Source of the DNA: Myxococcota bacterium | Lineage (GTDB): Bacteria > Myxococcota_A > UBA9160 > UBA4427 | Direction of reading: 5' to 3' | Length of the DNA stretch: 64,000 bases | NCBI GenBank assembly: GCA_965250285.1 | Contig: OZ252299.1 | Span: 4,704,001 to 4,768,000, forward strand | Shown here: one piece after another, positions 1 through 64,000 of the stretch | Numbering within the stretch: position 1 is the stretch's first letter | How the letters are laid out: every line of letters starts with the position of its first letter | Translations under genes and position numbers: made by a program | The notes under the pieces: generated by a model | What the model was told of the DNA's origin: nothing | Seen by the model: only the letters and a program-made list of their open reading frames with translations | Databases searched by the model: none

Positions 1-1680
1 GGTCCAGAGCGGACCGCTGGCTGCGAACGCACCGCGGAACGCGGCACCGGCCGGGTCGGGGCCCGTCGTGACACCGCCCGCGATCGAGGCGGCCGCCGAG
101 GCACCGATGTTGATGCGCGGATCGAGCGGATCGCCCGCCTTCTCGGCCCCGTTGCACTTGCCCGTGTCGCCCGTGCCCTGCGGGTTGAACGACTGGTCGC
201 TGTTCACCAGCGAGAAGGCGCCGGCGTTGTCGAAGTTCGCCGAGCCGCTGTTCGCGTACTCGGTCGGAACCGCGGCATCACCGTTCGCCATGGCCTGCAG
301 CACACCCGCGTCGCTCACGGCCACGCCGCCGCCGAACGTGCTGGCAACGATGCGGGCCACGTCGCGCGAAGCCCACGTGGCGTAGCTCGGGTTGCCGCCA
401 CCGCTCTCGCGCGCACCGGCCTGGGTGCCCGTGTCGACGACCACCGAGTTCAGCAGCGTGCCGGCGTAGCCATTGCGCATGCGCAGACCGCGGTTCTGGC
501 TGTTCGGCGAGACCGGCGTGTTGGTGATCTTGCTCGGGTCGTTGCTGATGCCGGTCAGGTTGTAGATCTGGGTCGTCGTGACCGGGAAGCACTCGCCGGT
601 GGCACCCGACAGATCGGTGTCGTCGCGCACCGAGCAGGCCGCGATGGGCTCGTCGACGTCGTCGCCGTCCCACTCACCGATGGCATCGCCCGAGGACGAA
701 CCGAAGGGCTCGCCGTCGTTCTCGTTGAAGAAGGCGTGCACGGCGAACAGGTACTGGTTGGTGCCCGTGTAGCCCTGGTCGATGTCGAACTGATCGTCGC
801 CCGCGAAGAAGACCGCGAGGTGATCGCCATCGACCGTGCCACCGAACCACTCGAAGCCGTCGTCGAAGTTGCAGTAGATCTCGATGAACGAGATCTCGGT
901 GCCGCGACCCACGCCCGCGAGGGTGAGGCCGTTCAGCTCGTTGCTGTTGCCGATCTCGTCGCCCGCGTGGCGGAGCGAGATGTAGCGGTAGGTGCCCGAG
1001 CTGTCGTTGGTGATCTCGCCGCCGTACAGCGCGTCGGCCTCGGGGAAGCCGGGAACCGTGAGACCCTCGACGATGCCCACGCCGATCGTGCCGGCCGTGT
1101 TCGACGCAGCCGGCAGGTTGGTCGGGGCGCTGCCCTCGACCACGATGCCGCCCCAGAGCGAGACGTTCGCGAAACCCTGCGAGTCGAGGGGCGCGAGCGG
1201 CGCCGTCGTGGGCGCGTCGTCGTAGAAGAGGCCCAGGCCCGGCAACACGCAGGCGCCGGGGCAGTCGGCCGGGTTGAAGCCCGGGAAGGCATCCTTGAAG
1301 CCATTGCCGTCGAGATCGTCGGCAGACCCGTCCTGGTCGTTGTCGACGGTGGCGGTGGTGAAGATGATCGGCGCCGCCGCGGTGCCGATGATGTTGGCGC
1401 TGCCTTCGCGGGTGACGATCAGCGCGCCCGGGGTTCCGGTCGTGACACCGGCCTGAACGGCCGCCGTGCGCGGCTGGCCACGCACGATGACGCCAGCCTC
1501 GATCGTGAGGTTGGCGCCGCTGTTCACGAAGATCGGCTGCTGTAAGACGTAGGGGCTGTTGGCGAGCGTCCACGTGGTGTCCGTGGTGATGTTGGCCGCA
1601 ACGCTCGTCTGCGCGCTGGCACTGCCGGCCGTGAGGCCCGCAACGACCAGAGCCGCAATTGCGAGAACGGTCTTCTGCAT
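1..1680 (-). CDS. Secreted beta-helix-like protein of the family found beside TonB-dependent receptors (3' end outside window)
   Basis: Missing from the ORF track because there is no stop in the window. Hand translation from ATG 1680 (GAGAG RBS): signal peptide MQKTVLAIAALVVAGLTAGSASAQ, then NITTDTTWT..YVL, LWGGIVVEG, YGG..NDSSGTYRYISLRHAG, NELNGLTLAGVGRGT, DDGFEWFGGTV, DDQFDIDQGYTG; ends ..FRGAFAASGPLWT at the edge. Confidence 0.85.
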   Translation of the reverse strand, partial: MQKTVLAIAALVVAGLTAGSASAQTSVAANITTDTTWTLANSPYVLQQPIFVNSGANLTIEAGVIVRGQPRTAAVQAGVTTGTPGALIVTREGSANIIGTAAAPIIFTTATVDNDQDGSADDLDGNGFKDAFPGFNPADCPGACVLPGLGLFYDDAPTTAPLAPLDSQGFANVSLWGGIVVEGSAPTNLPAASNTAGTIGVGIVEGLTVPGFPEADALYGGEITNDSSGTYRYISLRHAGDEIGNSNELNGLTLAGVGRGTEISFIEIYCNFDDGFEWFGGTVDGDHLAVFFAGDDQFDIDQGYTGTNQYLFAVHAFFNENDGEPFGSSSGDAIGEWDGDDVDEPIAACSVRDDTDLSGATGECFPVTTTQIYNLTGISNDPSKITNTPVSPNSQNRGLRMRNGYAGTLLNSVVVDTGTQAGARESGGGNPSYATWASRDVARIVASTFGGGVAVSDAGVLQAMANGDAAVPTEYANSGSANFDNAGAFSLVNSDQSFNPQGTGDTGKCNGAEKAGDPLDPRINIGASAAASIAGGVTTGPDPAGAAFRGAFAASGPLWT

Positions 1681-1892
1681 GAGTGTTTGCTCTCTCGATT
1701 CTCGAAAGGTCAGGGGTCGTCCGCCGCTGCCCTCTGCAGTCGGGGACGGCCGCTACTTTGCACGTCGGCGATGACGCAGAAGCGGCCGAACGGTGACGTT
1801 TCGGCTCCAGACATGCGCGCTGGGAAAACATCTCCAGAGAGCGAAAAGCTCAACTCTTTCAGATCTTTAGGGATCCTTCTGCCGAACGCTGG

Positions 1893-1914
1893 GTCACACG
1901 TTCGTCACACGAAT
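1893..1914. promoter_or_regulatory. Pho-box/OmpR-type 11-bp tandem direct repeat
   Basis: GTCACACGTTC GTCACACGAAT; a similar element lies at 11711. Confidence 0.45.
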
Positions 1915-2069
1915 GGCGCCGCGGCGAGTCGCAGTGCCGGCGGTCACGAAAGCGCGACTGCGCGCCCATCTCGAGCGGGCAAGGTCGAGCGCAGGATGGC
2001 CCGAGGCACCGCTCGCGTCGAACTCGATGGGGACCTGAATCGGTTTCGTCGAGCGATGAACGCGCGCGA

Positions 2070-5000
2070 CTACCAGACGTACGTGACCGAGAACTTGAAG
2101 TCGCGGCCCACGCGGAACTGGCGCTCGAAGTACTCGACCGACGTGACGCTCGAGTCGTACACGATGCCGCGCTTCGAGTCGGTCAGGTTCTTCGCGCTCA
2201 TCTTCAAGGCGAGATCGCCGGGGATGAAATCGAAGTCGAGCCGCTGACTCACCACGAAGTCGAGCTGATAGAAGCCGTCGACGTAGCGATCGATGACACC
2301 CACGCCGGTCGGCCGACCATCGAGCCCGATCTGCGAGCTGCCGGCCGCGTCGAGCACATCGCTGATCGCGAAGAAGGCCAGCGTCATCATCGTGCCCCAG
2401 TCATCCTGGTCGAACGTGATGTCGGCGTTGGCGATCCACTTCGGCTGGCCGAACAGCCTTCGGTCGCCGATCAGCGTGTTCTCGAGTTCGCCCGTCTGCG
2501 CATCGAGAAAGAACGGATCGAAGCGGCGAGCCTCGACCTCGCTTCGGCGCACGCGGGCGTCGATCCAGGTGAAGTTGCCCCCCACGCTGAAGAGCTCGCC
2601 GAGCTCGAAGCCCGCGATGCCGAGGTTCTTGCGCGCCTCGGCCTCGATGCCCCACAGCTTGGCGTTGTTGGGGTTGTTGAAGAACGTCCGGTAGAACGCC
2701 GAGCTCGAGAGACTCGTATCGAGCGGGTTCTGCACGATCAGGCTCTCGATGGGGTTCTCGATCTGCTTCCAGAACGCGCTGAACGCGACGAGGTCACCGA
2801 AGTCACCCCAGCTGTACTCGACGCGACCGTCGACGCTGCGCACTTCTGAGACACCGAGCGTCGGGTTGCCGACGATGAGATCGTCCGAGCCGGGCTCGAC
2901 GCTGACGTAGTAGCCGACCTCACGCAGCGAGGGCCGCGCCACGGTCTCCGAGTAGGCGAACCGAAGCGCCGCGCCTTCGTAGAAGCGCCACGCCGCCGAG
3001 AGCGAGGGCAGGATGTACCAGTCACTCGAGCCCTGGTTCACGAAGTCGAGGATCTGCGCTTCGGTGATCCGGTCGACGTAGCTGCCACAGAAGACGCCGG
3101 TCACGTTGCAGTTCTCGGTCACGAAGTTGTTCGGCGGCTGATCGATGCCGAGCAGCTGATCGTTGTAGACGACGTCAGGGGGAGGCGGACCCGACGTCTC
3201 TCGATCGTTGTTGCCCGTGCGGTCATTGGGGTTGTCGAGCCGATCACCGAACAGGTAGATCTGCGGGAACGTATTCGGTGCACCGAAGATCGTCCGAACG
3301 GTCCCATCCGGATTCAGTTCGCCCGTGAACGGGTCGTTGGTCGTCTCGATCGTGATGTGCTCGAGTCGAACCCCGGCAAACACGTCCCAGTCTTCGAAGA
3401 GCGTCGCCTTCCCGTTGAGCCCCAGGGCGCCGATCTGGCGCACCGCGTTGTTCGTCTGGTCCCGAACTCCGATGATGTCGCCCGTGCTGGGGTCGGTCGC
3501 GAGGATGTCGAACGCTTCGAAGCCGAGCAGGTACGGAGTGTCCGCGGCCGCGATGGCCTCGCTGTTGCCACCGCCTGCGCTGGCCGTTTCGAGAAAGAAC
3601 GCCTCGACGTCGCGCTTCGCCCGCTCGTACCAACCCGTCGCGCCGAAGTCGAGCAGCACGTCGTCGGAGACGTCCCACTCGTAGCCGAGATCGACGCGTC
3701 CGAACCCCTGGCTCTCGACGACGTCGGCACCGCTCCAGAGAACGCGAGCCACCTGGTTCACCCATTGGCCGGGGCCCAGGTCTTCGGGGCGCGTCGGAAA
3801 GACGAAGCCTTCGAGGGGAATGTTCCCGTTTCCGTCGGGCTGGAGGAGCGCTTCGATGTCATTGGGTTCGTAGAAGTACCGGAGCCGTCGCGACGTCTCG
3901 TCCTGCTTGGTCCGGGCCCAGTTCGCAGCCCAGTCGACCGTGAAGCCGTTCCAACCGGGGAAGACGTGCGCTCCGTTCAGCTGGGTGATCAGCAGATCGC
4001 GCTCGCGCTCGAAGCTCTGGCTCTGCGAGTTCGGCGCAAACCAGGCCCCGCCTTCGCGGCCCGGCGGCGTGAGCAGGTCGTCGCGGCTCGAGCCCAGGAA
4101 CCAGTTGGTGTTGCCGTAGGCCAGATCGTCGTCGCCCAGATTGGTCCGAATCGGACCGATGAACAGATTCGGGGTCACACCGTCGGGCTCGTCGATCGTC
4201 TGCTCGATCAGGTCGTCGACTTCCAGCCCATAGATCCAGCCGTTGTCTCGCGCCTGGACGACCTCCTGGTTCACCTTCGAGTAGAAGACCGAGGTATCGA
4301 TCTTGTGGTGCGCCTCTTCATCGAGATCGAAGCCGATGGCGCCGTAGCCCGTCCACTGCTCGCTGTAGGAGCTCTGCGTCAGGTCGTAGCGGCTGCCGCT
4401 GTTGTTGAGCAGCCCGGGTAGCAGGCCGCCGTTTCGCTGGCGGCTGGGGATCGTCGACTGGGCGCTGTCGCGCGGCTGGAGCGTCTCCTGAAAGCCGATC
4501 GCCGTGCGGTAGTCGGTCTCGTAGTTGAAGATGCCCTGGGCGCGCAGCTCGCGGCGAAACAGGTCCCACCGCCCGCCGAGCAGGCCGCCGAACTCCATCT
4601 CGACCGTGTCCTTGCCGTCGGTCAGCTGGCCGACCGGGTTGTCGGGCGTGTACTCGAGAAATTCGTCGAGGGCGTTCGTGTTGAAGCCCGCAGCGGCGTT
4701 CACCTTGAAGGTCAGCTCGTCGGGGTACTCGAGGGTGAAGATGTCGATCGAGCCGCCGGCCGAGTTGCTCGGCAGGTCGGGGGTGAAGGTCTTGAACACG
4801 CCGATGTTGTTGACGATCTCACTCGGAAAGAGATCGAGCTGAACCGACTGGCGGTCGGGGTCGGGGCTCGGCACGGGCGCTCGGTTGAACGTCGTACTCG
4901 AGTAGCGGTCTTCGAGGCCGCGGATGATCGCGAACTGGCCCTCGACGATGTTGACGCCCGCGACGCGCTTGAGCGCATCGGCGACGTCGCTCGCCGCGAA

Positions 5001-5588
5001 GCGGGAGAGATCTTCGGCGCTCATCAGGTTCACGAGTGAGTCGCTCTCGAGCCGCAGCTCGAGGTTCTGCACCATCTGACCGGCGACGGCCTCGTTCACG
5101 ACGAAGGCCTCGAGATCCATGATGGCCCCGGTCTCGGCGACGGCGAGGGGCGGCATCGGAAAGTCGGATCGGTTGAGCTGGTCGGCCATCACCTCGACGC
5201 CGGTCATGGCCGACGTGCGGAAGCCCGACTTCACGAACGAGAGCGAGTAGCTCCGCCCTGGCGGCACCGACGGGAACTCGTAGGCGCCATCCGAGTCGGT
5301 GGTCCCGACCTCCTGCTTCTGCGGCGTGTCGGGGCCCGTGCTCGGATACTGCAAGATGACCGTGACGCCGCGAATCGCCGAGCCGGTGTCTGCGTTGAAG
5401 ATGCGGCCGGCCAGCGCGCCCTCACCGGGTTGCATGCGGGTGCCGGGCTCGGGCGTATCGGCGTCGGGACCCGCCGATGACGTGCCGAAGCCGCCTCCGA
5501 AGAGATCGACCTCACTCTGGGCCTGTGCGTCCGCTGCGCCGAAGACGATCGCGACGGCGACCAGGAACAGGCTCAGTGAGAGGCGCAC
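2070..5588 (-). CDS. TonB-dependent receptor with N-terminal carboxypeptidase-regulatory-like domain
   Basis: Signal peptide from GTG 5588 (ORF open to 5696); plug motifs DVADALKRVAGV, IIRGLEDRYS, LDLFPSEIV, KTFTPDLP; RFAYSETVARPS, GNPTL; C-terminal SAKNLTD..FSVTYVW. Confidence 0.95.
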   Translation of the reverse strand: MRLSLSLFLVAVAIVFGAADAQAQSEVDLFGGGFGTSSAGPDADTPEPGTRMQPGEGALAGRIFNADTGSAIRGVTVILQYPSTGPDTPQKQEVGTTDSDGAYEFPSVPPGRSYSLSFVKSGFRTSAMTGVEVMADQLNRSDFPMPPLAVAETGAIMDLEAFVVNEAVAGQMVQNLELRLESDSLVNLMSAEDLSRFAASDVADALKRVAGVNIVEGQFAIIRGLEDRYSSTTFNRAPVPSPDPDRQSVQLDLFPSEIVNNIGVFKTFTPDLPSNSAGGSIDIFTLEYPDELTFKVNAAAGFNTNALDEFLEYTPDNPVGQLTDGKDTVEMEFGGLLGGRWDLFRRELRAQGIFNYETDYRTAIGFQETLQPRDSAQSTIPSRQRNGGLLPGLLNNSGSRYDLTQSSYSEQWTGYGAIGFDLDEEAHHKIDTSVFYSKVNQEVVQARDNGWIYGLEVDDLIEQTIDEPDGVTPNLFIGPIRTNLGDDDLAYGNTNWFLGSSRDDLLTPPGREGGAWFAPNSQSQSFERERDLLITQLNGAHVFPGWNGFTVDWAANWARTKQDETSRRLRYFYEPNDIEALLQPDGNGNIPLEGFVFPTRPEDLGPGQWVNQVARVLWSGADVVESQGFGRVDLGYEWDVSDDVLLDFGATGWYERAKRDVEAFFLETASAGGGNSEAIAAADTPYLLGFEAFDILATDPSTGDIIGVRDQTNNAVRQIGALGLNGKATLFEDWDVFAGVRLEHITIETTNDPFTGELNPDGTVRTIFGAPNTFPQIYLFGDRLDNPNDRTGNNDRETSGPPPPDVVYNDQLLGIDQPPNNFVTENCNVTGVFCGSYVDRITEAQILDFVNQGSSDWYILPSLSAAWRFYEGAALRFAYSETVARPSLREVGYYVSVEPGSDDLIVGNPTLGVSEVRSVDGRVEYSWGDFGDLVAFSAFWKQIENPIESLIVQNPLDTSLSSSAFYRTFFNNPNNAKLWGIEAEARKNLGIAGFELGELFSVGGNFTWIDARVRRSEVEARRFDPFFLDAQTGELENTLIGDRRLFGQPKWIANADITFDQDDWGTMMTLAFFAISDVLDAAGSSQIGLDGRPTGVGVIDRYVDGFYQLDFVVSQRLDFDFIPGDLALKMSAKNLTDSKRGIVYDSSVTSVEYFERQFRVGRDFKFSVTYVW

Positions 5589-5747
5589 GATCGACGTGCG
5601 GCCCTCGTCAGCGTGCGCATTCGCGTTCTGGGGATGACCGAGGCGGGCGGCGGGCAAGGGGGATTTCCGTCTGGAGCGACCCGTAGGCCGGTTCATCGTG
5701 CCGAGGTGACGTGCGGCCTCACGAGAGGCGGGGTCGAACGGGTGAGG

Positions 5748-7160
5748 TCAGGTCGGATCCATCGCCGACTCGACGCTCGCGAGGAAGCGCTCGACCCGGG
5801 GCTCGCTCTGAATCGCCAGCGCGCGCCGAAGCAGCGCGGCCGCCTCGGCGTACTCACGGTCGGCGACCCGAATCTGAGCGTGCTCGAGCAGCGCGCGGTA
5901 CTCCCAGTCTTCGAGGTTCTCTGCGCGCTCGATCAAGAAGATCGCGCGCTCGGTCTGCCCGATGCTCTGGTGATACTTCGCAAGCTCGAGCAGCGCGTCG
6001 CCGCGCGTGCCGTCGCGCTTGACGATCGATTCGAGCAGCCGCGCGGCCTCCTTGTCGTTGCCCTGGTTGCGGGCGAGGCGCGCGGTGAGCGTCAGCAGTT
6101 CGAGCTGCTGGTCGCTGCTCATCTTGCCGTCGAAGCGCTGGCGGGTCGCATCGACGACATCGCCTGCCTCGGCGAAGGCCTGGGTGCGCATCAGCAGGTC
6201 GGCGGCGCGTACGGCGGCGTCGAAGTCGGCGCCGCCGTCCATCTCGATCAGCGCGACATAGGCGTCGCGCGCGAGCCAGGGCTGCTGCTGGTTCAGATAG
6301 ATGTCACCGAGCAGCTTGAGCGAAGCCGGCTCGGCCTTGCCCATCATGCGCACGGCCTCGAGGTTCACCGCCGCGGCATCGGTGCGCTCGAGCGAGAGGT
6401 AGGCATTGGCCTGGAGCATCCAGGCCTGCGCGTCCTCGGGATTCTCGGCGATCATGCCGTCGTAGAGCGCCGCCGCTTCGGCGTGCTTCTGCATCGCCTG
6501 CAGCGAGCGCGCGAGGCCGAGCTTCCAATCTCGCGACGCCGGATCCTGCATCACCGCGTTCCGGTACGCCGCCTCGGCCGCGTAGTAGCTCTCGAGGTTC
6601 AGGTAGCAGTACCCCAGCAGGCCGTAGCTGCGCCCGCCCCGGTCGCCGAGCTCGATGGCGCGAGCCAGGTGCTTCGCGCCGCCCTCGAAATCCTGATTCT
6701 GCACGAGCAGCAGTCCGAGGTTCTTCTCGGCTCGGCGGAAGTCGGGGAACTTGCCGATCGCGGCTTCGTACGCCGCCTGGGCCTGGTCGAGGGCCCCGGC
6801 CTGGAAGTGAAGATTCGCCAGAATGAAGTCGAGCGCCGCGCTGCTGTCGGGCGACTGCGCCGCTTGGAGACGCGCCGTCGCCGCCGGCAGGTTGACCTTC
6901 ATCAGGTCGATGACTTCGCGCAGCAGCTCGAGCTCTTGCTGCTTGATCGCGGGCTCCGACCCCGACAAGAAGCCGTAGCTGCCGAGGAAGCTCTTACGCC
7001 ACTCGGGATCCTTCAGGACCTCCGAGCCCTCCCAGGGCTGAAACTGCGCCCAAGACGCCGGGACAGCGCCGAGCAGAATCGCCAGGGCGAGTAAGAGCGC
7101 GATGGTCGTGCGCTGCGTGGGCGTTCTCGTTGTCTTCGTCGTTGTCGATGCGTCGAACAT
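5748..7160 (-). CDS. Periplasmic TPR protein (TtpD-like)
   Basis: Signal peptide; repeated TPR-like helices (FILANLHFQAG, NLGLLLVQ, LLGYCYLN); directly after tonB. Confidence 0.85.
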   Translation of the reverse strand: MFDASTTTKTTRTPTQRTTIALLLALAILLGAVPASWAQFQPWEGSEVLKDPEWRKSFLGSYGFLSGSEPAIKQQELELLREVIDLMKVNLPAATARLQAAQSPDSSAALDFILANLHFQAGALDQAQAAYEAAIGKFPDFRRAEKNLGLLLVQNQDFEGGAKHLARAIELGDRGGRSYGLLGYCYLNLESYYAAEAAYRNAVMQDPASRDWKLGLARSLQAMQKHAEAAALYDGMIAENPEDAQAWMLQANAYLSLERTDAAAVNLEAVRMMGKAEPASLKLLGDIYLNQQQPWLARDAYVALIEMDGGADFDAAVRAADLLMRTQAFAEAGDVVDATRQRFDGKMSSDQQLELLTLTARLARNQGNDKEAARLLESIVKRDGTRGDALLELAKYHQSIGQTERAIFLIERAENLEDWEYRALLEHAQIRVADREYAEAAALLRRALAIQSEPRVERFLASVESAMDPT

Positions 7161-7169
7161 ATCGCGGAC

Positions 7170-7832
7170 CTATCGAATGTTGATCGGAATGGGCAGCCGA
7201 GCGTGGGCCTTGACCGGCCGGCCGTTCTTCGTGGGCGGCGTGAACTTCCAGCTCGCGACCTCGTTGCGCACGAAGTCGTCGAACTTCGGCAGCGTCGACG
7301 AGTCGACCTCTGCCTCGATCACGGTGCCATCTTGATCGAGCTTGATGACGAGGACGATCTTGCCGCTCGCCTTCTTGCGCTTGAGACGAGATGGAAAGTT
7401 GAAACCCGAGACGCCGATCGGCCGCGGCAGCTGATCGAGGTCGGAGAAGTCGACGAAGTCGTCAGTACCCAGTGCACCCGAGCTCGTCGCGATGTTCGGC
7501 ATCGAGAAGTCGCCGGCGAGCGAGCCCCCCGTGCCGGGGTTCAGCGCGATGTCGAGCTGGTCGAGCGAGAGCTGGGGCGGCTCCATCTCGAGCTCGGGCG
7601 GCGGCGGCTCTTCTTCGGGCGGCGGCAGGTCTTCTTCTTCGAACTCGTCGATCGTTGGCGGCACGTAGGCCGCGAAGGTCTCGTCGATGGCCGTCTCGGG
7701 CGGCTTCACGTCGCCCATCATCTGCGCGAGCGCCATCAGCACGAAGAGCGCCACGGCGAACACCGTGCCGATCGCGAGCGCGATCGCCGACTCGTTCTTC
7801 GGCGGCGGGGCCTGAAAGACTTCCTTCGACAT
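7170..7832 (-). CDS. tonB: Energy transducer TonB
   Basis: N-terminal TM helix, Pro/Glu-rich linker, C-terminal domain (GKIVLVIKLDQDGTV, WKFTPPTKNGRPV). Confidence 0.9.
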   Translation of the reverse strand: MSKEVFQAPPPKNESAIALAIGTVFAVALFVLMALAQMMGDVKPPETAIDETFAAYVPPTIDEFEEEDLPPPEEEPPPPELEMEPPQLSLDQLDIALNPGTGGSLAGDFSMPNIATSSGALGTDDFVDFSDLDQLPRPIGVSGFNFPSRLKRKKASGKIVLVIKLDQDGTVIEAEVDSSTLPKFDDFVRNEVASWKFTPPTKNGRPVKAHARLPIPINIR

Positions 7833-7884
7833 CGTGGGGGGCGTGGCCGGCGTGCGGCCGATCTCCTTGGGCTTCGAATCGCAG

Positions 7885-8292
7885 TCAGTCGTTGAGCGTC
7901 GAGACGCTGATCTTCTTCGCGCCGGCGTTCTTGACCTCGCTCCAGACGTCCGAGAAGACGCCGTGATCGGCCTGCGCGTCGGCTTGAATGATCACCGGCA
8001 GCTCGTCCTTGTTGAGCAGCTGCCTCACCCGTGCGCCGATGCCGGCGACACCCATCTCCTTGCCGCCGTAGACGATCTTGTTGTCGGCCGTCACGGCGAT
8101 GATGATGCTGTTCTTCTCGAGGTCCTGGTCGACGGTCGCGTCGGGCTTGTAGATGTCGACGCCCGGCTCTTCGACGAACACGGTGGTCACGATGAAGAAG
8201 ATCAGCAGGATGAAGATGCAATCGATCATCGGCGACAGATTGATCTCCGTCGTCTCTTCGGCCTGATCGAGCATGCTCTTCTGCGCGGGCAT
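7885..8292 (-). CDS. exbD: Biopolymer transporter ExbD
   Basis: INLSPMIDCIFILLIFFIVTTVF; VIIQADAQA. Confidence 0.95.
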   Translation of the reverse strand: MPAQKSMLDQAEETTEINLSPMIDCIFILLIFFIVTTVFVEEPGVDIYKPDATVDQDLEKNSIIIAVTADNKIVYGGKEMGVAGIGARVRQLLNKDELPVIIQADAQADHGVFSDVWSEVKNAGAKKISVSTLND

Positions 8293-8697
8293 CTAGTTCA
8301 CCGTGTTGAAGGTGAGGGCCACGGCGCCATTGCGCCGCGCGGCATCCCACACTGCGACGAAGAAGCCGTGGTCGGCCTTCTCGGCCACCCGGATCACCAC
8401 GGGCGTCTCGTCGTCCTGGACGCCGGCCTTCACCCGAGCGCCGACCTCGGCGATCGGAATCTCGCGCCCCTCGTACACCACGCGATTTTGCGGCGTGATC
8501 TCGAAGACGAGGCTCTCGCTCTCCTCGGTGGGCGCGGCCGCGGCGGCGTCGGGCTTCGCGACCTGCAGCCCCTTCTCCTCGACGAACACGGTCGTCACGA
8601 TGAAGAAGATGAGCAGGATGAAGATGCAGTCGATCATCGGCGAGAGATTGATCTCGGTCTCTTCTTCGTTCTGATCGAGCAGACTTCTGCGTGCCAT
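8293..8697 (-). CDS. exbD: Biopolymer transporter ExbD (second paralogue)
   Basis: Same TM motif INLSPMIDCIFILLIFFIVTTVF. Confidence 0.95.
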   Translation of the reverse strand: MARRSLLDQNEEETEINLSPMIDCIFILLIFFIVTTVFVEEKGLQVAKPDAAAAAPTEESESLVFEITPQNRVVYEGREIPIAEVGARVKAGVQDDETPVVIRVAEKADHGFFVAVWDAARRNGAVALTFNTVN

Positions 8698-8720
8698 CGC
8701 GTCGTCTCCGTCGCCCTACG

Positions 8721-9302
8721 TCAGTCGAGCTTCATCTGGCTCAGCGTGAGGCTCTCGAGGCGCATCAGCCGCGCCTCGAGCGCCTGGCGCTGGCGCGCGA
8801 TGATCATCACGATGAAGAGCCCGGGCAGCGCGATGGTCAGCCCGGTCTGTGTCGTCACCAGCGCCTCGCTGATGCCACTCGCGACGACACCGGCCGTTTC
8901 GGTGCCACCGCTCGTCGAGATGCCGAAGAAGGTCTGCAGCATGCCGAGCACGGTGCCGAGCAGGCCCATGAGCGGGGCGGCCGCGACGAGCGTGCCCACG
9001 AACTTGGCGCGCCGCTCGATCGAACCGACGAGGGTGAGCTTCACCTCGTCGAAGCGGTTGCGAATGTCCTTCGCCGACTTCACGTCCTGCTGGGTGAACC
9101 GGATCACGGCGGCTGCGCGGCCCTCGGCGTTCTCGGGCGAACGCACCCAATCCCACCAGTGCATCTCTTCAGAGGGCGGCAGGTTGTGGCGGCGCACGTA
9201 CATCACCAGCCCGAAGGCCTGCGTGTACAGCAGCACCGCGAGACCGAACAGCGGGATCATCACCCACCCGCCGCTCAACCAGATGTTCCAGATCTGGCTC
9301 AT
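8721..9302 (-). CDS. exbB: MotA/TolQ/ExbB proton channel protein
   Basis: AAPLMGLLGTVLGM, GISEALVTTQTGL. Confidence 0.95.
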   Translation of the reverse strand: MSQIWNIWLSGGWVMIPLFGLAVLLYTQAFGLVMYVRRHNLPPSEEMHWWDWVRSPENAEGRAAAVIRFTQQDVKSAKDIRNRFDEVKLTLVGSIERRAKFVGTLVAAAPLMGLLGTVLGMLQTFFGISTSGGTETAGVVASGISEALVTTQTGLTIALPGLFIVMIIARQRQALEARLMRLESLTLSQMKLD

Positions 9303-10771
9303 TGGGCCGACTCGGCTCCGACCGGCTTGCTCTGCTGCTTCTGCCGCAGCGACGACACGCCGTTCACGAAGGCCACCGAGATCTGCTCGAGCAGGCCGAT
9401 CTTGTGGCGGGCCATGCGCGCGAGGGCGCCGTGGAGGATCAGGGTCGGAATCGCAACGACGAGGCCCAGCGCCGTGGTCACCAGGGCCTCGGAGATGCCC
9501 GACGACAGGCTCTTCGCGTCGCCGGTGCCGAAGATCGTGATCAGCTGGAACGTCTTGATCATGCCGATGACCGTACCGAGCAGGCCGAGCAGGGGAGCCG
9601 CGGCAGCCGTGATCGCGAGGAAGGGCAGGAAGCGCTCGAGGGTCGGACGCACGCGCAGAATGCGCTCGAAGAGCATCTCCTCGAGCAGCGCGCGCTTCTC
9701 GGTCGCGTGCTCGGCGCCGATGACCAGCATCTCGCCGGCGACGCCCTTGATCTCGCGCGCCCTCTTGATGGCCCCATCCATCGAGCCCTCGGCGAGCTCG
9801 GTCAGCACGCCGTCGACCTCGTCGGGCGAAGCCACGGGGAAGCCGAGGATGTCGACGAGCTTGAAGCCCGTCAGAACGAGGGCGGCAAAGCCCAAACCAA
9901 TGATGACGTAGCCGACGACGCCGCCGTCTTCGACGTACTGCATCATCGACTTGCGCGCCTTCTCCTGCTTGATCGCCTTGCCGAGGGTCGCGTCGAAGGG
10001 CAGAGAGCCGGCGCCGGTCTCGGTCACGGTCTGCAGGTCGGCGAGCAGACCGGCCGGCAAACCGACGACCACGGGATCGGCGGCGTTCAGCTGGCCCTCG
10101 ACCAGCCCCCGCACCGTGCCGTCATCGCTCGTAAAGAAGATCGTCGGGCCAAGCGCCAGGAAGTGCCCCTCGGTGAGGATGCCCTCGGGCGAGAGCGCGG
10201 CGCCGTCGAAGATCTCGCCGCCGAGCTGACGCTCGACGCGCTTCAGCGCAGCGTCGACCACGGCGACCTGCGATTCCCTTCGCCCCTCGCTCTCGAGGTT
10301 GACGTTCTTCTGCGACAGCTTCGCGGCCGCCGTCAGCTGCTCGTAGCGCGGCAGCTCACTGATGTGGAGCCGGCCTTCGAAGTCACGCACGAACTCGTTG
10401 AGTCGACTGTTGACGAACTCGTCCTGCAGCTCGAGCGACTCGACCTGGCGGCGCAGTGTGTCGAGATCGATGCTGCGCGCGTCACGGGCCTCGAGCAGCT
10501 CGGCGCGCTGTCGCTCGAGCCGAATCACCTGCTCTTCGAGGCGCGCCACCGATCGCGAGAGCGGGACTTTCTCCTCGGCGATCTGCCTTCGCACCGCCGC
10601 GAGCTCGGAGAGTGAAGTCTCGAGCTTCTCGTCGATCTCACCGCTCGCTTTCGAGAACGACTCTGCGAAGACCGGTGAAGCCAGGAGGCTGAAGAGAAGG
10701 GACGCGCCCATGATCAGCAGGGCGCGCGAAGCGCGTTCGGGGGTCGGCATGCGTCTGGGGGTCTCCGACAT
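9299..10771 (-). CDS. Large ExbB-family protein with periplasmic coiled-coil N-terminus (TtpC-like)
   Basis: Signal peptide, coiled coil, C-terminal APLLGLLGTVIGMI..GISEALVTTALGL; start overlaps the upstream stop. Confidence 0.9.
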   Translation of the reverse strand: MSETPRRMPTPERASRALLIMGASLLFSLLASPVFAESFSKASGEIDEKLETSLSELAAVRRQIAEEKVPLSRSVARLEEQVIRLERQRAELLEARDARSIDLDTLRRQVESLELQDEFVNSRLNEFVRDFEGRLHISELPRYEQLTAAAKLSQKNVNLESEGRRESQVAVVDAALKRVERQLGGEIFDGAALSPEGILTEGHFLALGPTIFFTSDDGTVRGLVEGQLNAADPVVVGLPAGLLADLQTVTETGAGSLPFDATLGKAIKQEKARKSMMQYVEDGGVVGYVIIGLGFAALVLTGFKLVDILGFPVASPDEVDGVLTELAEGSMDGAIKRAREIKGVAGEMLVIGAEHATEKRALLEEMLFERILRVRPTLERFLPFLAITAAAAPLLGLLGTVIGMIKTFQLITIFGTGDAKSLSSGISEALVTTALGLVVAIPTLILHGALARMARHKIGLLEQISVAFVNGVSSLRQKQQSKPVGAESAQ

Positions 10772-11547
10772 CACAGGCTCTCGTCGGTTTCGATGGGCAG
10801 CGTCACGAACTCGATCGTGTCGACGTTGCCCTCGTAGATGTCGAGCAGCAGCTTCGCTTCTTCAGCCACCGACTCGTCGTTCGAGAAGGTCCAACCGTCG
10901 AGGCCCGGTCGGCCGATGCCGGCGATGCGGCCGGGTGTGTCGACGTAGACCGCCTGGCCGAGACCCCAGTAGAGGGTGCGCACCTGAACCCGCTGGCCGT
11001 CTTCGAGCGGCCGCGTTTCGCCGACGAAGGTCGCGGTCGAGTTGAACTTCTCGGCCTGGGCGAGCACGCCGAGCACGTTCATGAGGCGCTGCCCGAGCTG
11101 CAGCTTCGTCGTCTCCGGATTGTCCGGAATCTGGACGAGCAGCATCTCGAGCTTGTCCTGCAGCGGCAGGGGGAGCTGCGGCGCGAGCGCGAGCACGGCC
11201 TCCTCCATGCCGCGGATGCGATCCTTGAGCACCTGGGCCGAACGCTGGTACTCGGCCCGACTCAGCAGCAGCTCACGGCGATCGTCGTCTGCGACGGTCG
11301 ACGTGGCATCGAGCTCGGCGATATCCGACTCGAGCGCTGCCTTGCGCTGCTTCAGCAACCGTTGGGTCGCGCGCAGTGTCTCACGATCGGCTTCCCAGTC
11401 GGTCCGCTCCTCGGAGATGATCTGGCGGGTCTCGACCCACTTTTCCATCTTCGAGCGGAAGTCTCCGATCGACTGATCCGCGATCGCGGGCACGGCACAC
11501 GCAGCGAGCAGCGCGAGGCATGTCACGATCTTCACGTTGATACGCAT
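10771..11547 (-). CDS. DUF3450 family periplasmic coiled-coil protein (TtpB-like)
   Basis: Start refined to MRINVKIV (signal peptide); coiled coil; LYWGLGQAVYV; first gene of the TonB operon. Confidence 0.8.
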   Translation of the reverse strand: MRINVKIVTCLALLAACAVPAIADQSIGDFRSKMEKWVETRQIISEERTDWEADRETLRATQRLLKQRKAALESDIAELDATSTVADDDRRELLLSRAEYQRSAQVLKDRIRGMEEAVLALAPQLPLPLQDKLEMLLVQIPDNPETTKLQLGQRLMNVLGVLAQAEKFNSTATFVGETRPLEDGQRVQVRTLYWGLGQAVYVDTPGRIAGIGRPGLDGWTFSNDESVAEEAKLLLDIYEGNVDTIEFVTLPIETDESL

Positions 11548-11710
11548 GATGTTCTTCCGATCTCGGATTGAGTCCGTGGCGGCGGGCGCCGCAGATCGAT
11601 TGGCCACACAGGGCCCGCCACGATGCCGGGATCGCGCGCGCGCTCGTCCGGCGCCGCAGACAGTGGCAAAGCGCCCTGTCGCACTCAGCGACGAGCAGGT
11701 GAAGTTTGGC

Positions 11711-11732
11711 TTCACCGATTCGTCACCGAATC
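11711..11732. promoter_or_regulatory. Pho-box/OmpR-type 11-bp tandem direct repeat
   Basis: TTCACCGATTC GTCACCGAATC, about 165 bp upstream of the TonB operon. Confidence 0.4.
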
Positions 11733-11826
11733 CGGCCGGTATGGCGACCGTCGTCAGGTCTCGCCAAGTGTGCCGGAACGGGGTCGAAATCGACGCAACA
11801 GCCCGATCGGACTGCTCTTTCTGCGC

Positions 11827-12006
11827 CTAGCGCCCGCGCCTGAGCGGCCGCACGTTCGACCCGGGATCGTGCGAATCATCCAAAAAGAGGTCGCGAACGT
11901 GACGATCGAGACAATCCCCACACATGCCGAATTGCACACGGTCCGGGATGCGCTCGGCGAGCTCGGCGGCACTGCCGGGATCACACCAGCAGCACACGTG
12001 GAGCAT
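11827..12006 (-). CDS. Putative 59-aa Cys-rich zinc-ribbon microprotein
   Basis: MLHVCCWCD...QFGMCGDCL resembles the CxWC...HGxCxxC motif; RBS is weak. Confidence 0.5.
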   Translation of the reverse strand: MLHVCCWCDPGSAAELAERIPDRVQFGMCGDCLDRHVRDLFLDDSHDPGSNVRPLRRGR

Positions 12007-12085
12007 CTCGTTGGCGTTGGACGAAGTGGGAACGCGGCGTGCGGGAGATCGACTCAAACGGGCTTCTCGGGATAGGCCGGGGGGG

Positions 12086-12101
12086 TGGCCGGGGCGTTGC
12101 A
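12086..12101 (+). promoter_or_regulatory. Candidate sigma-54 -24/-12 promoter
   Basis: TGGCCGGGGCGTTGCA with exact GG-N10-GC spacing. Confidence 0.4.
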
Positions 12102-12114
12102 ATCTCGCGGGCAG

Positions 12115-12158
12115 ATCGGGAGACGAAACCCCGATGCGGAGGGGCTTCGTCTCCCGAT
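12115..12158. other. Strong intergenic hairpin
   Basis: ATCGGGAGACGAA/TTCGTCTCCCGAT perfect 13 bp plus CCCC/GGGG; no U-tract. Confidence 0.7.
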
Positions 12159-12444
12159 ACCCGTGCCTTCTCCGGAGCCCGCCGCCACGAAACGGTGAGC
12201 GAACACGGGGCGAGACGCGAGAGCTTCAGTGCCGGGCCAGGGGGAGCGGGCCGCGCCTCGACTGCATCTTTACAGCACCCGCTGCAGCGCCAAGTGACGC
12301 TCCCGCGACGTTTCTGCACAGTGCGGCGCAACGTCGCCAGCGCCCGCACGAAGCAGACCAGGCTTCGGAACGATGCGTGCGCGGCCCCCGGGCTTCGCCC
12401 GGCGCCGGCCGCGTGTCGGGCAGCTGGGGATCGGGCGATTCGAG

Positions 12445-13011
12445 TCAGGCGTCGTCGATCGGGAGATCGCCGCGCGTGAACAGGGGTTCGAGCGTGAGCC
12501 CGCGATCGGCGAACGCCTGGGCCGCACCTTCCCCGCGATCGACCAGGCAGATCACGCGCGCGACCTTGCCGCCCGCCGCTTCGACGAGATCGACGGCGTC
12601 GAGGGTCGAGCCGCCCGTCGTCGTGGTGTCTTCGACGAGGGCCACCGACTGGCCCTCGACGAAACCCCCTTCGATCTGGCGACCGAGCCCGTGGCCCTTC
12701 GGCTGCTTGCGGACGAAGAAGCCGAGCAGGCCTTCGGCGCGCTCATCCCGCGCCGCGGCCCCGAGTACGGCCGAGACGAGGGGGACGGCCCCGACCGCCA
12801 TCCCGCCCACCGAATCGACCGGCGAGCCCGACTGCAGCTTTTCGAGCACCAGCTCCCCCGCGAGCCTGACACCGAGCGGCCGCATCAGCGTCTGACGCAG
12901 GTCGAGGTAGAAGTTGCTCTTGCGACCGCTCGCCAGCGTCACCTCCTTCTTCTCGAAGGAGACGTCGAGGATCAGGTCGAGGAGCGCGCGTCGGGGGTCG
13001 GTGTCGGTCAA
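12445..13011 (-). CDS. pyrE: Orotate phosphoribosyltransferase
   Basis: TLASGRKSNFYLD, VRKQPKGHG, LVEDTTTTGGS; TTG start with AGGAG RBS. Confidence 0.95.
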   Translation of the reverse strand: MTDTDPRRALLDLILDVSFEKKEVTLASGRKSNFYLDLRQTLMRPLGVRLAGELVLEKLQSGSPVDSVGGMAVGAVPLVSAVLGAAARDERAEGLLGFFVRKQPKGHGLGRQIEGGFVEGQSVALVEDTTTTGGSTLDAVDLVEAAGGKVARVICLVDRGEGAAQAFADRGLTLEPLFTRGDLPIDDA

Positions 13012-13054
13012 AGGGGCGGGGCTCCTCGTGAGTGGGTGAGCTGGGCCGCAGCTT

Positions 13055-13160
13055 CTACTGCTTGCGAATGCCGAGCGCGAACTCGGGCGCGGTTCGAAAC
13101 GTCGCTCGAGGCACCGCGGTCTCGGTCCTCACTGCTTGCGTATGCCGAGCGCGAACTCGG
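13055..13160. repeat. Direct duplication of the last ~10 codons of the acyl-CoA dehydrogenase gene
   Basis: 13058-13086 and 13132-13160 match at 28/29 nt; each copy ends in a stop (TAG, TGA). Confidence 0.9.
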
Positions 13161-14307
13161 CGATCATCTTCTGGTGGAGCTCGCTCGTCCCTTCACCGAA
13201 CTCCATCGCCTTGGCCTCCATGAGCAGCCGGCCGATCTCGTACTCCTCGGTGCACGAGTAGCCCCCGAAGACCTGCATGCCGTCGAGCGCGTTCTGCACC
13301 GCCGCTTGACTCGCGCAGAGCTTCGCGAGGCTCGCTTCGAGGCTGGCACGCGGCACGCCGGCGTCCTTCATGCGGCCCAGGCGATAGACGAGCAGCCGCG
13401 CCTGCTCGGTGCGCATCACCATCGCCGCGATCTTCTGCTGGATCATCTGGAACTCGCCGATCTTCTGACCGAAGGCCGTGCGGTCCATCGCGTACGGCAC
13501 CGCGAGGTCGACACAGCGCTGTGCCTGGCCCACCTGCCGTGCCGCGACCGAGAAGCGGCCGGTGTCGAGCGCCGAGCCGAGCACGGGGAACCCCTTGCCG
13601 GCCTCGCCGAGCACCGCCTCTTCGGGCACGAAGGCATCTTCGAAGTAGACCTCGGCGAGATTGTCGCGCTTGAGCGTGCGCATCGGGAAGTCGCCCAGGC
13701 GGATCCCCTCGGTCGCCTTCGGGTCGATCAGGAACGCGGTCACGCCCTTGTGCTTCTTTGCGCGATCGGTGGTCGCCACGGTGAAGAAGAGCCCCGCGTG
13801 CTCGGCATGCGAGATGAAGACCTTGGTGCCGTTGAGCCTGTAGCCCCCGTCGACGGGCGTGGCCGTCGTCTGCATGTTCGCCAGGTCGGTGCCGCCGCCC
13901 GGCTCGGTCAGGCAGGCGCTGCAGATCACGTCGCCGCCTGCGATGCCCGGCAGCCAACGCTGCTTCTGCTCTTCGGTACCGAACTTCAGGATCGAACCGG
14001 CGCAGAGGCTGTTCGCCACCGAGATCACCGAAGCCACCACCCAGTCGACGCGCGCGATCTCCTCACAGATCACGCCGTACGTCAGGACGTCGGTGAACGA
14101 ACCGCCGTACTCTTCGGGGATCATCGGACCGAGCAGCCCCATCGCGGGCAGCTTCGCGATCAGCTCGAGGGGGTAGCGCTCTTCGCGCTCGTACATCTCG
14201 ACGTGGGGGAGGATCTCCTTCTCGGCAAACTCCCGCACTGTGGCGCGCACCAGGCGCTGGTCGTCGGTGAGGTCGAAGTCGGCCATCCGGTCGAGCAGTT
14301 CGGACAT
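13129..14307 (-). CDS. Acyl-CoA dehydrogenase
   Basis: CLTEPGGGTD, LNGTKVFIS, RTAFGQKIGEFQMIQ, QVFGGYS, FGEGTSE. Confidence 0.95.
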   Translation of the reverse strand: MSELLDRMADFDLTDDQRLVRATVREFAEKEILPHVEMYEREERYPLELIAKLPAMGLLGPMIPEEYGGSFTDVLTYGVICEEIARVDWVVASVISVANSLCAGSILKFGTEEQKQRWLPGIAGGDVICSACLTEPGGGTDLANMQTTATPVDGGYRLNGTKVFISHAEHAGLFFTVATTDRAKKHKGVTAFLIDPKATEGIRLGDFPMRTLKRDNLAEVYFEDAFVPEEAVLGEAGKGFPVLGSALDTGRFSVAARQVGQAQRCVDLAVPYAMDRTAFGQKIGEFQMIQQKIAAMVMRTEQARLLVYRLGRMKDAGVPRASLEASLAKLCASQAAVQNALDGMQVFGGYSCTEEYEIGRLLMEAKAMEFGEGTSELHQKMIAEFALGIRKQ

Positions 14308-14606
14308 CGCGGGTGTTGCTCCTTCGTGAGTCGCCCGGCCCCAGGCCTAGTTGCCGCATCGCGGATCGAGGTGGGTCGGGGTGGATCGATTGGCGCGGCG
14401 GGGCCAGACCGGGGCGCGGTTCGGGCGGCCGACTCGGCTGCAGGTCGCCCCCGGCACCGGAGTCGCATCGGGCGGGCGGCGGCAGCATGCGGCCAACAAT
14501 CTGAGTAGCCCAGCGACCCTCCTGAGGCGAATCTGGACGCCGTGACGGCCTCCTCAGGTTCAAAATGCGCCCCCAGGGGCACGCGTCGAGGCCTTCTCGC
14601 CGCCCT

Positions 14607-14643
14607 TGGACATCCCCCGGCGCTTCCTCTACTTTCCGCCGCC
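14607..14643 (+). promoter_or_regulatory. Sigma-70 promoter with GC-rich discriminator
   Basis: TGGACA-17 nt-TACTTT followed by CCGCCGCC. Confidence 0.6.
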
Positions 14644-14811
14644 CTCGGCGTTCTCGATGAAGCCGGCCGAGCCCCCGACCGATCTTCTGCGCGAGCGCAC
14701 TTCGGCCTCCGGGCCGGGTCGAACGCGACTGGCGGGCCCCGCCCCGCCGACCCGAACCGATCAGCCGAACCCGGCGCGCCCGGGCGAACTAGATGAGAAA
14801 GGCGGCCCCCG

Positions 14812-14934
14812 ATGAAGAAGGGCACGAACAATCGCAACCGCACCAAGTCGAGCCGCTACCGCGCGAAGCTCAAGCAGAAGCATCGCCGCGCGCGCAAGCG
14901 CGTGACGCGGGGCGACCGCAAGTTCCACCGCTAG
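14812..14934 (+). CDS. 40-aa highly basic microprotein (ribosomal-protein-like composition)
   Basis: MKKGTNNRNRTKSSRYRAKLKQKHRRARKRVTRGDRKFHR*; GAAAGG RBS; GC3-rich codons; below the ORF-track cutoff. Confidence 0.75.
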   Translation: MKKGTNNRNRTKSSRYRAKLKQKHRRARKRVTRGDRKFHR

Positions 14935-14950
14935 CGCGGGCGGCGAGGCG

Positions 14951-15068
14951 ACCGTGAGCGATTGAAGCACGGCGATCTCGAATTCCACCGCGAGCGATTG
15001 AGGCGCGGCGATCTCGAGCTCCACCGCGAGCGATTGAGGCGCGGCGATCTCGAACTCCACCGCGAGCG
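14951..15068. repeat. 36-bp tandem repeat, about 3.3 copies
   Basis: Unit ACCGCGAGCGATTGAGGCGCGGCGATCTCGAACTCC starts at 14951, 14987, 15023 and (partial) 15059. Confidence 0.95.
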
Positions 15069-15174
15069 CGGGCGATCCGGCGCTCGCGCGAGCGCGCAGC
15101 AGCAGCCGATTCGATGCGGGGCCCTTCGAACGAGGGGCCCCGTTCTCTTTCTGGGGATCGAGTGTCGTGGGGAT

Positions 15175-16131
15175 CTAGCGTGCGACGGCTTCGCCGAGCT
15201 CGCTGGTCGCGACGTCGAGGGCCCGATCGATCGCGGCCTCCCACGCCTGCGCCGTCGAGGCCTGGGCCGTGCCTTCGGCGAACGCGATGCCGCGCGACGA
15301 GTTGACGAGCCCGCCCTCGCGCCCTGACGGCCCGGGCACGAAGCCGCGCACGGCATCCTCCGCGGCGCCACCCTGGCTGCCATAGCCCGGCACCAGGAAG
15401 AGCGATCGCGGGAGCAGCGCGCGCACCTGATCGTGCTGCTCGGGATAGGTGGCGCCAACCACGACGCCCAGGTTGCTCCAACCCGACACGACGCCGGTCA
15501 TGCGATCGGCGAGCGGAGCGAGGCCGCGCGCGACCGCTTCGAAGACGCGCTCTTCGCCGTCGGCATCGCCGAGCACGCGATCCTGCAGATCGCCCGAGCC
15601 GGGGTTGCTCGTCTTCACCAGCACGAAGAGCCCGCGGCCCGCGGGCTCGGCGACCTTGGCGAAGGCTTCGATGGTGTCGAAGCCGAGATAGGGATTCACG
15701 GTGAGGGCATCGACCGGGCACGGGGCGTCGGCGGCGATCGTCGCCTGCGCGTAGCCGGCTGCCGTCGAACCGATGTCGCCCCGCTTCGCGTCGAGCAGAA
15801 TGAGCAGCCCCCGCTCGCGCGCCCGGGCCACGACCTGTTCGAGCACCCGGACGCCACGCGCGCCGAGCTGCTCGAAGAAGGCGCTCTGGGGCTTCACGAC
15901 GGCGGCGCGACCCTCGAGTCGATCGACGAAGGCCGTGCAGAAGCGTTCGACGACGTCGGCGGTCTGCGGGTCGCCCGCGCGCAACGCGCCGCCGCCGAAG
16001 AGCTTCGGGATCAGCGCGAGGTGCGGATCGATGCCGACGCAGAGCGGATGCCCGAGCGCACGCACGCGTTCGATGACGGCGTCGGCGAAGGCGCCGGGCG
16101 ATGCAGGGCTGGCTTCGTGCGCGTCGGCCAT
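15175..16131 (-). CDS. pyrF: Orotidine-5'-phosphate decarboxylase (type 2)
   Basis: LCVGIDP, VKPQSAFFE, DAKRGDIGST, VKTSNPGS, LVPGYGSQGG, NSSRGI. Confidence 0.95.
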   Translation of the reverse strand: MADAHEASPASPGAFADAVIERVRALGHPLCVGIDPHLALIPKLFGGGALRAGDPQTADVVERFCTAFVDRLEGRAAVVKPQSAFFEQLGARGVRVLEQVVARARERGLLILLDAKRGDIGSTAAGYAQATIAADAPCPVDALTVNPYLGFDTIEAFAKVAEPAGRGLFVLVKTSNPGSGDLQDRVLGDADGEERVFEAVARGLAPLADRMTGVVSGWSNLGVVVGATYPEQHDQVRALLPRSLFLVPGYGSQGGAAEDAVRGFVPGPSGREGGLVNSSRGIAFAEGTAQASTAQAWEAAIDRALDVATSELGEAVAR

Positions 16132-16260
16132 GGGGTCAACGTAGCAGGCCCGCGCGGGGCGCCGGCCCGGGCGAGACGCGCTGCGCGGGCCCGAGCGAGG
16201 TGCGCTGCACGGGGCGGCTGCGCTCGCGGGGCCGCTTGGACGCGCTGCTACCGTCGCTGC

Positions 16261-17598
16261 GTGTCCGACGGCGCCGACCAGATTGCATCGAGTTCGAACG
16301 ACGGCTCCCCCTTCGCGTTTCGCCTCGAGGCGACGAGCGGACAGGCGCGCGCCGGAACGCTCCAGACACCGCACGGTCCGGTCGAGACACCGGTCTTCAT
16401 GCCCGTCGGCACGCACGGTGCGCTCAAGGCAATGACCCCCGACCAGGTCGGCGCGACCGGCGCCCAGGTCGTCCTCGCCAACACCTATCACCTGCACCTG
16501 CGACCGGGCGAGGCGCTCGTCGAGAAGCTCGGCGGCCTGCACGACTTCATGCAGTGGCCCGGCCCGATCCTCACCGACAGCGGCGGGTTTCAGGTGTTCT
16601 CGCTGCCGAAGGTGCGCATCGACGATCGCGGCGCCCGCTTTCGCAACGAAGTGACGGGCGACGAGATGCTGCTCACGCCCGAGCGATCGATCGAGATCCA
16701 GAACACGCTCGGCGCCGACATCATCATGGCCTTCGACGAGTGCACGCCCTACCCGGCGACGCGCGAGCTCGCTTCGACCGGCGTCACGCGTACCCTGCAG
16801 TGGATGGAGCGCTGCATCGCCGCGCACGGCCGCGCCCGAGATCAGGCGCTCTTCGGCATCGTGCAGGGCAGCGTCTACCCCGAGCTGCGTGCCGAGTGCG
16901 CGAAGGCGCTCATCGAGATGAACCTGCCCGGCTACGCGATCGGCGGCGTCTCGGTGGGTGAGGGACACGAGCTGCTCTGCAGCGTGACCGAGCACGCGGC
17001 GCCGCTGCTACCCGAGCACAAGCCCCGCTATCTGATGGGCGTGGGCCTGCCCGAAGATCTGATCGCATGCGTTGGCTTCGGCGTCGACATGTTCGACTGC
17101 GTGATCCCCACCCGCTACGCGCGCAGCGCGACCGTGTTCACGTCGCGTGGCCGCATCCGGCTCACGCATCGCCGCTACCGACGCGACGCATACCCGATCG
17201 ACGTCTCGTGTGACTGCTACGCCTGCGAGGGCGGTCGGTTCACGCGCGCGTATCTGAACCATCTCTTCGCCGCGAACGAGGTGCTGTCGGCGATCCTCTG
17301 CTCGATCCACAACGTGCACTTCTATCAGTCGCTCATGCGCCGGGCGCGCGCCGCGATCCTCGAAGGCGGCTACGCCGATTTCGCCGCCGAGTTCATGGCC
17401 GGCTACGGCAGCGGCGAAGGCGGGCCGGCGCCGGCAGCACCGGCCGATGGCGGCCGGGCGAAGCGCAAGGCCACGCCCCCGAAGTCGCCTCGCCCCACGA
17501 AGAGCGGCGAGCGAACGACGAAGGCCGCGCCGAAGAAGAAGACGGCGCGCAAGAAGAGCCGCGCAGGCTCGCCGCGCGGACGGCGCCGCGGGCGCTGA
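16261..17598 (+). CDS. tgt: tRNA-guanine(34) transglycosylase with basic C-terminal tail
   Basis: TPVFMPVGT, NTYHLHLRPG, TDSGGFQVFSL, GIVQG, DMFDCVIPTR, Zn site CDCYAC..HN. Confidence 0.95.
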   Translation: MSDGADQIASSSNDGSPFAFRLEATSGQARAGTLQTPHGPVETPVFMPVGTHGALKAMTPDQVGATGAQVVLANTYHLHLRPGEALVEKLGGLHDFMQWPGPILTDSGGFQVFSLPKVRIDDRGARFRNEVTGDEMLLTPERSIEIQNTLGADIIMAFDECTPYPATRELASTGVTRTLQWMERCIAAHGRARDQALFGIVQGSVYPELRAECAKALIEMNLPGYAIGGVSVGEGHELLCSVTEHAAPLLPEHKPRYLMGVGLPEDLIACVGFGVDMFDCVIPTRYARSATVFTSRGRIRLTHRRYRRDAYPIDVSCDCYACEGGRFTRAYLNHLFAANEVLSAILCSIHNVHFYQSLMRRARAAILEGGYADFAAEFMAGYGSGEGGPAPAAPADGGRAKRKATPPKSPRPTKSGERTTKAAPKKKTARKKSRAGSPRGRRRGR

Positions 17599-17728
17599 GA
17601 GAGCCGCGGGCGCTGAGAGAGCCGCGGGCGCTGAGCAAAGCCGCAACCGCTGAGAGAGCCGCGGGCGCTGAGTAGAGCCGCAGCCACTGAGAAAGCCGCA
17701 GGCGTTGAGACAGCCCCGCTCGCTGAGC
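17585..17728. repeat. 18-19-bp tandem repeat, 8 copies, starting across the tgt stop codon
   Basis: Unit GCCGCGGGCGCTGAGAGA; copies degenerate distally. Confidence 0.95.
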
Positions 17729-18075
17729 GTGTGCTTCGCACCGCGCACTCGAACGTCCCCCCACTGCCGCATGGACGTCACACGCGCCCAGTAGATTGGT
17801 GCTGTACACGGTCGTGGGCGACACCACGCCAACCCGGCTCCCCCCCGACCCCACCTGCCCCGCCGGAATCCCAGTCCGGCCTGCGCGCGCCCGGCTGCCC
17901 CCCCAGCCTCGCGCGCCCCCGATCGCAGGTGGGGTCGGGCATCGGGCCCCTCGGCCGATCTGCCCGCCCTTCGAGTGCGCTCGTGTCACCCCAACGGCTC
18001 GGAAAGGTCGCATGCCCGTCACTCATCCGTGACGCAAACGGGCTTTCTTCACTTCCCCGAGTGGAGCCAGCCCTC

Positions 18076-18804
18076 ATGCAGTCCGCCGACAGATCGCGGG
18101 TCCTCGTCGCAGATCCGGACAAGAGCGCCCGAGAGCGCGTCAGCGGCAGCCTCGCAGTCAGCCCGGTCGACGTGCTCGAGGCCGAGACCGTCGAACAGGC
18201 GATCGGCGCGCTGGCCGAGACCGAGGTCGATCTCGTCCTGACCGAATTGCAGCTGCCCGATGCGTCGGGCTTCGTCTTGTGTCGCCGGCTGCGAGAGCGA
18301 GCCGACAGCCGCTACATCCCCGTGATCGTGCTCTCCGAGTGGGCGACCGAGACCGACCGGATCCTCGCCTTCGAGTGCGGCGCCGACGACTTCGTCGCCA
18401 AGCCCTACTTCGCACGTGAGCTGTCGAGCCGCATCGAAGCGGTGCTGCGTCGGCGCCAGCAGCGCGACACCGACGGTGCAGTCACCGAAGAAGCCAGCGC
18501 ACCCCAGCACGCGCCCGCCCCGTTCCGTCGTCCGCGCGAGGTCGTCTTCGACGGTCGGCCGCTCAAGCTCACGCCCAAGGAGCGGGCCCTGCTCGGCGCG
18601 TTGGCGAGCGCCGGCGGCCGGGTGCTGTCGCGAGAGGATCTGATCGCCCAGGTCTGGGGGGGCGCGCCGTCGCCCACCGCGCGCAGCGTCGACAGCCACA
18701 TCAAGTCGCTGCGCCGCAAGCTCTCCGACGCACCCGACTGCGTCGAGACGGTGCGCGGCGTCGGCTATCGCTTCGCGCCGCACCCGCTGCTCGACCTGAG
18801 ATAG
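18076..18804 (+). CDS. Atypical OmpR/PhoB-family response regulator
   Basis: Receiver (GADDFVAKPY) plus winged helix (LTPKE, SREDL, RSVDSHIKSLRRKL, ETVRGVGYRF); Glu at the phosphoacceptor position; GGAG RBS. Confidence 0.9.
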   Translation: MQSADRSRVLVADPDKSARERVSGSLAVSPVDVLEAETVEQAIGALAETEVDLVLTELQLPDASGFVLCRRLRERADSRYIPVIVLSEWATETDRILAFECGADDFVAKPYFARELSSRIEAVLRRRQQRDTDGAVTEEASAPQHAPAPFRRPREVVFDGRPLKLTPKERALLGALASAGGRVLSREDLIAQVWGGAPSPTARSVDSHIKSLRRKLSDAPDCVETVRGVGYRFAPHPLLDLR

Positions 18805-18860
18805 ACCGACCTGGGCGGGTGCTGGCACCCCCATGGGCGATCGGCGATGCTCCCGCCCCC

Positions 18861-19955
18861 ATGGCACTCACCTGCGGCATCGTCGGCCTGCCCAACGTCG
18901 GCAAGAGCACCATCTTCAACGCGCTCACCGCCGCGGGGATCCAGGCCGAGAACTATCCCTTCTGCACGATCGAGCCGAACACCGGCGTCGTAACGGTGCC
19001 CGACGCGCGGCTCGGCGCGCTCGACGACATCGTCCATTCGGCGCAGGTCATCCCGACGACGATCGAGTTCGTCGACATCGCGGGGATCGTGAAGGGGGCC
19101 TCGAAGGGCGAGGGGCTCGGCAACAAGTTTCTCGCGAACATCCGCGAGACGACCGCGATCGTGCACGTCGTGCGCTGCTTCGACGACGACAACGTCGTGC
19201 ACGTCGACGGCGCCCCCGATCCGCTGCGCGACGTCGAGACGATCGAGGTCGAGCTCGGGCTGGCCGACATCGAGAGCGTCGAGAAGCGCCTCGACCGCGC
19301 CCGCAAGACGGCCAAGAGCGGCGACAAGCCGGCCAAGGCCGAAGTCGATTTCTTCGAGGGGCTGCTCGCGCACATCTCGGGGGGCGACGCCGCGCGGACG
19401 TTCGACGTGCCCGAGGCGATGGCGAGCGCCTATCGCGACTGCTTTCTGCTGACCGCGAAGCCGATCCTCTACGTCGCGAACGTCGATGACGCTGCGCTCG
19501 CCGATGGCAACGCATACAGCCAGGCCCTCGAGGCGCATGCCGCCGAGCGGGGCGCGGGCGTCGTGCGCATCTGCGGTCAGGTCGAGGCCGAGCTGTCCGA
19601 GCTCGAAGACGACGAGAAGCGCGAGTTCCTCGAAGAGCTCGGCGCCGACGAGCCCGGGCTGAATCGTCTGATTCGCGCGGCCTACGCGCTGCTCGAGCTG
19701 ATCACGTTCTTCACCGCGGGTGAGAAAGAGGTGCGCGCCTGGACGATCCGTCGCGGCGATCTCGCACCGCGCGCTGCGGGCACGATCCACAGCGACTTCG
19801 AGTCGAACTTCATCCGCGCCGAGGTGATTCCCTTCGAGACCTACGTCGAGCTCGGCGGCGAATCGGCCGCGAAAGACAAGGGGCAGATGCGTCTCGAGGG
19901 CAAAGAGTACGAGATGCAGGACGGCGACGTGGTGCACTTCCGCGTCGGTGTCTGA
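18861..19955 (+). CDS. ychF: Ribosome-binding ATPase YchF
   Basis: GIVGLPNVGKST, NYPFCTIEPN, FVDIAGIVKGASKGEGLGNKFL, EGKEYEMQDGDV. Confidence 0.97.
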   Translation: MALTCGIVGLPNVGKSTIFNALTAAGIQAENYPFCTIEPNTGVVTVPDARLGALDDIVHSAQVIPTTIEFVDIAGIVKGASKGEGLGNKFLANIRETTAIVHVVRCFDDDNVVHVDGAPDPLRDVETIEVELGLADIESVEKRLDRARKTAKSGDKPAKAEVDFFEGLLAHISGGDAARTFDVPEAMASAYRDCFLLTAKPILYVANVDDAALADGNAYSQALEAHAAERGAGVVRICGQVEAELSELEDDEKREFLEELGADEPGLNRLIRAAYALLELITFFTAGEKEVRAWTIRRGDLAPRAAGTIHSDFESNFIRAEVIPFETYVELGGESAAKDKGQMRLEGKEYEMQDGDVVHFRVGV

Positions 19956-20027
19956 CACGCGACCCGCGAGGGGCGGCGCCCTGCGCGCGGCCCCGATGGC
20001 GTTCGCTCAAGAACACGAGGATCCGAG

Positions 20028-20522
20028 TTGGCCGGCCAGCGCAGTCACGAGCAGCTCACCCCCGAACAGGTGCTTCAGCGCTTCACGCGCGGGCCCGACA
20101 CGGGGGTCTTCACCGACGGGTCGTGCGAGCCCAACCCGGGACCGGGCGGATGGGGCTGGGTCTGGGTCGACGGGGGTGAGATTCGAGGCCAGGGACACGG
20201 CCATGATCCCGACACGACCAACAACCGCATGGAGCTCATGGCCCTGATCGAGGCCTACGGGGCCCTGCCGTCCGACGCGAAGGTCGTCGTGCACAGCGAC
20301 AGCCAGCTCTGCGTCAACACGGTCAACCAGTGGGCCGCCGGCTGGGAGAAGCGCGGCTGGAAGCGCAAGGGCGGCGAGGTCAAGAACGTCGACCTCGTGA
20401 AGCGCCTGTGGGCGCTGGCCCAGTCGAGGCCGGGCGTGAAGCTCGAGTGGATCAAGGCCCACGACGGGTCGCGCTGGAACGAGTACGCCGACGCCCTGGC
20501 CGGCACCTATCAGCGCCGCTGA
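20028..20522 (+). CDS. rnhA: Ribonuclease HI
   Basis: FTDGSCEPNPGPGGWG, TTNNRMEL, SDSQL, WIKAHDG..WNEYADALA. Confidence 0.95.
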   Translation: MAGQRSHEQLTPEQVLQRFTRGPDTGVFTDGSCEPNPGPGGWGWVWVDGGEIRGQGHGHDPDTTNNRMELMALIEAYGALPSDAKVVVHSDSQLCVNTVNQWAAGWEKRGWKRKGGEVKNVDLVKRLWALAQSRPGVKLEWIKAHDGSRWNEYADALAGTYQRR

Positions 20523-20545
20523 ACGCTCGCGCCGACTCGGGTCGC

Positions 20546-21796
20546 TCAGGCCTCGGGCGTGTACCGCACGGCCATGTGCTTGACGCTCCGCACGAGGGCC
20601 GAGAGGCCGAACTCGGGGCCGCCCGCCTGATACTCGATGTCGGGCATTCGGCGCAGGATCTCGGCAAACGCGACGCGAAGCTCCATGCGCGCCAGGTTCG
20701 CCCCCAGGCAGAAGTGGTTGCCGATCCCGAACGCCACATGCTGGGCCTTGCGGTCGATGTCGAATCGCTCGGGGTCGTCGAACGCATCGGGGTCGCGATT
20801 CGCCGCGCCGTAGATCATCAGCACCTTCTGTCCCTCGGCGATCGGCACGCCGCGCAGCTCGGTGTCGCGCGTCGCCGTGCGCTGGAAGCTGAGCACCGGC
20901 GAGACCAGCCGCAGCATCTCTTCGACCGCTTGCGGGATCAGCGCGGGGTCGTCGATCAGACGCTGCCTCGCAGCGGGGTTCTCGATCAACAGCTGCATGC
21001 CGCCCGAAAGTGCGTTGCGGGTCGTCTCGTTTCCGGCAACGAGCAACAGCACGCACATCTTGATCAGCTCATCGGCGCTCATCTCGCGGTGCTCTTCGCT
21101 CCGCCCGAAGGCTTCTTCGATCACCTCGTTGTCGCGTGACTTCTTGTGCCCGAGCACGCCCTCGCTCTTCGCGCGCACGAGAATGCTGATCAGGTCTTCT
21201 CTCGGGTTCTCGCTTCGGTCGGCGATGATCTCGGTCAGATAGTTGTAGTACTCCATCGCCGCCTTCCCCGACTCGGCGATGATCTCGGGCTTATCGAGGT
21301 TGCCCTGGGCGGCGATCATCGCATCGGACCAGTAGTGAAATCGCTTTCGGTCTTCGGGCCGAATGCCGATCATCTCGGCGATCAGCAGGAGCGGCAGCGG
21401 CACCGCGATGTCGTCGACGAAGTCGCACTCGCCCTTCTTCGCGACCTCATCGAGCGTCTCGTCGGTGATGCGCTGAAACACCTCCTGCCAATGGCTCACC
21501 ATGCGGGGCGTGAAGCCGCGGTTGATCAGGCTGCGCATCTCGCCGTGCCGCGGCTCGTCTTCGTCGATCAAGCCGATCGCAGACGCGGCGAGTCGGCCGG
21601 GCAGCACGCCCTGCCCCGAGCAGAAGATGTCGTTGTTCTTCGAGACGTGGACGACGTCGTCGAAGCGCGTGACGATGAACGCCCCCGTCAGTTCGCTCCA
21701 GAAGACGGGCTCTACTTCGCGCATCTCACGCAGACGCTCGGGCATGTTCGCATCGAAGCCCTCGGCAGCGGCGAAGTCGATGTCCTGGATGGCCAT
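20546..21796 (-). CDS. Cytochrome P450 (CYP125/142-like)
   Basis: AGNETTR, EEMLR, FGIGNHFCLG. Confidence 0.93.
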   Translation of the reverse strand: MAIQDIDFAAAEGFDANMPERLREMREVEPVFWSELTGAFIVTRFDDVVHVSKNNDIFCSGQGVLPGRLAASAIGLIDEDEPRHGEMRSLINRGFTPRMVSHWQEVFQRITDETLDEVAKKGECDFVDDIAVPLPLLLIAEMIGIRPEDRKRFHYWSDAMIAAQGNLDKPEIIAESGKAAMEYYNYLTEIIADRSENPREDLISILVRAKSEGVLGHKKSRDNEVIEEAFGRSEEHREMSADELIKMCVLLLVAGNETTRNALSGGMQLLIENPAARQRLIDDPALIPQAVEEMLRLVSPVLSFQRTATRDTELRGVPIAEGQKVLMIYGAANRDPDAFDDPERFDIDRKAQHVAFGIGNHFCLGANLARMELRVAFAEILRRMPDIEYQAGGPEFGLSALVRSVKHMAVRYTPEA

Positions 21797-21839
21797 GGTC
21801 GCTTCCTCTCGTTCTCTTCTCGGTCGAATGCAGCGGGCG

Positions 21840-22652
21840 CTAGCGCGCCTTGAACACCGGGTCGCGTCGTTCGACGAACGAAGCGACCCCCTCGGCTGCG
21901 TCTTCGCTGTTGGCCAGGCGCTGCTGCACCTCGCGGAACTCGGCCACGGCTGCACCCGGGCCTTCATCGAGCGCAAGCCGCGCGTTGGCCTTCGTGGCCT
22001 GAATCGCGAGCGGCGCGAGCTTCGTGATCTTCTCGGCGAGCTCGATGGCGCGATCGAACTGGGTGCCGGCAGGCACAACCTCTTGCACGAACCCACAGCG
22101 ATGGGCTTCGGCCGAATCGAACTCGTCGACGACGAGCAAGTGGTACATCGCGTTGCCCCAACCGCCACGCTCGACGAATCGAATCGTCGCACCCCCCGTC
22201 GCCATGATGCCGCGGCGCGGTTCGAGCTGGCTGAAGCGACAGTCGTCGGCCGCCACGACGATGTCGCACGCGAGCATCAGCTCGATGCCCGCCGTATAGG
22301 TGATGCCGTGCACCGCGCACACGACCGGCTTGCTGCAGCGCCGGGCCTGCAACCCAAACGGGTCGACGCGCTTGGGCGCGTCTTCCTTGCGGGCGCCACC
22401 GCCCCCCTTCATGCCCTCGGACCACTTGGGCAGATCGAGCCCGGCGGTGAAGCCGCGGTCGCCGTGGCCGAACACGACGCCGGCGAAGAGCGTCTCGTCG
22501 TCGTCGAGGGTCGTGAACGCATCGGCGAGCTCACTCGACATCTTCGGCGTGAGGCCGTTCAGCTTCTCGGGGCGGTCGAGACCGATCAGCAAAAGGGCGC
22601 CGCGGCGCTCGACGGTCACGCCGCCATCGGGATGTCGATCGGCATCGGCCAT
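21840..22652 (-). CDS. Enoyl-CoA hydratase/crotonase family
   Basis: LDRPEKLNG, FTAGLDL, AGIELMLACDI, EGVASFVERRDPVF; GGAGG RBS. Confidence 0.92.
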   Translation of the reverse strand: MADADRHPDGGVTVERRGALLLIGLDRPEKLNGLTPKMSSELADAFTTLDDDETLFAGVVFGHGDRGFTAGLDLPKWSEGMKGGGGARKEDAPKRVDPFGLQARRCSKPVVCAVHGITYTAGIELMLACDIVVAADDCRFSQLEPRRGIMATGGATIRFVERGGWGNAMYHLLVVDEFDSAEAHRCGFVQEVVPAGTQFDRAIELAEKITKLAPLAIQATKANARLALDEGPGAAVAEFREVQQRLANSEDAAEGVASFVERRDPVFKAR

Positions 22653-22836
22653 GTATGTCTTCCTCCAGGCGAAACCCGACTGAGGCGGGACAGGAGAAGA
22701 TAGACGGCTGCGGCAGCGCTTTCGATGGACGAATGGGGGGCAACGGCCTATTCCAACGGCCCGAACGAGCCCATCTGCGTCGTCCGGCAACCGGCCGAAT
22801 GAGCGCCGAATCGCGACCAGGAGACGGCCCCAAGCC

Positions 22837-23733
22837 ATGAGCCAGCGCACCGTCGTCATCGCAGGATCGACCGGATACATCGGCAAGTTCGCCGTGCAGG
22901 CCTTCAAGTCTGCCGGCTACCGGGTGCGCGCGCTCACCCGCAGCGAGGCGCGACTCGCGAAGGCCGGGCCTTTCCACGCCCCGGCCGTACGCGAGCTGTG
23001 CGACGAGGTCGCGGTCGCCGAGGTCACGAAGCCCGAAACGCTCGCCGAGGCAATGCGCGGCGCCGACGTCGTCTTCTCGAGCGTCGGCATCTCGCGCCAG
23101 CGCGACATGCTCTCGTTCGAGCAGGTCGACTACCAGTGCAACCGCAATCTCATCGACTCGGCCGAGGCCGCGGGCGTGAAGAAGTTCGTCTACGTCTCGA
23201 TGTGGGGCGCCGAAGAGATCGCCGACCTCGCGATCACCATCGCCCACGAGAAGGTGGTGCGCGATCTGGCGGCCTCGTCGATGGACTACGCGGTGATTCG
23301 GCCCGGCGGCTATTTCAGCGACATGGGCGTCTTGATGGACATGGCGAAGAAGGGCCGGTCGTGGATCGTCGGCGACGGCACCAACCGCTTCAACCCCGTG
23401 CACGGCCTCGACGTAGCCGAGGTCGCCGTCGCCGCGGTCGACTCGAGCGAGAAGGAGCACGGCATCGGCGGCCCCGACATCTACACGCAGAACGAGGCCG
23501 CCGAGCTCGCCTACGACGTGCTCGGCACCGAGCCCAGACTCACGCACATCCCGATGGGATTGATGAAGGTCGGCGTCAAGGTCGTGCGCTTGCTCAACAC
23601 CCAGTTCGGCGACCTGTTCGACTTCATCGTCACCGCCGGCGAGATCGACGGCGTCGCACCCTGCAACGGCAAGCGCACGCTTCGAGCTCACTTCGAGGAG
23701 CTGGCGAAGTCGCGTCAGGCGTCGGGCGCGTAG
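22837..23733 (+). CDS. Atypical SDR / NAD(P)H-binding oxidoreductase
   Basis: AGSTGYIG, VDYQCNRNLI, VIRPGGYFSDM. Confidence 0.88.
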   Translation: MSQRTVVIAGSTGYIGKFAVQAFKSAGYRVRALTRSEARLAKAGPFHAPAVRELCDEVAVAEVTKPETLAEAMRGADVVFSSVGISRQRDMLSFEQVDYQCNRNLIDSAEAAGVKKFVYVSMWGAEEIADLAITIAHEKVVRDLAASSMDYAVIRPGGYFSDMGVLMDMAKKGRSWIVGDGTNRFNPVHGLDVAEVAVAAVDSSEKEHGIGGPDIYTQNEAAELAYDVLGTEPRLTHIPMGLMKVGVKVVRLLNTQFGDLFDFIVTAGEIDGVAPCNGKRTLRAHFEELAKSRQASGA

Positions 23734-24374
23734 CGCTCCCAGTGGAGCTTGTCGTCGATGGGCTTGCGCGGCGGCTGCCCGTGCTTGCCGAGGGGCCAGC
23801 CGATCGGGATCAACGCCGAGCTCGGGGTCTTCTCCGAGAGCCCGAGATAGTCGTCGATCTCGCGCTGGAACGTGCGGTGCACGGTCGTCAGCGACGCGCC
23901 GAGCCCGACCGCGCGGCAGGCGAGCAGGACGTTCTGGATGCAGGGATAGATCGCCTGCGACTGCTCCTGCCCGCGGCGGGTCCAGCCCGCGACGAAGAGG
24001 TGGACGGGCGCTTCATGCAGATGATCGGCGAGGTGCAGCGCCGCCTTCATGTTGCGCAGCTTCGCGGGCGAAAAGTCGGGATCGGCCTCGGCGGCCTCGA
24101 AAGCGGGTCGAATGTAGGCGTGGAACGACGTGCGATAGCGCTCGGCGATCCACGCACGGCGCTCGGGCTCGGTCACCACGACGAACGTCCACGGCTGGCG
24201 ATTGCCCCCCGACGGCGCCCAGATGCCCGCCTCGCACACCTTGCGAATCAACCCCTTCGGCACGGGGTCGGGCCTCAGCCGGCGAATCGCGCGGGCGGTG
24301 CGGATCGTCTCGAAGAGCAGCGCGCCTTCGCCCGCATGGGCGATCTCATCGTCGGTCATCTCGCCCGTGCTCAC
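23715..24374 (-). CDS. Nitroreductase family protein
   Basis: RAIRRLRPDPVP, APSGGNRQPWTF, QNVLLACRAVGLG, IPIGWP; start at GTG 24374 or ATG 24359. Confidence 0.9.
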   Translation of the reverse strand: MSTGEMTDDEIAHAGEGALLFETIRTARAIRRLRPDPVPKGLIRKVCEAGIWAPSGGNRQPWTFVVVTEPERRAWIAERYRTSFHAYIRPAFEAAEADPDFSPAKLRNMKAALHLADHLHEAPVHLFVAGWTRRGQEQSQAIYPCIQNVLLACRAVGLGASLTTVHRTFQREIDDYLGLSEKTPSSALIPIGWPLGKHGQPPRKPIDDKLHWERYAPDA

Positions 24375-24796
24375 TTCGGCACCGGGGTCTTGCCCATCTT
24401 CAGCACCTGCTTGAATTCGGCGGCGGTGACGGGCACGACGGACAAGCGGCCGCGGGTGATGAGCTGCATCTCGGCGAGCTTCGGCTCGGCCTTCACCTGC
24501 GCGAGGGTCACGGGCACCTTCAGAGGCGCCACCGGAGCGACGTCGACGACGCACCAGCGATCGTCGTCCGTCGTGGGATCGGGGTACGACTCGCCGACGA
24601 TCTTCGCGACGCCGACGACCTCCTTGCCCTCGTTCGAGTGGTAGTAGAGCGCGAAGTCGCCCTGCTTCATGGCCTGCATGTGGTTGCGGGCCTCGTAGTT
24701 GCGGACGCCGTCCCAGTACGTCTTCTTGTCCTTCACGAGCTCGTCCCACGAGTACTTGAAGGGCTCCGACTTCATCAACCAGTACTTGCGCGGCAT
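24371..24796 (-). CDS. EVE domain protein
   Basis: YWLMKSEP, WDGVRNYEARN, YYHS, RLSVVPVT. Confidence 0.95.
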   Translation of the reverse strand: MPRKYWLMKSEPFKYSWDELVKDKKTYWDGVRNYEARNHMQAMKQGDFALYYHSNEGKEVVGVAKIVGESYPDPTTDDDRWCVVDVAPVAPLKVPVTLAQVKAEPKLAEMQLITRGRLSVVPVTAAEFKQVLKMGKTPVPK

Positions 24797-24894
24797 CTCC
24801 ACCTCCACCCGGTATGCTGTGTCGCTTCGGGCCGTCGTGACCCGAGAATCGCCGTGTCGTCTCGAGCCGTGTCGACCCGGGAGGGGAGCATCGC

Positions 24895-25836
24895 ATGAGT
24901 GACGCGAGCGAAAAAGCACCGGGCGACGACGATCTGCAGATCGGCCCCGTGCACGTGCTGATCGGGCATCGCGGCGGTCGCTATCCCGAAGGCAACTCGA
25001 TCCTCGTGAAGGGCCGCGATGCGACGGCGATCATCGACCCGTCGGTGGGCCTGTGGCAGCGCACCGAGACCCTCCCTCAGGTCGACCTGGTACTCGGCAG
25101 CCACTGCCACGAAGACCACATCGCCGGTTACCCGCTCTTTCCCGACGCGCCGGTGCACCTGCACGAGGCCGACGCGATCGGGCTCTCGGGCCTCGATGCG
25201 ATGCTCGCGATCTACGGCTTCACCGGGCAGACCAAAGCCGGCTTCGAGCAGGTGCTCGTCGACCAGTTCCACTACGAAGTGCGCGAAGAGGTCGAGCTGC
25301 TGGCCGATGGCGACGAGATCGACCTGGGCGGCGTCGAGATCGAGGTGATGCACACACCCGGTCACACACGCGGGCACTGCTGCTTCATGGTTCGCTGGCG
25401 CGACGGCGACGAAGAGAAGCGCCTGCTCTATCTGGGCGACATCGAGCTCACGAGCTTCGGCCCCTACTACGGCGACGCCTGGTCGAACCTCGAAGACTTC
25501 GAGCGGAGCCTCGCCCGGGTGCGCGCGCTCGACGCCGACTGGTACGCGACGTTCCACCACATCGGGGTGCTCGAAGGCCAGGCGGCCTTCCTCGAGCGAC
25601 TCGATGTCTTCGAAGCGAAGATCGCAGACCGCGAAGCCAAGCTGCTCGCGTATCTGACCGAGCCGCGCTCGATGGCGGACATCGCCGCGCACCGCTTCGT
25701 CTACCGCCCGGGCGACGACGTGCCGTGGGCCGAGTTCACCGAGCGCCGCAGCGCCGAGCAGCACATCGCGCGCTGGGTCGAGCGCGGCGTGGTGAAGGAT
25801 TGCGGCGACGGCCGCTGGCAGCGCGCCGACGCCTGA
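24895..25836 (+). CDS. MBL-fold metallo-hydrolase
   Basis: SHCHEDH, HTPGHTRGH, LGD. Confidence 0.9.
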   Translation: MSDASEKAPGDDDLQIGPVHVLIGHRGGRYPEGNSILVKGRDATAIIDPSVGLWQRTETLPQVDLVLGSHCHEDHIAGYPLFPDAPVHLHEADAIGLSGLDAMLAIYGFTGQTKAGFEQVLVDQFHYEVREEVELLADGDEIDLGGVEIEVMHTPGHTRGHCCFMVRWRDGDEEKRLLYLGDIELTSFGPYYGDAWSNLEDFERSLARVRALDADWYATFHHIGVLEGQAAFLERLDVFEAKIADREAKLLAYLTEPRSMADIAAHRFVYRPGDDVPWAEFTERRSAEQHIARWVERGVVKDCGDGRWQRADA

Positions 25837-25853
25837 GCGTCACCCAGCGCAGC

Positions 25854-27056
25854 TCAGCTCGGCGGTGTGTGGCGCTCGGTCACGCTTCGAGCGATTCGCA
25901 GCAGCATCGGCTTCGAGATGAGCCGCGTCGCGAGCAGCGCACGCAGATAGTTCATCCAGCCGACGACCACCGAAGGCTGCCGGCCGAGCGCTTCGAGCGC
26001 CGTGTCGACGACGTCGTCCACGCTGGCCCCCGCATGTTCGACCTGACCCGAGACGGCCTGAAATTCCGTCTCGACGGTGCCCGGCTCGACGACCAGCACG
26101 TCGACACCTGTGCCCGACATCTCGTCGGAGAGGGCCTCGCCGAAGAACTTGTCGAACGCCTTGGTGGCGGCGTAGACACCGTGCTGCGGGAGCGGCTGCC
26201 AGCCCGCAGCCGAGCCGATGATGATGATGCCCGCGCGTCCGCGCTGCTTCATCGGCGGCAACAGCCGGTGGGTGATCGACATCGTCGCGGCGCAGTTGAG
26301 CTGCACCATCTCCTCGAGTCGCGAGACGTCCTGCCCTTCGAACGGGCCCTGCAGCCCGAAACCCGCGTTGTTGACGAGGAGGCCGACGTCGAGCTCGGCC
26401 ACCGCGTCGGCGAGCTTCGACGCGGCGCCCTCCGTCGACAGATCGAGCTCGATGACGCGGGTTTCGACCTCGTGTCGCTCCTCGAGCTCGCCGGCGAGCG
26501 TCTCGAGGCGATCCTTTCTTCGGGCGACGAGCGCGACGGACAAGCCTTCGCGCGCGGCGGCCCTGGCGAAGCCGGCACCGATGCCCGCCGAGGCGCCCGT
26601 CACCACGGCCCAGCCGCCATAGCGCTCGCCGAGCGGTGTCGGGTCGGCGAGAAAGAGCTCGCGCCTGTTCCAGAACGCCGCGGTGAGCGCAGCGAAGGGA
26701 ATGACCGAGATGACACCGAGCGCGAAGCCGGTGAGACCCCCATATTGCAGCACCGGCCAGAGGAACATGCCGAACGCGACCTGGGCCGTGTAGGCAGGCG
26801 CAGCCAGCGCCATCCACGGACGCATGCGGCGAAAGCCGTAGAGGCCACCGGCGTAGACCATCCAGTGCGGGATCGCGAGCCACTTTGCGGCCGCACCGTG
26901 AAAGAGCAGGCCGAACCACACCTCTTCGTCGGCTTCGACCGGCTTGATGAAGAGATCCCAGGGGACGTAGACGAAGGTCATCCAAGCGCAGAACACCATG
27001 ACGGCGTTCATCCAGGCCGGGCGACCTTCGAATACCTCGTGGAGCCACTCGCGCAT
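25854..27056 (-). CDS. SDR oxidoreductase fused to an N-terminal multi-TM domain
   Basis: About 4 hydrophobic segments, then TGASAGIG, NNAG, YAATK. Confidence 0.88.
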   Translation of the reverse strand: MREWLHEVFEGRPAWMNAVMVFCAWMTFVYVPWDLFIKPVEADEEVWFGLLFHGAAAKWLAIPHWMVYAGGLYGFRRMRPWMALAAPAYTAQVAFGMFLWPVLQYGGLTGFALGVISVIPFAALTAAFWNRRELFLADPTPLGERYGGWAVVTGASAGIGAGFARAAAREGLSVALVARRKDRLETLAGELEERHEVETRVIELDLSTEGAASKLADAVAELDVGLLVNNAGFGLQGPFEGQDVSRLEEMVQLNCAATMSITHRLLPPMKQRGRAGIIIIGSAAGWQPLPQHGVYAATKAFDKFFGEALSDEMSGTGVDVLVVEPGTVETEFQAVSGQVEHAGASVDDVVDTALEALGRQPSVVVGWMNYLRALLATRLISKPMLLRIARSVTERHTPPS

Positions 27057-27081
27057 CGCGTGCCCTCCGGTCGCCGCAAAC

Positions 27082-27741
27082 CTACCGCGTTCGGCGCGGG
27101 GCGGCTCCGCGATCACGCGTGCGGCGCCGTGGATTGCGATGTTGATGCGTGATCTGCCGATCGATCATCGTGTCGAACACGCGAAGGAGCCCCTCCAGAC
27201 CCGCGGTCTCGGGCTCGAGCAGCTGGAGGGCGCGAATGACCGCCTCGAGGGTCGACACGTACTCGGGTCGCGGCGCCTTGCGAATTCGGTAGCGCGTCGG
27301 CGCGAGCGGACGCAGCGCGAAGTGCGGGCGATCGTGCAGCCACGCGTTCGCGCGGTGCAGGTTGCGCGCCTGCGACCAGGTACCGTCGAGGACGACGAGG
27401 GCGGCGGGGCGCTCTTCGGGGGTGAGATCTTCGAGGAAGCGGGCGTCGTGAGCGGGGAACAGCACGCCGACATCGGGCTCGAGCTCGAAGCGCTCTTCGA
27501 GGCTGCGGGTGAAACAGTCCCTCGGCACCACGATGCGCGCCCGCTCGAGACCGAGCTGAACGATGCGCGCCGTCCCGATTGCATGGAACCGTTCGCGCGG
27601 GTGCTGCAGCACCGTCACGTGCGTTCGATTGGCGACCGGTTCGATCAGCTCACAGAGGCAGTGGGCGACGGGCTTGAAGCACGCGTGGCAGCGAACCCGG
27701 ACGGACCCGTCGCCGGACGTTCCGACCTCGGGCGCGCTCAA
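27082..27741 (-). CDS. DTW-domain tRNA-uridine aminocarboxypropyltransferase (TapT-like)
   Basis: [29 protein letters not shown] start overlaps the upstream stop. Confidence 0.9.
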
Positions 27742-28181
27742 GCCCGGGGCGCCCGCGAATCGGCGCGCGAGACGAGCCGCAGACAGAGCGGATAATCGTA
27801 GAGCTCGCCCCGGCTCGCGCGCAGCGCCGCGATGATGATCACGACGACATCGAAGATCAAGATCAGCGGCGCGAGCACGAAGCCGATCAACACGAACATC
27901 AGCGCACTCGCAACCAGCATGTACAGCGTGATCGAGATCTGGAAGTTGAGCGCCTCGCGGGCGTGATGCTCGACGAAGTCGGATTCGTCGCGCTTCGCGA
28001 GCCACACGGCCGCCGGCCCGGCGATGTTGCCCAGCGGCACCACGTAGCCCGCGAACGCCAGCAGCGCCGCCGCGACGCCCCAGTTGGCCTCCTCGGGCGT
28101 GACGTCGCCGCCGACACCGGGCGGGCGGAGCCCTGCCTCTCGTTCCCAGCTGCGCTCTTCTTCACGCCACGGATCGCTCAT
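27738..28181 (-). CDS. DUF4870 membrane protein
   Basis: [37 protein letters not shown]. Confidence 0.88.
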
Positions 28182-28319
28182 GACTCCATTCTATCACTGG
28201 CCCCTCACGCCTCCCCTGCATGGCCCCGCCTGCACCCGGGCGCGAAGCCGCCGCGACCCGAGGCCTGCGGCGACCTCGCTTCGCGATCGGGGCACGAATC
28301 GCGTACCCTCAGCGCCCTG

Positions 28320-29411
28320 ATGTCGGGCAGCACATTCGGAAAAGCGTTTCAGATCAGCACCTTCGGCGAGAGCCACGGGGGCGGCGTGGGCGTCATCGTC
28401 GACGGCTGCCCGCCGCGCCTCGAGATCGATCTCGCCGAGATCCAGCGCGATCTCGATCGTCGCAAGCCGGGCCAGAGCCGTCTCACCACGCCCCGCCAGG
28501 AGGCCGACACGGCCGAGATCCTGAGCGGCGTGTTCGAGGGTCAGACGCTCGGCACCTCGATCGGCATGCTGGTGCGCAACAAGGACGCGCGACCCTCGGC
28601 CTACGACCACATGCGCGAGCTCTACAGGCCGAGCCACGCCGACTACACGACCGAGGCCAAGTACGGCGTGCGCAACTGGCAGGGCGGCGGCCGGGCCAGC
28701 GCACGCGAGACGATCGGCCGCGTCGCGGCCGGCGCGATCGCCCGCAAGCTGCTTCACGTCGCGTGCGGGGTCGAAGTCGTGAGCTGGGTCTCGCGGGTGC
28801 AGGAGATCGACTCGAAGGTCGATGGCGAGCGCGTCACCGCCGAGCAGGTCGATTCGAACATCATCCGCTGCCCCGACCCCGAGGCGGCCGAGCGCATGAT
28901 CGAGCGCGTCGACGAAGTGCGCCGAGCGGGCGACAGCGTCGGCGGCGTGGTCAGCTGCGTCGCACGCGGTGTGCCGCCGGGGCTCGGCGTACCGGTCTTC
29001 GACAAGCTCGAAGCCGACCTCGCAAGCGCCCTCATGTCGCTGCCCGCGAGCAAGGGCTTCGAAGTGGGGAGCGGTTTCGAGGGCACCCTGCTCCGCGGCA
29101 GTGAGCACAACGACGCCTTCGTCCCCGGTGACGACGGGCGACCACACACGCCGACGAACCGCAGCGGTGGCATCCAGGGCGGCATCAGCAACGGCGAGAC
29201 GATCACGCTGCGCGTCGCGTTCAAGCCGACCGCGACGATCTCGGTCGCCCAGGACACGGTCGATCGAAACAACGAAGCCGTATCGCTCGAGGCCCAGGGC
29301 AGACACGACCCGTGCGTGCTGCCGCGCGCGGTGCCGATGGTCGAGGCGATGGTCTGCCTGGTGCTCGCCGACCACTGGCTGCGCCAGCGCTCGGTGGACG
29401 TGCTCGACTGA
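28320..29411 (+). CDS. aroC: Chorismate synthase
   Basis: [39 protein letters not shown]. Confidence 0.97.
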
Positions 29412-29448
29412 AACGCAGCGCCAGGGGTCTGCGCGCCCGTCTTCGCTG

Positions 29449-30900
29449 CTACGCCGTGTCGATCAGCTCGAAATCCGAGAACCGTGGCGTCCGCATGACC
29501 TGGTGGAACCGGCTGGCAGACCACGGCCACAGCGTCGGCGTGCCCTGTGCATCGAGATACCAGCTATTGCAGCCGGTCACCCAGACGGTGCCCTTCATGG
29601 CTTCGCGCAGCTCCTGCTGAAAGGCGTCGGCCGCCTCGCGCTTCGGGCTGAGCGCCTTGCCCTGCGACTGCTCGAGCTTGCGAATGCAGCTCATGATGTA
29701 GCCGGTCTGGCACTCGGATACATCGATGATCGAGATGTTCCCGATCGGACTGTTCGGACCGACGAGCATGAAGTAGTTCGGGAAGCCCGGCATCGTGACC
29801 GACCGGTAGGTCCGCGGCCCTTCGGCGCAGGCCTCCTTGATGCTCGTGCCCCCTTCGCCGATGACATTCGAGATGCCCCACTCGAAGGGGCGAAACCCGG
29901 TTGCGAGCACGAGCACGTCGAGTTCGTGGAGGGTGCCGTCTTCGGTCACGACACCGCGGGGCTCGACCCGGTCGATCTTCTCAGTGACGAGATCGACGTG
30001 GTCCTTCTGCAGCGTCGGGTAGAACTCGGCCGACAGGATCAGCCGCTTGCACCCGGGCTCGTAGTCAGGCGTCAGCTTGCGGCGCAGCTCGGCGTCTTCG
30101 ATGCCGGCCAGATGATCGCGACAACCCTGCTGCATCTGCCGGCGCCAGTAGCCGTCTTCGGTCACACCGACCGAAGCGAGGTTGAAGATCGTCTCGTAGA
30201 CCTTGCGTGTCGCCCAGCCGAGGATCGGCAGACGGCGCGTCCAGCGACGCTCGGCGTCGGTGTAGCGCTTGTTGCCGATCGGGAAGATCCACTGCGGCGT
30301 GCGTTGGAACATCGTGAGGTGCCCCGCCGCCTCCGAGAGCGGCTTCATCATCTGCACGCCGGTCGAGCCGTTGCCGATGACACCGATCCGCTGGCCTTCG
30401 AGCGGCACCTCGTCGTCCCAATCGGCCGAGTGGAAGCACGCGCCTCCGAACTGATCGAGACCGGGAATGTCGGGGACGTTGCGAACGTGGAGCGGACCGG
30501 TCGCATCGACGAGCACGTCGGCGCGCAGGCGCTCGCCCTGGCTGGTCTCGATCGTCCAGCCCCCACCTTCGAACACGGCGTTCGTCACCGCTTCGTCGAA
30601 TCGGATGTGCTCGAGCAGGTCGTACTTCTCGGCGACGCGCTCGAAGTACGCTCGAATCTCGGGCCCGGGCGAGAAGCGGTGCGTCCAGTCGGGGTTCGGC
30701 TCGAAGCTGTAGCAATAGAAGAAGGAGGGGACGTCACAGCTGAGGCCGGGGTAGCGGTTCTCACGCCACGTGCCGCCGACCGAGCTCGCCTTCTCGAGGA
30801 TCGTGAACGGCAGCCCGGCCTTCTGTAGCCGGATCCCCATCAGCAGCCCCGACATACCCGCTCCGATGATGCAGGTCTGGATCGGCTCGCTCGTCGCCAT
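29449..30900 (-). CDS. Baeyer-Villiger-type flavin monooxygenase
   Basis: GAGMSG, GGTWRENRYPGLSCD, FGGACFHSADWD, GNGSTG, ATGF. Confidence 0.93.
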   Translation of the reverse strand: MATSEPIQTCIIGAGMSGLLMGIRLQKAGLPFTILEKASSVGGTWRENRYPGLSCDVPSFFYCYSFEPNPDWTHRFSPGPEIRAYFERVAEKYDLLEHIRFDEAVTNAVFEGGGWTIETSQGERLRADVLVDATGPLHVRNVPDIPGLDQFGGACFHSADWDDEVPLEGQRIGVIGNGSTGVQMMKPLSEAAGHLTMFQRTPQWIFPIGNKRYTDAERRWTRRLPILGWATRKVYETIFNLASVGVTEDGYWRRQMQQGCRDHLAGIEDAELRRKLTPDYEPGCKRLILSAEFYPTLQKDHVDLVTEKIDRVEPRGVVTEDGTLHELDVLVLATGFRPFEWGISNVIGEGGTSIKEACAEGPRTYRSVTMPGFPNYFMLVGPNSPIGNISIIDVSECQTGYIMSCIRKLEQSQGKALSPKREAADAFQQELREAMKGTVWVTGCNSWYLDAQGTPTLWPWSASRFHQVMRTPRFSDFELIDTA

Positions 30901-31034
30901 GGCTTCGCCTCCGCTCGGTCGCGTCAGTCTAGCCGCCCCGAGGCCAGCCCCTCGATCGACCGGAGGGCAAGCTCGGACCGGGCCGCCCTCGCTGCTGTAG
31001 CGTCGGGGGGCGGGGCGGCCCGAGGAGGCGAGCC

Positions 31035-33032
31035 ATGACGCGGAACCGAGAAGGGATCTGGGCGCTCTCGGCCCTGGCGGCGATCGCCGGGTGGGCAGGG
31101 GGCTGCTCACCCGCGCCGCTGCCGCAGCCCGATCGACCGACGATCGCCGTGAGCGAGTGGATCGACTACGGCGGCGATCGCGGCGGGCAGCGCTTCGCCG
31201 AGCTCGACCTGATCACGCCCGACAACGTCGGCGAGCTGCGACCCGCCTGGACCTGGCGCTACGGCGACTCGTCCGGGCGCGGGATCGACACGCCGAGCGA
31301 GATCGCCTTCGAGGCGACACCGATCCTCGCCGAAGACACCCTCTATCTGTGCACACCCCACAACCACATCGTCGCCCTCGACCCGGCGACCGGCGCCGAA
31401 CTCTGGCGACACGATCCGAAGATCGACCTGTCGGGCCGCTACGCGAACCAGCTGGTGTGCCGCGGGGTGACGCATTGGCGCGGGAACGGGGACGACGACG
31501 CGCTCTGTCAGCGCACGATCTTCAGCGCAACGAACGATGCCCGGCTCGTCGCGGTGGACGCAGTGACGGGGGCGCCGTGCGTCGACTTCGGAGTCGATGG
31601 CGAGATCGACCTCAACCGGGGCGCAGGCCAACAGCGCTGGCAGGGCGAATATCAAGTAACGTCACCACCCGCCGTGGTGGGCGACCTCGTCGTCGTCGGC
31701 TCGGCGGTGAGCGACAACGGCCGAGTGAACGCGCCGAGCGGGGTCGTGCGCGCCTTCGACGCGCGCAGCGGCGCGCTGCGCTGGGCGTGGGACCTCGCAC
31801 CGCCCGGCTTCGATGCAGACACCGACCTCGTGAGCGATGAAGGCTACGCGCTCGGCACACCGAACGTGTGGGCGCCGATGTCGGTCGATGCCGAGCGGGG
31901 CCTCGTCTTCGTGCCGACCGGCAACGCTTCGCCCGACTACTACAGCGGCGACCGTGCCTACATGGATCACTACGGCAGCTCGGTGGTCGCGCTGCGAGGC
32001 GAGACCGGCGAGGTCGTCTGGAACTTCCAGACCGTGCACAACGACCTCTGGGATTTCGATGTCCCCGCCCAGCCGACCTTGACGACGATCGAGATCGACG
32101 GGGTCGCGCGCGACGTCGTCGTGCAGGCCACGAAGATGGGGCTGCTCTTCGTGCTCGATCGCGAGACCGGTGAGCCGGTGCGGCCGGTCGAAGAGCGCGC
32201 CGTCCCCACCGCCGGTGCCGTCGCGGGCGAAGTCGTCTCGCCGACCCAGCCCTTCCCCGCGATCCCGATCCTGGTGCGCAACACGCTGTCGTCCGACGAT
32301 GCCTGGGGCGTGACGCCCTGGGATCGAGGCGCCTGTCGCGACCGGATCGAGGCGCTTCGCTTCGATGGCATGTACACACCGCCATCGCTCGAAGGCACCG
32401 TGATGTACCCGGGCAACGCCGGCGGTACGAACTGGGGCGGCATCGCCGTCGACCCCGCGCGCCAGGTCGCGTACGTGCGAAGCAGCGACCTGCCCTGGGT
32501 CGTGACGATGATTCCGCGCGCCGACTTCGCCGCCGAACGCGACCTGCACCGCGGCCACGAACACGGGCCCCAGCTCGGTACGCCCTTCGGCATGCGCCGC
32601 GAGATGCTCGTCTCGCCGATCGGCCTGCCGTGTGTGCCGCCACCGTGGGGCACGCTCAGCGCCGTCGACCTGAAGAACGCGCGCATCCTGTGGCAGGTGC
32701 CCCATGGCAGCGTGCGAGATCTCGCGCCCGTACCGCTGCCGCTCGAGTGGGGCGTGCCCGGGGTGGGTGGACCGATGACGACGGCCAGCGGGGTCACGTT
32801 CATCGGCGGCGCCCTCGACGACGACCTGCGCGCATACGACGGGGCGACGGGCGAGCTGCTGTGGCAACACCGCTTGCCCGGCGGACCGCAGGCGACCCCG
32901 ATGAGCTACCGCGTCGACTTCGAAGGCGGTGCCGCGCGGCAGTACGTCGTCGTTGCCGCGGGCGGGCACGCGCGCGCGGGCACCACCCTCGGCGACAGCC
33001 TCGTCGCCTTTGCACTGGAATCGGGCTCGTAG
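31035..33032 (+). CDS. PQQ-dependent dehydrogenase (glucose/quinate-shikimate type), probable lipoprotein
   Basis: Lipobox-like WAGGC; FEATP, CRGV, PTGNASPDYY, HNDLWDFDVPAQP, GGTNWGG, PPWG, QATPMSY. Confidence 0.92.
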   Translation: MTRNREGIWALSALAAIAGWAGGCSPAPLPQPDRPTIAVSEWIDYGGDRGGQRFAELDLITPDNVGELRPAWTWRYGDSSGRGIDTPSEIAFEATPILAEDTLYLCTPHNHIVALDPATGAELWRHDPKIDLSGRYANQLVCRGVTHWRGNGDDDALCQRTIFSATNDARLVAVDAVTGAPCVDFGVDGEIDLNRGAGQQRWQGEYQVTSPPAVVGDLVVVGSAVSDNGRVNAPSGVVRAFDARSGALRWAWDLAPPGFDADTDLVSDEGYALGTPNVWAPMSVDAERGLVFVPTGNASPDYYSGDRAYMDHYGSSVVALRGETGEVVWNFQTVHNDLWDFDVPAQPTLTTIEIDGVARDVVVQATKMGLLFVLDRETGEPVRPVEERAVPTAGAVAGEVVSPTQPFPAIPILVRNTLSSDDAWGVTPWDRGACRDRIEALRFDGMYTPPSLEGTVMYPGNAGGTNWGGIAVDPARQVAYVRSSDLPWVVTMIPRADFAAERDLHRGHEHGPQLGTPFGMRREMLVSPIGLPCVPPPWGTLSAVDLKNARILWQVPHGSVRDLAPVPLPLEWGVPGVGGPMTTASGVTFIGGALDDDLRAYDGATGELLWQHRLPGGPQATPMSYRVDFEGGAARQYVVVAAGGHARAGTTLGDSLVAFALESGS

Positions 33033-33067
33033 CGGATCCACCCTGCGAGACCCGCGAGCCGAGGAGA

Positions 33068-33616
33068 ATGAGCGCCATGCAAGACGACCTCGCTCACGAG
33101 CTGGCCGACCTGCGGCGGCGGGTCCGGCGCGGTGAGGCGGCCGAAGACGGGCGCCTCTGCTTCAACGAATATCTGTACTGCCTCGATGCCGGACACGTCG
33201 GTGAGCTGGTGGACCTGTTCGCCGACGACGCGCGGCTCGACGTGATGAACTTTCCGCCCGGGTCGGGGCACGACCTGCAGTACACGACACGCGACGACAT
33301 TCGCGCGCTCTACGAGCGATTCGCCGGCGAAGGCGCCCGACACCACGCCGCCAACGTCTCGATCGTCGTCGACGAAGCGGGCGACCGAAGCGAGCTCAGC
33401 GCCTACTTCCACACCGTCGTCGAGCATGCGCTCACGGGCGGCATCTACGAGCTCAGCCTCGAGCGTCGCGGCGACGCGTGGAAGATCGTGACGATGCGCA
33501 TCTCGAGCACCTGGGGCTGGGGCGTGGCGCACAGCGACCCCCCGTTCCTCAGCGAGCGATTCGCGGCGGGCACGCTGCGCGAGGGCCGACCGCCGCGCCG
33601 CGACGACGTTTCGTAG
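33068..33616 (+). CDS. SnoaL/NTF2-like protein
   Basis: YCLDAG..LVDLFADDA, RHHAANV, WKI; GAGGAG RBS. Confidence 0.8.
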   Translation: MSAMQDDLAHELADLRRRVRRGEAAEDGRLCFNEYLYCLDAGHVGELVDLFADDARLDVMNFPPGSGHDLQYTTRDDIRALYERFAGEGARHHAANVSIVVDEAGDRSELSAYFHTVVEHALTGGIYELSLERRGDAWKIVTMRISSTWGWGVAHSDPPFLSERFAAGTLREGRPPRRDDVS

Positions 33617-33629
33617 CCGCAGGCGCTAG

Positions 33630-33942
33630 GGATGCTCTGCAGAACTCGCTCCCCGCATGCGAGAACAGCTCTGGGTGCCGAACTCGATGGCTGACCAGCA
33701 GACGTTCGCGGGCGAGGCTTGGAAGCGGAAGAGCAGGGTGACGCGCCGCGACCGCTTCCTGGCCGAGCTGGATGCGCTGTGACCGAAGCGTCCCGAGGCC
33801 GGGGCAGGCGGGGGTACCGCGCGCAGTTCGCAGGCGCGACGGGCGCGACATACGAGCTCCCCTGACGGGTCGCGCCGAGAATGTCTGAGCACGGTGACCC
33901 CGCCTGCCCCGGCCCTGGCACGGCGGACTGGGCAGAGGTTCC
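33630..33942 (+). mobile_element. Internally deleted IS5-family element (MITE-like, 313 bp)
   Basis: Imperfect terminal IRs GGATGCTCTGCAG / reverse complement GGAACCTCTGCCC; CTAG on both flanks (33626-29, 33943-46); transposase N-terminal remnant inside. Confidence 0.85.
33687..33782 (+). pseudogene. IS5 transposase N-terminal remnant
   Basis: MADQQTFAGEAWKRKSRVTRRDRFLAELDAL* resembles the IS5-subgroup start Q.TF....K.K.TRR..FL.EM. Confidence 0.85.
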
Positions 33943-36102
33943 CTAGCTCTCGCGGCCGGCGCGGCGCAGCTCTTCGGTGATGTCCTGGATGCGGCGCCCG
34001 TGCCGCGCATGCGGGCCCGCCGCGGGCAGCCTCGGCCGCAGCTCGCGCCAGAGTGGAGCCGGCAGCGCAGCCTCGAGATACTCGTGCGCGGTACCGCGCA
34101 GCCCCGGGTCGTCGCTGTAGAGGCCACCCAGCGACGATGCGATCAGCTCGCCGTCGAAAGCGAGACCGAGCACGCAGAAGACGTGCTCGACGTTGCGCGG
34201 CACCCGGCGAGGCAGGCCGCGCGCGACCGGACCGGTCCCCGAATCTTCGACGGAACGGGTGCGCGCCCGGTGCTCCCAGGTGCGTGGGTCGACCGCCAGC
34301 TCACGCTGCACCGCCTCGCACACCGGTTCGGCGGGCTGGCGCAGCTCGGGACGTCGCGCGATGCACTCGAAGGCCGCGCGCGCACACGCCACTCGCACGT
34401 CGAAGTCGTCGTCCCCGAGACCCTCGAGGCACGCCACGACGGCCCGTCGGTCGCCGACCTGCCCGAGCACGCGCGGCAGGTGACGACGCACCATCGTGGG
34501 TGAACGTGCGTCGAGCAGTGCATCGGCCAGCTGACCGACGTGCGCGGGCGCGATCTCGGCGAGCCAGGCCTCGGCGTCCTCGAGCAGCGCGAAGCGCTCG
34601 AGCAACGGCACGACCCAGGCGATCAAGCGCGCGTCGACGCCCTCTGCGAGGGTCGCCCTCACCTCTTCGTCGGCGCCCGACGCGAGCCGCCGGGCGCGTT
34701 CGACGACCGCATCGAGCGTCGCTCCGTCTTCGGCCTCGGCGCCGCGCCCTTCGCGGCGCTCGATCTCCCGGATGCGCGCGGCGAGTTCGGCCCGGTCGAT
34801 CGAGACGTTGTCGGCGTAGGTGCGCTCGGTGACCGCGTCGTGCAGCTCCTCGGCTTCGAGGGTCAGCACGCCGGTGCGCAGACTGCGACCGAGCGCCGCG
34901 ACGTAGCCGCGGTGGATCCCGACCAGCAGCGCGAGGCAGACGAGGGCCGCGGCCGCCGCCATCCAGAGGAATCCCGATTGGGGCATGGCCGGGAAGAGCG
35001 CGAGCACGACCACGATCAAGCCGCCGACGATCATCTCGCCCACGCGTTGACCGCCGACGTCGACGAACGCCTTGGCCGGCCGCTTCGTGGCCGGATCGAG
35101 CGGCGTGTAGAGCAGCTCGAAGCCGGCGCGGAAGAACGAGCCCATCAACACCGACGCGCTGCCCGCGGCGGCCGCCGCCGTCGCAAGTCGCGTCACGAGC
35201 GCACCCGCGATGCTCGTCAGCAGCACCCCGATCGGCAGCGTCGCCATCGACCCCGAGAGCCCCAGGCGACGCAGGACGACGGGCCCGATCGTCGACTGCA
35301 GAACGAAGGCACCCACGCCGACGCCCGTATAGAAGATCGAGAAGAAGCGCACGAGGGCCTCGCGATCGGGGTAGCGCGCGGCCGCCTCGGCCTTGAGTAC
35401 GTAGTCGACGGCCGACTCCATCACGGCGATGAGCACCACGAAGAGCGCCATCTGCCGAAGCAGCGGCGTGCGGCGCACGATGCGCAGACCGGCGAGGGCA
35501 CCGCCCGGCGTTTCCTCTTCGGCCGGACGCACACCGCCGGCACCGATGCGGTTCACCACCAGCGCCGCCACGCCGTGCAGCATCGTCAGCGTCAGCAGGA
35601 GCGCGGGCAACCCGAGCCACGTCGACAGCCGCTCGGCGAGCACGCCGCCCACGACTCCACCGAGCGCGGCCCATCCGCCGGCGCGGGCGACGACGGTCTT
35701 GCCGGTGTACGGGTCGAAGCGCTCGTTCACCACCGACCAGAACCCGCTCACCAGCACCGCGCCGAGACCCGAGAAGTGCAGATACACCAGCACTGCGACG
35801 ACGCGCGGGGCGCGATCGAGCAGCCACCACTCGGCGAAGAAGAGCGCGGCGCTCGCGAGGAACACGCTCGGCACGAGTCGATGGGGCGCCCACCGCGCGA
35901 GCAGACGCGCAAAGCCCATCGTGACGGCGAGGGACGCGGCCGCCGCCACGATCATCGCGCGCGGGAGCAACGTCACATCGAACTCGGAGAGGAAGAGCGC
36001 ATCGCGCGTCGCCTTCGCGACGATGTGCGCCGACAGGATCAGCAGCGCCGAGACGAACGCGAAGATCGGCGCCGAGTCGGGTGTGCGGGCGGGGGCGGCC
36101 AT
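33943..36102 (-). CDS. NTT/TLC-like MFS nucleotide-transporter domain fused to HEAT repeats
   Basis: KATRDALFL, FWSVVNERFD, ELLYTPL..KRPAKAFVD; ~12 TM segments then alpha-solenoid repeats. Confidence 0.8.
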   Translation of the reverse strand: MAAPARTPDSAPIFAFVSALLILSAHIVAKATRDALFLSEFDVTLLPRAMIVAAAASLAVTMGFARLLARWAPHRLVPSVFLASAALFFAEWWLLDRAPRVVAVLVYLHFSGLGAVLVSGFWSVVNERFDPYTGKTVVARAGGWAALGGVVGGVLAERLSTWLGLPALLLTLTMLHGVAALVVNRIGAGGVRPAEEETPGGALAGLRIVRRTPLLRQMALFVVLIAVMESAVDYVLKAEAAARYPDREALVRFFSIFYTGVGVGAFVLQSTIGPVVLRRLGLSGSMATLPIGVLLTSIAGALVTRLATAAAAAGSASVLMGSFFRAGFELLYTPLDPATKRPAKAFVDVGGQRVGEMIVGGLIVVVLALFPAMPQSGFLWMAAAAALVCLALLVGIHRGYVAALGRSLRTGVLTLEAEELHDAVTERTYADNVSIDRAELAARIREIERREGRGAEAEDGATLDAVVERARRLASGADEEVRATLAEGVDARLIAWVVPLLERFALLEDAEAWLAEIAPAHVGQLADALLDARSPTMVRRHLPRVLGQVGDRRAVVACLEGLGDDDFDVRVACARAAFECIARRPELRQPAEPVCEAVQRELAVDPRTWEHRARTRSVEDSGTGPVARGLPRRVPRNVEHVFCVLGLAFDGELIASSLGGLYSDDPGLRGTAHEYLEAALPAPLWRELRPRLPAAGPHARHGRRIQDITEELRRAGRES

Positions 36103-36117
36103 GGGACGAGCTCGGCT

Positions 36118-38196
<2,079 letters not shown>

Positions 38197-38303
38197 CGCG
38201 CCCTCCGCGCCGGATTGTACCTGCGATGGGCGGAGGCGAGTGCGGGCGATGCACAACGACGCTCCGGACCACTTGGATGCCGCTGGGCCAGTCGAAGACG
38301 GCC

Positions 38304-38358
38304 GGATCGAAGGGGCGCCCTGCCCATGCACCTGGCCTGGATCGAAGGGGCGCCCTGC
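38304..38358. repeat. 20-bp direct repeat in a divergent promoter region
   Basis: GGATCGAAGGGGCGCCCTGC at 38304 and 38339. Confidence 0.85.
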
Positions 38359-38457
38359 GCGCGAGCGCCTATTCTGGATCGACGAACTTGCCCCGGTCAC
38401 GGCGCCCACCGCGGCGAACGGGGCCCCGACCGAGGCCGCCCTCGAGGAGATGCGAGC

Positions 38458-39204
38458 ATGTTCGATCTGACGGGCCGACGCGCCCTCGTGACGGGGTCGG
38501 GGCGGGGTGTCGGCGAGGGCATTGCGCGCTCGCTGGCCGATGCGGGGGCGGTCGTCGCCATCAACGACCTGGTCGCCGACCGCGCGGCGGCCGTCGCCGA
38601 CTCGATTCAGGCGGGCGGCGGCGCAGCGCGGGTTTCGGCCTTCGACGTCGGTGACTACGACGCGGTGGTGGCGGGCATCGCGGCGTTCGAGGCCGACGTG
38701 GGCGGTCTCGACATCCTCGTGAACAACGCCGGGATCCCCGAGTCGATGGGCGTCCAGCCGTTTCGCGAGACCGAGCCCGCAGCGTGGCGACCGTACATCG
38801 ACGTCAATCTCTTCGGTGTGATGAACTGCTCGCGCGCCGTCATCAACGGCATGTGCGAGCGTGGACACGGCCGCATCGTGACGATCTCGTCGGGCGCCGG
38901 CACGACGGGCCTCAACCTCGGTGTCTCGCCATACGCCGCCGGCAAGGGGGGTGGCATCAGCTTCATGCGGCACCTGGCCCTCGAGTCGGCCGGTCAAGGC
39001 GTCACGGCCAACAGTCTCGCCATCGGCATGATCGACAATCATCTCGACCCGAAGATCACAGAACACCTGACGCGCCAGATCCCGGTCGGGCGGCTCGGCC
39101 AGCCCGCCGACATCGCGGCGCTGTGTCTCTATCTGGTCTCGGACGAGGCCGCTTGGATGACGGGCCAGACGCTCGAGCTGAACGGCGGCAGCGTCACGAC
39201 CTGA
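38458..39204 (+). CDS. SDR oxidoreductase (FabG-like)
   Basis: TGSGRGVG, NNAG, YAAGK, IPVGRLG; GAGGAG RBS. Confidence 0.92.
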   Translation: MFDLTGRRALVTGSGRGVGEGIARSLADAGAVVAINDLVADRAAAVADSIQAGGGAARVSAFDVGDYDAVVAGIAAFEADVGGLDILVNNAGIPESMGVQPFRETEPAAWRPYIDVNLFGVMNCSRAVINGMCERGHGRIVTISSGAGTTGLNLGVSPYAAGKGGGISFMRHLALESAGQGVTANSLAIGMIDNHLDPKITEHLTRQIPVGRLGQPADIAALCLYLVSDEAAWMTGQTLELNGGSVTT

Positions 39205-39393
39205 GAACCGTCGGCGCGGAGTCGGGCGATTCGACTCGCGCGACTAGGGTCTATCCCCGAGCCGGACGGCCGGGGTGCACATTTCTGCACCCGCTTCAGG
39301 CAGTGCGGCACCGGCTTCCCTTTGGATTTGCACGAGATCGGTCGATACGAGTCGAGGCGCTTCGGCGCCGACCGATGGAGTGCTTCGACCCCG

Positions 39394-40167
39394 ATGGACC
39401 AGGCCCGACCGCTGTATCTCCCGAGCACGATGTTGCGCACGAGCTACGAGCGCGCGCGCAGCGTCGATCACGCGCAGCAGATTCAGGAATGCGCCGACTT
39501 GCTCACGCACCCCGAGCTGATCGCGAGCGAGCTGCTCGATGCCTATGCGGTGATCGAGAGCTTTGGCGAGTCGGAGCTCGACCTGGTGTGCAACCTCGAG
39601 CGTCGCGACCCCAACGAAGAGTCTCAGGAGCTCGTGCTCGACCACTTCTACGAGGGGCAGGAAGTCACGGTCGCGTGCACGTCCGACTGCGACTTCGAGT
39701 TTCGATGTCTCGCGACCGACGTTCGACCCGTGCCTCAGCTGCAACGCAGCGGCGAGAGCGTGCGCGACGGCTTCGACTACATCGCCGAGCCTCTCGAGGC
39801 GGGTGAGCGCCCGATCCTCGGCGTCGCGCAGACGTTCGACGACAGCTCGGCCTACCCTCTCCTGCTGCGCCTGCTGTGTGCGCTGACCGAGCTCGCCCCG
39901 GCCCAGCAGCTGAACGTGATCAACACCGACCGTCTCAAGGGAGCGCTCCAGGCGGATGTGCGGTTCGACCTGCACATGGTGCTCTGGGACGACGGCGAGA
40001 CCCCCGACTCGGCGACGACGCTGTGCGAGCTGGCACGCGACCTGGCCGAGGCGTCGCGCCGCGGCATCGACGGCACGCCGCTCGCCGATCGCATCGGTCA
40101 GATCCACTGTCTGCGCATGGACCCGGGCGACTTCCAGGGCGAGCTCGAAGAGATGTGGCGCATCTGA
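39394..40167 (+). CDS. Hypothetical acidic protein
   Basis: Typical codon bias and fills the gap between genes; start at 39394 (ORF open from 39322). Confidence 0.7.
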   Translation: MDQARPLYLPSTMLRTSYERARSVDHAQQIQECADLLTHPELIASELLDAYAVIESFGESELDLVCNLERRDPNEESQELVLDHFYEGQEVTVACTSDCDFEFRCLATDVRPVPQLQRSGESVRDGFDYIAEPLEAGERPILGVAQTFDDSSAYPLLLRLLCALTELAPAQQLNVINTDRLKGALQADVRFDLHMVLWDDGETPDSATTLCELARDLAEASRRGIDGTPLADRIGQIHCLRMDPGDFQGELEEMWRI

Positions 40168-40180
40168 GCAGCGCAGAGAC

Positions 40181-40636
40181 TCAGTGGTAGCAGCGCGACT
40201 CACCGACCGGCACGCCCGGATCGGCCTCGTTCTCGACGACGATCGTGAAGCTGACCCGCTCGTTGAAGCCGACGCGGGCAACCGTCTCGATCGGCCGGAT
40301 CACGTAGCGCGCACCGGCAAGCGATTCGAACATCGCGACGCATCGCACCTGCACCTTGAACCTCGTCGTGACGTACGAGCCGTCGATGTCGGTCATGTAC
40401 CTGAGGCGCACGCGCACCTTGTGATCCCCGGGCAATACCTCGGCTGCGCGTCCGCTGAGCTCCTTGCGATCGATCTCGATGAACTTGAGCGTGGCCCGAT
40501 CGTTGTCGAGTGAGATCACGGAGATCTCTTCGGGCGGACGGGTGGGGCCGTCGTAGAAGCGGGTCTGGACGCACCCCACCATCAACGAGAGAGAGACGAG
40601 TACGCACACACCGAGTCGTGCCGGCCACCCCTGCAT
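40181..40636 (-). CDS. Putative lipoprotein
   Basis: Lipobox LMVGC followed by FYDGPTRPPEE. Confidence 0.7.
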   Translation of the reverse strand: MQGWPARLGVCVLVSLSLMVGCVQTRFYDGPTRPPEEISVISLDNDRATLKFIEIDRKELSGRAAEVLPGDHKVRVRLRYMTDIDGSYVTTRFKVQVRCVAMFESLAGARYVIRPIETVARVGFNERVSFTIVVENEADPGVPVGESRCYH

Positions 40637-40748
40637 GCATCTTCGTGTATCACCCGCGGCTCGCGCTGTCACGCAGTCGAGAAGAGCCCGACACACCGGT
40701 CACGAGCGACACGTACGGGTCGACGCATCCGACCGCTCCGTTCCGAGC

Positions 40749-41165
40749 TCAGGGCAGCAGCGCGAACCCCGCAACTGCGCCCGTCCCCGCGAGCAGCACC
40801 GCGATGAACGCAGCCCAGGCGTGGGCTTCTCGCGCGCTGAGGTCGCCCTCTTCCAGGCGACCGCCGAAGCGCGCGACGGCGCCGAACGCGAGCAGCGCGA
40901 GCGAACCGATCAAGCCGTGAAATGTGGTGAGCGGTGAGACACCTTGCCAGAACGCGGTCGTCGCGAGGCCACCCAGAAAGCCGACGACGAGCAACCCGAC
41001 GGCGGGCTTGCCGAATCGCAGATGGCGGGCGCGATGTTCCTTGCGAGTATAACGACCGAGGTCGCCGCCATTGCGCGCGCTCCGCAGCGCAAGACCGTGT
41101 CGCAGTGCGACGAGGATCAAAGCGAGCGTCGTCACCATGAAGGCGGGGTGGACGTACTCGATCAC
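40749..41165 (-). CDS. DUF4079-like 4-TM His-containing membrane protein
   Basis: YVHP, RHLRFG, FHGLIG, AHAW. Confidence 0.7.
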   Translation of the reverse strand: MIEYVHPAFMVTTLALILVALRHGLALRSARNGGDLGRYTRKEHRARHLRFGKPAVGLLVVGFLGGLATTAFWQGVSPLTTFHGLIGSLALLAFGAVARFGGRLEEGDLSAREAHAWAAFIAVLLAGTGAVAGFALLP

Positions 41166-41181
41166 GCGGTCCACCGCTGCG

Positions 41182-41907
41182 TCAGTCGATCTTGTGGATG
41201 ATGGATGGCGGCAATCGCTTGCGGAGGCTGGCGGTGGCCTGCTCGAGATAGTCGCCATCGCGACTCTCGAGCGTCAGCATCACGCGGTAGTCAGGCTCGG
41301 CGATGCGCGGGTAGCTGCCGAGCTGCAGCTGCGGAAACTCGACGAGCAGTGCGTTCAGCTCGTCGGCGATGTCGCTCTCGTACGCCGTGACGTAGACGCG
41401 CTTCAGCTGGAAGGGCACCCCGCTGAAGCGATCGCGAATCGACTCGAACTTCTTCTGAAAGAGCTCCGGGATGCCCGGAAAGATGTAGACGTTCTCGACG
41501 ACGACGACCGGAAACCACAGATCGCCGGCATCGATGCACTGAGCGTCGGCCGGCAACATCGCCATCTTCTTCATCGCATCATTGAGCGGGCCGCGTCCCG
41601 CACGCTCCAGCCGCTCGACCATCCCCTCGTGCAGGGTCAGCTCGCGACCGAACGCCTTCGCGATGCTCTCCATCGTCATGTCGTCGTGGGTCGGACCGAT
41701 GCCGCCGCTCGTGAATACGAAGTCATTGGCCTTCGCAAGCCCGAGCACCTCTTCGGCGATGATGTCGACTTCGTCGGGGATCGTCTGAATGCGCGTGAGG
41801 TCGACGCCGAGCGCACGCAGCTCACGCGCCAGGAAGGGCGAGTTCGTGTCGACGATCTTCCCGGAGAGGATCTCGTTGCCGATGATGAGACAGCCCGCGG
41901 ACGGCAT
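41182..41907 (-). CDS. CinA N-terminal / COG1058 pyrophosphatase
   Basis: IIGNEILSGKIVDTN, TSGGIGPTHDDMT, FPGIP. Confidence 0.92.
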   Translation of the reverse strand: MPSAGCLIIGNEILSGKIVDTNSPFLARELRALGVDLTRIQTIPDEVDIIAEEVLGLAKANDFVFTSGGIGPTHDDMTMESIAKAFGRELTLHEGMVERLERAGRGPLNDAMKKMAMLPADAQCIDAGDLWFPVVVVENVYIFPGIPELFQKKFESIRDRFSGVPFQLKRVYVTAYESDIADELNALLVEFPQLQLGSYPRIAEPDYRVMLTLESRDGDYLEQATASLRKRLPPSIIHKID

Positions 41908-41980
41908 GGCTGAAGCGTAGCCGGCGGCCTGTCGCGCCGCGAATCCGGCCCTCACGGCCACGACCTCCTATGCTCGGTCC

Positions 41981-42277
41981 ATGGCGTCGCAGCACACGAT
42001 CCGATTCGAGCCCTCGGGCACCGAGACCCGCGTCGAGGCAGGCACGACACTGCTCGACGCCGCGCGAGCGGCCGGATTGCCCGTCGCGAGCGCATGCGAT
42101 CGGCAGTTCACATGCGGTCGCTGCGGCATGCGAATCCTGTCCGGCGACGAATCGATCGCCGCGGAATCGAAGCGAGAGGTGGAGATCAAGCGGCGCAACC
42201 GCGTCGATGCCAAGCTGCGTCTTTCTTGCGTCGTCCAGGTTCGTGGCGACCTCGCCGTGACCGCACCGTACTGGTGA
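41981..42277 (+). CDS. 2Fe-2S ferredoxin
   Basis: C-x5-C-x2-C (CDRQFTCGRC) and RLSC. Confidence 0.88.
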   Translation: MASQHTIRFEPSGTETRVEAGTTLLDAARAAGLPVASACDRQFTCGRCGMRILSGDESIAAESKREVEIKRRNRVDAKLRLSCVVQVRGDLAVTAPYW

Positions 42278-42299
42278 AAGCCCGAGCAACGAGCACGCC

Positions 42300-42695
42300 A
42301 TGACCCGCACCCACGACATCGCGATCGTACTCGTCGATCACGGCACACGCAGCGTCGACACGCGTGGGCATCTGCCGGCCGTGGCCGAACGCATCGCCAA
42401 GGCGCGCCCCGACTGGCTCGTGCGACACGCCCACATGGAGTTCGGGCAGCCCGACGTCGCGGCCGCCATCGAAGCGTGCATTGCCGAGGGCGCGACCGAG
42501 ATTCATGTGCATCCGTTCTTCTTGAACGAGGGGATGCACGTGCGCGAGACGATCCCGGAGCTGGTCGACACCGCGCGCGCAAAGCACCCCGGTGTCGTGA
42601 TCGACGTGACCGACCATCTCGGTCTCCACGACGGGATCGTCGACGCGGTGCTGTCTCGCGTCGACGCGTCGCACGATCGGCGCCGCGACGGCTAG
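42300..42695 (+). CDS. Short-form CbiX/SirB chelatase
   Basis: DHGTR, AHME, PFFL..GMHV..IP, HLG. Confidence 0.88.
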   Translation: MTRTHDIAIVLVDHGTRSVDTRGHLPAVAERIAKARPDWLVRHAHMEFGQPDVAAAIEACIAEGATEIHVHPFFLNEGMHVRETIPELVDTARAKHPGVVIDVTDHLGLHDGIVDAVLSRVDASHDRRRDG

Positions 42696-42704
42696 CCGAC
42701 CGGC

Positions 42705-43256
42705 TCACGCCCTACGGTCGAGATCCCACCAGTAGAGTCCCGCAACCACGAGGGCGTGCGTGATCGCGCCCGCCCCGAGCAGCCGAGGCACGTCGGCCGC
42801 CGGCACCAGCTCGACCACCGTCTCCTCAGTCGGCCCGTTCTGGATCGCTTCGACCTCGACCGCGCCTTCGACGAGGAACGTGTGGCACGTGTTGCCGAAG
42901 AGCGCCGGGTTCGGGTTGACGTCGCCGAGGCGGCGAGCACCGCCGCCCCGATACCCCGTCTCTTCGAGCAGCTCTCGCGCCGCCGCTGTCGCGGGCGCCT
43001 CACCGGGGTCGACCAGCCCACCGGGCAGCTCGAGCGTGACGTCGCGGCTGCCGTGCCGGTATTGACGAACCATCACGATCTCATCGTCGGGCGTCACCGG
43101 CACGACGTTCACCCAATCTCCCGAGTCGATGCGATAGAAGGGGTGGACGTCGCCCGTGTGCGGGCACTCGGTCAGGGTGCGTCCGACGGTGAAGACCTTG
43201 CATTCTTGAAGGGTCTCGGTCTCGATCGGGCGCCAGGGCTTCGGGTGGTCGGGCAT
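42705..43256 (-). CDS. NUDIX hydrolase (ADP-ribose pyrophosphatase-like)
   Basis: QYRHG, LELPGGLVDPGE..AAARELLEETGY. Confidence 0.93.
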   Translation of the reverse strand: MPDHPKPWRPIETETLQECKVFTVGRTLTECPHTGDVHPFYRIDSGDWVNVVPVTPDDEIVMVRQYRHGSRDVTLELPGGLVDPGEAPATAAARELLEETGYRGGGARRLGDVNPNPALFGNTCHTFLVEGAVEVEAIQNGPTEETVVELVPAADVPRLLGAGAITHALVVAGLYWWDLDRRA

Positions 43257-43429
43257 GGGGGCGAAGCTACCACGCGCTCTGCCGGGGTGTTTCGAGCGTG
43301 TCGGGTCGGAGCGTTCCGCGAGCGCGCGCTGGTGCTACGCTGCGCCGCGCCGAACCGCGGAGGCCACGAGCGCCCCCCTCGTCCACCCCCCGACCCGGCG
43401 CGCTCCCCGCCGCCAGCCCCGGAAACGCC

Positions 43430-45508
43430 TTGATCGACTCGACCGCCGAACGCAGCGCCCTCTTCGAGAAGGGCGGCCATCTCTACATGGTGGTGGCCGC
43501 CGTGTTCACGGGGATCATGGGTGCGATCGGCGCGGTGCTCTTTCGCCTCTTGATTCGCACGGTGCAGGCCCTCGCCTTCGAAGGGCCGAGCGAGGGCATC
43601 CCGAATCTGCTGGCAGAGGGCCTGGCCGCCGAAGCCAGCGATCCTCTCGCCGTCGCGCAGGGACTCGCATGGTACTGGCGCATCGCGCTGCCGATGATCG
43701 GCGGCGCCATCGTCGGCCCCCTCATCTACTTCTTCGCGCGCGAGGCGCGGGGGCACGGCATCCCCGAAGTGATGAAGGCCGTCGCCCGGCGCGGCGGCAT
43801 CATCCGGCCCCGGATCGTCGCGGTGAAGGCCGTCGCATCGGCGGTTTCGATCGGCACTGGCGGGTCGGTGGGTCGTGAAGGACCGATCGTCCAGATCGGA
43901 TCCGCGTTCGGTTCGACCCTGGGTCAGGTGCTCAAGCTCGACACCATGCGCATTCGCACGCTCGTCGGGTGCGGCGCGGCGGCCGGCATCGCGGCCACGT
44001 TCAACGCACCGATCGCGGGCGCGATCTTCGCGGCCGAGATCATCGTCGGCAACTTCGCGGTCACTCAGTTCACGCCCATCGTGATCTCGAGCGTCGTCGC
44101 GACGGTGCTGTCGCGGTTCTTCCTCGGCAATCACCCTGCGTTCGAAGTGCCCCCGTACGAGATCGTCAGCCCCTTCGAGCTGTTGCCGTACATGGTTTCG
44201 GGTGCCGTCGCGGGTCTCGTCGCCGTCGCGTTCATCAAGGCGATCAGCTTCTTCGAAGACTTCTTCGAGCGATCACCGATCCCCGAGCCCGCGCGTGCCG
44301 CCGCCGGCGGTGCGATCGTCGGCGTGATCGCTGTCTGGCTGCCCCAGGTATACGGCGTTGGCTACTCGACGATCACCATGGCACTCGCGGGCAGCCTCGC
44401 CGCCTCGCTCATGGCCTTGCTGGTCGTGGCGAAGATCTTCGCCACCTCGATCACCGTCGGCTCGGGCGGCAGCGGCGGTGTCTTCGCGCCCTCGCTCTTT
44501 CTCGGTGCCATGACGGGGGGCGTGGTGGGCACCCTCGTCGAGCAGCACTTTCCCGGCGCCACCGCGACGAGCGGTGCCTACGCCCTCGTCACGATGGGCG
44601 CGGTCGTCGCGGCCGCCACGCACGCTCCGATCAGCGCAATCATCATCATCTACGAGCTGACCCTCGCGATCGAGATCATCCCGGCGCTCATGACTGCGTG
44701 CGTCGTATCGACGCTGGTGGCCCAGCTGATGGAACGCGAATCGATCTACACCTCGAAGCTGATGCGCCAGGGCATCGATCTGCAGGCGAAAGAAGACCCG
44801 AACGTGCTGAAGGGGCTCTTCGTGCGCGACGTCATGAAGAGCGGGCCCGAGGTGATCCCCGAGAGCGCGAGCTTCCAGTCGATCGTCGATCTCGTCGTGC
44901 AGAGCGATCACTCGCAGTTCTTCGTGGTCGACACCGAGGGCAAGCTGCTCGGCGCGATCTCGCTCTCAGAGCTGCGGCGCTTGATCTACGAAGTCGATCA
45001 TCTGCGCCACGTCATCGTCGCCCGCGACCTGATCGACGACGCACCGCGCACGGTGACGCCCGAGCAGGATCTCGCCACCGTGATGCACCTCTTCTCGGGC
45101 AGTCACGTCGACGAGCTCGCGGTGGTCGACCGCAGCGACCCGAAGCGGCTCGTCGCGACCGTGACCGAGAAGGACGTCATCGACGCCTCGAACCAGGAGC
45201 AGCTGCGACGCGACCTCGCGGGGGGCGTCGCGAGCGGCGTGAATTCGCTCGGCCCTGGGCGCACCGTCGATCTCGGCGGGGACTACGTGCTCAAGGAGAT
45301 CCTCGCCCTGCCCTACATGTGGGGTCGCAACCTGCGCGAGCTGGCGATCCGTGAGCGCACCGGCGTGCAGGTGCTGCTCGTGCGCGGCAAGGGCACCGAC
45401 CGACCCCTGCATGTCGCGAACGCGGCCGACCGCTTCGAAGAGGGCCAGACGATCGTCGTGGCCGGGACGCGGGCCGGCGTGCAAGAACTCGAAATCGATC
45501 CCGGCTGA
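43430..45508 (+). CDS. ClC chloride channel/transporter with CBS pair and C-terminal TrkA_C/RCK domain
   Basis: GHGIPEV, GREGP, GGVFAPSL, SIY; start uncertain. Confidence 0.92.
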   Translation: MIDSTAERSALFEKGGHLYMVVAAVFTGIMGAIGAVLFRLLIRTVQALAFEGPSEGIPNLLAEGLAAEASDPLAVAQGLAWYWRIALPMIGGAIVGPLIYFFAREARGHGIPEVMKAVARRGGIIRPRIVAVKAVASAVSIGTGGSVGREGPIVQIGSAFGSTLGQVLKLDTMRIRTLVGCGAAAGIAATFNAPIAGAIFAAEIIVGNFAVTQFTPIVISSVVATVLSRFFLGNHPAFEVPPYEIVSPFELLPYMVSGAVAGLVAVAFIKAISFFEDFFERSPIPEPARAAAGGAIVGVIAVWLPQVYGVGYSTITMALAGSLAASLMALLVVAKIFATSITVGSGGSGGVFAPSLFLGAMTGGVVGTLVEQHFPGATATSGAYALVTMGAVVAAATHAPISAIIIIYELTLAIEIIPALMTACVVSTLVAQLMERESIYTSKLMRQGIDLQAKEDPNVLKGLFVRDVMKSGPEVIPESASFQSIVDLVVQSDHSQFFVVDTEGKLLGAISLSELRRLIYEVDHLRHVIVARDLIDDAPRTVTPEQDLATVMHLFSGSHVDELAVVDRSDPKRLVATVTEKDVIDASNQEQLRRDLAGGVASGVNSLGPGRTVDLGGDYVLKEILALPYMWGRNLRELAIRERTGVQVLLVRGKGTDRPLHVANAADRFEEGQTIVVAGTRAGVQELEIDPG

Positions 45509-45579
45509 CCCGCCGCACGATCCCGGTTCGGACGCGTGCGTTCTCGCGGGTCGCCCGGGTTCCCGTGGGCCCGGCGGCC

Positions 45580-46170
45580 CTATTCGAGCGCGATCGTGAG
45601 GCCCGAGGCGCCGGGCGCATGCGAACCGGCTGCACGACCTTCGAGATCGGCGGCGTCGCGGGTCATCGCGTTGCCGTCGACGTCGAGGCGGGCACTGACG
45701 TCCATCTCGCCGTCGAAGCGCATGCTCGGGATCATCACGTTCGCCTGACTCAGCTCGAACGAGAAAGGAAATCGCGGGCTCGGCACGCGCAGGACGGCCA
45801 GTGGCGGACCGGCGGTGGCACCCTTGGGGCGCGCGATGATGAAGAGGGTCGCACCCTCGGGCGCGGCCCCCGATGCGATCGTCACTTCGCCGCTGATCGT
45901 ATCGCCGCGAGCCGAACCGGCGCGCGAGGTTTCCTGCGCCACGGTCTCGCGGCCCGCTGCCGCCGCCTCGTCTGAATGATCGTGCTCGCCGCTGTCGGGG
46001 AAGATGCGAGAGAGGTCGGGCTGCTTGGCGTCACCGGGCTCGTAGGGCGCCACGTTTCGATCGCAGCCGGCGAACACGAGCACGGCGAATGACCCCGCCA
46101 GCGCGGCGACCGCGCGCAGGAGACCGAGGCGATCCGGGGCGCTGCGCGAAATCTGGACGAGTCGCTTCAT
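45580..46170 (-). CDS. Lipoprotein with CcmI/CycH C-terminal-like domain
   Basis: Lipobox FAGC; TLFIIAR..GPPLAV..FPFSFELS..SARLD.DG. Confidence 0.75.
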   Translation of the reverse strand: MKRLVQISRSAPDRLGLLRAVAALAGSFAVLVFAGCDRNVAPYEPGDAKQPDLSRIFPDSGEHDHSDEAAAAGRETVAQETSRAGSARGDTISGEVTIASGAAPEGATLFIIARPKGATAGPPLAVLRVPSPRFPFSFELSQANVMIPSMRFDGEMDVSARLDVDGNAMTRDAADLEGRAAGSHAPGASGLTIALE

Positions 46171-46310
46171 GGTGTCTCGGGTCTCCAACGCGCGAGCGGG
46201 GCGGCGCGGGCGAAGTCAACAGCAGATCTGCGAGCCGCGCCAAGCCGAGACCTGCGACGAGTCGATGCGGTCACGGCAAGCGGGTGATAGCCTTGTCGGC
46301 GACCAAGACG

Positions 46311-46432
46311 GAGCCTGGGGGTGGCCTGGCTCGACCCGAGTCGAGCGGGCCTGAGATCACACCCTTGGAACCTGATCTCGTCCGTCGCAGCCCGTGATTT
46401 CGGTGCCGCGGCGGCGAGCGTAGGAAAGGCTC
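46311..46432 (+). ncRNA. TPP riboswitch (variant with extended P5)
   Basis: P1 GAGCCT/AGGCTC; GGGG..CTGAGA..ACCC..GAACCTGATC..GCGTAGGAA; upstream of thiC. Confidence 0.92.
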
Positions 46433-46563
46433 GGACCGGCGCTCCGTTTCGATCCGTTCGGGGGCCTCGTCGCTTGCGCGGTCTGCAGGCAACGAGTCGC
46501 CCGACGCACCCGACCGGTAGCCGCGCGCAGGCGCGATGCCACCGGCTCGACCGGAGGCGCCTC

Positions 46564-48372
46564 ATGGCAGACCACGACGACGCGATCCACCGCACCCTGC
46601 CCCGCGCATCGGCGAACCCCGCCACGCGCGAGCACGGCACCACGCCGGGCAGCTTTGCCAACACGCCCGCCATCGGCACGCCGATGACGTTCAGCTCACC
46701 CGATACGCCCGGCATGCCGGCCGCTTCCGAGAAGACGGCGTGGGATTTCATGCCCCCCGACTGGCGACAGATCGGCGACGAGTGGGTGCCGCCGGCCGGG
46801 TTCGAGCCCGTGACCCAGCTCGAGCACGCGCGCCTCGGCAAGATCACCCCCGAAATGCGGCGCGTGGCCGAGCGCGAGCCACACCTGACGCCCGAGCAGG
46901 TGCGCGACGAGGTGGCGGCCGGTCGCATGGTGATCCCGGCCAATCGCGTCCACCTCGGCTACCAGCTCGACCCGATGGCGATCGGACGCGCTTCGCTCAC
47001 CAAGATCAACGCCAACATGGGCGCTTCGCCGGTCTCGAGCGGAAGTGAAGAAGAGGTCGAAAAGCTGCGCTGGGCCGAGCGCTGGGGCGCCGACACGGTG
47101 ATGGACCTGTCGACCGGCGGCGACCTCGATTCGACGCGCAAGGCGATCATCCAGAACGCGAAGGTGCCCATCGGAACGGTACCGATCTACTCGATGATCA
47201 TCGGTCGCAAGATCGAGGATCTCGACGAAGAGACAGTGCTTCGGTGTCTGGAGCATCAAGCGCAACAGGGCGTCGACTACTTCACGATCCACGCCGGCGT
47301 TCGCCGCGCCCATCTGCCGCTCGTGCGCGATCGGCTGATCGGCATCGTGAGCCGCGGCGGCTCGCTGCTCGCGAAGTGGATGATCCACCACGAGCGCGAG
47401 AATCTGATGGCCACGCTCTGGGGCGAGATCTGCCAGGTGATGCGGCGTTACGACGTCACGTTCTCGATCGGCGACGGGCTCCGCCCCGGCGGCCTGGCCG
47501 ACGCCACCGACGCGGCACAGCTCGGCGAGCTCGAAGCACTCGGCGAGCTGACCGAGGAGGCCTGGCGCCACGGCGTGCAGGTGATGATCGAGGGGCCCGG
47601 CCACGTGCCCTTCGATCAGGTCGAATACAACATGAAGCTGCAGCGCCGGCTCTGTCACGGCGCTCCGTTCTACGTGCTCGGTCCGCTCGTCACCGACGTG
47701 TTCCCGGGCTACGACCACATCGCGAGCTCGATTGGCGCGACGGCGGCGGCGTATCACGGCGCGAGCATGCTCTGCTACGTGACGCCGAAGGAGCACCTCG
47801 GCCTGCCAAAGCGCGAAGACGTCAAGCAGGGCTGCATCGCGTACAAAATAGCCGCTCACTCGGCGGACATCGCGCTCGGCATCCCCGGCAGCCGCGACTG
47901 GGACGACGAGCTCACCAAGGCCCGAGCCGCGCTCAACTGGGAGAAGCACTTCGAGCTGGCCTTCGACAGCGACACGGCCCGCGCGTATCACGACGAAGAC
48001 CTCGACGTCGACACCGACTTCTGTGCGATGTGCGGGCACGACTGGTGCTCGGTGCGCATCAGCAAAGAGATCGTCGAGTTCACATCGGGCAAGTCGGAGG
48101 AGTACGCGTGGGAGAAGCCGAAGGTCAGCGACGCACTCACCGAAGAGCAGAAGCGCATCCTGGAGCAGCGGGGTGTGCTGTCGCCTCAGGAGATCCATCG
48201 CCTGGCGTCGAAGACGCGCCAGGGCGTGGGCGCGAGCGAGGGCATGGCCGACTGCCACAGTGACGTGGCCTCGCGCGAGCTCGCCGAAGAGATCCAGCAT
48301 GAGCGGCTCGATCCCGCGACGCTCGAGCCGCTGGAGGGGTCGACGTCGGCCGGCTCACCCCAGATCGACTGA
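46564..48372 (+). CDS. thiC: Phosphomethylpyrimidine synthase
   Basis: KINANMG, GADTVMDLSTG, YFTIHAG, VSRGGS, GDGLRPG, EGPGHVP, CAMCGHDWC; GGAGG RBS. Confidence 0.97.
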   Translation: MADHDDAIHRTLPRASANPATREHGTTPGSFANTPAIGTPMTFSSPDTPGMPAASEKTAWDFMPPDWRQIGDEWVPPAGFEPVTQLEHARLGKITPEMRRVAEREPHLTPEQVRDEVAAGRMVIPANRVHLGYQLDPMAIGRASLTKINANMGASPVSSGSEEEVEKLRWAERWGADTVMDLSTGGDLDSTRKAIIQNAKVPIGTVPIYSMIIGRKIEDLDEETVLRCLEHQAQQGVDYFTIHAGVRRAHLPLVRDRLIGIVSRGGSLLAKWMIHHERENLMATLWGEICQVMRRYDVTFSIGDGLRPGGLADATDAAQLGELEALGELTEEAWRHGVQVMIEGPGHVPFDQVEYNMKLQRRLCHGAPFYVLGPLVTDVFPGYDHIASSIGATAAAYHGASMLCYVTPKEHLGLPKREDVKQGCIAYKIAAHSADIALGIPGSRDWDDELTKARAALNWEKHFELAFDSDTARAYHDEDLDVDTDFCAMCGHDWCSVRISKEIVEFTSGKSEEYAWEKPKVSDALTEEQKRILEQRGVLSPQEIHRLASKTRQGVGASEGMADCHSDVASRELAEEIQHERLDPATLEPLEGSTSAGSPQID

Positions 48373-48414
48373 AGCCGCTCGTTTTCGGGCTCTTTCACAC
48401 TTCGAAGCGCTACC

Positions 48415-48453
48415 AAAAACGAAACGCCCCGGGATGCGAACATCCCGGGGCGT
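48415..48453 (-). terminator. Rho-independent terminator
   Basis: 13-bp perfect stem ACGCCCCGGGATG, UUCG loop and TTCGTTTTT tail on the minus strand. Confidence 0.85.
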
Positions 48454-48496
48454 CGCTCGGAGCCTTACCCCCCCGGTTGGGCTCCGAAATCATGTG
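48415..48496 (-). ncRNA. Candidate small RNA (two hairpins)
   Basis: Sigma-28-like promoter upstream; 8-bp stem with G7 loop; intrinsic terminator. Confidence 0.55.
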
Positions 48497-48502
48497 TTGA
48501 AT

Positions 48503-48529
48503 GGATCGGCTTGTGCGGCGGGAACTTGA
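48503..48529 (-). promoter_or_regulatory. Sigma-28 (FliA/WhiG)-like promoter
   Basis: TCAA-N15-GCCGATCC. Confidence 0.55.
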
Positions 48530-48613
48530 GTCGCAAAATGCGCTGAACCTGCAGAAAAGTTGCGGCATGGTGACCGCCATCAAAGCCTGCACCCCCGGGG
48601 AGGCCAGCTGCTC

Positions 48614-49081
48614 GTGACCGAGACCCTGCGCTTTCTCAGCGTGCTGATCGCGGGTGGCTGGTTCGGAGCGATGATCCTCTTCGCGTTCGTCGTCGCCCCG
48701 ACGGCGTTCGGCGTCCTGCCCGGGGCCGAGGTGGCCGGGTCTCTGGTGGGTCCGGTGCTGCGTGCAATCCACCTGTTCGGGATCGCCGCCGGCGTCGTGC
48801 TCGCCGCCTGCGCCTGGCAGCTCGACCGCGCCCGCTGGCTGCGCTTCTTCCCACTCGTGCTCGCCGCGGCGAGCGCCTACTCGGAGTTCGTCGTCACGGG
48901 AGAGATCTCGGGCCTGCTCCCGCACGACGCCGAGGCTGGGCGCACACCCGATCAGGCGGCCCGCTTCGCCTTTCTTCACCAGCTCTCGATGGTGATCTTC
49001 ACCGGGGTCGGACTGGGGGCCGCGGCCCTCGTCTTCGGCCACGTGTGGGCAGATCGAACCGGGAGCGGGCGCTGGGGCTGA
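48614..49081 (+). CDS. DUF4149-like membrane protein
   Basis: WFGAMILFAFVVAPTAF, AGSLVG, FAFLHQLS; GGGGAGG RBS. Confidence 0.8.
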   Translation: MTETLRFLSVLIAGGWFGAMILFAFVVAPTAFGVLPGAEVAGSLVGPVLRAIHLFGIAAGVVLAACAWQLDRARWLRFFPLVLAAASAYSEFVVTGEISGLLPHDAEAGRTPDQAARFAFLHQLSMVIFTGVGLGAAALVFGHVWADRTGSGRWG

Positions 49082-49533
49082 GCGGCTCGCGATTCGGCGA
49101 CCTAACGGGTTGAAATCGCGAACGAAATTCGTAGCCCCGGCACCTTCGCTGGTGTATGCTCTGCCGCGCACAGGAAAGTCATTCAATTTCAAGGGCTTAC
49201 GCGAGTGGCCCAATTGCTGCATTCGTTTGATGATCGAGGTGGGCTCGATCTTCCGACGGCGCCGCACCGGGAGGCGCTGGCGCGCATCCCATGATGTGCG
49301 GGGGCCGCCGGGCCGCCCGTACGAACGCATATGATCGACTCGCGGGGACGCCACGGACGCGGTCGAGCCAGACGTCGAGGCAGGCCGGAGCGAGCCGCAG
49401 CCATGCGGAGCGAGCCCGGGCAACCCACGACGAAGGCGATCCGGGCGCTGGAAGGCCAAAGCCTGAGCGACGGCGAGAGCCAAGGTCAGAGCCAAGCCCA
49501 ACGCCAGAGGCACGGGGAGTCACGGAGGTTTCA

Positions 49534-49737
49534 ATGGACACCAGGATCAAGCTCTCGCTCGAGTTCAGCGTCTCCGAGAGCGCGCTCGAAGATGCGATGG
49601 CAGAGTACGACGAGCTGACCGTCGAGGGCCTGCTGAGCGAGCTCCTCGACAAGGCGATCGCCTGCGACGAGATCACGACCAAGGTCGTCGAGGGTCCGAA
49701 CACCCTCGAAGAGCTCGACGCCCAGAAGGCCTCCTGA
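49534..49737 (+). CDS. 67-aa acidic hypothetical protein
   Basis: MDTRIKLSLEFSVSES..; GGAGG RBS; strong codon bias. Confidence 0.8.
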   Translation: MDTRIKLSLEFSVSESALEDAMAEYDELTVEGLLSELLDKAIACDEITTKVVEGPNTLEELDAQKAS

Positions 49738-49905
49738 CCGGTCGGAATTCGGTGCCCGCCCGCGGGCGGGCGCGCACTGCACCATCAACCCAGGCACCCA
49801 GTCGAAACACGTCGAGTCTTCCCGCGCCGAGCCATAGTGCGCCGGGGAGACTTGCAGGGGCGAAGCTGCGCTCGCAGCCCGGCCATCCTGGTCGGGCGCC
49901 ATGCC

Positions 49906-50484
49906 TCAGACGAAGAGATCGAGCTGCACCGCCGCGGGTCGCACCGGGGCGGCCTGTGGACGCACCCGCGGGCTGCGAAGCGACGCCGGCCGAGACGCGG
50001 GCGAGGCGGACTCAGCGAAGAGCGGCAGCTCCGGGTTCGCCGGCACCGGTGTCTTCGTGGCATGGGCCGGGGGGGCGCGGCGCTCGGGCGGGCGTGAAGG
50101 ACGGGTGCCCGGATCGGGCCGATCACGGCGCATCGTCTCGCGAGGCCGACCGACCGGCCCGGGGCAGTAGATCCCTTCGCGGCGAGCCCACTCGAGCAGC
50201 TGAGCGTAGAACGCCTTGAAGTGCGGACCGTGGTTGAAGTGCTTCAGGTGCGCGAGTTCGTGACAGAGCGTGTTTACGAGGCTCGAGTACTTGAGCGGCT
50301 CGCCGGTGGCCACGTGCCGCAAGCGAATCTTGATGCTTCCGTCGTCGTAGCAGATTCCGTAGCGCCGCTTGACGTTGGCGCGCTCGGGCTCGAGCGATCG
50401 GTAGCGCAGACCGAAGCGATGGCAGATGCGATCAGCGTCGCTGCGCAGCCGGCGCATCAGCTCGTTCTGGGTGCGGCGGTTCAT
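49906..50484 (-). CDS. WLM/Wss1- or YgjP-like zinc metalloprotease with C-terminal beta-clamp motif
   Basis: YGICY..IKIRLR..TLCHELAHLKHFNHGPHF; disordered tail ending QLDLFV. Confidence 0.85.
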   Translation of the reverse strand: MNRRTQNELMRRLRSDADRICHRFGLRYRSLEPERANVKRRYGICYDDGSIKIRLRHVATGEPLKYSSLVNTLCHELAHLKHFNHGPHFKAFYAQLLEWARREGIYCPGPVGRPRETMRRDRPDPGTRPSRPPERRAPPAHATKTPVPANPELPLFAESASPASRPASLRSPRVRPQAAPVRPAAVQLDLFV

Positions 50485-50613
50485 GACCTGGCCGAGTGTC
50501 GAGGCGTGCCGCGCCAACGTCAAGCCGCGCGACGCGCAGCCACCGCCCGAAGGCCCTCGCGCTGCGGCCCTGATACGGGGCACGAGCGAGCGTGATCGCT
50601 ACCTTTCGGGGGC

Positions 50614-51288
50614 ATGTCGAGTGAACCCGACGAGATCCCGCTGTTCCCGCTCCCCTCGGTGGTGCTGTTCCCGCTGGCCACGGTGCCGCTCTTCGTCTTC
50701 GAGCCGCGATACAGGCAGATGATCGCGGCCGTGCTCGAGCAAACGCCGAGCCGCATCGGGATCGTCTCGGTGCCCGAAGCACACCACGAAGAGATGGCGG
50801 GGGATCCCCCGATCGAGGAAGTGGGCTGCGAAGGCGAGGTCGCTGCCGCCGAGCGAAACCCCGACGGTACCTACCGTATCCTGCTTCGCGGCACGCGGCG
50901 ATTTCGCATCGTGAACGAGCAGCGGCCCGAAGGCGATCGACTCTACCGCCTCGCGCAGATCGAGCCGCGCGCCGAGATCGTCGAAGACGGGGACCGTGAC
51001 GCAATGCGTGCCGGCCGTGGCGAGCTGCTCACGCTGCTATCGGACTTGTTGCAGCGCACGTCGCCGCGGCACGCGAGCGCTTTCGATCGAAGCCGCTTCG
51101 ACGAAGTCGGTGATGAACAGCTGGTCAACGCACTCGCGCAGGCGGTCGATCTCGAGGCTCATGACAAGCAACAGCTGCTCGAGGTCGATCGGGTGTGCAC
51201 ACGGCAACACATGCTTTCCGAGCTGTTGAGGTTTCGAATCGCGCAGCTCGAAGGCGGAGGCAGCGCCGGACCGACCACGCTTCAGTGA
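50614..51288 (+). CDS. Stand-alone Lon N-terminal substrate-binding domain protein
   Basis: IPLFPLPSVVLFP..PLFVFEPRYRQMI, DGTYRILLRGTRRFRI, KQQLLE. Confidence 0.92.
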   Translation: MSSEPDEIPLFPLPSVVLFPLATVPLFVFEPRYRQMIAAVLEQTPSRIGIVSVPEAHHEEMAGDPPIEEVGCEGEVAAAERNPDGTYRILLRGTRRFRIVNEQRPEGDRLYRLAQIEPRAEIVEDGDRDAMRAGRGELLTLLSDLLQRTSPRHASAFDRSRFDEVGDEQLVNALAQAVDLEAHDKQQLLEVDRVCTRQHMLSELLRFRIAQLEGGGSAGPTTLQ

Positions 51289-51564
51289 ATCGATTCGGCT
51301 GCTTCAGCAGATGCCGAAAATCGACGCAAAAAGTATCCTGATCGATTTTGATTGAGATCGAGTGCGAAGCGGACTTTCCCCCTCGACACACGATCGCAAC
51401 GTCGAAGGCACCTGAACGGCGCGCGCAAACTCCGCATCGCATCATCGGAAAATGAAAAGCAAACAGCGGTTCTAGGCGACCCCGAACGCCATTTGACAGC
51501 TCTTCGCGCGGTTCACCGGTCGGTCACGATCTATGCATTTCGACTTTGCGAAGAGCGCATCGGG

Positions 51565-51573
51565 TGTGGAATA
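51565..51573. promoter_or_regulatory. Single relaxed DnaA box
   Basis: TGTGGAATA, one mismatch to TGTGNAWAA, upstream of the dnaA-like gene. Confidence 0.35.
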
Positions 51574-51785
51574 TTACGTCCGTTCGAGGGCGGAACCGGA
51601 TCAAGAACGCTGGGATCATCCGGAACCGCCCAGAATCCCCCGAAAACGGCTTCCTCTTCCGAAAAACCGAGGATGAGCCGAGAGTGAAGTGAGAGGCACT
51701 CTCGGAAAAGAAGCCCCTAGATTCAACCGCGATGCGGGCTCTGCCGCAGTCGTCACGGAACCCGTCCGTCGCGGTTTGGGACACC

Positions 51786-53414
51786 ATGACCTTCCCCCCC
51801 AAGGTCTGGAGCGGTGTGCTGCGCCGACTCCAAGAAGAGCTACCTGCGTTCGCATTCGATGCGTGGATCGCCCCGCTTGCCCTGGGCGAGACGCGAAACG
51901 AACACGTCGTTCTGCTCTGCCCGACCTCCTTTCATCGTGATCGCGTTCGCAAGACGCTGCGCTCGCTCATCACCGCGGCCTTCGCCGACGAGCTCGGCCG
52001 GCCTGCGAGCGTCGAGTTCGACATCGGACGTGGCGGGATCGCGGCCGCTTCCCTCATCGACTCGCCCGCTGAATCGCAGGCGGTCGAAGCGCCCCGGGTC
52101 GCCCGAGCGCAGGCGGCTGCGGCCGAGGCGCCTCGTCGAGCGCCGGTGAAGCGGGTGCGCCCGGAGACCGAGGCTCGACGTGCGGTCGGCGCGGGCCCCC
52201 TCGCGCAGATGCTCCAGACCACGACGCAGGGCCTGCGGATCCAGCAGGCCCCCAGCGCGCCGCCCCGACCCCCGACCGAGTCGCGTGCCGAACTGCGAAC
52301 GGGTTCGCCCATCGCGCCCGGTCAGCGCGTGAACGACGGTCCGCCGCGACGGCCACAAGCGCGGCAGGCGCCAGCCGAAGCTCAGCCCGGGCTCCCCTAT
52401 TCGTTCGACAACTTCGTCGTCGGTCCCTGCAACGCCCTCGCCCGCGAGGCGGCGTTCGCCGTGGCGGGCGGCCAGGCCATGCCGCTGAAGCAGCTCTACC
52501 TCGCTTCGCCGCCGGGCCTCGGCAAGACCCATCTCGCCCGCGCCGTGGCGCTCGAGGTCGCGCGACACAACGATCGCCCCGTGCGCTACGCCAGCGCCGA
52601 GCTCTTCACGAGCGAGTTCGTCTCGGCCCTCCGCAACAAGACGACCGCCGAGTTCAAGCGGCGCTACCGGCCCGAACGGGGCGGCCTGCTGGTGCTCGAG
52701 GACGTGCAGTTCCTCGCGGCCAAGAAGGCGACGCAGCTCGAGTTCTTCCACAGCGTCGAGCACGTGCTCGAAGCCGGGGGCCGAGTGCTGCTCACCGGCG
52801 ACCGCATGCCGCAGGACATGGGCGACCTCGACGAGCGGCTCCGCGCGCAGCTCGGCCGGGGCTTCGTCGCGGGACTCGAGGCGCCCGACGCCCACGTCCG
52901 TCGGCAGATCCTCAAGGTCAAGGCGGCGCACGGCGCCATTGCGCTGCCCGACGAATGCCTCGACCTGCTGGTCGAATCGGTGGCGGGCAACGTCCGCGAG
53001 CTCGAAGGCGTATTGATGCAGGTGGTCACCACCTCGACGCTGCTCAAGCGACCGATCGATCTCGATCTGACGAAGCGCGCGATCCAGCAGAAGATGCAGG
53101 TGGTGGCGCCACAGGCGAAGCGCCCCGAGGTCGGCGACGTGCTCGCGGTGGTCGCCTCGTTCTTCAAGACGACACCCGAGCAGCTCGCGGCCCGCAGCCG
53201 GCGGCGCGCCGTTCTCGTCCCCCGGCAGCTGGCGATGTACCTCTGCCACCGTCACACCGACGCGCCGCTCGCCGACATCGGACGCGCCCTCGACCGGGAT
53301 CACCCCGCCGTGCGCAATGCGATCAAGAAGGTCGAGCGCGAGATGCTCGAGAATCCGCGCACGCGCTACCAGATCGAGGCCCTGACCACCCGGATTCTGG
53401 AGCGCACGAACTGA
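51786..53414 (+). CDS. dnaA: DnaA-family protein (divergent paralogue)
   Basis: Domain I FDAWIAPL; YSFDNFVVGPCN, GLGKTHL, EDVQFL, NVRELEG; domain IV RQLAMYL..RDH. Confidence 0.9.
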   Translation: MTFPPKVWSGVLRRLQEELPAFAFDAWIAPLALGETRNEHVVLLCPTSFHRDRVRKTLRSLITAAFADELGRPASVEFDIGRGGIAAASLIDSPAESQAVEAPRVARAQAAAAEAPRRAPVKRVRPETEARRAVGAGPLAQMLQTTTQGLRIQQAPSAPPRPPTESRAELRTGSPIAPGQRVNDGPPRRPQARQAPAEAQPGLPYSFDNFVVGPCNALAREAAFAVAGGQAMPLKQLYLASPPGLGKTHLARAVALEVARHNDRPVRYASAELFTSEFVSALRNKTTAEFKRRYRPERGGLLVLEDVQFLAAKKATQLEFFHSVEHVLEAGGRVLLTGDRMPQDMGDLDERLRAQLGRGFVAGLEAPDAHVRRQILKVKAAHGAIALPDECLDLLVESVAGNVRELEGVLMQVVTTSTLLKRPIDLDLTKRAIQQKMQVVAPQAKRPEVGDVLAVVASFFKTTPEQLAARSRRRAVLVPRQLAMYLCHRHTDAPLADIGRALDRDHPAVRNAIKKVEREMLENPRTRYQIEALTTRILERTN

Positions 53415-53486
53415 GCGCAGGCGGCTCCGCTTCGATCATCGAAGCGATTTGAATCTCGCATTGATGCAGAGTCGGCCGCGCGGGGG

Positions 53487-54731
53487 TCAGCCGCCGCTCG
53501 CGACCTCGCGTCGATGCAGTGGGCCATCGCGCCAGCGCGCGGGCCCCGAGAGCTCGACGCTGCGGGTCGGCTCGAGCGAGGGCGGGTCTTCGGACGGGTC
53601 ATCGAACCGGCGCAGGATCTTGTAGGTCGTCGATCGTTCGACCGGCACGCGCTCGATCTCGCGAATCAGCCGGCGGAACTCTTCGGGCGGGCAATTCTCA
53701 CCGTGCTGGCTGCCCGACTCTCGACTGATCGACTCTTCCATCAGCGTGCCGCCGAAGTCGTCGGCGCCCGCCTGCAGCGCCATCTGCCCCAGCTTCGGTC
53801 CCATCTTCACCCACGAGACCTGGATATGGTCGATCGTTCCGTGGAAGAAGAGCCGGCTGACGGCCACCATGCGCAGGTCTTCCATCATCGAAGCGCCCGG
53901 CCGGCTGCCCATGAAGTTGTAGAGCATGTTGCGCTCGTGGATGAAGCCGAGAGGGACGAACTCGGTGAACCCGCCCGTCTCCTTCTGCAGATCGCGCACG
54001 ATGCCCATGTGGGTCGCGATGTGGTGGGGCTGCTCGATGTGCCCGTACATCACGGTCGACGTCGAGCGCAGCCCGGCGCCGTGCGCCGCCTTGACGATCT
54101 CGACCCAGCGATCGGTCTTCAGCTTGTTCGGCGAGAGCACATCTCGCACCTCGTCGACGAGAATCTCGGCCGCGGTGCCGGGGACGGTGCCGAGGCCGGC
54201 GTCCTTCAGCCATGCCAGGTACTCGTCGAGCTTCATCCCGCTCTTGCGGTGACCGAAGTCGATCTCTTCGGGCGAGTATGCGTGGATGTGCAGGTCGGGA
54301 TAGGCGCCCTTGATCGTCGTCAGGATCTCGCGGTAGTGCTCGTGGGTCTTGTTCGGATGGATGCCACCCTGGATGCAGACCTCGGTCGCCCCGCGCGCAA
54401 TGGCGTCCTCGCACTTGGCGAGAATCACGTCCATCGAGTGATCGAACGACTCTTCGGCGTCGTCCTTGTGGCGCGCGAAGCCGCAGAACGAGCAGCCCAC
54501 GTAGCAGACGTTCGTGAAGTTGATGTTGCGGCACACGACGAAGGTCACGTCGTCGCCCTGCACGACGCGCCGCTGGTGGTCGGCGGCCGCGAGCAACGCG
54601 TGGAAGTCGGGGCCCTTCACGGTCAGCAGGCGTTCGAGCTCGCCGGTCGACATCTCGCGGCCCTCGAGCGAGCGCTCGAGAATGCCGGCGACCTCCGGCG
54701 TGACGGTGCCCAGGATCGATTCGAGACTCAT
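53487..54731 (-). CDS. cofH: FO synthase subunit CofH
   Basis: RNINFTNVCYVGCSFC, TEVCIQGGIHP, PGTAAEIL, TGGFTEFVPL, QVSWVKMG, GGTLMEESISR. Confidence 0.93.
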   Translation of the reverse strand: MSLESILGTVTPEVAGILERSLEGREMSTGELERLLTVKGPDFHALLAAADHQRRVVQGDDVTFVVCRNINFTNVCYVGCSFCGFARHKDDAEESFDHSMDVILAKCEDAIARGATEVCIQGGIHPNKTHEHYREILTTIKGAYPDLHIHAYSPEEIDFGHRKSGMKLDEYLAWLKDAGLGTVPGTAAEILVDEVRDVLSPNKLKTDRWVEIVKAAHGAGLRSTSTVMYGHIEQPHHIATHMGIVRDLQKETGGFTEFVPLGFIHERNMLYNFMGSRPGASMMEDLRMVAVSRLFFHGTIDHIQVSWVKMGPKLGQMALQAGADDFGGTLMEESISRESGSQHGENCPPEEFRRLIREIERVPVERSTTYKILRRFDDPSEDPPSLEPTRSVELSGPARWRDGPLHRREVASGG

Positions 54732-55984
54732 GCGGCTTCCTCCCCGGATGGGGTGTCGGGGCGCTTGGCGAAGCCTTCCGCGTCGAAGAAGCGGGGCATG
54801 GCTTCACGCATCCGAGGATCGTAGAACGCGCTGCGGTCGGGCGTCACCCGGTCGGCGCCGCCCAGCACCCAGTCGGGATAGATCGGGCCGCGGTCGCGCA
54901 GCTCGAGGCCGGCCGCTCGGGTGACCTCGCGCAACAGCGGCAGCGTCGGCCAGGGCGCTTCGGGGTTGATGTAGTCGAGGGTGACCGGCGAGACGCCGCC
55001 CCAGTCGTTGATGCCGGCGCGCAGCAGCTCGGGCAGCACCGTCTCGCCGAGGTTCGGCGGCGCCTGCACGTTCGCATCCGGGCCCATCACCAGCCGGGCG
55101 ATCGCCGTCCAGCCCACCACTTCTTCGTCGCTGAGCGGCGAGACATGCCGCATGCGCGTCCCCGGCTTCGGGTGGAACGGCTGCACGATCAGCTCCTGGA
55201 TGTGGCCGTACGCGTCGTCGATGCGGCGAATCTCTGCGAGGGTCGCCGCGCGCTCGGCGTCGTTCTCGCCGATCCCCATGAGCAGGCCGCTCGTGAACGG
55301 GATCTTCAGCTCGCCGGCCTCTTCGTGCATGCGAATGCGCCGGGCCGGCTCTTTGTCGGGGGCATACTGGTGGGGCATGCCCTTGCCCCGCAGACGCTGG
55401 CTCGTGGTCTCCATCATGAGACCCATCGAGGCATTCCAGGGCCGCAGCCGCTCCATCTCTTCGATCGTCAGGATGCCCGCGTTGGTGTGGGGCAGCATGC
55501 CGCCCTCGAACGCGACGCGACACGCCTCGACGAGCAGATCCGTCGTCGACGCGTAGCCATCCCCCGCGAGCTGCTCGCGATAGCTGCGATAGGCGACTTC
55601 CGGCTTGTCACCGAGGCACATCAGGGCCTCGGTGCAGCCGGTCAGCACGCCGCCGCGTACGACCTCGGCCACCTCGTCGAGGCTGTAGGTGTGGGCTTCG
55701 GCGCTGTCGGGCAGCTTCGCAAAGGTGCAGTAGCTGCAGCGGTTGCGGCAGAGATTCGTGAGTGGAATGAAGACGTTGCGTGAGACCGTGACGACCGAGC
55801 CGCGTCCCTTGCGCGCGCTCTCCCAGGCGGCCTCGACGAGCGGGCGGCGCACCCGCTCATCGCCGACTCGAGCACCGAGGCGCTCGGCCTCGGGCGCTTC
55901 GAGACGGCCCGACGCGAGGGCGTCGTCGAGGATCGATCGAATGTCGTCGTCGCCGAGGGGACGGTCGTCGGAGGGAGCGCTCAC
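54728..55984 (-). CDS. cofG: FO synthase subunit CofG
   Basis: SRNVFIPLTNLCRNRCSYC, LPHTNAG, HIQELIVQPF, QAPPNL, DWGGVSPVT.DYINPEAPWP. Confidence 0.93.
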   Translation of the reverse strand: MSAPSDDRPLGDDDIRSILDDALASGRLEAPEAERLGARVGDERVRRPLVEAAWESARKGRGSVVTVSRNVFIPLTNLCRNRCSYCTFAKLPDSAEAHTYSLDEVAEVVRGGVLTGCTEALMCLGDKPEVAYRSYREQLAGDGYASTTDLLVEACRVAFEGGMLPHTNAGILTIEEMERLRPWNASMGLMMETTSQRLRGKGMPHQYAPDKEPARRIRMHEEAGELKIPFTSGLLMGIGENDAERAATLAEIRRIDDAYGHIQELIVQPFHPKPGTRMRHVSPLSDEEVVGWTAIARLVMGPDANVQAPPNLGETVLPELLRAGINDWGGVSPVTLDYINPEAPWPTLPLLREVTRAAGLELRDRGPIYPDWVLGGADRVTPDRSAFYDPRMREAMPRFFDAEGFAKRPDTPSGEEAA

Positions 55985-56131
55985 GGGGGCCCTTCCCGGT
56001 GCAATACGGAGCCGGGCACGATAGCACGCGGGGGGACGCGCCCTCGGGTGATCGGTTGCGATGCCACGCGAATGATCCACTCGAGGGCTGCGATCGGGGC
56101 TCGATCTGCCGGTTGCTGGGGAGGGATTTCA

Positions 56132-56159
56132 TCAAGCCGCGCGCGGATTTGGCCGATTC
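56132..56159 (+). promoter_or_regulatory. Sigma-28-like promoter
   Basis: TCAA-N16-GCCGATTC upstream of the diguanylate cyclase. Confidence 0.45.
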
Positions 56160-56229
56160 AGAGGGGGGATCGCCGCGCCTCATCGGGGGCGGCGGAACGC
56201 TCACCCTTGCACCGAGGTCCCCCGGCCCC

Positions 56230-57957
56230 TTGGATCGCGTCTTCACCAGACTCCCGACACGAATCGTCTTCTTCGTGTTCGCCGTCACGCTCTTCACGTC
56301 GTTGACCGTGGCCGGTGTCTCGGTGCGTTCGACCAGTCATTTTCTTCGCGAGAAAATCAACCACCAGTACGAGTCGACCCTGGCCGAAGCGTCGGAGCAG
56401 ATCGAGTCGTGGTACAGCGAGCGACAGGGTGAGCTCGAGGTCTTCACGTCGAGCGACGTCCTCAGTCAGGTGGTGCCTCGCGCGCTCGCGACCCAGGACT
56501 CTCGGCGCAAGCAGCGCGCCACGCGCGAAGCGTCGATGTACCTCCAGTACCTGCTCGACGACTTTCCGCAGTACAGCTCGCTCTTCGTGGTCGCGCCCGA
56601 AGCGAACGGTGAGGTCGCCTTCGCCGTCGGCCACTCGCCCGAGCTCCCGCCTGCCTGGCTCGTCGAGCTCGCTCAGATCGAGACGCCCCAGATCGGCCCC
56701 GTCGCAGAGCTCGGTGGTCGACGCGTCCAGATTGCCTCGGCCCCGATCCTGAACGCCAACGGTGAGCGGCTCGCCACCCTGCACGCCACCCTCCGAGTCA
56801 GTCGACTCTCGCGACTGCTCGACGCGATCGGGACTTCGCAGTTCGGCTCGCTGTCGATCGTCGACGACGAGGGCACGATCCTGGCCTCGAGTCGAGCCCA
56901 GGGGCTCGGACAGCTCTTCGAGGGGCCCCGACTCGCCGGCGGCGCGAATCCCGAGCGCGTGATCTTCAGGGATTACGAGACCGAAGGCGGCGACGCACGC
57001 GTGGGCGGCCTGCTCCCGTTCCCGCGATTCGATTGGACGATCGTCTACGAAGAGCCCTACGCGACGGCCTTCGAGCCCATCGTCGCGGCAATCAGCCGCG
57101 TGATGATCATCAACCTCGCGATCGTCCTCGTGATGTGCATCGCGGCTTTCCGCATCGCCGTCTCGATCGTGCGGCCGATCGAAGCCCTGAGCGACGCCGC
57201 CAGCCGCATTGCCGACGGCGAGAAGGGTGTCGAGATCCCGGCTCAGCAGGGTGACGACGAGGTCGCCGTGCTGTCACGCGTGTTCCGGGGCATGACCACG
57301 ACGCTGACGAGCAATGCCGCCGAGCTCGAGCAGAGCCATGCCACGATCGAGGAGACGGCTGAGCGCCTGCGCCAGAAGAACGAAGAGCTTCAGGAGATGA
57401 ACGAGGTGCTCGAGCAGCTGTCGATCACCGATGGGCTCACGAAGCTGCACAACCACCGCTACTTCCAGGAAGCGCTGACGAGCGAGTGCAAGCGCGCAGA
57501 CCGCACGGGTGAGCCTCTCGCGCTGATCCTGATCGATATCGACGAGTTCAAGAAGTGGAACGACCGGCTCGGCCACGCGGGCGGCGACGAGATCCTGCGC
57601 AAGATGGCGGGGATCTTGAACGACGGAGTCCGCGAAACCGACCTGCTCGCGCGCTACGGCGGCGAAGAGTTCGCGCTGCTCGCGCCCGATACGCACCTGC
57701 TCGGCGCGGCCAAGCTCGGCGAGAAGCTGCGCAACGACATCGCCAGCACGTCGTTCTTCCTCGAGCCGCCGAGTGAGCGATCGCGCGTGACCGTGTCGGT
57801 CGGCGTCGCGATCTATCACGGCGACCGGCGACAGCTCTTCGTCGAAGCCGACCAGGCCCTGTACCGCGCGAAGGATTCGGGGCGTGACTGCGTCATCATC
57901 GCGGAGGTCGACGAGCGCGCGGCATCCGATCACGAAGAAGACATCGAGGACGCCTGA
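56230..57957 (+). CDS. Cache-HAMP-GGDEF diguanylate cyclase
   Basis: Two TM segments, HAMP, TDGLTKLHN, DIDEFKKWND, RETD I-site, RYGGEEF; probable TTG start. Confidence 0.93.
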   Translation: MDRVFTRLPTRIVFFVFAVTLFTSLTVAGVSVRSTSHFLREKINHQYESTLAEASEQIESWYSERQGELEVFTSSDVLSQVVPRALATQDSRRKQRATREASMYLQYLLDDFPQYSSLFVVAPEANGEVAFAVGHSPELPPAWLVELAQIETPQIGPVAELGGRRVQIASAPILNANGERLATLHATLRVSRLSRLLDAIGTSQFGSLSIVDDEGTILASSRAQGLGQLFEGPRLAGGANPERVIFRDYETEGGDARVGGLLPFPRFDWTIVYEEPYATAFEPIVAAISRVMIINLAIVLVMCIAAFRIAVSIVRPIEALSDAASRIADGEKGVEIPAQQGDDEVAVLSRVFRGMTTTLTSNAAELEQSHATIEETAERLRQKNEELQEMNEVLEQLSITDGLTKLHNHRYFQEALTSECKRADRTGEPLALILIDIDEFKKWNDRLGHAGGDEILRKMAGILNDGVRETDLLARYGGEEFALLAPDTHLLGAAKLGEKLRNDIASTSFFLEPPSERSRVTVSVGVAIYHGDRRQLFVEADQALYRAKDSGRDCVIIAEVDERAASDHEEDIEDA

Positions 57958-57996
57958 GCGGCGCATGCGCCGATCGGTCGACGTGCGTGGCGGCGC

Positions 57997-58665
57997 TCAG
58001 CGCAGCAGGCTGCGATGCACCCAGCCGACGTCGCCCGTCCAGGCCCGCACGAGTACCCAGTCGTCGCGGGTGCTCTCGGTAAACACGGGCATGCCACCCT
58101 GCAGCACCCGCAACACCGGATCGGTCGTCGATGGGCCGGTGCGCATGTTCACGCGGCCGGCCGACACGAAGCGAACGTTCTCCTGGCTGCGCAGCTGTTC
58201 GACTTCGGCTTCAATGTTCTCGGCGTCGCGTTGTGCGCGATAGACGAAGAAGAGCGCCGAGCCGTAGTGTCCTTCGCTGACCTGTCGATCGGCCTCGTCG
58301 AGCTTGCCCATCGCATCGGCGACCTCGGCCGCGCGCCAGGGCGCACGTTCGTGCGCGCGTTCGACCTGGATCCGTGCCTGAGCCAGGCTCGACACCGCAT
58401 CGGCACGCGAGTGCTGCCCCCGCAGCCCCGACTCGGCCTTGACCAGAGCCTCCTGGGCCTGGGCGAGGTCGGCCTGCAGGCGCTCGACCTGCCGGGCGAG
58501 CTTGGCGGCCCGCTCCGTCTCGGCCTTGCGATAGATCTCGATGTCGATCTGTTCGGCGGTGGGGCCCGGCGGCGGGCACGGCGGCGGGCTGGCGCAGCCC
58601 GGTGCGAGGCCAAGCAATGCGAGCGCCGGCCAGGCGAGCAGCGACTTCGACGATCGGACGGGCAT
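57997..58665 (-). CDS. Lipoprotein with coiled coil and C-terminal SH3b domain
   Basis: Lipobox APGC; VNMRTGPST..WVLV..GWVHRSLL. Confidence 0.85.
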   Translation of the reverse strand: MPVRSSKSLLAWPALALLGLAPGCASPPPCPPPGPTAEQIDIEIYRKAETERAAKLARQVERLQADLAQAQEALVKAESGLRGQHSRADAVSSLAQARIQVERAHERAPWRAAEVADAMGKLDEADRQVSEGHYGSALFFVYRAQRDAENIEAEVEQLRSQENVRFVSAGRVNMRTGPSTTDPVLRVLQGGMPVFTESTRDDWVLVRAWTGDVGWVHRSLLR

Positions 58666-58823
58666 CGGGCGCGGCGACTCCAGCCAAGCGAATCCAGACG
58701 AGCGCCCCGAGGGCGCACCACCCTTCTCAATCGACCGGTTCGCCGAACGTCTTGAGCGGCGTGCAGGGCGAGGGTCACCGCGAACGCCAGAAAAGGGGCG
58801 TTCCGCCTACACCCATGCGGCGG

Positions 58824-59813
58824 TCAGCCTCGAGCGCGCCGACGCCGAGATGCGTAGCTCGGCTGAGGCGCCCCTCGCGAGCGTGATGGATCAGCGAGGC
58901 GCGTCTTGTAGCGTCGATGCGACCAGATCCACTGCGCCGGTCGCGCCCGGATCGCGGCCTCGATGACGCGGTTGACCTCTGCCAGCACCGCGTCGACGCG
59001 ATCGTCGCGGGACCGACCCGGCGGCGCGTCATCCGTGTCGACGCGAATCGGCGGCAAGAACTCGACGCGATGGGTGGGGGACGCGTCGACGCGATACGAG
59101 AACGCGGGCAGCAGCGGCACGCCGAGTCGCATCGCCATCACGACCGGGCCCCGCCGCGTGCACGCGGGCGCGCCGAAGAACGGCGCGAAGCTGCCTTCGT
59201 CGAGGCGCGCGTTCTGATCCATCATCGCCACGAGGTGTCGACCGGCGCGCGTCGTCGTGAGCATCTCGCCCGCGCGCGCGCGACCGAGCTCGACCAGCTC
59301 GACGTCGCCCTGCCGCGTGCGCACGTCGCCGAGCCAGGCCGAGAGGCCCGGGCGGCCCAGGCCGTGGTGCACGACGGTCATCGGGTACCCCTCGGCGGCC
59401 ATCGCGGCGAGGCAGAGCTCCCAGTTGCCGGTGTGCGCCGTCACGACGACGACGCCGCGGCCCTCCGGCGCGCAGGCCCGGGCGCGGTCGGCGTGCGCGC
59501 GGCCGGCGATCTCGACCGAGCCCACGAGTCGAGCGCGCTGCTCGGGCGATCCGGCCAGCCACGCGAGCTCGACGAGACTGCGCCCCTGGTGCCGCAGGCT
59601 CTCGCGCCAGATCGCTTCGCGTTCGGCTTCGCTCGCGTCGGGGAACGCGAGGGCGAGGTGGGCGTGCGCGACCGCGCGGCGGCGACCGAGCCAGGGCGCC
59701 ACCACGTCCCCGAAGCGCGCCCCCGCACGCACACCGACGCGAAGCGGGAGCAGGCGCAGAGCCGCCGCGGCGACGCCCGGCCAACGGGCCGGCGGCGCGG
59801 GCGCGGTGCTCAC
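58824..59813 (-). CDS. Lipid A late acyltransferase (LpxL/HtrB family)
   Basis: HLALAFP, AHTGNWE, MMDQ, PFFG, PAQWIWSHRRYK. Confidence 0.9.
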   Translation of the reverse strand: MSTAPAPPARWPGVAAAALRLLPLRVGVRAGARFGDVVAPWLGRRRAVAHAHLALAFPDASEAEREAIWRESLRHQGRSLVELAWLAGSPEQRARLVGSVEIAGRAHADRARACAPEGRGVVVVTAHTGNWELCLAAMAAEGYPMTVVHHGLGRPGLSAWLGDVRTRQGDVELVELGRARAGEMLTTTRAGRHLVAMMDQNARLDEGSFAPFFGAPACTRRGPVVMAMRLGVPLLPAFSYRVDASPTHRVEFLPPIRVDTDDAPPGRSRDDRVDAVLAEVNRVIEAAIRARPAQWIWSHRRYKTRLADPSRSRGAPQPSYASRRRRARG

Positions 59814-60187
59814 TCGCCTCGTCGCCGTGTCAGGCGGCAGCCCGTGAAGTCGAGCTCGCTGTCGAGGGGGTTCGGCTTGCGCACCTCGATGCGAATCCAA
59901 TCGAGGGCCGCGAACTGCGTGAACAGGTCGTCGATGATGCGACGCCCGAGGGCCTCGACGAGGGCGTGGTCGCCCGCGCCCGCGACCGCTTCGACACGCT
60001 CGACCACTGCGCCGTAGTCGAGCGTGTCTTCGAGATCGTCGCTGCGACCGGCTGCATCGAGACGGAGGCCGAGCTCGAGATCGATCCGCACCTTTCGGCG
60101 CAGCGCACGCTCTTCGGCCGTGACGCCGAGCGCACACGGAACCCGAATCGCATCGATCAGAATCGCATCGTCGGCTTGCGCGCTCAT
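59810..60187 (-). CDS. folB: Dihydroneopterin aldolase
   Basis: GVTAEER, SDDLEDTLDY, LVEAL, VRKP. Confidence 0.9.
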   Translation of the reverse strand: MSAQADDAILIDAIRVPCALGVTAEERALRRKVRIDLELGLRLDAAGRSDDLEDTLDYGAVVERVEAVAGAGDHALVEALGRRIIDDLFTQFAALDWIRIEVRKPNPLDSELDFTGCRLTRRRGE

Positions 60188-60264
60188 CTTCGGAGCTCAG
60201 TCGACGGGCACACGATCGGCGCGCATCGCCGCAAGCGACCCCGAGGAGCGCAGCGGCTGACTCT

Positions 60265-63200
60265 TCACGCCGATTCTGCCTCGCCCGCCGCGCGGTCGAG
60301 CGCTTCGATCAAGAACGCCCGCATCTCGACCGGGTCGACGATCGCACCCAGCGAGCCGACCTCCTTGGCGCGTTCGACGCTGTGCACGTGGTCGAACTCG
60401 GCTGCCACCTCGGCCTGCTTCTCGAGCGTGACCTCCCGGAGCAGCTCGTCGAACTCTTCGCGCGCCCGGGCCGACGGGTTCCAGCGCAGCGCGCGCTGCT
60501 TCTCGGCCACGCGCGGATCGGCCACGGCGAGCGCGCGCACCTCGCGCACGAAGACGACGCTTGCCGCCGGGCCACCCCCGATCACCGATGCGAACGAACC
60601 GGTCAGTGCCGAAGCCTCGAGCGACGGGTTCAGCTCCTGGCTGAACACGACGTAAGCGCCGCCGTGGTAGCGCGACACGACGAGGAAGAGGATCGGCCCC
60701 TCGAAGTTCACGACCGCCCGAGCGATCTCGGCTCCGTACTCGAGCTGAAGCTTTCGAAGCGACTCGGGCGAACCGTCGAAGCCCGAGAGGTTCGCGAGGA
60801 GCACCACGGGCCGATTGCCGCTCGCCGCGTTGATCGCGCGAGCCACCTTCTTCGACGAGTACGGGAAGAGGGTGCCGCCGTTCCAGGCCTCGGGGCCGTC
60901 GATCGGCCGGTAGCCGTCACGGTCGACCGTGTGGCTCTCGATGCCGATCAGCTCGATGGCGCGACCACCGAGGTGCGTATCCCAGACGATCGCGGTCTCG
61001 CCGCCGACCATACCCTTCCAGCGCTCGAGATGTCCACCGTCCTGATCGACCAGTGCGTCCATCACGACGCGCATCGCGAAGGGTCGCTTGCGGCCGGGGT
61101 TCGTGTCGTCGTCGAAGATCTCGCCGACGTTGGTGAAGTCGAACGCGACGTCGGCGCGCAAGATCGGCGCATCGCCGATGTTGCGCGTGACTTGGTCCTT
61201 GGTCGGATACGGCCTCGGTCCGCGCTCCCCCGGCACGACGTAGGTGTACCGGTAGTGCTCGTACAGGATGTGGAACGCCTCGGAGACGCTGCGGGCGTAG
61301 AACTGCGCCTCGCCGTTCGGTCCCATGATGCGCTCGTAGCCGCCGATCGCGCCTTCGTCCTCGGCCGATACGCTCCCCGCGGCCTCGAGCGCGCGGCGGC
61401 CGGTCAGCACCATCGACGCCTTCTGGGTCATGATCAGAACGCCGCGGGTGTGCGGCAGCATCGTCGCGAGCGCGTCGAAGTACGCCTGCGCGCCGATGTT
61501 GACCCCGGCGACGATGACGTGGATCACCCCGTCGTTCTGCGTGAACTGAACGATCCGGCGCACGACCCGCGCCGTCGCATCGAGGTTCTCGGTTCCGCTG
61601 TCCATCGCGATGCGCGCGCCGCTCGACACCGCGACCCATTCGAGGGGCACGCCCAGCTCTTCGGCGAGATCCATCGCCGCGACGAGGCGATCGCACTCGG
61701 GTGCAGCGAGCGCACCCATGTGCTTCGTCGGGTCAGAGATCACGAGCACGCGCTTCATGCCCTCGGGCACCTTCGCGGTGGGCGTCGAGATCAAGCCGAA
61801 CACCACGCCCGCTTCGTTCAGGCCCGGTCCGCGGCCGGCAACACTCGTCGCCCGGGCGATGTTCGAGTCGGCATCGAGGTCGTACTCCTCGAACACACCG
61901 GCGGGCAGCGCCGGCCGTTCGGGATCACGGGCCGCATCGACCACCGACTGATCGCCCGTCGTCAGCATGCCGATGATCTCGAACGGGTAGATCTGGCGCG
62001 CACGCCGAGCGGCCACGACGGCCCGCTCGTGATCTTCGGCGGGGCGCAGAGGATCGAGCTGCGGCGGCCTGGCCTCGATCTCGGTCTGGTCACCGGTGTC
62101 GGTAATGACGATCTCGGTGGGACGCGCCGGCGCGTCGGGTTGATCGCGGTCGAGCAGGTTGAGTCGCACGATCACCTTCTCGAGGCCGAGATGCCGGGTC
62201 GAAGGTGCGAGGCGCCGAGCAACGTCATTCGCCTGGTCGAGATCGAGGAAGATCTCGGGCGCGACCGAGATCTTGATCCGATTCCACTGCAATCGCCGAC
62301 GGGGATCCCGCATCTGAAGGATCGATCGCAGGCTGCGCGTCGAGCGATTGAAGACGCGCTCGAACGCGGCCAGGTGGTGCGAGAGCTCCTTGCCCGACTC
62401 GGGTGAGCGGTCGCGTGCATCGGCGAGCACGAAGACCCGCTCGTCGCCCGGGACATCCTTGGCTCGGCCGTGGAAGGCGTAGATGCCTTCGTCCGAGGGG
62501 ATTCGCTCGAGCTCGAAGTTCGCGACGCGGTCGAGGCCGATTCGCTCGGCGGTCTCCGGGTGCAGGTCGTAGAGATCCGAGCGCATCACGTAGCCGCCGG
62601 AGACCGGCTCCCAGGTACGGAAGACGTGATCGATGCCGCCCTCGCGCGACAGCAGGCCGAGCGTGAAGCGACAATGCGGGGCGGCGGCCGACAGGGTTCG
62701 CTCGATGATGGGAGCCACCGCCTCGAGGTCGACCTCTTCGCCGGGCGGCACGACGACCTCGGCCGCGTGAATCGGCGTTCCGGGCGCGCGTTCGGCCATG
62801 CGACCGACGCCGCGACAGACGCGCTCCACCACGTCGGCGACGTCGCCGCTGCGCGCGATCGCCGCCATCACGAGACCGACCTCGGGATACTCGACACAGT
62901 GGATGCGGGTCTCGTCGACGATCGCCGTGCGATACGCGAGCGGCGACCGCGGCGCGTAGCGGCGCTGGGTGTGGGCGGCGAGCGCGATCTCGCTGCGCGC
63001 CGGATCGTCGAGCTCGATCCAATGACCGACTCGCTCGAAGACGCGACGCGGGGCCGCCGCGAGCTCGAGCAGCACCTCGGTCGGCGGCACGGTCAGCTCG
63101 GTCTCGGCCGACTCGAGCCACGCGTCGACGTTCTCCGAAGTCCGCGCAGCGCGTCGCTCGATGCCGGGCTGAAGGAAGCTCAGGTAGCTCGCCTCGAGGG

Positions 63201-64000
63201 CGGCGTCGGCGATGACGTCGCCGACCTGGGGACGCAGCCGGGCGATCCGGGCGAGCGTGAGAGCGAGCACCCGGTCGTGCTCGAGCACCACGCCGGCGTC
63301 GGCGAGCGCCGACAGCTGTCGCAACATGCCGAGGACGAGCTGATGGCGCAGCTTCGACTCGAGCCGAATCGACAGCATGCGCAGCACCGCCCGCTCGAGC
63401 GCACCGGAGGGCTCGAGATCGGTGATGCCGTAGTGACGCAGGGCCCCGCGCATCGCTTCGAGGAACTCTTCGGCGATGCCCTCGGTGCCGGCGCGCATGC
63501 GTCGGACGAACATGCGGAAGCGCGCGTCGTTCGAGGGGCCGAACTCACCCGAGACCGAGGCGCGCGGTGCCTTGATGAAGATCTCTTCGATGTCGGCGAA
63601 CGTCTCGAGCTCGTGTCGAATCTGCGCGAGCTCGAGAGCGAACTCACTCGGTAGATCCTCGGGCAGATCGGCTTCGAGCAGCGCTACGAGCCGCGCCGAG
63701 CGTTCGGCGTTCGCGTCGTAACCGAGCACGACGCGGCGAATCTCTTCGCGCACCGTGGCGGCGGCTTCGCGCCGCGCGTCGGGATCGGCGTTCGCGGCCG
63801 AGACCAGGGCGGGCGCCCCGAGCGGCCCTTCGGCGCCGGGCTCGAAGAGCAGCGCGAGCGGATCGACCTGCGCCGGCAGCTCGACGCGACCGGTCGCACT
63901 GCCTGCCTCGCCTTCATCGCGCGGCGTCTCGATCACGAGCAGCACGTCGCCGGCCGCCACCTGCTGACCGGCGTGCACGAGCACTTCGCTCACGGTGCCC
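60265..64000 (-). CDS. Multidomain biotin-dependent acyl/acetyl-CoA carboxylase (5' part outside window)
   Basis: End of the biotinyl domain (GTVSEVLVHAGQQV), long central region, carboxyltransferase motifs SSGARIAMDSGTEN, LANLSGFDGS, YHGGAYVVFS. Confidence 0.9.
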   Translation of the reverse strand, partial: GTVSEVLVHAGQQVAAGDVLLVIETPRDEGEAGSATGRVELPAQVDPLALLFEPGAEGPLGAPALVSAANADPDARREAAATVREEIRRVVLGYDANAERSARLVALLEADLPEDLPSEFALELAQIRHELETFADIEEIFIKAPRASVSGEFGPSNDARFRMFVRRMRAGTEGIAEEFLEAMRGALRHYGITDLEPSGALERAVLRMLSIRLESKLRHQLVLGMLRQLSALADAGVVLEHDRVLALTLARIARLRPQVGDVIADAALEASYLSFLQPGIERRAARTSENVDAWLESAETELTVPPTEVLLELAAAPRRVFERVGHWIELDDPARSEIALAAHTQRRYAPRSPLAYRTAIVDETRIHCVEYPEVGLVMAAIARSGDVADVVERVCRGVGRMAERAPGTPIHAAEVVVPPGEEVDLEAVAPIIERTLSAAAPHCRFTLGLLSREGGIDHVFRTWEPVSGGYVMRSDLYDLHPETAERIGLDRVANFELERIPSDEGIYAFHGRAKDVPGDERVFVLADARDRSPESGKELSHHLAAFERVFNRSTRSLRSILQMRDPRRRLQWNRIKISVAPEIFLDLDQANDVARRLAPSTRHLGLEKVIVRLNLLDRDQPDAPARPTEIVITDTGDQTEIEARPPQLDPLRPAEDHERAVVAARRARQIYPFEIIGMLTTGDQSVVDAARDPERPALPAGVFEEYDLDADSNIARATSVAGRGPGLNEAGVVFGLISTPTAKVPEGMKRVLVISDPTKHMGALAAPECDRLVAAMDLAEELGVPLEWVAVSSGARIAMDSGTENLDATARVVRRIVQFTQNDGVIHVIVAGVNIGAQAYFDALATMLPHTRGVLIMTQKASMVLTGRRALEAAGSVSAEDEGAIGGYERIMGPNGEAQFYARSVSEAFHILYEHYRYTYVVPGERGPRPYPTKDQVTRNIGDAPILRADVAFDFTNVGEIFDDDTNPGRKRPFAMRVVMDALVDQDGGHLERWKGMVGGETAIVWDTHLGGRAIELIGIESHTVDRDGYRPIDGPEAWNGGTLFPYSSKKVARAINAASGNRPVVLLANLSGFDGSPESLRKLQLEYGAEIARAVVNFEGPILFLVVSRYHGGAYVVFSQELNPSLEASALTGSFASVIGGGPAASVVFVREVRALAVADPRVAEKQRALRWNPSARAREEFDELLREVTLEKQAEVAAEFDHVHSVERAKEVGSLGAIVDPVEMRAFLIEALDRAAGEAESA

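Follow-up and report, generated by a model that had tools for sequence, protein, structure and literature searches.

A conserved 40-residue basic protein with a ribosomal-type promoter in Myxococcota: a candidate lineage-specific ribosomal protein

The window, the whole 64,000-nt stretch of DNA analyzed here, derives from a Myxococcota genome of 6.25 Mb and 68.6% GC (G000) whose class we take to be ‘UBA9160’. It contains a gene for a Lys/Arg-rich protein of 40 residues which, judged by comparison with related genomes, is real, strongly conserved and under purifying selection. We consider it probable, albeit far from assured, that the product is an extra, lineage-specific ribosomal protein, built as one basic helix and lodged in an rRNA pocket. 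The fuller proposal is that of an undescribed, stoichiometric ribosomal protein common to the UBA9160-like class, the Polyangiaceae and several other myxobacterial families, which would be unrelated in sequence to every known ribosomal protein and fill a site on the rRNA left vacant in model bacteria; its chance of being right appears to be slightly better than even. If it is right, the class has this protein in addition to bS22. Even if not ribosomal, the gene is a near-universal gene of its class for which no family model exists, and is usable as a marker.

The open reading frame, the ribosome binding site and the promoter were found as described in the initial annotation. Basic residues account for 19 of the 40 positions counted in the translation (8 Lys, 11 Arg), the Shine-Dalgarno-like motif ends 6 nt 5' of the ATG, and the two promoter hexamers are set 17 nt apart and followed by a GC-rich discriminator. 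The locus (window coordinates) comprises:

13129..14307, minus strand: divergent acyl-CoA dehydrogenase gene, the conserved upstream neighbor within the order
14607..14612, plus strand: −35 hexamer TGGACA, sigma-70-type, recurring in loci of the class and part of a conserved island in comparison with the same-genus relative
14630..14635, plus strand: −10 hexamer TACTTT behind a 17-nt spacer, read from the sequence and recurring in loci of the class
14636..14642, plus strand: all-G/C discriminator CCGCCGC, of the same class as in ribosomal protein, rRNA and tRNA promoters of G000
14643..14799, plus strand: 5' leader, counted from a putative start site; no Rfam match; folding z = −0.11 for 14642-14814
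14800..14805, plus strand: Shine-Dalgarno-like AGGCGG, with similarly spaced purine-rich sites in most relatives
14812..14934, plus strand: gene of the 40-residue basic protein, an unnamed family, with a predicted helix at residues 14-32; based on open reading frame, homologues, dN/dS and structural model
14951..15060, no strand assigned: three tandem 36-nt repeats between stop codon and terminator region, not seen in the same-genus relative
15116..15153, plus strand: intrinsic-terminator-like hairpin with T-rich tail; two overlapping sites found versus 0.7 expected

The hairpin likely marks the end of a one-gene transcript; in the comparison with the same-genus genome, no terminator-like hairpin was seen there. 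The tandem repeats are placed outside the conserved unit. Upstream of the acyl-CoA dehydrogenase gene, two short blocks (14510-14535) are conserved in the same-genus relative. They probably represent the promoter of that gene; relatives repeatedly show a TAGCCT-type box at this place.

Searched with the single sequence, 34 of 41 related genomes yielded a homologue, and a profile search recovered four of five re-tested misses. Among the 130 genomes that make up the class at a completeness of at least 90%, the profile matched 124, of which 121 had one match only. The gene is retained in a 1.8-Mb genome assembled as a single contig (G124) and in several genomes of 2–3 Mb. No paralogue was detected in G000, nor any meaningful match in phage, plasmid or viral collections. 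Each of the first 35 members has a start codon and a stop codon in the same place, a purine-rich upstream site is present in nearly all of them, and length changes among members are in-frame only. When 114 unique sequences were sorted into 47 disjoint pairs of nearest neighbors, a core of 27 codons gave a dN/dS of 0.18 (pS 0.28, pN 0.06), with 90, 74 and 287 differences at the first, second and third codon position, respectively. The same-genus genome differs by eight silent and three replacement changes. Two of the checks proposed with the initial annotation, for homologues and for purifying selection, had a positive outcome. A non-coding explanation, either a conserved RNA or a chance reading frame, has a practically negligible probability, being opposed by the dN/dS ratio, the third-position bias, the conservation of start, stop and ribosome binding site, and the in-frame length changes. 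The core is position-specific, with K23 in 46/46, A18 in 44/46 and R15 in 43/46 sequences, and K21 also belonging to it; it reads R-x-x-A-K-L-K-A-K. Profile scores were at least 51 bits for 102 real members versus at most 9 bits for 510 shuffled sequences; it is position, not composition, that is conserved. In codon adaptation the gene reaches the 98.7th percentile of G000, but a null model that keeps the protein unchanged gives p 0.11.

Elsewhere in the phylum, diverged members of 36–54 residues with the shared core occur in several families. Polyangiaceae is one of them, and three database members bear that label. When stretches with weak matches were read, 18/20 and 20/20 were members, as were four, plus one weaker, among six distant ones. 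Two candidates (L150, L180) were dropped as spurious. A broad profile (A3) matched 128 of 251 genomes of the phylum at E 0.05, a few of them marginally. By family, it matched 18/18 genomes of f15, 17/17 of f26 and 10/15 of f33, 1/23 of f19, 1/22 of f21 and 0/13 of f28. Re-searching 40 A3-negative genomes left 36 blank and yielded four marginal matches; two of these were inspected, and only one proved to be a true diverged member. Since one re-searched blank was a true diverged member, some blanks reflect divergence; loss or absence in whole families of the phylum is nevertheless likely from these searches. From one family to another, the sequence varies greatly in its N- and C-terminal thirds. 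In a protein collection, 1426 clusters were matched at E 0.01, and the 120 listed show no name other than ‘hypothetical protein’. No description of the family was found in the openly accessible literature searched.

AlphaFold2 predicted a helix for residues 14-32, with pLDDT about 90 over residues 11-30 and weakly ordered ends. Foldseek gave 0 matches for this model, a result that is uninformative for one helix. Lys and Arg amount to 48% of the protein, acidic residues are almost lacking, and hydrophobic residues are very few. Composition and the predicted basic helix together strongly suggest that the protein binds nucleic acid. This could be DNA if the product were a small nucleoid-associated protein, similar to protamines or histone tails and made with growth. 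The charge would suit such a role, and some nucleoid proteins are also driven by growth-type promoters. Besides, a filter of our own choice (small, Lys-rich, net-basic) selects 11 further gene calls of G000, two of which resemble histones or H1 on visual inspection and lack a Pfam match; the set comprises eight genes of ribosomal proteins by Pfam, including bS22, and three without a match. However, the sequence is not repetitive, and throughout the phylum particular positions keep their residues at a length of 36–54 residues, suggesting a shaped binding site, and the gene is linked to rpsD in one genus (g30, see below), so that a nucleoid protein is decidedly unlikely. Elsewhere in the genome, G000:C1:5118605-5118817 (L273) encodes a 70-residue basic protein, histone-like with a Lys-rich tail, which we take to be of the bacterial histone type, and G000:C1:1256558-1256839 (L265) encodes a 93-residue protein of Lys/Ala repeats, presumably H1-like; neither has a Pfam match.

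The best functional clue is the promoter, which belongs to the same sequence class as the ribosomal promoters of the genome. A generic sigma-70 scan with a threshold of nine consensus bases gave 0 sites here; the promoter matches 8/12. A −35 box with at least 4/6 matches combined with TAnnnT was present upstream of the gene in 85 of 114 loci of the class, 78 of them with a 17-nt spacer, as compared to 12/114 on the reverse strand and 3/111 downstream; the loci are related, and the counts are therefore not independent. In 77 of these 85 promoters, six or seven of the seven discriminator positions are G/C. A matrix derived from 92 relatives puts the site with this −10 hexamer in 9th place when the 3471 first-in-unit genes of G000 are scored. 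Discriminators with six or seven G/C were found in 6/6 ribosomal protein/rRNA and 10/12 tRNA/tmRNA promoters of this genome; translation-type promoters (16/18) thus differ from other promoters (79/207, 38%; Fisher p 3e-5) in a comparison which used a scorer without the family in its training, a background gene set from a simple gene caller, and the 6 of 19 ribosomal heads that yielded a promoter. The discriminator of the 40-residue gene has seven of seven. These counts bear out the earlier assignment to a translation-apparatus type of promoter. In E. coli, G/C discriminators accompany repression by ppGpp (PMC4408793), and by analogy this promoter may be repressed by ppGpp as well. The same analogy speaks against a role in stationary phase or hibernation.

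The leader of about 170 nt that had been noted holds for the window locus; its length, however, is not fixed, since the −10 box starts 15–195 nt before the start codon across the class. Leader length varies more than 10-fold among loci, eight of which are nearly leaderless (L096, L099, L162, L164, L165, L166, L168, L172; −10 box 14–17 nt before the start codon). In those eight loci a purM-like gene, identified by eye, directly follows. A conserved leader RNA was rejected because the leader has no Rfam match, is poorly conserved within the genus, and folds like shuffled sequences. The one Rfam match, BjrC68, is downstream of the gene and scored 20 bits versus a cut-off of 39; it was discarded.

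The gene is divergent from the acyl-CoA dehydrogenase gene and faces pyrF, with tgt, ychF and rnhA beyond. Within the order it keeps this position, with the acyl-CoA dehydrogenase gene on one side and pyrF/tgt on the other, and in other families its neighbors are unrelated. No functional link with the acyl-CoA dehydrogenase gene is supported. The order-wide conservation of the pyrE, pyrF, tgt and ychF neighborhood would fit docking of the basic helix to an acidic protein partner, such as RNA polymerase or an enzyme encoded nearby (pyrE, pyrF, tgt, purM). Considering that the neighbors change completely in other families and that few hydrophobic residues are available for an interface, such docking is highly improbable. 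In three other families (f26, f37, f45; L177, L197, L198, L202, L208, L209), the gene is located directly upstream, on the same strand, of a gene for a PF03618 kinase/pyrophosphorylase.

When 54 translation-gene queries were compared with 193 family loci (some genomes being counted twice), one adjacency emerged, that to the uS4 gene in G035; an rplC match in L099 was 2.9 kb away. All three genomes of the genus g30 carry the gene 5–10 nt behind rpsD on the same strand, and no other locus shows the link among the 30 examined in that family. The rpsD gene of G035 is the single PF00163 match of its genome and ends 5 nt before the ATG. The g30 rpsD genes (L030:926-1528 in G035; L233, L234) are divergent and about 40% identical to that of G000, which, together with the single match in G035, suggests replacement by a foreign copy. 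The rpsD link counts as one event, judged from these loci; it fits co-regulation, is no demonstration of binding, and gives a faint hint at the 30S subunit. Besides this event, none of the 193 family loci has ribosomal protein neighbors. The S10/spc cluster of G000, as read by eye, lacks uL3, uL24 and uS14, which are located elsewhere; uL24 adjoins bL33, and uS14 is grouped with bL31 and bL28 in a cluster of their own. The related regions, likewise read by eye, are:

G000:C1:1203980-1211688, 4836535-4837182, 6234099-6234425 and 5396403-5398225: S10/spc-related regions

A comparison of the 23S rRNAs of five carriers and five non-carriers revealed no insertion that separates the two groups; 17 single columns do, and lineage alone could explain them. 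That no rRNA insertion tracks the gene would also be expected for a ribosome-associated or RNA-binding factor that is bound transiently (an assembly helper, an initiation modulator or an RNA chaperone) instead of being a stoichiometric subunit. Promoter class, conservation and charge would be the same, and the gene forms its own transcription unit away from ribosomal protein operons. On the other hand, 40 residues and one helix leave little room for a second function, and in its fixed length and single copy the protein is like small ribosomal proteins of structural type; we regard a transient factor as unlikely. The 23S rRNA gene of G219 (L222, G219:C2:1391269-1395013) contains a 763-nt insertion near G000 23S position 1971 that is absent from nine other genomes. 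An intron that encodes a homing endonuclease is a possible explanation, offered as a guess.

Returning to the ribosomal protein proposed here, the family agrees with the lineage-specific small ribosomal proteins in being small, highly basic, conserved and single-copy, and, by sequence class, in its ribosomal/tRNA-type promoter. The reading is favored by the near-universal, mostly single-copy presence in the class, comparable to that of bS22 and bS21, by retention in small genomes, by the low dN/dS and the position-specific core, by the G/C discriminator, by the share of ribosomal proteins (8/11) among the other small basic genes of G000, by the rpsD link and by the blank phage, plasmid and viral collections. 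Against it speak the missing homology to any ribosomal protein compared, the scarcity of ribosomal protein neighbors, the patchy distribution in the phylum, the variable ends, the lack of a 23S insertion that sets carriers apart in the ten genomes compared, and the G/C discriminators at 38% of other promoters. Its own growth-type promoter would couple expression of the gene to ribosome synthesis. The predicted helix (residues 14-32) would occupy an rRNA pocket, while the flexible, variable basic tails would run along the backbone. Lys and Arg side chains may contact the rRNA backbone, with the small residues S13, S14, A18 and usually A22 packing against the RNA. The protein might thereby have a stabilizing role similar to the one played by bS22, bL37 or bS24. 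Such ribosomal proteins can shape antibiotic pockets, as exemplified by bS22 and kanamycin (PMC10081302). The proposal amounts to a prediction ahead of structure, namely that myxobacterial ribosomes contain a basic helix of 4–6 kDa.

In the tests run, the protein showed no homology to bS22, bL34, bL37 or the other ribosomal proteins compared. Pfam, NCBIfam, PADLOC and PHROGs gave nothing significant. The best PDB scores were weak and disagreeing (uS4, E 0.0097; bL34, E 1; bL35m, E 0.068), profile A2 giving none, and hhalign against eight ribosomal protein sets gave probabilities below 0.3%. A likeness to a segment of uS4 was dismissed, as profile searches did not support it. In the Atlas, unnamed clusters were matched at 0.95–0.97, and the named COX24_C, L41 and DUF6800 only at 0.76. 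No ribosomal protein is obviously missing from the G000 gene lists, which were read by eye with names assigned by recognition; the gene calls come from the simple caller, which missed bL34 and bL36. Compensation for a lost bS21 was discarded, bS21 being present in 250 of 251 genomes and, in one sample, in 48/48 genomes of the class.

Among known systems, bS22 (PF08213 COX24_C; analogues mS38 and eL41) is similar in being tiny, very basic, helical and encoded by a stand-alone gene, with an all-G/C discriminator in G000. In contrast to bS22, the protein is longer (40 versus 28 residues) and has another motif; hhalign gave 0.24%, and the Atlas value of 0.76 is a lead only. An orthologue of, or stand-in for, bS22 in this class was rejected, since G000 has a separate bS22 of the actinobacterial type (G000:C1:1255515-1255601, L266) and PF08213 matched 0/30 aligned members. 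PF08213 was detected in 47/48 genomes of the class and 12/13 of f28, and was not found in f15, f26, f19 and f21; within the class, this separate bS22 probably occupies its own pocket, which counts against the present protein sitting there. With bL34 (PF00468) the protein shares size and charge and a weak profile match (E 1). A divergent bL34, or a substitute for a missing rpmH, was rejected because bL34 is encoded elsewhere in G000 and in 37/41 relatives, with hhalign at 0.21%. The proteins bTHX, bL37 and bL38 gave no match to the protein in Pfam, NCBIfam or PDB, and PF17070 (Thx) was not found in G000. They are nevertheless comparable as small, lineage-restricted ribosomal proteins missed by annotation (PMC10081302, PMC10618245, PMC12123416); bL38, by contrast, is mostly beta (PMC12123416). 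The list of ribosomal proteins is still growing by lineage (bS22, bL37, bL38, bS24), so far through chance cryo-EM finds; tiny, basic, unannotated members are reported as found only by cryo-EM (PMC10618245, PMC12123416, 10.64898/2026.07.03.736309). The cyanobacterial bS24, a Synechocystis protein, is alike by description only: it is reported as a formerly hypothetical protein of one lineage, consisting of a single basic helix plus a tail that varies, and was located on the 30S subunit by cryo-EM and LC-MS/MS (10.64898/2026.07.03.736309).

Follow-up and report, generated by a model that had tools for sequence, protein, structure and literature searches.

The window, the whole 64-kb stretch of DNA that was analyzed, contained three adjoining ORFs at positions 49906..53414, as an earlier note on this DNA had claimed: a gene (wlm) for a Wss1-fold (WLM) zinc metalloprotease on the reverse strand (49906..50484), a gene (lonN) for a stand-alone Lon N-terminal (substrate-binding) domain protein on the forward strand (50614..51288), and dnaA on the forward strand (51786..53414). 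Close by, a forward-strand ORF (49534..49737) encodes a 67-residue acidic protein of no known family that was the most constant dnaA neighbor (59/59 loci). The 497-bp region upstream of dnaA (51289..51785), AT-rich for this genome, contained on the forward strand a conserved CGACAC at 51384, a conserved AAAC-N4-GGTT element at 51461, and predicted −35- and −10-like hexamers at about 51545 and 51565; a sigma-70 scan of the region returned no site. CGACA was found at one position upstream of dnaA in 20/52 anchored loci, and the sister order has canonical-like boxes there. Exact TTTGTCG was not enriched upstream of dnaA (1 versus 7.2 expected).

The dnaA product (542 aa, from a likely ATG at 51786 that was assigned from relatives) possessed domains I, III (AAA+), and IV (helix-turn-helix), with PF11638, PF00308, and PF08299 all above cut-off in profile searches, along with a long Pro/Arg/Ala-rich domain II. 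Its score on TIGR00362 was 336.8 bits, below the equivalog cut-off of 343.9 bits, which was passed by 57/151 class genomes. The protein had been described in the earlier note as a DnaA paralogue with altered residues; the alterations were confirmed, but within this genome it has no paralogue. In the 6.25-Mb assembly (one contig, 95% complete), PF00308, PF08299, and tblastn each matched this gene alone, leaving it no canonical DnaA as a partner; profile and tblastn searches found neither a canonical DnaA nor Hda elsewhere in this genome. Nearly all sampled genomes of the order carried only this DnaA form. Among the compared genomes, most of which are fragmented assemblies, a DnaA match was found in 147/151 of the class, none above 375 bits except in one genome (G010), and in 81/82 others of the phylum, at 383 to 571 bits; all 23 sister-order genomes had two or more matches. 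The two canonical copies in G010 were set aside as contamination, as they reside on other contigs of an assembly that is 6% contaminated and form a long branch among the outgroup; its own class-type dnaN has the new box described below.

Alignment with Bacillus subtilis DnaA and a residue table covering 81 sequences of the order located the changes (all coordinates on the forward strand). The Walker A motif (SPPGLGKT, 52506..52529) retained its Lys in 81/81 sequences, with mostly Ser or Ala for the first Gly. The Walker B motif (52698..52703) was ED instead of DD; Glu at the first position (E305 here) was present in 74/81 sequences of this order, where Asp was retained in 7/81, in 11/11 sister dnaA2 sequences, and in 0/31 outgroup sequences. 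Q355 (52848..52850) occupied the arginine-finger position (Escherichia coli R285), at which Arg was found in only 16/81 sequences and was absent in 65/81, with no consistent compensating residue; in E. coli, formation of ATP-DnaA oligomers has been reported to need this finger, as has unwinding in B. subtilis. The Walker A Lys/Thr, sensor I Asp, sensor II Arg, and box VII Arg were kept in 81, 77, 80, and 79 of the 81 sequences, respectively. The equivalents of E183, K222, and E228, which contact the DnaA-trios, were invariant, as was that of T225, the domain I Phe was conserved, as were sensors I and II, and the I190 position was variable.

The DNA-reading residues were altered as well. In E. 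coli DnaA, the 3′ part of the box is read by helix 434–451 and its 5′ part by R399 (PMC5742627). The equivalent of this minor-groove reader, R472 (53199..53201), was invariant (81/81). The recognition helix (RDHPAVRN, 53295..53318) carried T435P, T436A, L438R, and H439N (E. coli numbering), such that DHPAVRN replaced the DHTTVIH of B. subtilis. T435P was present in 68/81 and T436A/S in 81/81 sequences of the order; positions 438 and 439 vary in the outgroup too. Within the canonical box-reading set, R399, D433, and H434 were kept, and P423A, T435P, and H439N were changed.

In this genome, dnaA is ∼147 kb from dnaN, with the predicted origin gap outside the 64-kb window; the distance ranged from 58 to 380 kb in genomes with both genes on one contig. 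Near the GC-skew minimum, rpmH and dnaN face each other over a short gap that lacks dnaA. This arrangement, with rpmH 297 to 904 bp from dnaN and no dnaA between them, was found in 28/30 genomes and in 19/20 held-out genomes. The skew minimum here, at 4,891,305, falls 13.5 kb from the gap (origin scaffold at 4904819..4905457) and 135 kb away from dnaA and defines arms of ∼3.06 and 3.19 Mb. The gap keeps DnaA-trios (three or more) followed by an AT-rich stretch, and the box ∼12 bp before the trios is TTYTGTCGG instead of TTATCCACA; box-to-trio spacers peak at 10 to 13 bp in the account given in PMC8287927. When a box was scored 10 to 16 bp before the trios with at most two mismatches, TTTTGTCGG was matched in 21/24 origins of this order, 0/7 of the sister order, and 0/10 of the outgroup, and TTATCCACA in 0/24, 4/7, and 8/10, respectively, against a background rate of 3.7%; these counts omit 6/30, 2/9, and 5/15 origins because no trio run was called in them. 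The new-box motif had been derived from the first 30 origins, and in the held-out test it was matched in 14/20 origins versus 1/20 for the background; 6/20 held-out origins fail the two-mismatch test, and 5/20 have a canonical-like 9-mer within two mismatches somewhere in the last 200 nt. No exact canonical box was present in any of 50 rpmH-dnaN regions. As for a canonical-box cluster elsewhere, only 10 scattered matches were found genome-wide. The box-plus-trio pattern occurred once in this genome, inside the gap, which held only two strong copies of the new box. An inverted box was located upstream at ∼42 to 43 bp in this order and at 40 bp in the sister order. A strict form of the pattern matched 45/151 genomes, a count we did not use because a reversed control pattern gave a similar match rate. 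In most sampled genomes of the order, neither the DNA-reading helix nor the predicted origin site has the textbook form. The earlier note had overlooked that this DnaA is the sole initiator, with residue changes tracking the altered origin sequence.

Some cyanobacteria and endosymbionts are known to replicate independently of DnaA. Were that the case here, or were replication to start elsewhere, this DnaA could be a transcription regulator and the gap motif an operator of the dnaN promoter; the motif is ∼70 bp before dnaN, a plausible place for an operator, and the arginine-finger and Walker B changes are compatible with such a role. We regard this as very improbable, as the trios persist at canonical spacing, the skew minimum adjoins the gap, the trio-contacting residues, sensors I and II, and the domain I Phe are conserved, and the gene was found in 147/151 genomes.

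An alternative that we consider unlikely accepts the origin and reassigns the box: the changed helix would no longer read double-stranded DNA, and TTYTGTCGG would be bound by another protein, such as the 67-residue protein, that recruits DnaA to the trios. T435M has been reported to abolish box binding in E. coli, although the DnaA of Thermotoga maritima also has Pro at this position, and the second copy in the sister order may never have needed box reading. The 67-residue protein was found in 39/39 class genomes and 0/162 others of the phylum, and its model weakly resembled ribbon-helix-helix proteins (rmsd of 2.6 to 3.6 over 40 to 42 residues); however, it is strongly acidic and also occurs in the sister order, where the origins do not have the new box. 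Its model gave no Foldseek match, a best structure Z of 3.0, and Atlas matches to unnamed clusters only, and complex prediction of DnaA with two copies scored 0.02, evidence neither way. Retention of R399, R407, and H434 and conservation of the new helix residues themselves further argue for direct reading, and the predicted recoded box is likely bound by this DnaA. Comparison genome by genome revealed no clean mapping of helix variants onto box variants; since related genomes are not independent, the helix and box changes count as about one evolutionary event.

The sister order keeps both dnaA copies, which exhibit complementary losses, and near-canonical boxes. Its ancestral-site copy retained the canonical box-reading helix and lost the sensor I, sensor II, box VII Arg, and domain I Phe residues; its second copy, dnaA2, kept those four sites and has a changed helix. 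In a quick tree, the DnaA of this order, the dnaA2 orthologue, grouped with dnaA2 (SH-aLRT 100), and its grouping with the ancestral-site copy was weakly rejected (p-AU 0.046, with four long rows left out). The joining of the two class copies in the tree (support 87–89) may be due to long-branch attraction. Our preferred reading, to which we assign a probability of about 0.7 on the basis of sequence comparisons, is that the sole DnaA initiates at the predicted rpmH-dnaN origin by reading a recoded box, and that this state arose by duplication, division of labor, loss of the ancestral copy, and recoding of helix and box. In this scenario, a dnaA duplication in the class ancestor would have produced a second copy that settled in the small-ORF/wlm/lonN/cofH block. 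This order would then have deleted the ancestral copy with the origin staying in place, and the box would have changed in its 3′ half together with the helix, leaving R399 and the T-rich 5′ half as they were. At the origin, domain IV would anchor on the new box, ATP-DnaA would polymerize along the trios by using the invariant E183, K222, T225, and E228 equivalents, and the AT-rich stretch would be opened before hand-over to DnaB, likely with DciA.

The arrangement resembles the BUS (basal unwinding system) known from B. subtilis and other bacteria (PMC8287927 and PMC10721633), likewise with domains I, III, and IV, a box, a spacer of 10 to 13 bp, trios, and an AT-rich stretch, and with residues E183, K222, and E228, whose equivalents are invariant here too. 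It differs from the BUS in its box (TTYTGTCGG), helix (DHPAVxN), mostly Gln arginine finger, Walker B ED, and separation of dnaA from dnaN over the distances given above. The T. maritima DnaA box is itself divergent, and we know of no duplication-and-replacement history for that protein. T. maritima DnaA (PDB 2z4r) shares the Pro at the T435 position. Its box is different, and its arginine finger and Walker B motif are canonical by alignment. Two chromosomal dnaA genes are present in Chlamydiae, as in the sister order; we found no paper in the open-access literature describing a division of labor between the Chlamydiae genes. Unlike other two-DnaA lineages, the copies here display complementary residue losses, and one order has returned to a single derived copy. 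The open-access literature, supplements aside, provided background only and no description of this case.

The protease most likely starts at ATG 50484, rather than GTG 50583, because its relatives align from that Met. The resulting 192-residue protein comprises a basic core of 108 residues, a Pro/Arg-rich linker modeled with low confidence, and a clamp-type tail. It matched Pfam WLM at 39.4 bits (cut-off of 26) and YgjP-like at 35.6 bits, the latter (DUF45) over only profile positions 109–195 of 207 and hence short of a full domain. HELAH (residues 75–79) and a third His (H75, E76, H79, and H85; 50230..50262, reverse strand) were invariant in 34 aligned relatives. As to fold, the earlier suggestion of a Wss1-like protease was supported by the model, which matched Wss1 with a Foldseek E of 2e-4 and, in structure comparison, yeast Wss1 (PDB 5xbn and 5ln5) with Z values of 16.0 (rmsd of 1.8 over 105 residues) and 13.7; the next unrelated structure was at 9.2. 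Human SPRTN (PDB 6mdx) gave a Z of 8.2. In common with Wss1 and SPRTN are the HExxH with a third His, the basic core, and a flexible tail bearing a sliding-clamp motif. Compared with Wss1 and SPRTN, this predicted enzyme is bacterial, has 192 residues with 18 to 25% identity, and has a β-clamp-type tail. The tail of SPRTN carries a PIP box, and Wss1 tails carry SUMO- and Cdc48-binding motifs.

The QLDLF motif (49912..49926, reverse strand), emphasized in the earlier note, held up in comparisons of tails. The protein ends in QLDLFV, one residue beyond the motif, and agrees with the β-clamp partner consensus QL(D/S)LF in a flexible terminal region (PMC6511837). Strict QLxLF was present in the last 12 residues of 59/73 complete relatives, whereas control C-termini yielded 0/73 (LonN), 0/82 (small ORF), and 0/99 (DnaA), and the conserved tail columns in 34 aligned relatives were those of QLxLF. 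The other recognizable ORFs of this genome with such a tail encode Pol II, a PA0069 radical SAM protein, and a Pol IV-like protein. Because QLxLF ends so many of its relatives, the protease likely binds the sliding clamp; that its substrates are proteins stuck on DNA at forks is a nearly even call, leaning slightly against. The gene was found in 34/39 class genomes versus three weak partial matches in 162 others; two distant WLM matches on viral contigs both lacked the tail.

LonN (224 aa) matched LON_substr_bdg over its whole length, and profile searches found neither AAA+ nor Ser-Lys protease domains, in agreement with the claim of a stand-alone Lon domain. The same is true of other stand-alone proteins with PF02190 only; such short ORFs are common elsewhere in the phylum, and the only difference here is the position next to dnaA. 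The earlier note had proposed that the three genes form a replication-coupled proteolysis module; in such a module, LonN would adapt Lon to DnaA and the clamp-bound protease would join, coupling proteolysis to initiation control. Synteny holds across the class, with the block conserved in both orders, so the note's own ground for rejection, synteny not extending beyond close relatives, does not apply; like dnaA2, wlm is almost confined to the class, and the presence of four full-length Lon genes, with no Hda-like match, leaves room for proteolytic control. Even two outgroup genomes have a stand-alone lonN 3.5 to 4.6 kb past a canonical dnaA, yet in 15/15 outgroup lonN loci there was no wlm or dnaA within 1.5 kb. 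The module was nonetheless unsupported by linkage and loss: wlm (50/59 loci) and lonN (47/59) were linked to dnaA no better than the F420 gene cofH (55/71), and they are lost separately, with both present in 49 of 71 loci, wlm only in 11, lonN only in 7, and neither in 4 (Fisher p of 0.23), and with 5/39 class genomes lacking a wlm match. Moreover, the 497-bp gap provides dnaA with conserved promoter-like elements of its own, and wlm is on the other strand. We judge a module quite improbable; LonN is most likely a bystander, and the protease, likely a clamp-tethered enzyme of the Wss1 type, is a separate, dispensable passenger at the dnaA locus.

A broader proposal, which we offer tentatively and would sooner doubt than accept, is that the class split DnaA into an anchor for box binding, in which ATPase-site and helicase-contact residues were lost, and a filament former that binds the trios and loads the helicase. 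In one order, the anchor would then have been dropped and both jobs rejoined in the second copy via a new origin code, largely without an arginine finger, and the same locus would hold a clamp-tethered Wss1-type protease that does the fork job of SPRTN. Bacterial DNA-protein crosslinks have long been assigned to excision repair and recombination (PMC6219452); a clamp-bound enzyme of the Wss1 type would offer a candidate protease for such crosslinks in bacteria. Were the reading correct, the new box would allow origin prediction in this uncultured order, and an only DnaA that lacks the arginine finger would call into question a residue regarded as essential in both E. coli and B. subtilis. In that case, the pair in the sister order would also supply two natural proteins for testing the anchor and filament roles of the BUS, and the class would represent a natural experiment on bacterial replication at its most conserved step, showing that an initiator and its origin can be jointly recoded in situ, with the intermediate preserved.

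The three adjacent ORFs reported in the earlier note are present in the window: a WLM/YgjP-like HExxH protein (gene wlm) with the clamp-type C-terminus QLDLFV, a stand-alone protein with a LON_substr_bdg domain (lonN), and dnaA. The genome (G000; one contig of 6.25 Mb, 68.6% GC, rated 95% complete), of which the window spans C1:4704001-4768000, has a single dnaA, as tblastn, PF00308, and PF08299 each gave one match; its dnaN is at 4,903,712-4,904,818, and rpmH faces dnaN across 639 bp. TIGR00362 matched all 61 relatives searched and 147 of the 151 genomes of the class sample, with no score above 375 bits except in G010 (6% contamination), and it matched 81 of 82 phylum genomes outside the class (the outgroup) at 383-571 bits. 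On the likely contaminant contig of G010 that holds a canonical dnaA (L006, G010:C235), a distant HExxH-type match (32% identity) lies just downstream on the opposite strand. Among 30 loci taken from the outgroup, 15 had dnaN within the 1.5-kb flank of dnaA. All 23 genomes of a sister order in the same class (family f13) gave at least two TIGR00362 matches.

Twenty regions from 12 sister-order genomes showed two arrangements, nine being rpmH-dnaA-dnaN and 11 being small ORF-wlm-(lonN)-dnaA, the same block as in the window; two further regions agreed with this pattern. In a quick tree built on domains III-IV of 68 proteins (17 of this order's 81 were used), DnaA of this order and the second copy of the sister formed one group (SH-aLRT 100), and the outgroup was separate from both class copies (support 89; long branches). 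With four long rows left out, a 43-row tree retained the latter separation (support 87) and weakly rejected placing the gene of this order together with the copy at the ancestral site (p-AU 0.046). Because the trees join it with the sister's second copy, the order's dnaA is, judged from sequence, a paralogue in its ancestry, and it alone remains in this order. The earlier description of a DnaA paralogue thus holds for ancestry, given the tree and the two sister copies, but not for copy number in G000. Duplication is a more likely origin of the second copy than transfer.

The predicted oriC is the dnaA-less rpmH-dnaN gap at G000:C1:4904819-4905457 (about 11820-12458 of the fetched region L004), outside the window; the GC skew reaches its minimum at 4,891,305. 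The rpmH-dnaN distance was 297-904 bp in 28 of 30 loci. No exact canonical DnaA box was found in the rpmH-dnaN regions of 30 loci, and their most enriched 7-mers were TTTGTCG (34 versus 2.8 expected, in 20 of 30) along with DnaA-trio words. Trio-anchored 9-mers within two mismatches of TTTTGTCGG occurred in 21/24 origins of this order, 0/7 of the sister order, and 0/10 of the outgroup; for TTATCCACA the counts were 0/24, 4/7, and 8/10, respectively, with 6, 2, and 5 origins left out for having no trio run called. The background rate of the new-box 9-mer was 3.7%. Since this motif (TTYTGTCGG) was derived from the origins first counted, 20 further origins (rpmH found in 19) served as a test, and 14 passed versus 1 of 20 upstream windows. 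Most of the six that failed had a variant, for example TTCTATCC or TTTCATCC, in the same position, and in five of the 20 the last 200 nt contained a canonical-like word with two mismatches.

In G000 the new box (4904880-4904888) adjoins trio repeats, and the box-plus-trio pattern occurs once in the genome, at 4,904,887. The box begins ∼21 nt ahead of the trios, which agrees with the 10-13 bp spacer described in PMC8287927; the exact register of the 9-mer is uncertain. In ∼11 of 28 origins of this order the box recurs in inverted form 42-43 bp upstream, and an inverted canonical-like box lies 40 bp upstream in 5 of 8 sister-order origins. A family represented by two genomes only (G056 and G039; L288 and L289, respectively) keeps H439 and has TT(A/G)TCGAC(A/G) ∼72 bp before dnaN, nearer the canonical 3' end.

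E. coli and B. subtilis residue numbers were taken from alignment and from PMC5742627, PMC7561715, and PMC10721633, with general background also used for D235, T436, L438, and F46. Among the 81 DnaA sequences of this order, K178 (81), D269 (77), R281 (79), R334 (80), R399 (81), H434 (79), and the domain I Phe (71) were kept, and equivalents of E183, K222, T225, and E228 were present in all. Walker B carried D235E in 74, and the arginine finger R285 was R in only 16 and Q in 52. DNA-reading positions had also changed, with P423 kept in 4, T435P in 68, T436 replaced by A or S in 81, and H439N in 69. The sister's second copy (n = 11) kept R285 (11), R334 (10), D269 (9), and the domain I Phe (11), with T436S in 11, H439Y in 10, and P423 in none. 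Outgroup sequences (n = 31) kept T436 in 30 and T435 in 23; positions 438 and 439 vary there and so are not diagnostic. The sister's ancestral-site copy (n = 9) had P423, H434, T435, T436, L438, H439, and R399 in 9/9 each, with losses that left D269 in 1, R281 in 1, R334 in 2, and the domain I Phe in 0. Sister-order proteins at this site (L146, L148, L150, L152, L154, L156, L158, L160, L161, and L265) combine a canonical DNA-binding helix with decay of both the AAA+ core and domain I, and they may be anchor-only DnaA. PMC5742627 assigns recognition of the box's 3' part to helix 434-451 and of its 5' part to R399; the pattern of change fits this assignment, as the T-rich 5' part and R399 are kept and the 3' part and helix are changed. 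We infer that DnaA binds the new box.

Upstream of dnaA, exact TTTGTCG was not enriched (1 versus 7.2 expected). CGACA stood at one fixed place in 20 of the 52 loci, from a total of 78, that were anchored, compared with 0.24% per equal window elsewhere, and tandem canonical-like boxes were at the matching place in 8 of 10 sister-order loci. A conserved AAAC-N4-GGTT element upstream of the putative dnaA promoter (window 51461-51480; corresponding sites in L065-L144 and in loci of the sister order) is a possible operator for a regulator; it is usually followed by a CG(A/T)CG word, which is shared with the sister order.

The reading of the HExxH protein as a Wss1-like protease was fair. In its predicted model (residues 1-110 confident, low confidence beyond), the fold most resembled yeast Wss1 (Foldseek E 2e-4; Z 16.0, rmsd 1.8 over 105), with minigluzincins (Z 8.5) and SPRTN (Z 8.2) far below. 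The core is basic (pI 10.0). A strict QLxLF tail was present in 59 of 73 complete relatives and in 110 of 120 listed matches, the latter being biased by a profile that took in the tail. When the core alone was the query, 48 of the 90 top-ranking representatives had it, and the remotest matches were mostly 95-135 aa proteins lacking it. Short WLM-like proteins without the tail (L313:2905-3342, L314, and P0244-P0270; two on viral contigs) may have given rise to the protease core of the class. Of 39 class genomes, 34 have wlm; the 162 others gave three weak partial matches. Five G000 ORFs end in a clamp-type motif, three being Pol II, a Pol IV-like protein, and a PA0069-family radical SAM protein (G000:C1:3247934-3249241, L316) whose QLELF end makes it a likely further clamp partner. 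The protease likely binds the sliding clamp, and by analogy it might act in crosslink proteolysis.

Over 80 loci, using those with enough flank, linkage to dnaA was 59/59 for the gene of a 67-aa acidic protein (window 49534-49737, + strand), 50/59 for wlm, 47/59 for lonN, and 55/71 for cofH. The acidic protein, ∼70% identical across the class, was found in 39/39 class genomes and 0/162 others; no Pfam family was found for it, and it weakly resembles ribbon-helix-helix proteins. The genes flanking the block (window 53487-56080, - strand, and 46321-49081, + strand), which are conserved along with it, comprise cofH/cofG-like radical SAM genes, one DUF4149 gene, and one probably thiC-like gene. 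Losses of wlm and lonN were not associated (p 0.23), and stand-alone lonN is widespread in the phylum, with wlm and dnaA absent within 1.5 kb at 15/15 outgroup loci. In one outgroup family (L255 and L256; G175 and G222), stand-alone lonN follows canonical dnaA at a distance of 3.5-4.6 kb. In another family outside the class (G172, G182, G187, G192, and G211), a full Lon gene lies ∼6 kb from dnaA. The functional three-gene module coupling proteolysis to replication that the earlier note had proposed is very improbable, and the adjacency is explained by gene-order inertia. A regulatory link is possible, if unsupported, since G000 gave no Hda-like match and has four full-length Lon protease genes (C1:145997, 1317869, 1988341, and 2013087).

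Background came from PMC5742627, PMC7561715, PMC10721633, PMC6219452, PMC6511837, PMC12593628, and PMC8287927. Nothing on UBA9160, which is probably the class concerned, together with DnaA was found in the open-access literature, and the new box may have been noticed before in subscription papers or origin databases. Our main reading, to which we give a probability of about 0.7, is that this order as a whole replaced its initiator and recoded its origin, with the two-copy intermediate preserved in the sister order.

Follow-up and report, generated by a model that had tools for sequence, protein, structure and literature searches.

The window analysed here is a stretch of 64,000 nucleotides of Myxococcota DNA, in which a gene on the minus strand (49906..50484) encodes, from an ATG start, a protein of 192 amino acids designated as P0001. 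The protein is composed of a predicted metallopeptidase domain of 108 residues with an HExxH-x5-H signature, a Pro/Arg/Ala tail of 78 residues predicted as disordered and the terminal QLDLFV. A gene for a 67-aa acidic protein (49534..49737, plus strand) is the convergent neighbour; it is conserved and showed no Pfam match at E 0.1. On the other side, the divergent gene at 50614..51288 (plus strand) encodes a stand-alone Lon N-terminal substrate-binding domain protein (Pfam LON_substr_bdg), which lies between the protease gene and a degenerate dnaA (51732..53414, plus strand), the sole copy in the genome and located away from the origin. The motifs IKIRLR, TLCHELAH (50248-50271) and FNHGPHF (50218-50238), on which a preliminary description of this DNA had based its assignment to WLM/Wss1-like metalloproteases, were all found in the 192-aa ORF, and its coordinates for QLDLFV (49909-49926) and ELPLF (50017-50031) were exact. 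The low-complexity tail of that description was present as well, with a length of 78 aa between the core and the motif instead of the approximately 70 aa given.

Structure prediction of P0001 was done by using an alignment of 37 close homologues and gave a pTM of 0.58. The folded core, residues 1-108 (50161..50484, minus strand), was predicted as a helix, three strands and two helices, with pLDDT block means of 90-98 except for 73 at residues 31-40. The IKIRLR strand (50317..50334, minus strand) was aligned to IELRLR of Wss1, and the zinc site TLCHELAHLKHFNHGPHF (50218..50271, minus strand) to HELTH-x5-H of Wss1 (5jig), by which H75, H79 and H85 are predicted as the zinc ligands and E76 as the catalytic residue. 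The core is net basic (21 K/R versus 11 D/E in P0001), and the median net charge of the core is +10. The Cys before HE (C74 in P0001) and the third His were present in all of 147 near homologues. C45 and C74 of P0001 are two invariant cysteines close to the active site; they could possibly form a redox switch by analogy with Wss1, for which a cysteine switch is reported in the accessible portion of PMC4559962.

Family assignment was carried out by profile, sequence and structure comparison. The best Pfam match was WLM (PF08325; 39.6 bits versus a cut-off of 26; profile positions 20-107 of 190), followed by YgjP-like (PF01863; 35.9 bits versus a cut-off of 26; positions 108-195 of 207 only), and SprT (PF10263) at 22.8 bits was below its cut-off of 25.6. 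No meaningful match was obtained by an NCBIfam search. Sequence comparison with PDB at E up to 10 yielded four matches, all to Wss1 and weak (E 0.03-0.09), in which IKIRLR was paired with IELRLR and TLCHELAH-x-H with TLIHELTH-x-H. With the predicted model, Foldseek returned five matches at E <0.001, all to Wss1, and the VIA structural search placed Wss1 on top with Z 16.1 (rmsd 1.5 A over 104 residues) and 13.5, followed by a YbeY-like protein (9.3), selecase (8.8), abylysin (8.7) and SPRTN (8.4). In the Atlas, P0001 was placed among bacterial WLM/YgjP-like clusters with Myxococcota as the commonest phylum and a fungal WLM cluster at 0.89. Homologues are named DUF45, YgjP-like or M48 in the source databases, and P0001 is the sole YgjP/WLM match in its genome. 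By profile and fold, P0001 belongs to WLM and is neither SprT nor a full-length YgjP, in agreement with the preliminary description; a best match to YgjP, which had been set against that assignment, was not obtained, the YgjP match being partial and YgjP being on a separate branch. Fusions to further domains were rejected as candidates: only four matches were found among 145 longer candidates, with the N-terminal part different or absent, and these resemble mis-called or chimeric ORFs.

In two quick trees computed from the core (108 columns), the YgjP branch stood apart with supports of 98 and 99, respectively, and in both of them one true WLM and two WLM-like proteins fell among the tailed bacterial proteins. 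AU tests with this single true WLM protein sampled rejected none of the alternatives (p 0.313, 0.125 and 0.184), and kinship of the P0001 family with Wss1 is taken as a lead only.

Among the known systems compared, yeast Wss1 (5xbn, 5xbv, 5jig and 5ln5) shares with P0001 the predicted fold, IxLRLR, HExxH-x5-H and the arrangement of a small core with a disordered C-terminal targeting tail. P0001, known from sequence and model, differs from Wss1 in being bacterial, in an identity of only 18-25%, in covering only part of the WLM profile and in its tail, which carries a clamp-type pentapeptide whereas that of Wss1 carries SHP, VIM and SIM motifs. Metazoan SPRTN (6mdx) likewise combines a zinc protease domain, a long tail and a sliding-clamp box, but its fold match is weaker, the SprT profile is below cut-off, and its zinc-binding subdomain, SH and UBZ are absent from P0001. 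The preliminary description proposed a functional analogue of SPRTN; since the domain is nearer to Wss1 than to SPRTN, the comparison is an architectural analogy and not orthology. YgjP-like/DUF45 proteins have the HExxH core in common with P0001, and their Pfam score is above cut-off; unlike them, P0001 lacks the N-terminal half, carries YGIC where the YgjP-type proteins fetched carry WGS/T, possesses the tail and motif, and is on a separate branch in both trees. The archaeal minigluzincins (selecase 4qhf, proabylysin 4jiu and projannalysin 4jix) resemble P0001 as stand-alone zinc peptidase cores of about 105 aa (Z 7.5-8.8), but they are without tail or clamp motif and match its structure less well than Wss1 does.

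The Pro/Ala/Arg-rich basic linker (49927..50160, minus strand) contains 19 Pro, 15 K/R and 6 D/E and was predicted to be disordered (mean pLDDT of 51-64 per 10-residue block). In homologues, it is between about 26 and 112 aa long, its sequence is not conserved, and the net charge of the tail is positive in 134 out of 147. The ELPLF inside the linker (minus strand), pointed out in the preliminary description, is poorly conserved among homologues; it gained no support as a second clamp site, the Gln being missing and a second motif-like site of any kind being present in only 15 of the 147 homologues. Cdc48-binding SHP/VIM and SUMO-binding SIM motifs are unlikely in the tail of P0001, because QLxLF is its sole conserved element.

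The terminal QLDLF (49912..49926, minus strand) ends one residue before the C-terminus and is an exact match to the clamp-binding consensus QL[S/D]LF. To avoid ranking bias, a core-only query (residues 1-104) was used, and among the best 120 of the 2,264 matches ranked in this way QLxLF was present in the tail of 112 and within four residues of the end in 109. With the full protein as the query, 114 of the 120 homologues listed carried it in the tail. It was also present in 71 of the 79 parsed GTDB loci (80 loci, one unparsed) and in 63 of 80 metagenome loci (62 of the 74 complete ones), so the retention of the motif in orthologues, proposed as a check in the preliminary description, was borne out. 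Among distant representatives (102 at 50% clustering, minus one without HExxH and 12 with tails shorter than 20 aa), the strict motif was found in 51 of 89 and the relaxed one in 64, the remaining 25 being without even the relaxed form; thus, the motif decays with distance. These four sets overlap and are related, not independent. Shuffled tails contained QLxLF in only 10 of 29,400 cases, and the conserved terminal QLxLF is more than chance. Of the five positions of the motif, four are fixed and only the third is free to vary (E, D, S, T, N, G or A), the same pattern as in binding studies of clamp peptides, according to the available parts of PMC11139829 and bioRxiv 10.64898/2026.05.27.728225; the latter, in the part seen, gives 0.1 uM for QLDLF versus the E. 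coli clamp and 28 uM versus the B. subtilis clamp. The clamp partners Pol II, Pol IV, Pol III alpha, Hda and B. subtilis Pol Y1 resemble P0001 in carrying QL[S/D]LF at a disordered terminus. In some homologues, 10-20 more residues follow the motif. Motif-like QLALSF, QLPLSF or QLSLGF was observed on an N-terminal extension in some distant homologues (P0209, P0220, P0233, P0247, P0215; L148, L150).

The genome, which also encodes DnaN (G000:C1:4903706-4904818) and a SRAP protein, was scanned for QLxLF in 32,646 stop-to-stop frames of at least 100 aa, and 51 matches were obtained. Three of them end no more than one residue before the stop, namely those of P0001, a Y-family polymerase (QLDLF) and a radical SAM protein (QLELF), with no others. 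Three further matches, 9-12 residues before the stop, belong to the unrelated ExbD, an amidotransferase and a methyltransferase, by which a background level becomes visible. Separately, an internal QLDLF past a Pro-rich stretch was observed in a 1,225-aa frame of the window (2070-5747, minus strand; G000:C1 4706070-4709747).

Within the Myxococcota class of P0001, 53 out of 58 genomes, this genome included, have a strong orthologue (E <1e-25). Elsewhere in the phylum, 243 genomes yielded no strong orthologue, and weak matches were obtained in 17 of them. The 15 weak matches fetched from outside the class comprised 14 YgjP-type frames without tails and one without a frame. Relatives outside the class that keep the motif without dnaA nearby do exist, e.g. 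L225 (10.4 kb) and L146; for P0209, of a distant motif-bearing clade, Acidobacteriota is the commonest phylum in the nearest Atlas cluster, as the taxonomy of the Atlas summary gives it. Two single neighbours, PolX-PHP at L209 and an integrase at L146, were regarded as anecdotal. Short tail-less relatives were without the motif in all of 19 proteins and 36 viral loci. The relatives of the core on viral contigs (L226-L261; P0249-P0296) are 95-130 aa in length, and two are from giant-virus bins by name.

Gene neighbours were counted by targeted tblastn within 4 kb at 80 loci. dnaA and the 67-aa ORF were each found at 77 loci, the Lon N-domain gene at 71, thiC at 64, cofH at 55 and a DUF4149 gene at 54, and none of the stable neighbours across the 80 loci is a conserved DNA-repair gene. 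In the family most distant within the class, four loci were examined, and the linkage to dnaA was found there, too. It is possible that the Lon N-domain protein is an adaptor, and the 67-aa protein might be an inhibitor, a DNA mimic or a partner. Across the class, the motifs of DnaA (Walker B mostly ED, RLxSQ and RDHPSVRNA) are altered relative to the canonical forms, and the protein has a long low-complexity linker. dnaA is located about 135 kb from the GC-skew minimum (genome position 4,891,305, near dnaN), and none was found between dnaN and rnpA. A second dnaA-like gene exists in family f13 of the class; in G218, the one genome whose ORFs were listed, it lies directly before dnaN-gyrB. Hda was not found above cut-off in the present genome and was found in one of the 14 control genomes. 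The way in which replication is initiated might be unusual in this class. An origin beside the protease gene was considered and rejected, the skew minimum being about 137 kb off and DnaA-box matches being absent from the locus; strict matches number only 10 in the 6.25 Mb of the genome.

A conserved promoter-like element, TTGACG-N17-GACACT (50495..50523, minus strand), lies 10 nt upstream of the ATG. TTGAC was present within 70 nt upstream in 69 of 79 orthologues, in 55 of them with a 17-nt spacer, and a generic promoter and terminator scan at the locus gave nothing above threshold, this element included. Judged from these upstream sequences, the protease is probably expressed constitutively. 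For the SOS question, a candidate LexA box, TTTCG-YYT-N4-TTCGC (a TTCG-N7-TTCG direct repeat), was used. It has six matches in the genome, four of which (G000:C1 174099, 2799426, 2805403 and 3248037) precede the lexA, imuA-like, dnaE2/dinB and radical SAM (QLELF) genes; this count is circular, because the pattern was derived from those very sites, and it applies to this genome only. SOS control of the protease was rejected, with the candidate box absent before its gene and missing from 106 of 108 orthologue upstream regions, a loose form being present in only two. Short tandem CACCCCACTCACT-like repeats were observed upstream of recA (G000:C1 about 3406330-3406400).

Since a predicted Wss1-like fold is combined with a conserved clamp-type peptide, P0001 is likely a replication-coupled protease which clears protein obstacles from DNA, a function that none of the papers covered by the search ascribes to bacteria. 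In the full form of this reading, which we hold with about even confidence, it would be expressed constitutively, dock on the clamp and cleave proteins by which DNA is blocked. QLDLF would dock in the pocket of the beta sliding clamp (DnaN), and since this peptide matches the published consensus exactly and is terminal, docking of P0001 on the clamp is considered as very probable. The tail would supply reach, acting as a leash that keeps a promiscuous protease on clamp-loaded DNA, and in this respect it would do the targeting job of the SUMO, ubiquitin and Cdc48 motifs of Wss1 or of the PIP box and UBZ of SPRTN. Both of these enzymes are described as DNA-dependent and without sequence specificity in the accessible portions of PMC7782752 and PMC4559962, for which reason a leash would be useful. 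The basic core would engage DNA and cut proteins stuck there, with activation by DNA through the core and the tail. Protease activity itself is quite likely; the zinc-protease residues are intact. Blocking proteins, covalent DNA-protein crosslinks among them, would then be cut at or behind the replication fork; the broad specificity for DNA-bound proteins which this presupposes is the weakest step.

The persistence of the motif at loci without dnaA (L225, L146) counts for this clearance of blocking proteins. Counted against it are the lack of repair neighbours and of a candidate SOS box, the decay of the motif in distant relatives, and the fold, which is common to archaeal minigluzincins, YbeY-like metal hydrolases and tail-less phage proteins, so that the substrate is not fixed by the fold. 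With no strong orthologue in the 243 genomes outside the class, the range is narrower than one would expect of a general repair need. According to the part of PMC9240642 that is accessible, SPRTN with a mutated PIP box is still able to proteolyse crosslinks, and therefore the clamp-box analogy alone does not imply crosslink repair. A bolder form of the same reading, doubtful at present, is that P0001 is the first dedicated bacterial crosslink protease, targeted by the clamp in place of ubiquitin or SUMO and the nearest prokaryotic kin of Wss1, that replication-coupled crosslink proteolysis predates eukaryotes, and that in this class the protein was possibly recruited to control the degenerate, displaced DnaA through clamp-coupled cleavage.

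As the main rival, P0001 would be a regulatory protease docked on the clamp and directed at a specific replication substrate; the neighbouring degenerate DnaA is the most attractive candidate, and the clamp or one of its partners might be the substrate as well. We rate this rival as rather unlikely. The DnaA version, in which DnaA would be cut after the start of replication in place of Hda-type inactivation, perhaps with the Lon N-domain protein as the adaptor, is equally on the unlikely side. It would account for dnaA and the Lon N-domain gene at 77 and 71 of the 80 loci, respectively, extending to the four loci of the most distant family, for a single dnaA without Hda above cut-off in this genome, for an apparently constitutive promoter, and for altered DnaA motifs with the long low-complexity linker, by which the control through ATP hydrolysis may be lost. 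However, the protease gene is transcribed away from dnaA, and the conserved block also contains the unrelated thiC and cofH (64 and 55 of 80), so it is maybe plain inherited synteny in one class; the relatives outside the class (L225, L146) keep the motif with no dnaA nearby, and with Hda above cut-off in only one of 14 control genomes, a lack of Hda is ordinary.

Other readings concern the activity or the partner of the motif. A non-protease metal-dependent hydrolase at the fork, e.g. a nucleotide-sanitising pyrophosphatase or a nuclease, is suggested by the YgjP score of 35.9 above cut-off, by the labels DUF45, YgjP-like and M48 among homologues, by YbeY-type RNases sharing the fold at Z 7.6 and by P0001 being the only YgjP/WLM match of its genome. 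YgjP is labelled as a UTP pyrophosphatase, and no primary paper on this activity was found in the literature search. Considering that the first 107 positions of the YgjP profile are missing from P0001, that the true YgjP-type proteins fetched have WGS/T, no tail and a branch of their own (support 98-99), and that the structural match to Wss1 is far stronger, such a hydrolase appears improbable. Much the same low probability is given to P0001 being a general small peptidase whose QLxLF is a degron or binds a partner other than the clamp (a chaperone, a protease adaptor or the Lon N-domain protein). Hydrophobic C-termini can serve for docking or degradation, and the Lon N-domain gene is adjacent; second partners of clamp-type motifs, e.g. 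tau, are also mentioned in the available part of PMC11139829. Against it are the exact match to the clamp consensus with a near-invariant Gln, the QLDLF at the end of the Y-family polymerase of the same genome, and the tolerance of 10-20 residues beyond the motif in some homologues, unlike a strict C-terminal degron. Finally, the short relatives at 36 viral loci and the weak sharing of the fold with the small zinc peptidases CapP and PprI (Z 5.0-5.6) would be consistent with an anti-phage or stress sensor which travels with the clamp and cuts DNA-binding or replication proteins of foreign origin or, on infection, a host target, but a fixed place on the chromosome, surrounded by housekeeping genes, and occurrence in nearly all genomes of the class are unlike defence genes, and this reading is very improbable.

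The family is real, strongly conserved and probably undescribed in print. A literature search, which mostly covered journals other than subscription ones, revealed no account of a bacterial WLM protease that carries a clamp motif, and supplements may list the family. In the accessible text of a 2024 clamp review (PMC11139829), in which polymerases, repair factors and regulators are named as clamp partners, the words 'protease' and 'peptidase' do not occur. Bacterial crosslink repair is described as recombination and excision repair in the portions available of PMC7782752 and PMC6219452, and only indirect genetic hints for Lon are given in that of bioRxiv 2020.10.27.357855. Given a Wss1-fold enzyme of 108 aa tethered to the clamp, the question of a dedicated bacterial crosslink protease would become directly testable with purified proteins. 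If the reading as a clamp-docked protease for proteins blocking DNA is true, P0001 would bring a protease into the set of known clamp partners and be a minimal model for confining Wss1/SPRTN activity to DNA; if DnaA is the substrate instead, the family would represent a proteolytic alternative to Hda.
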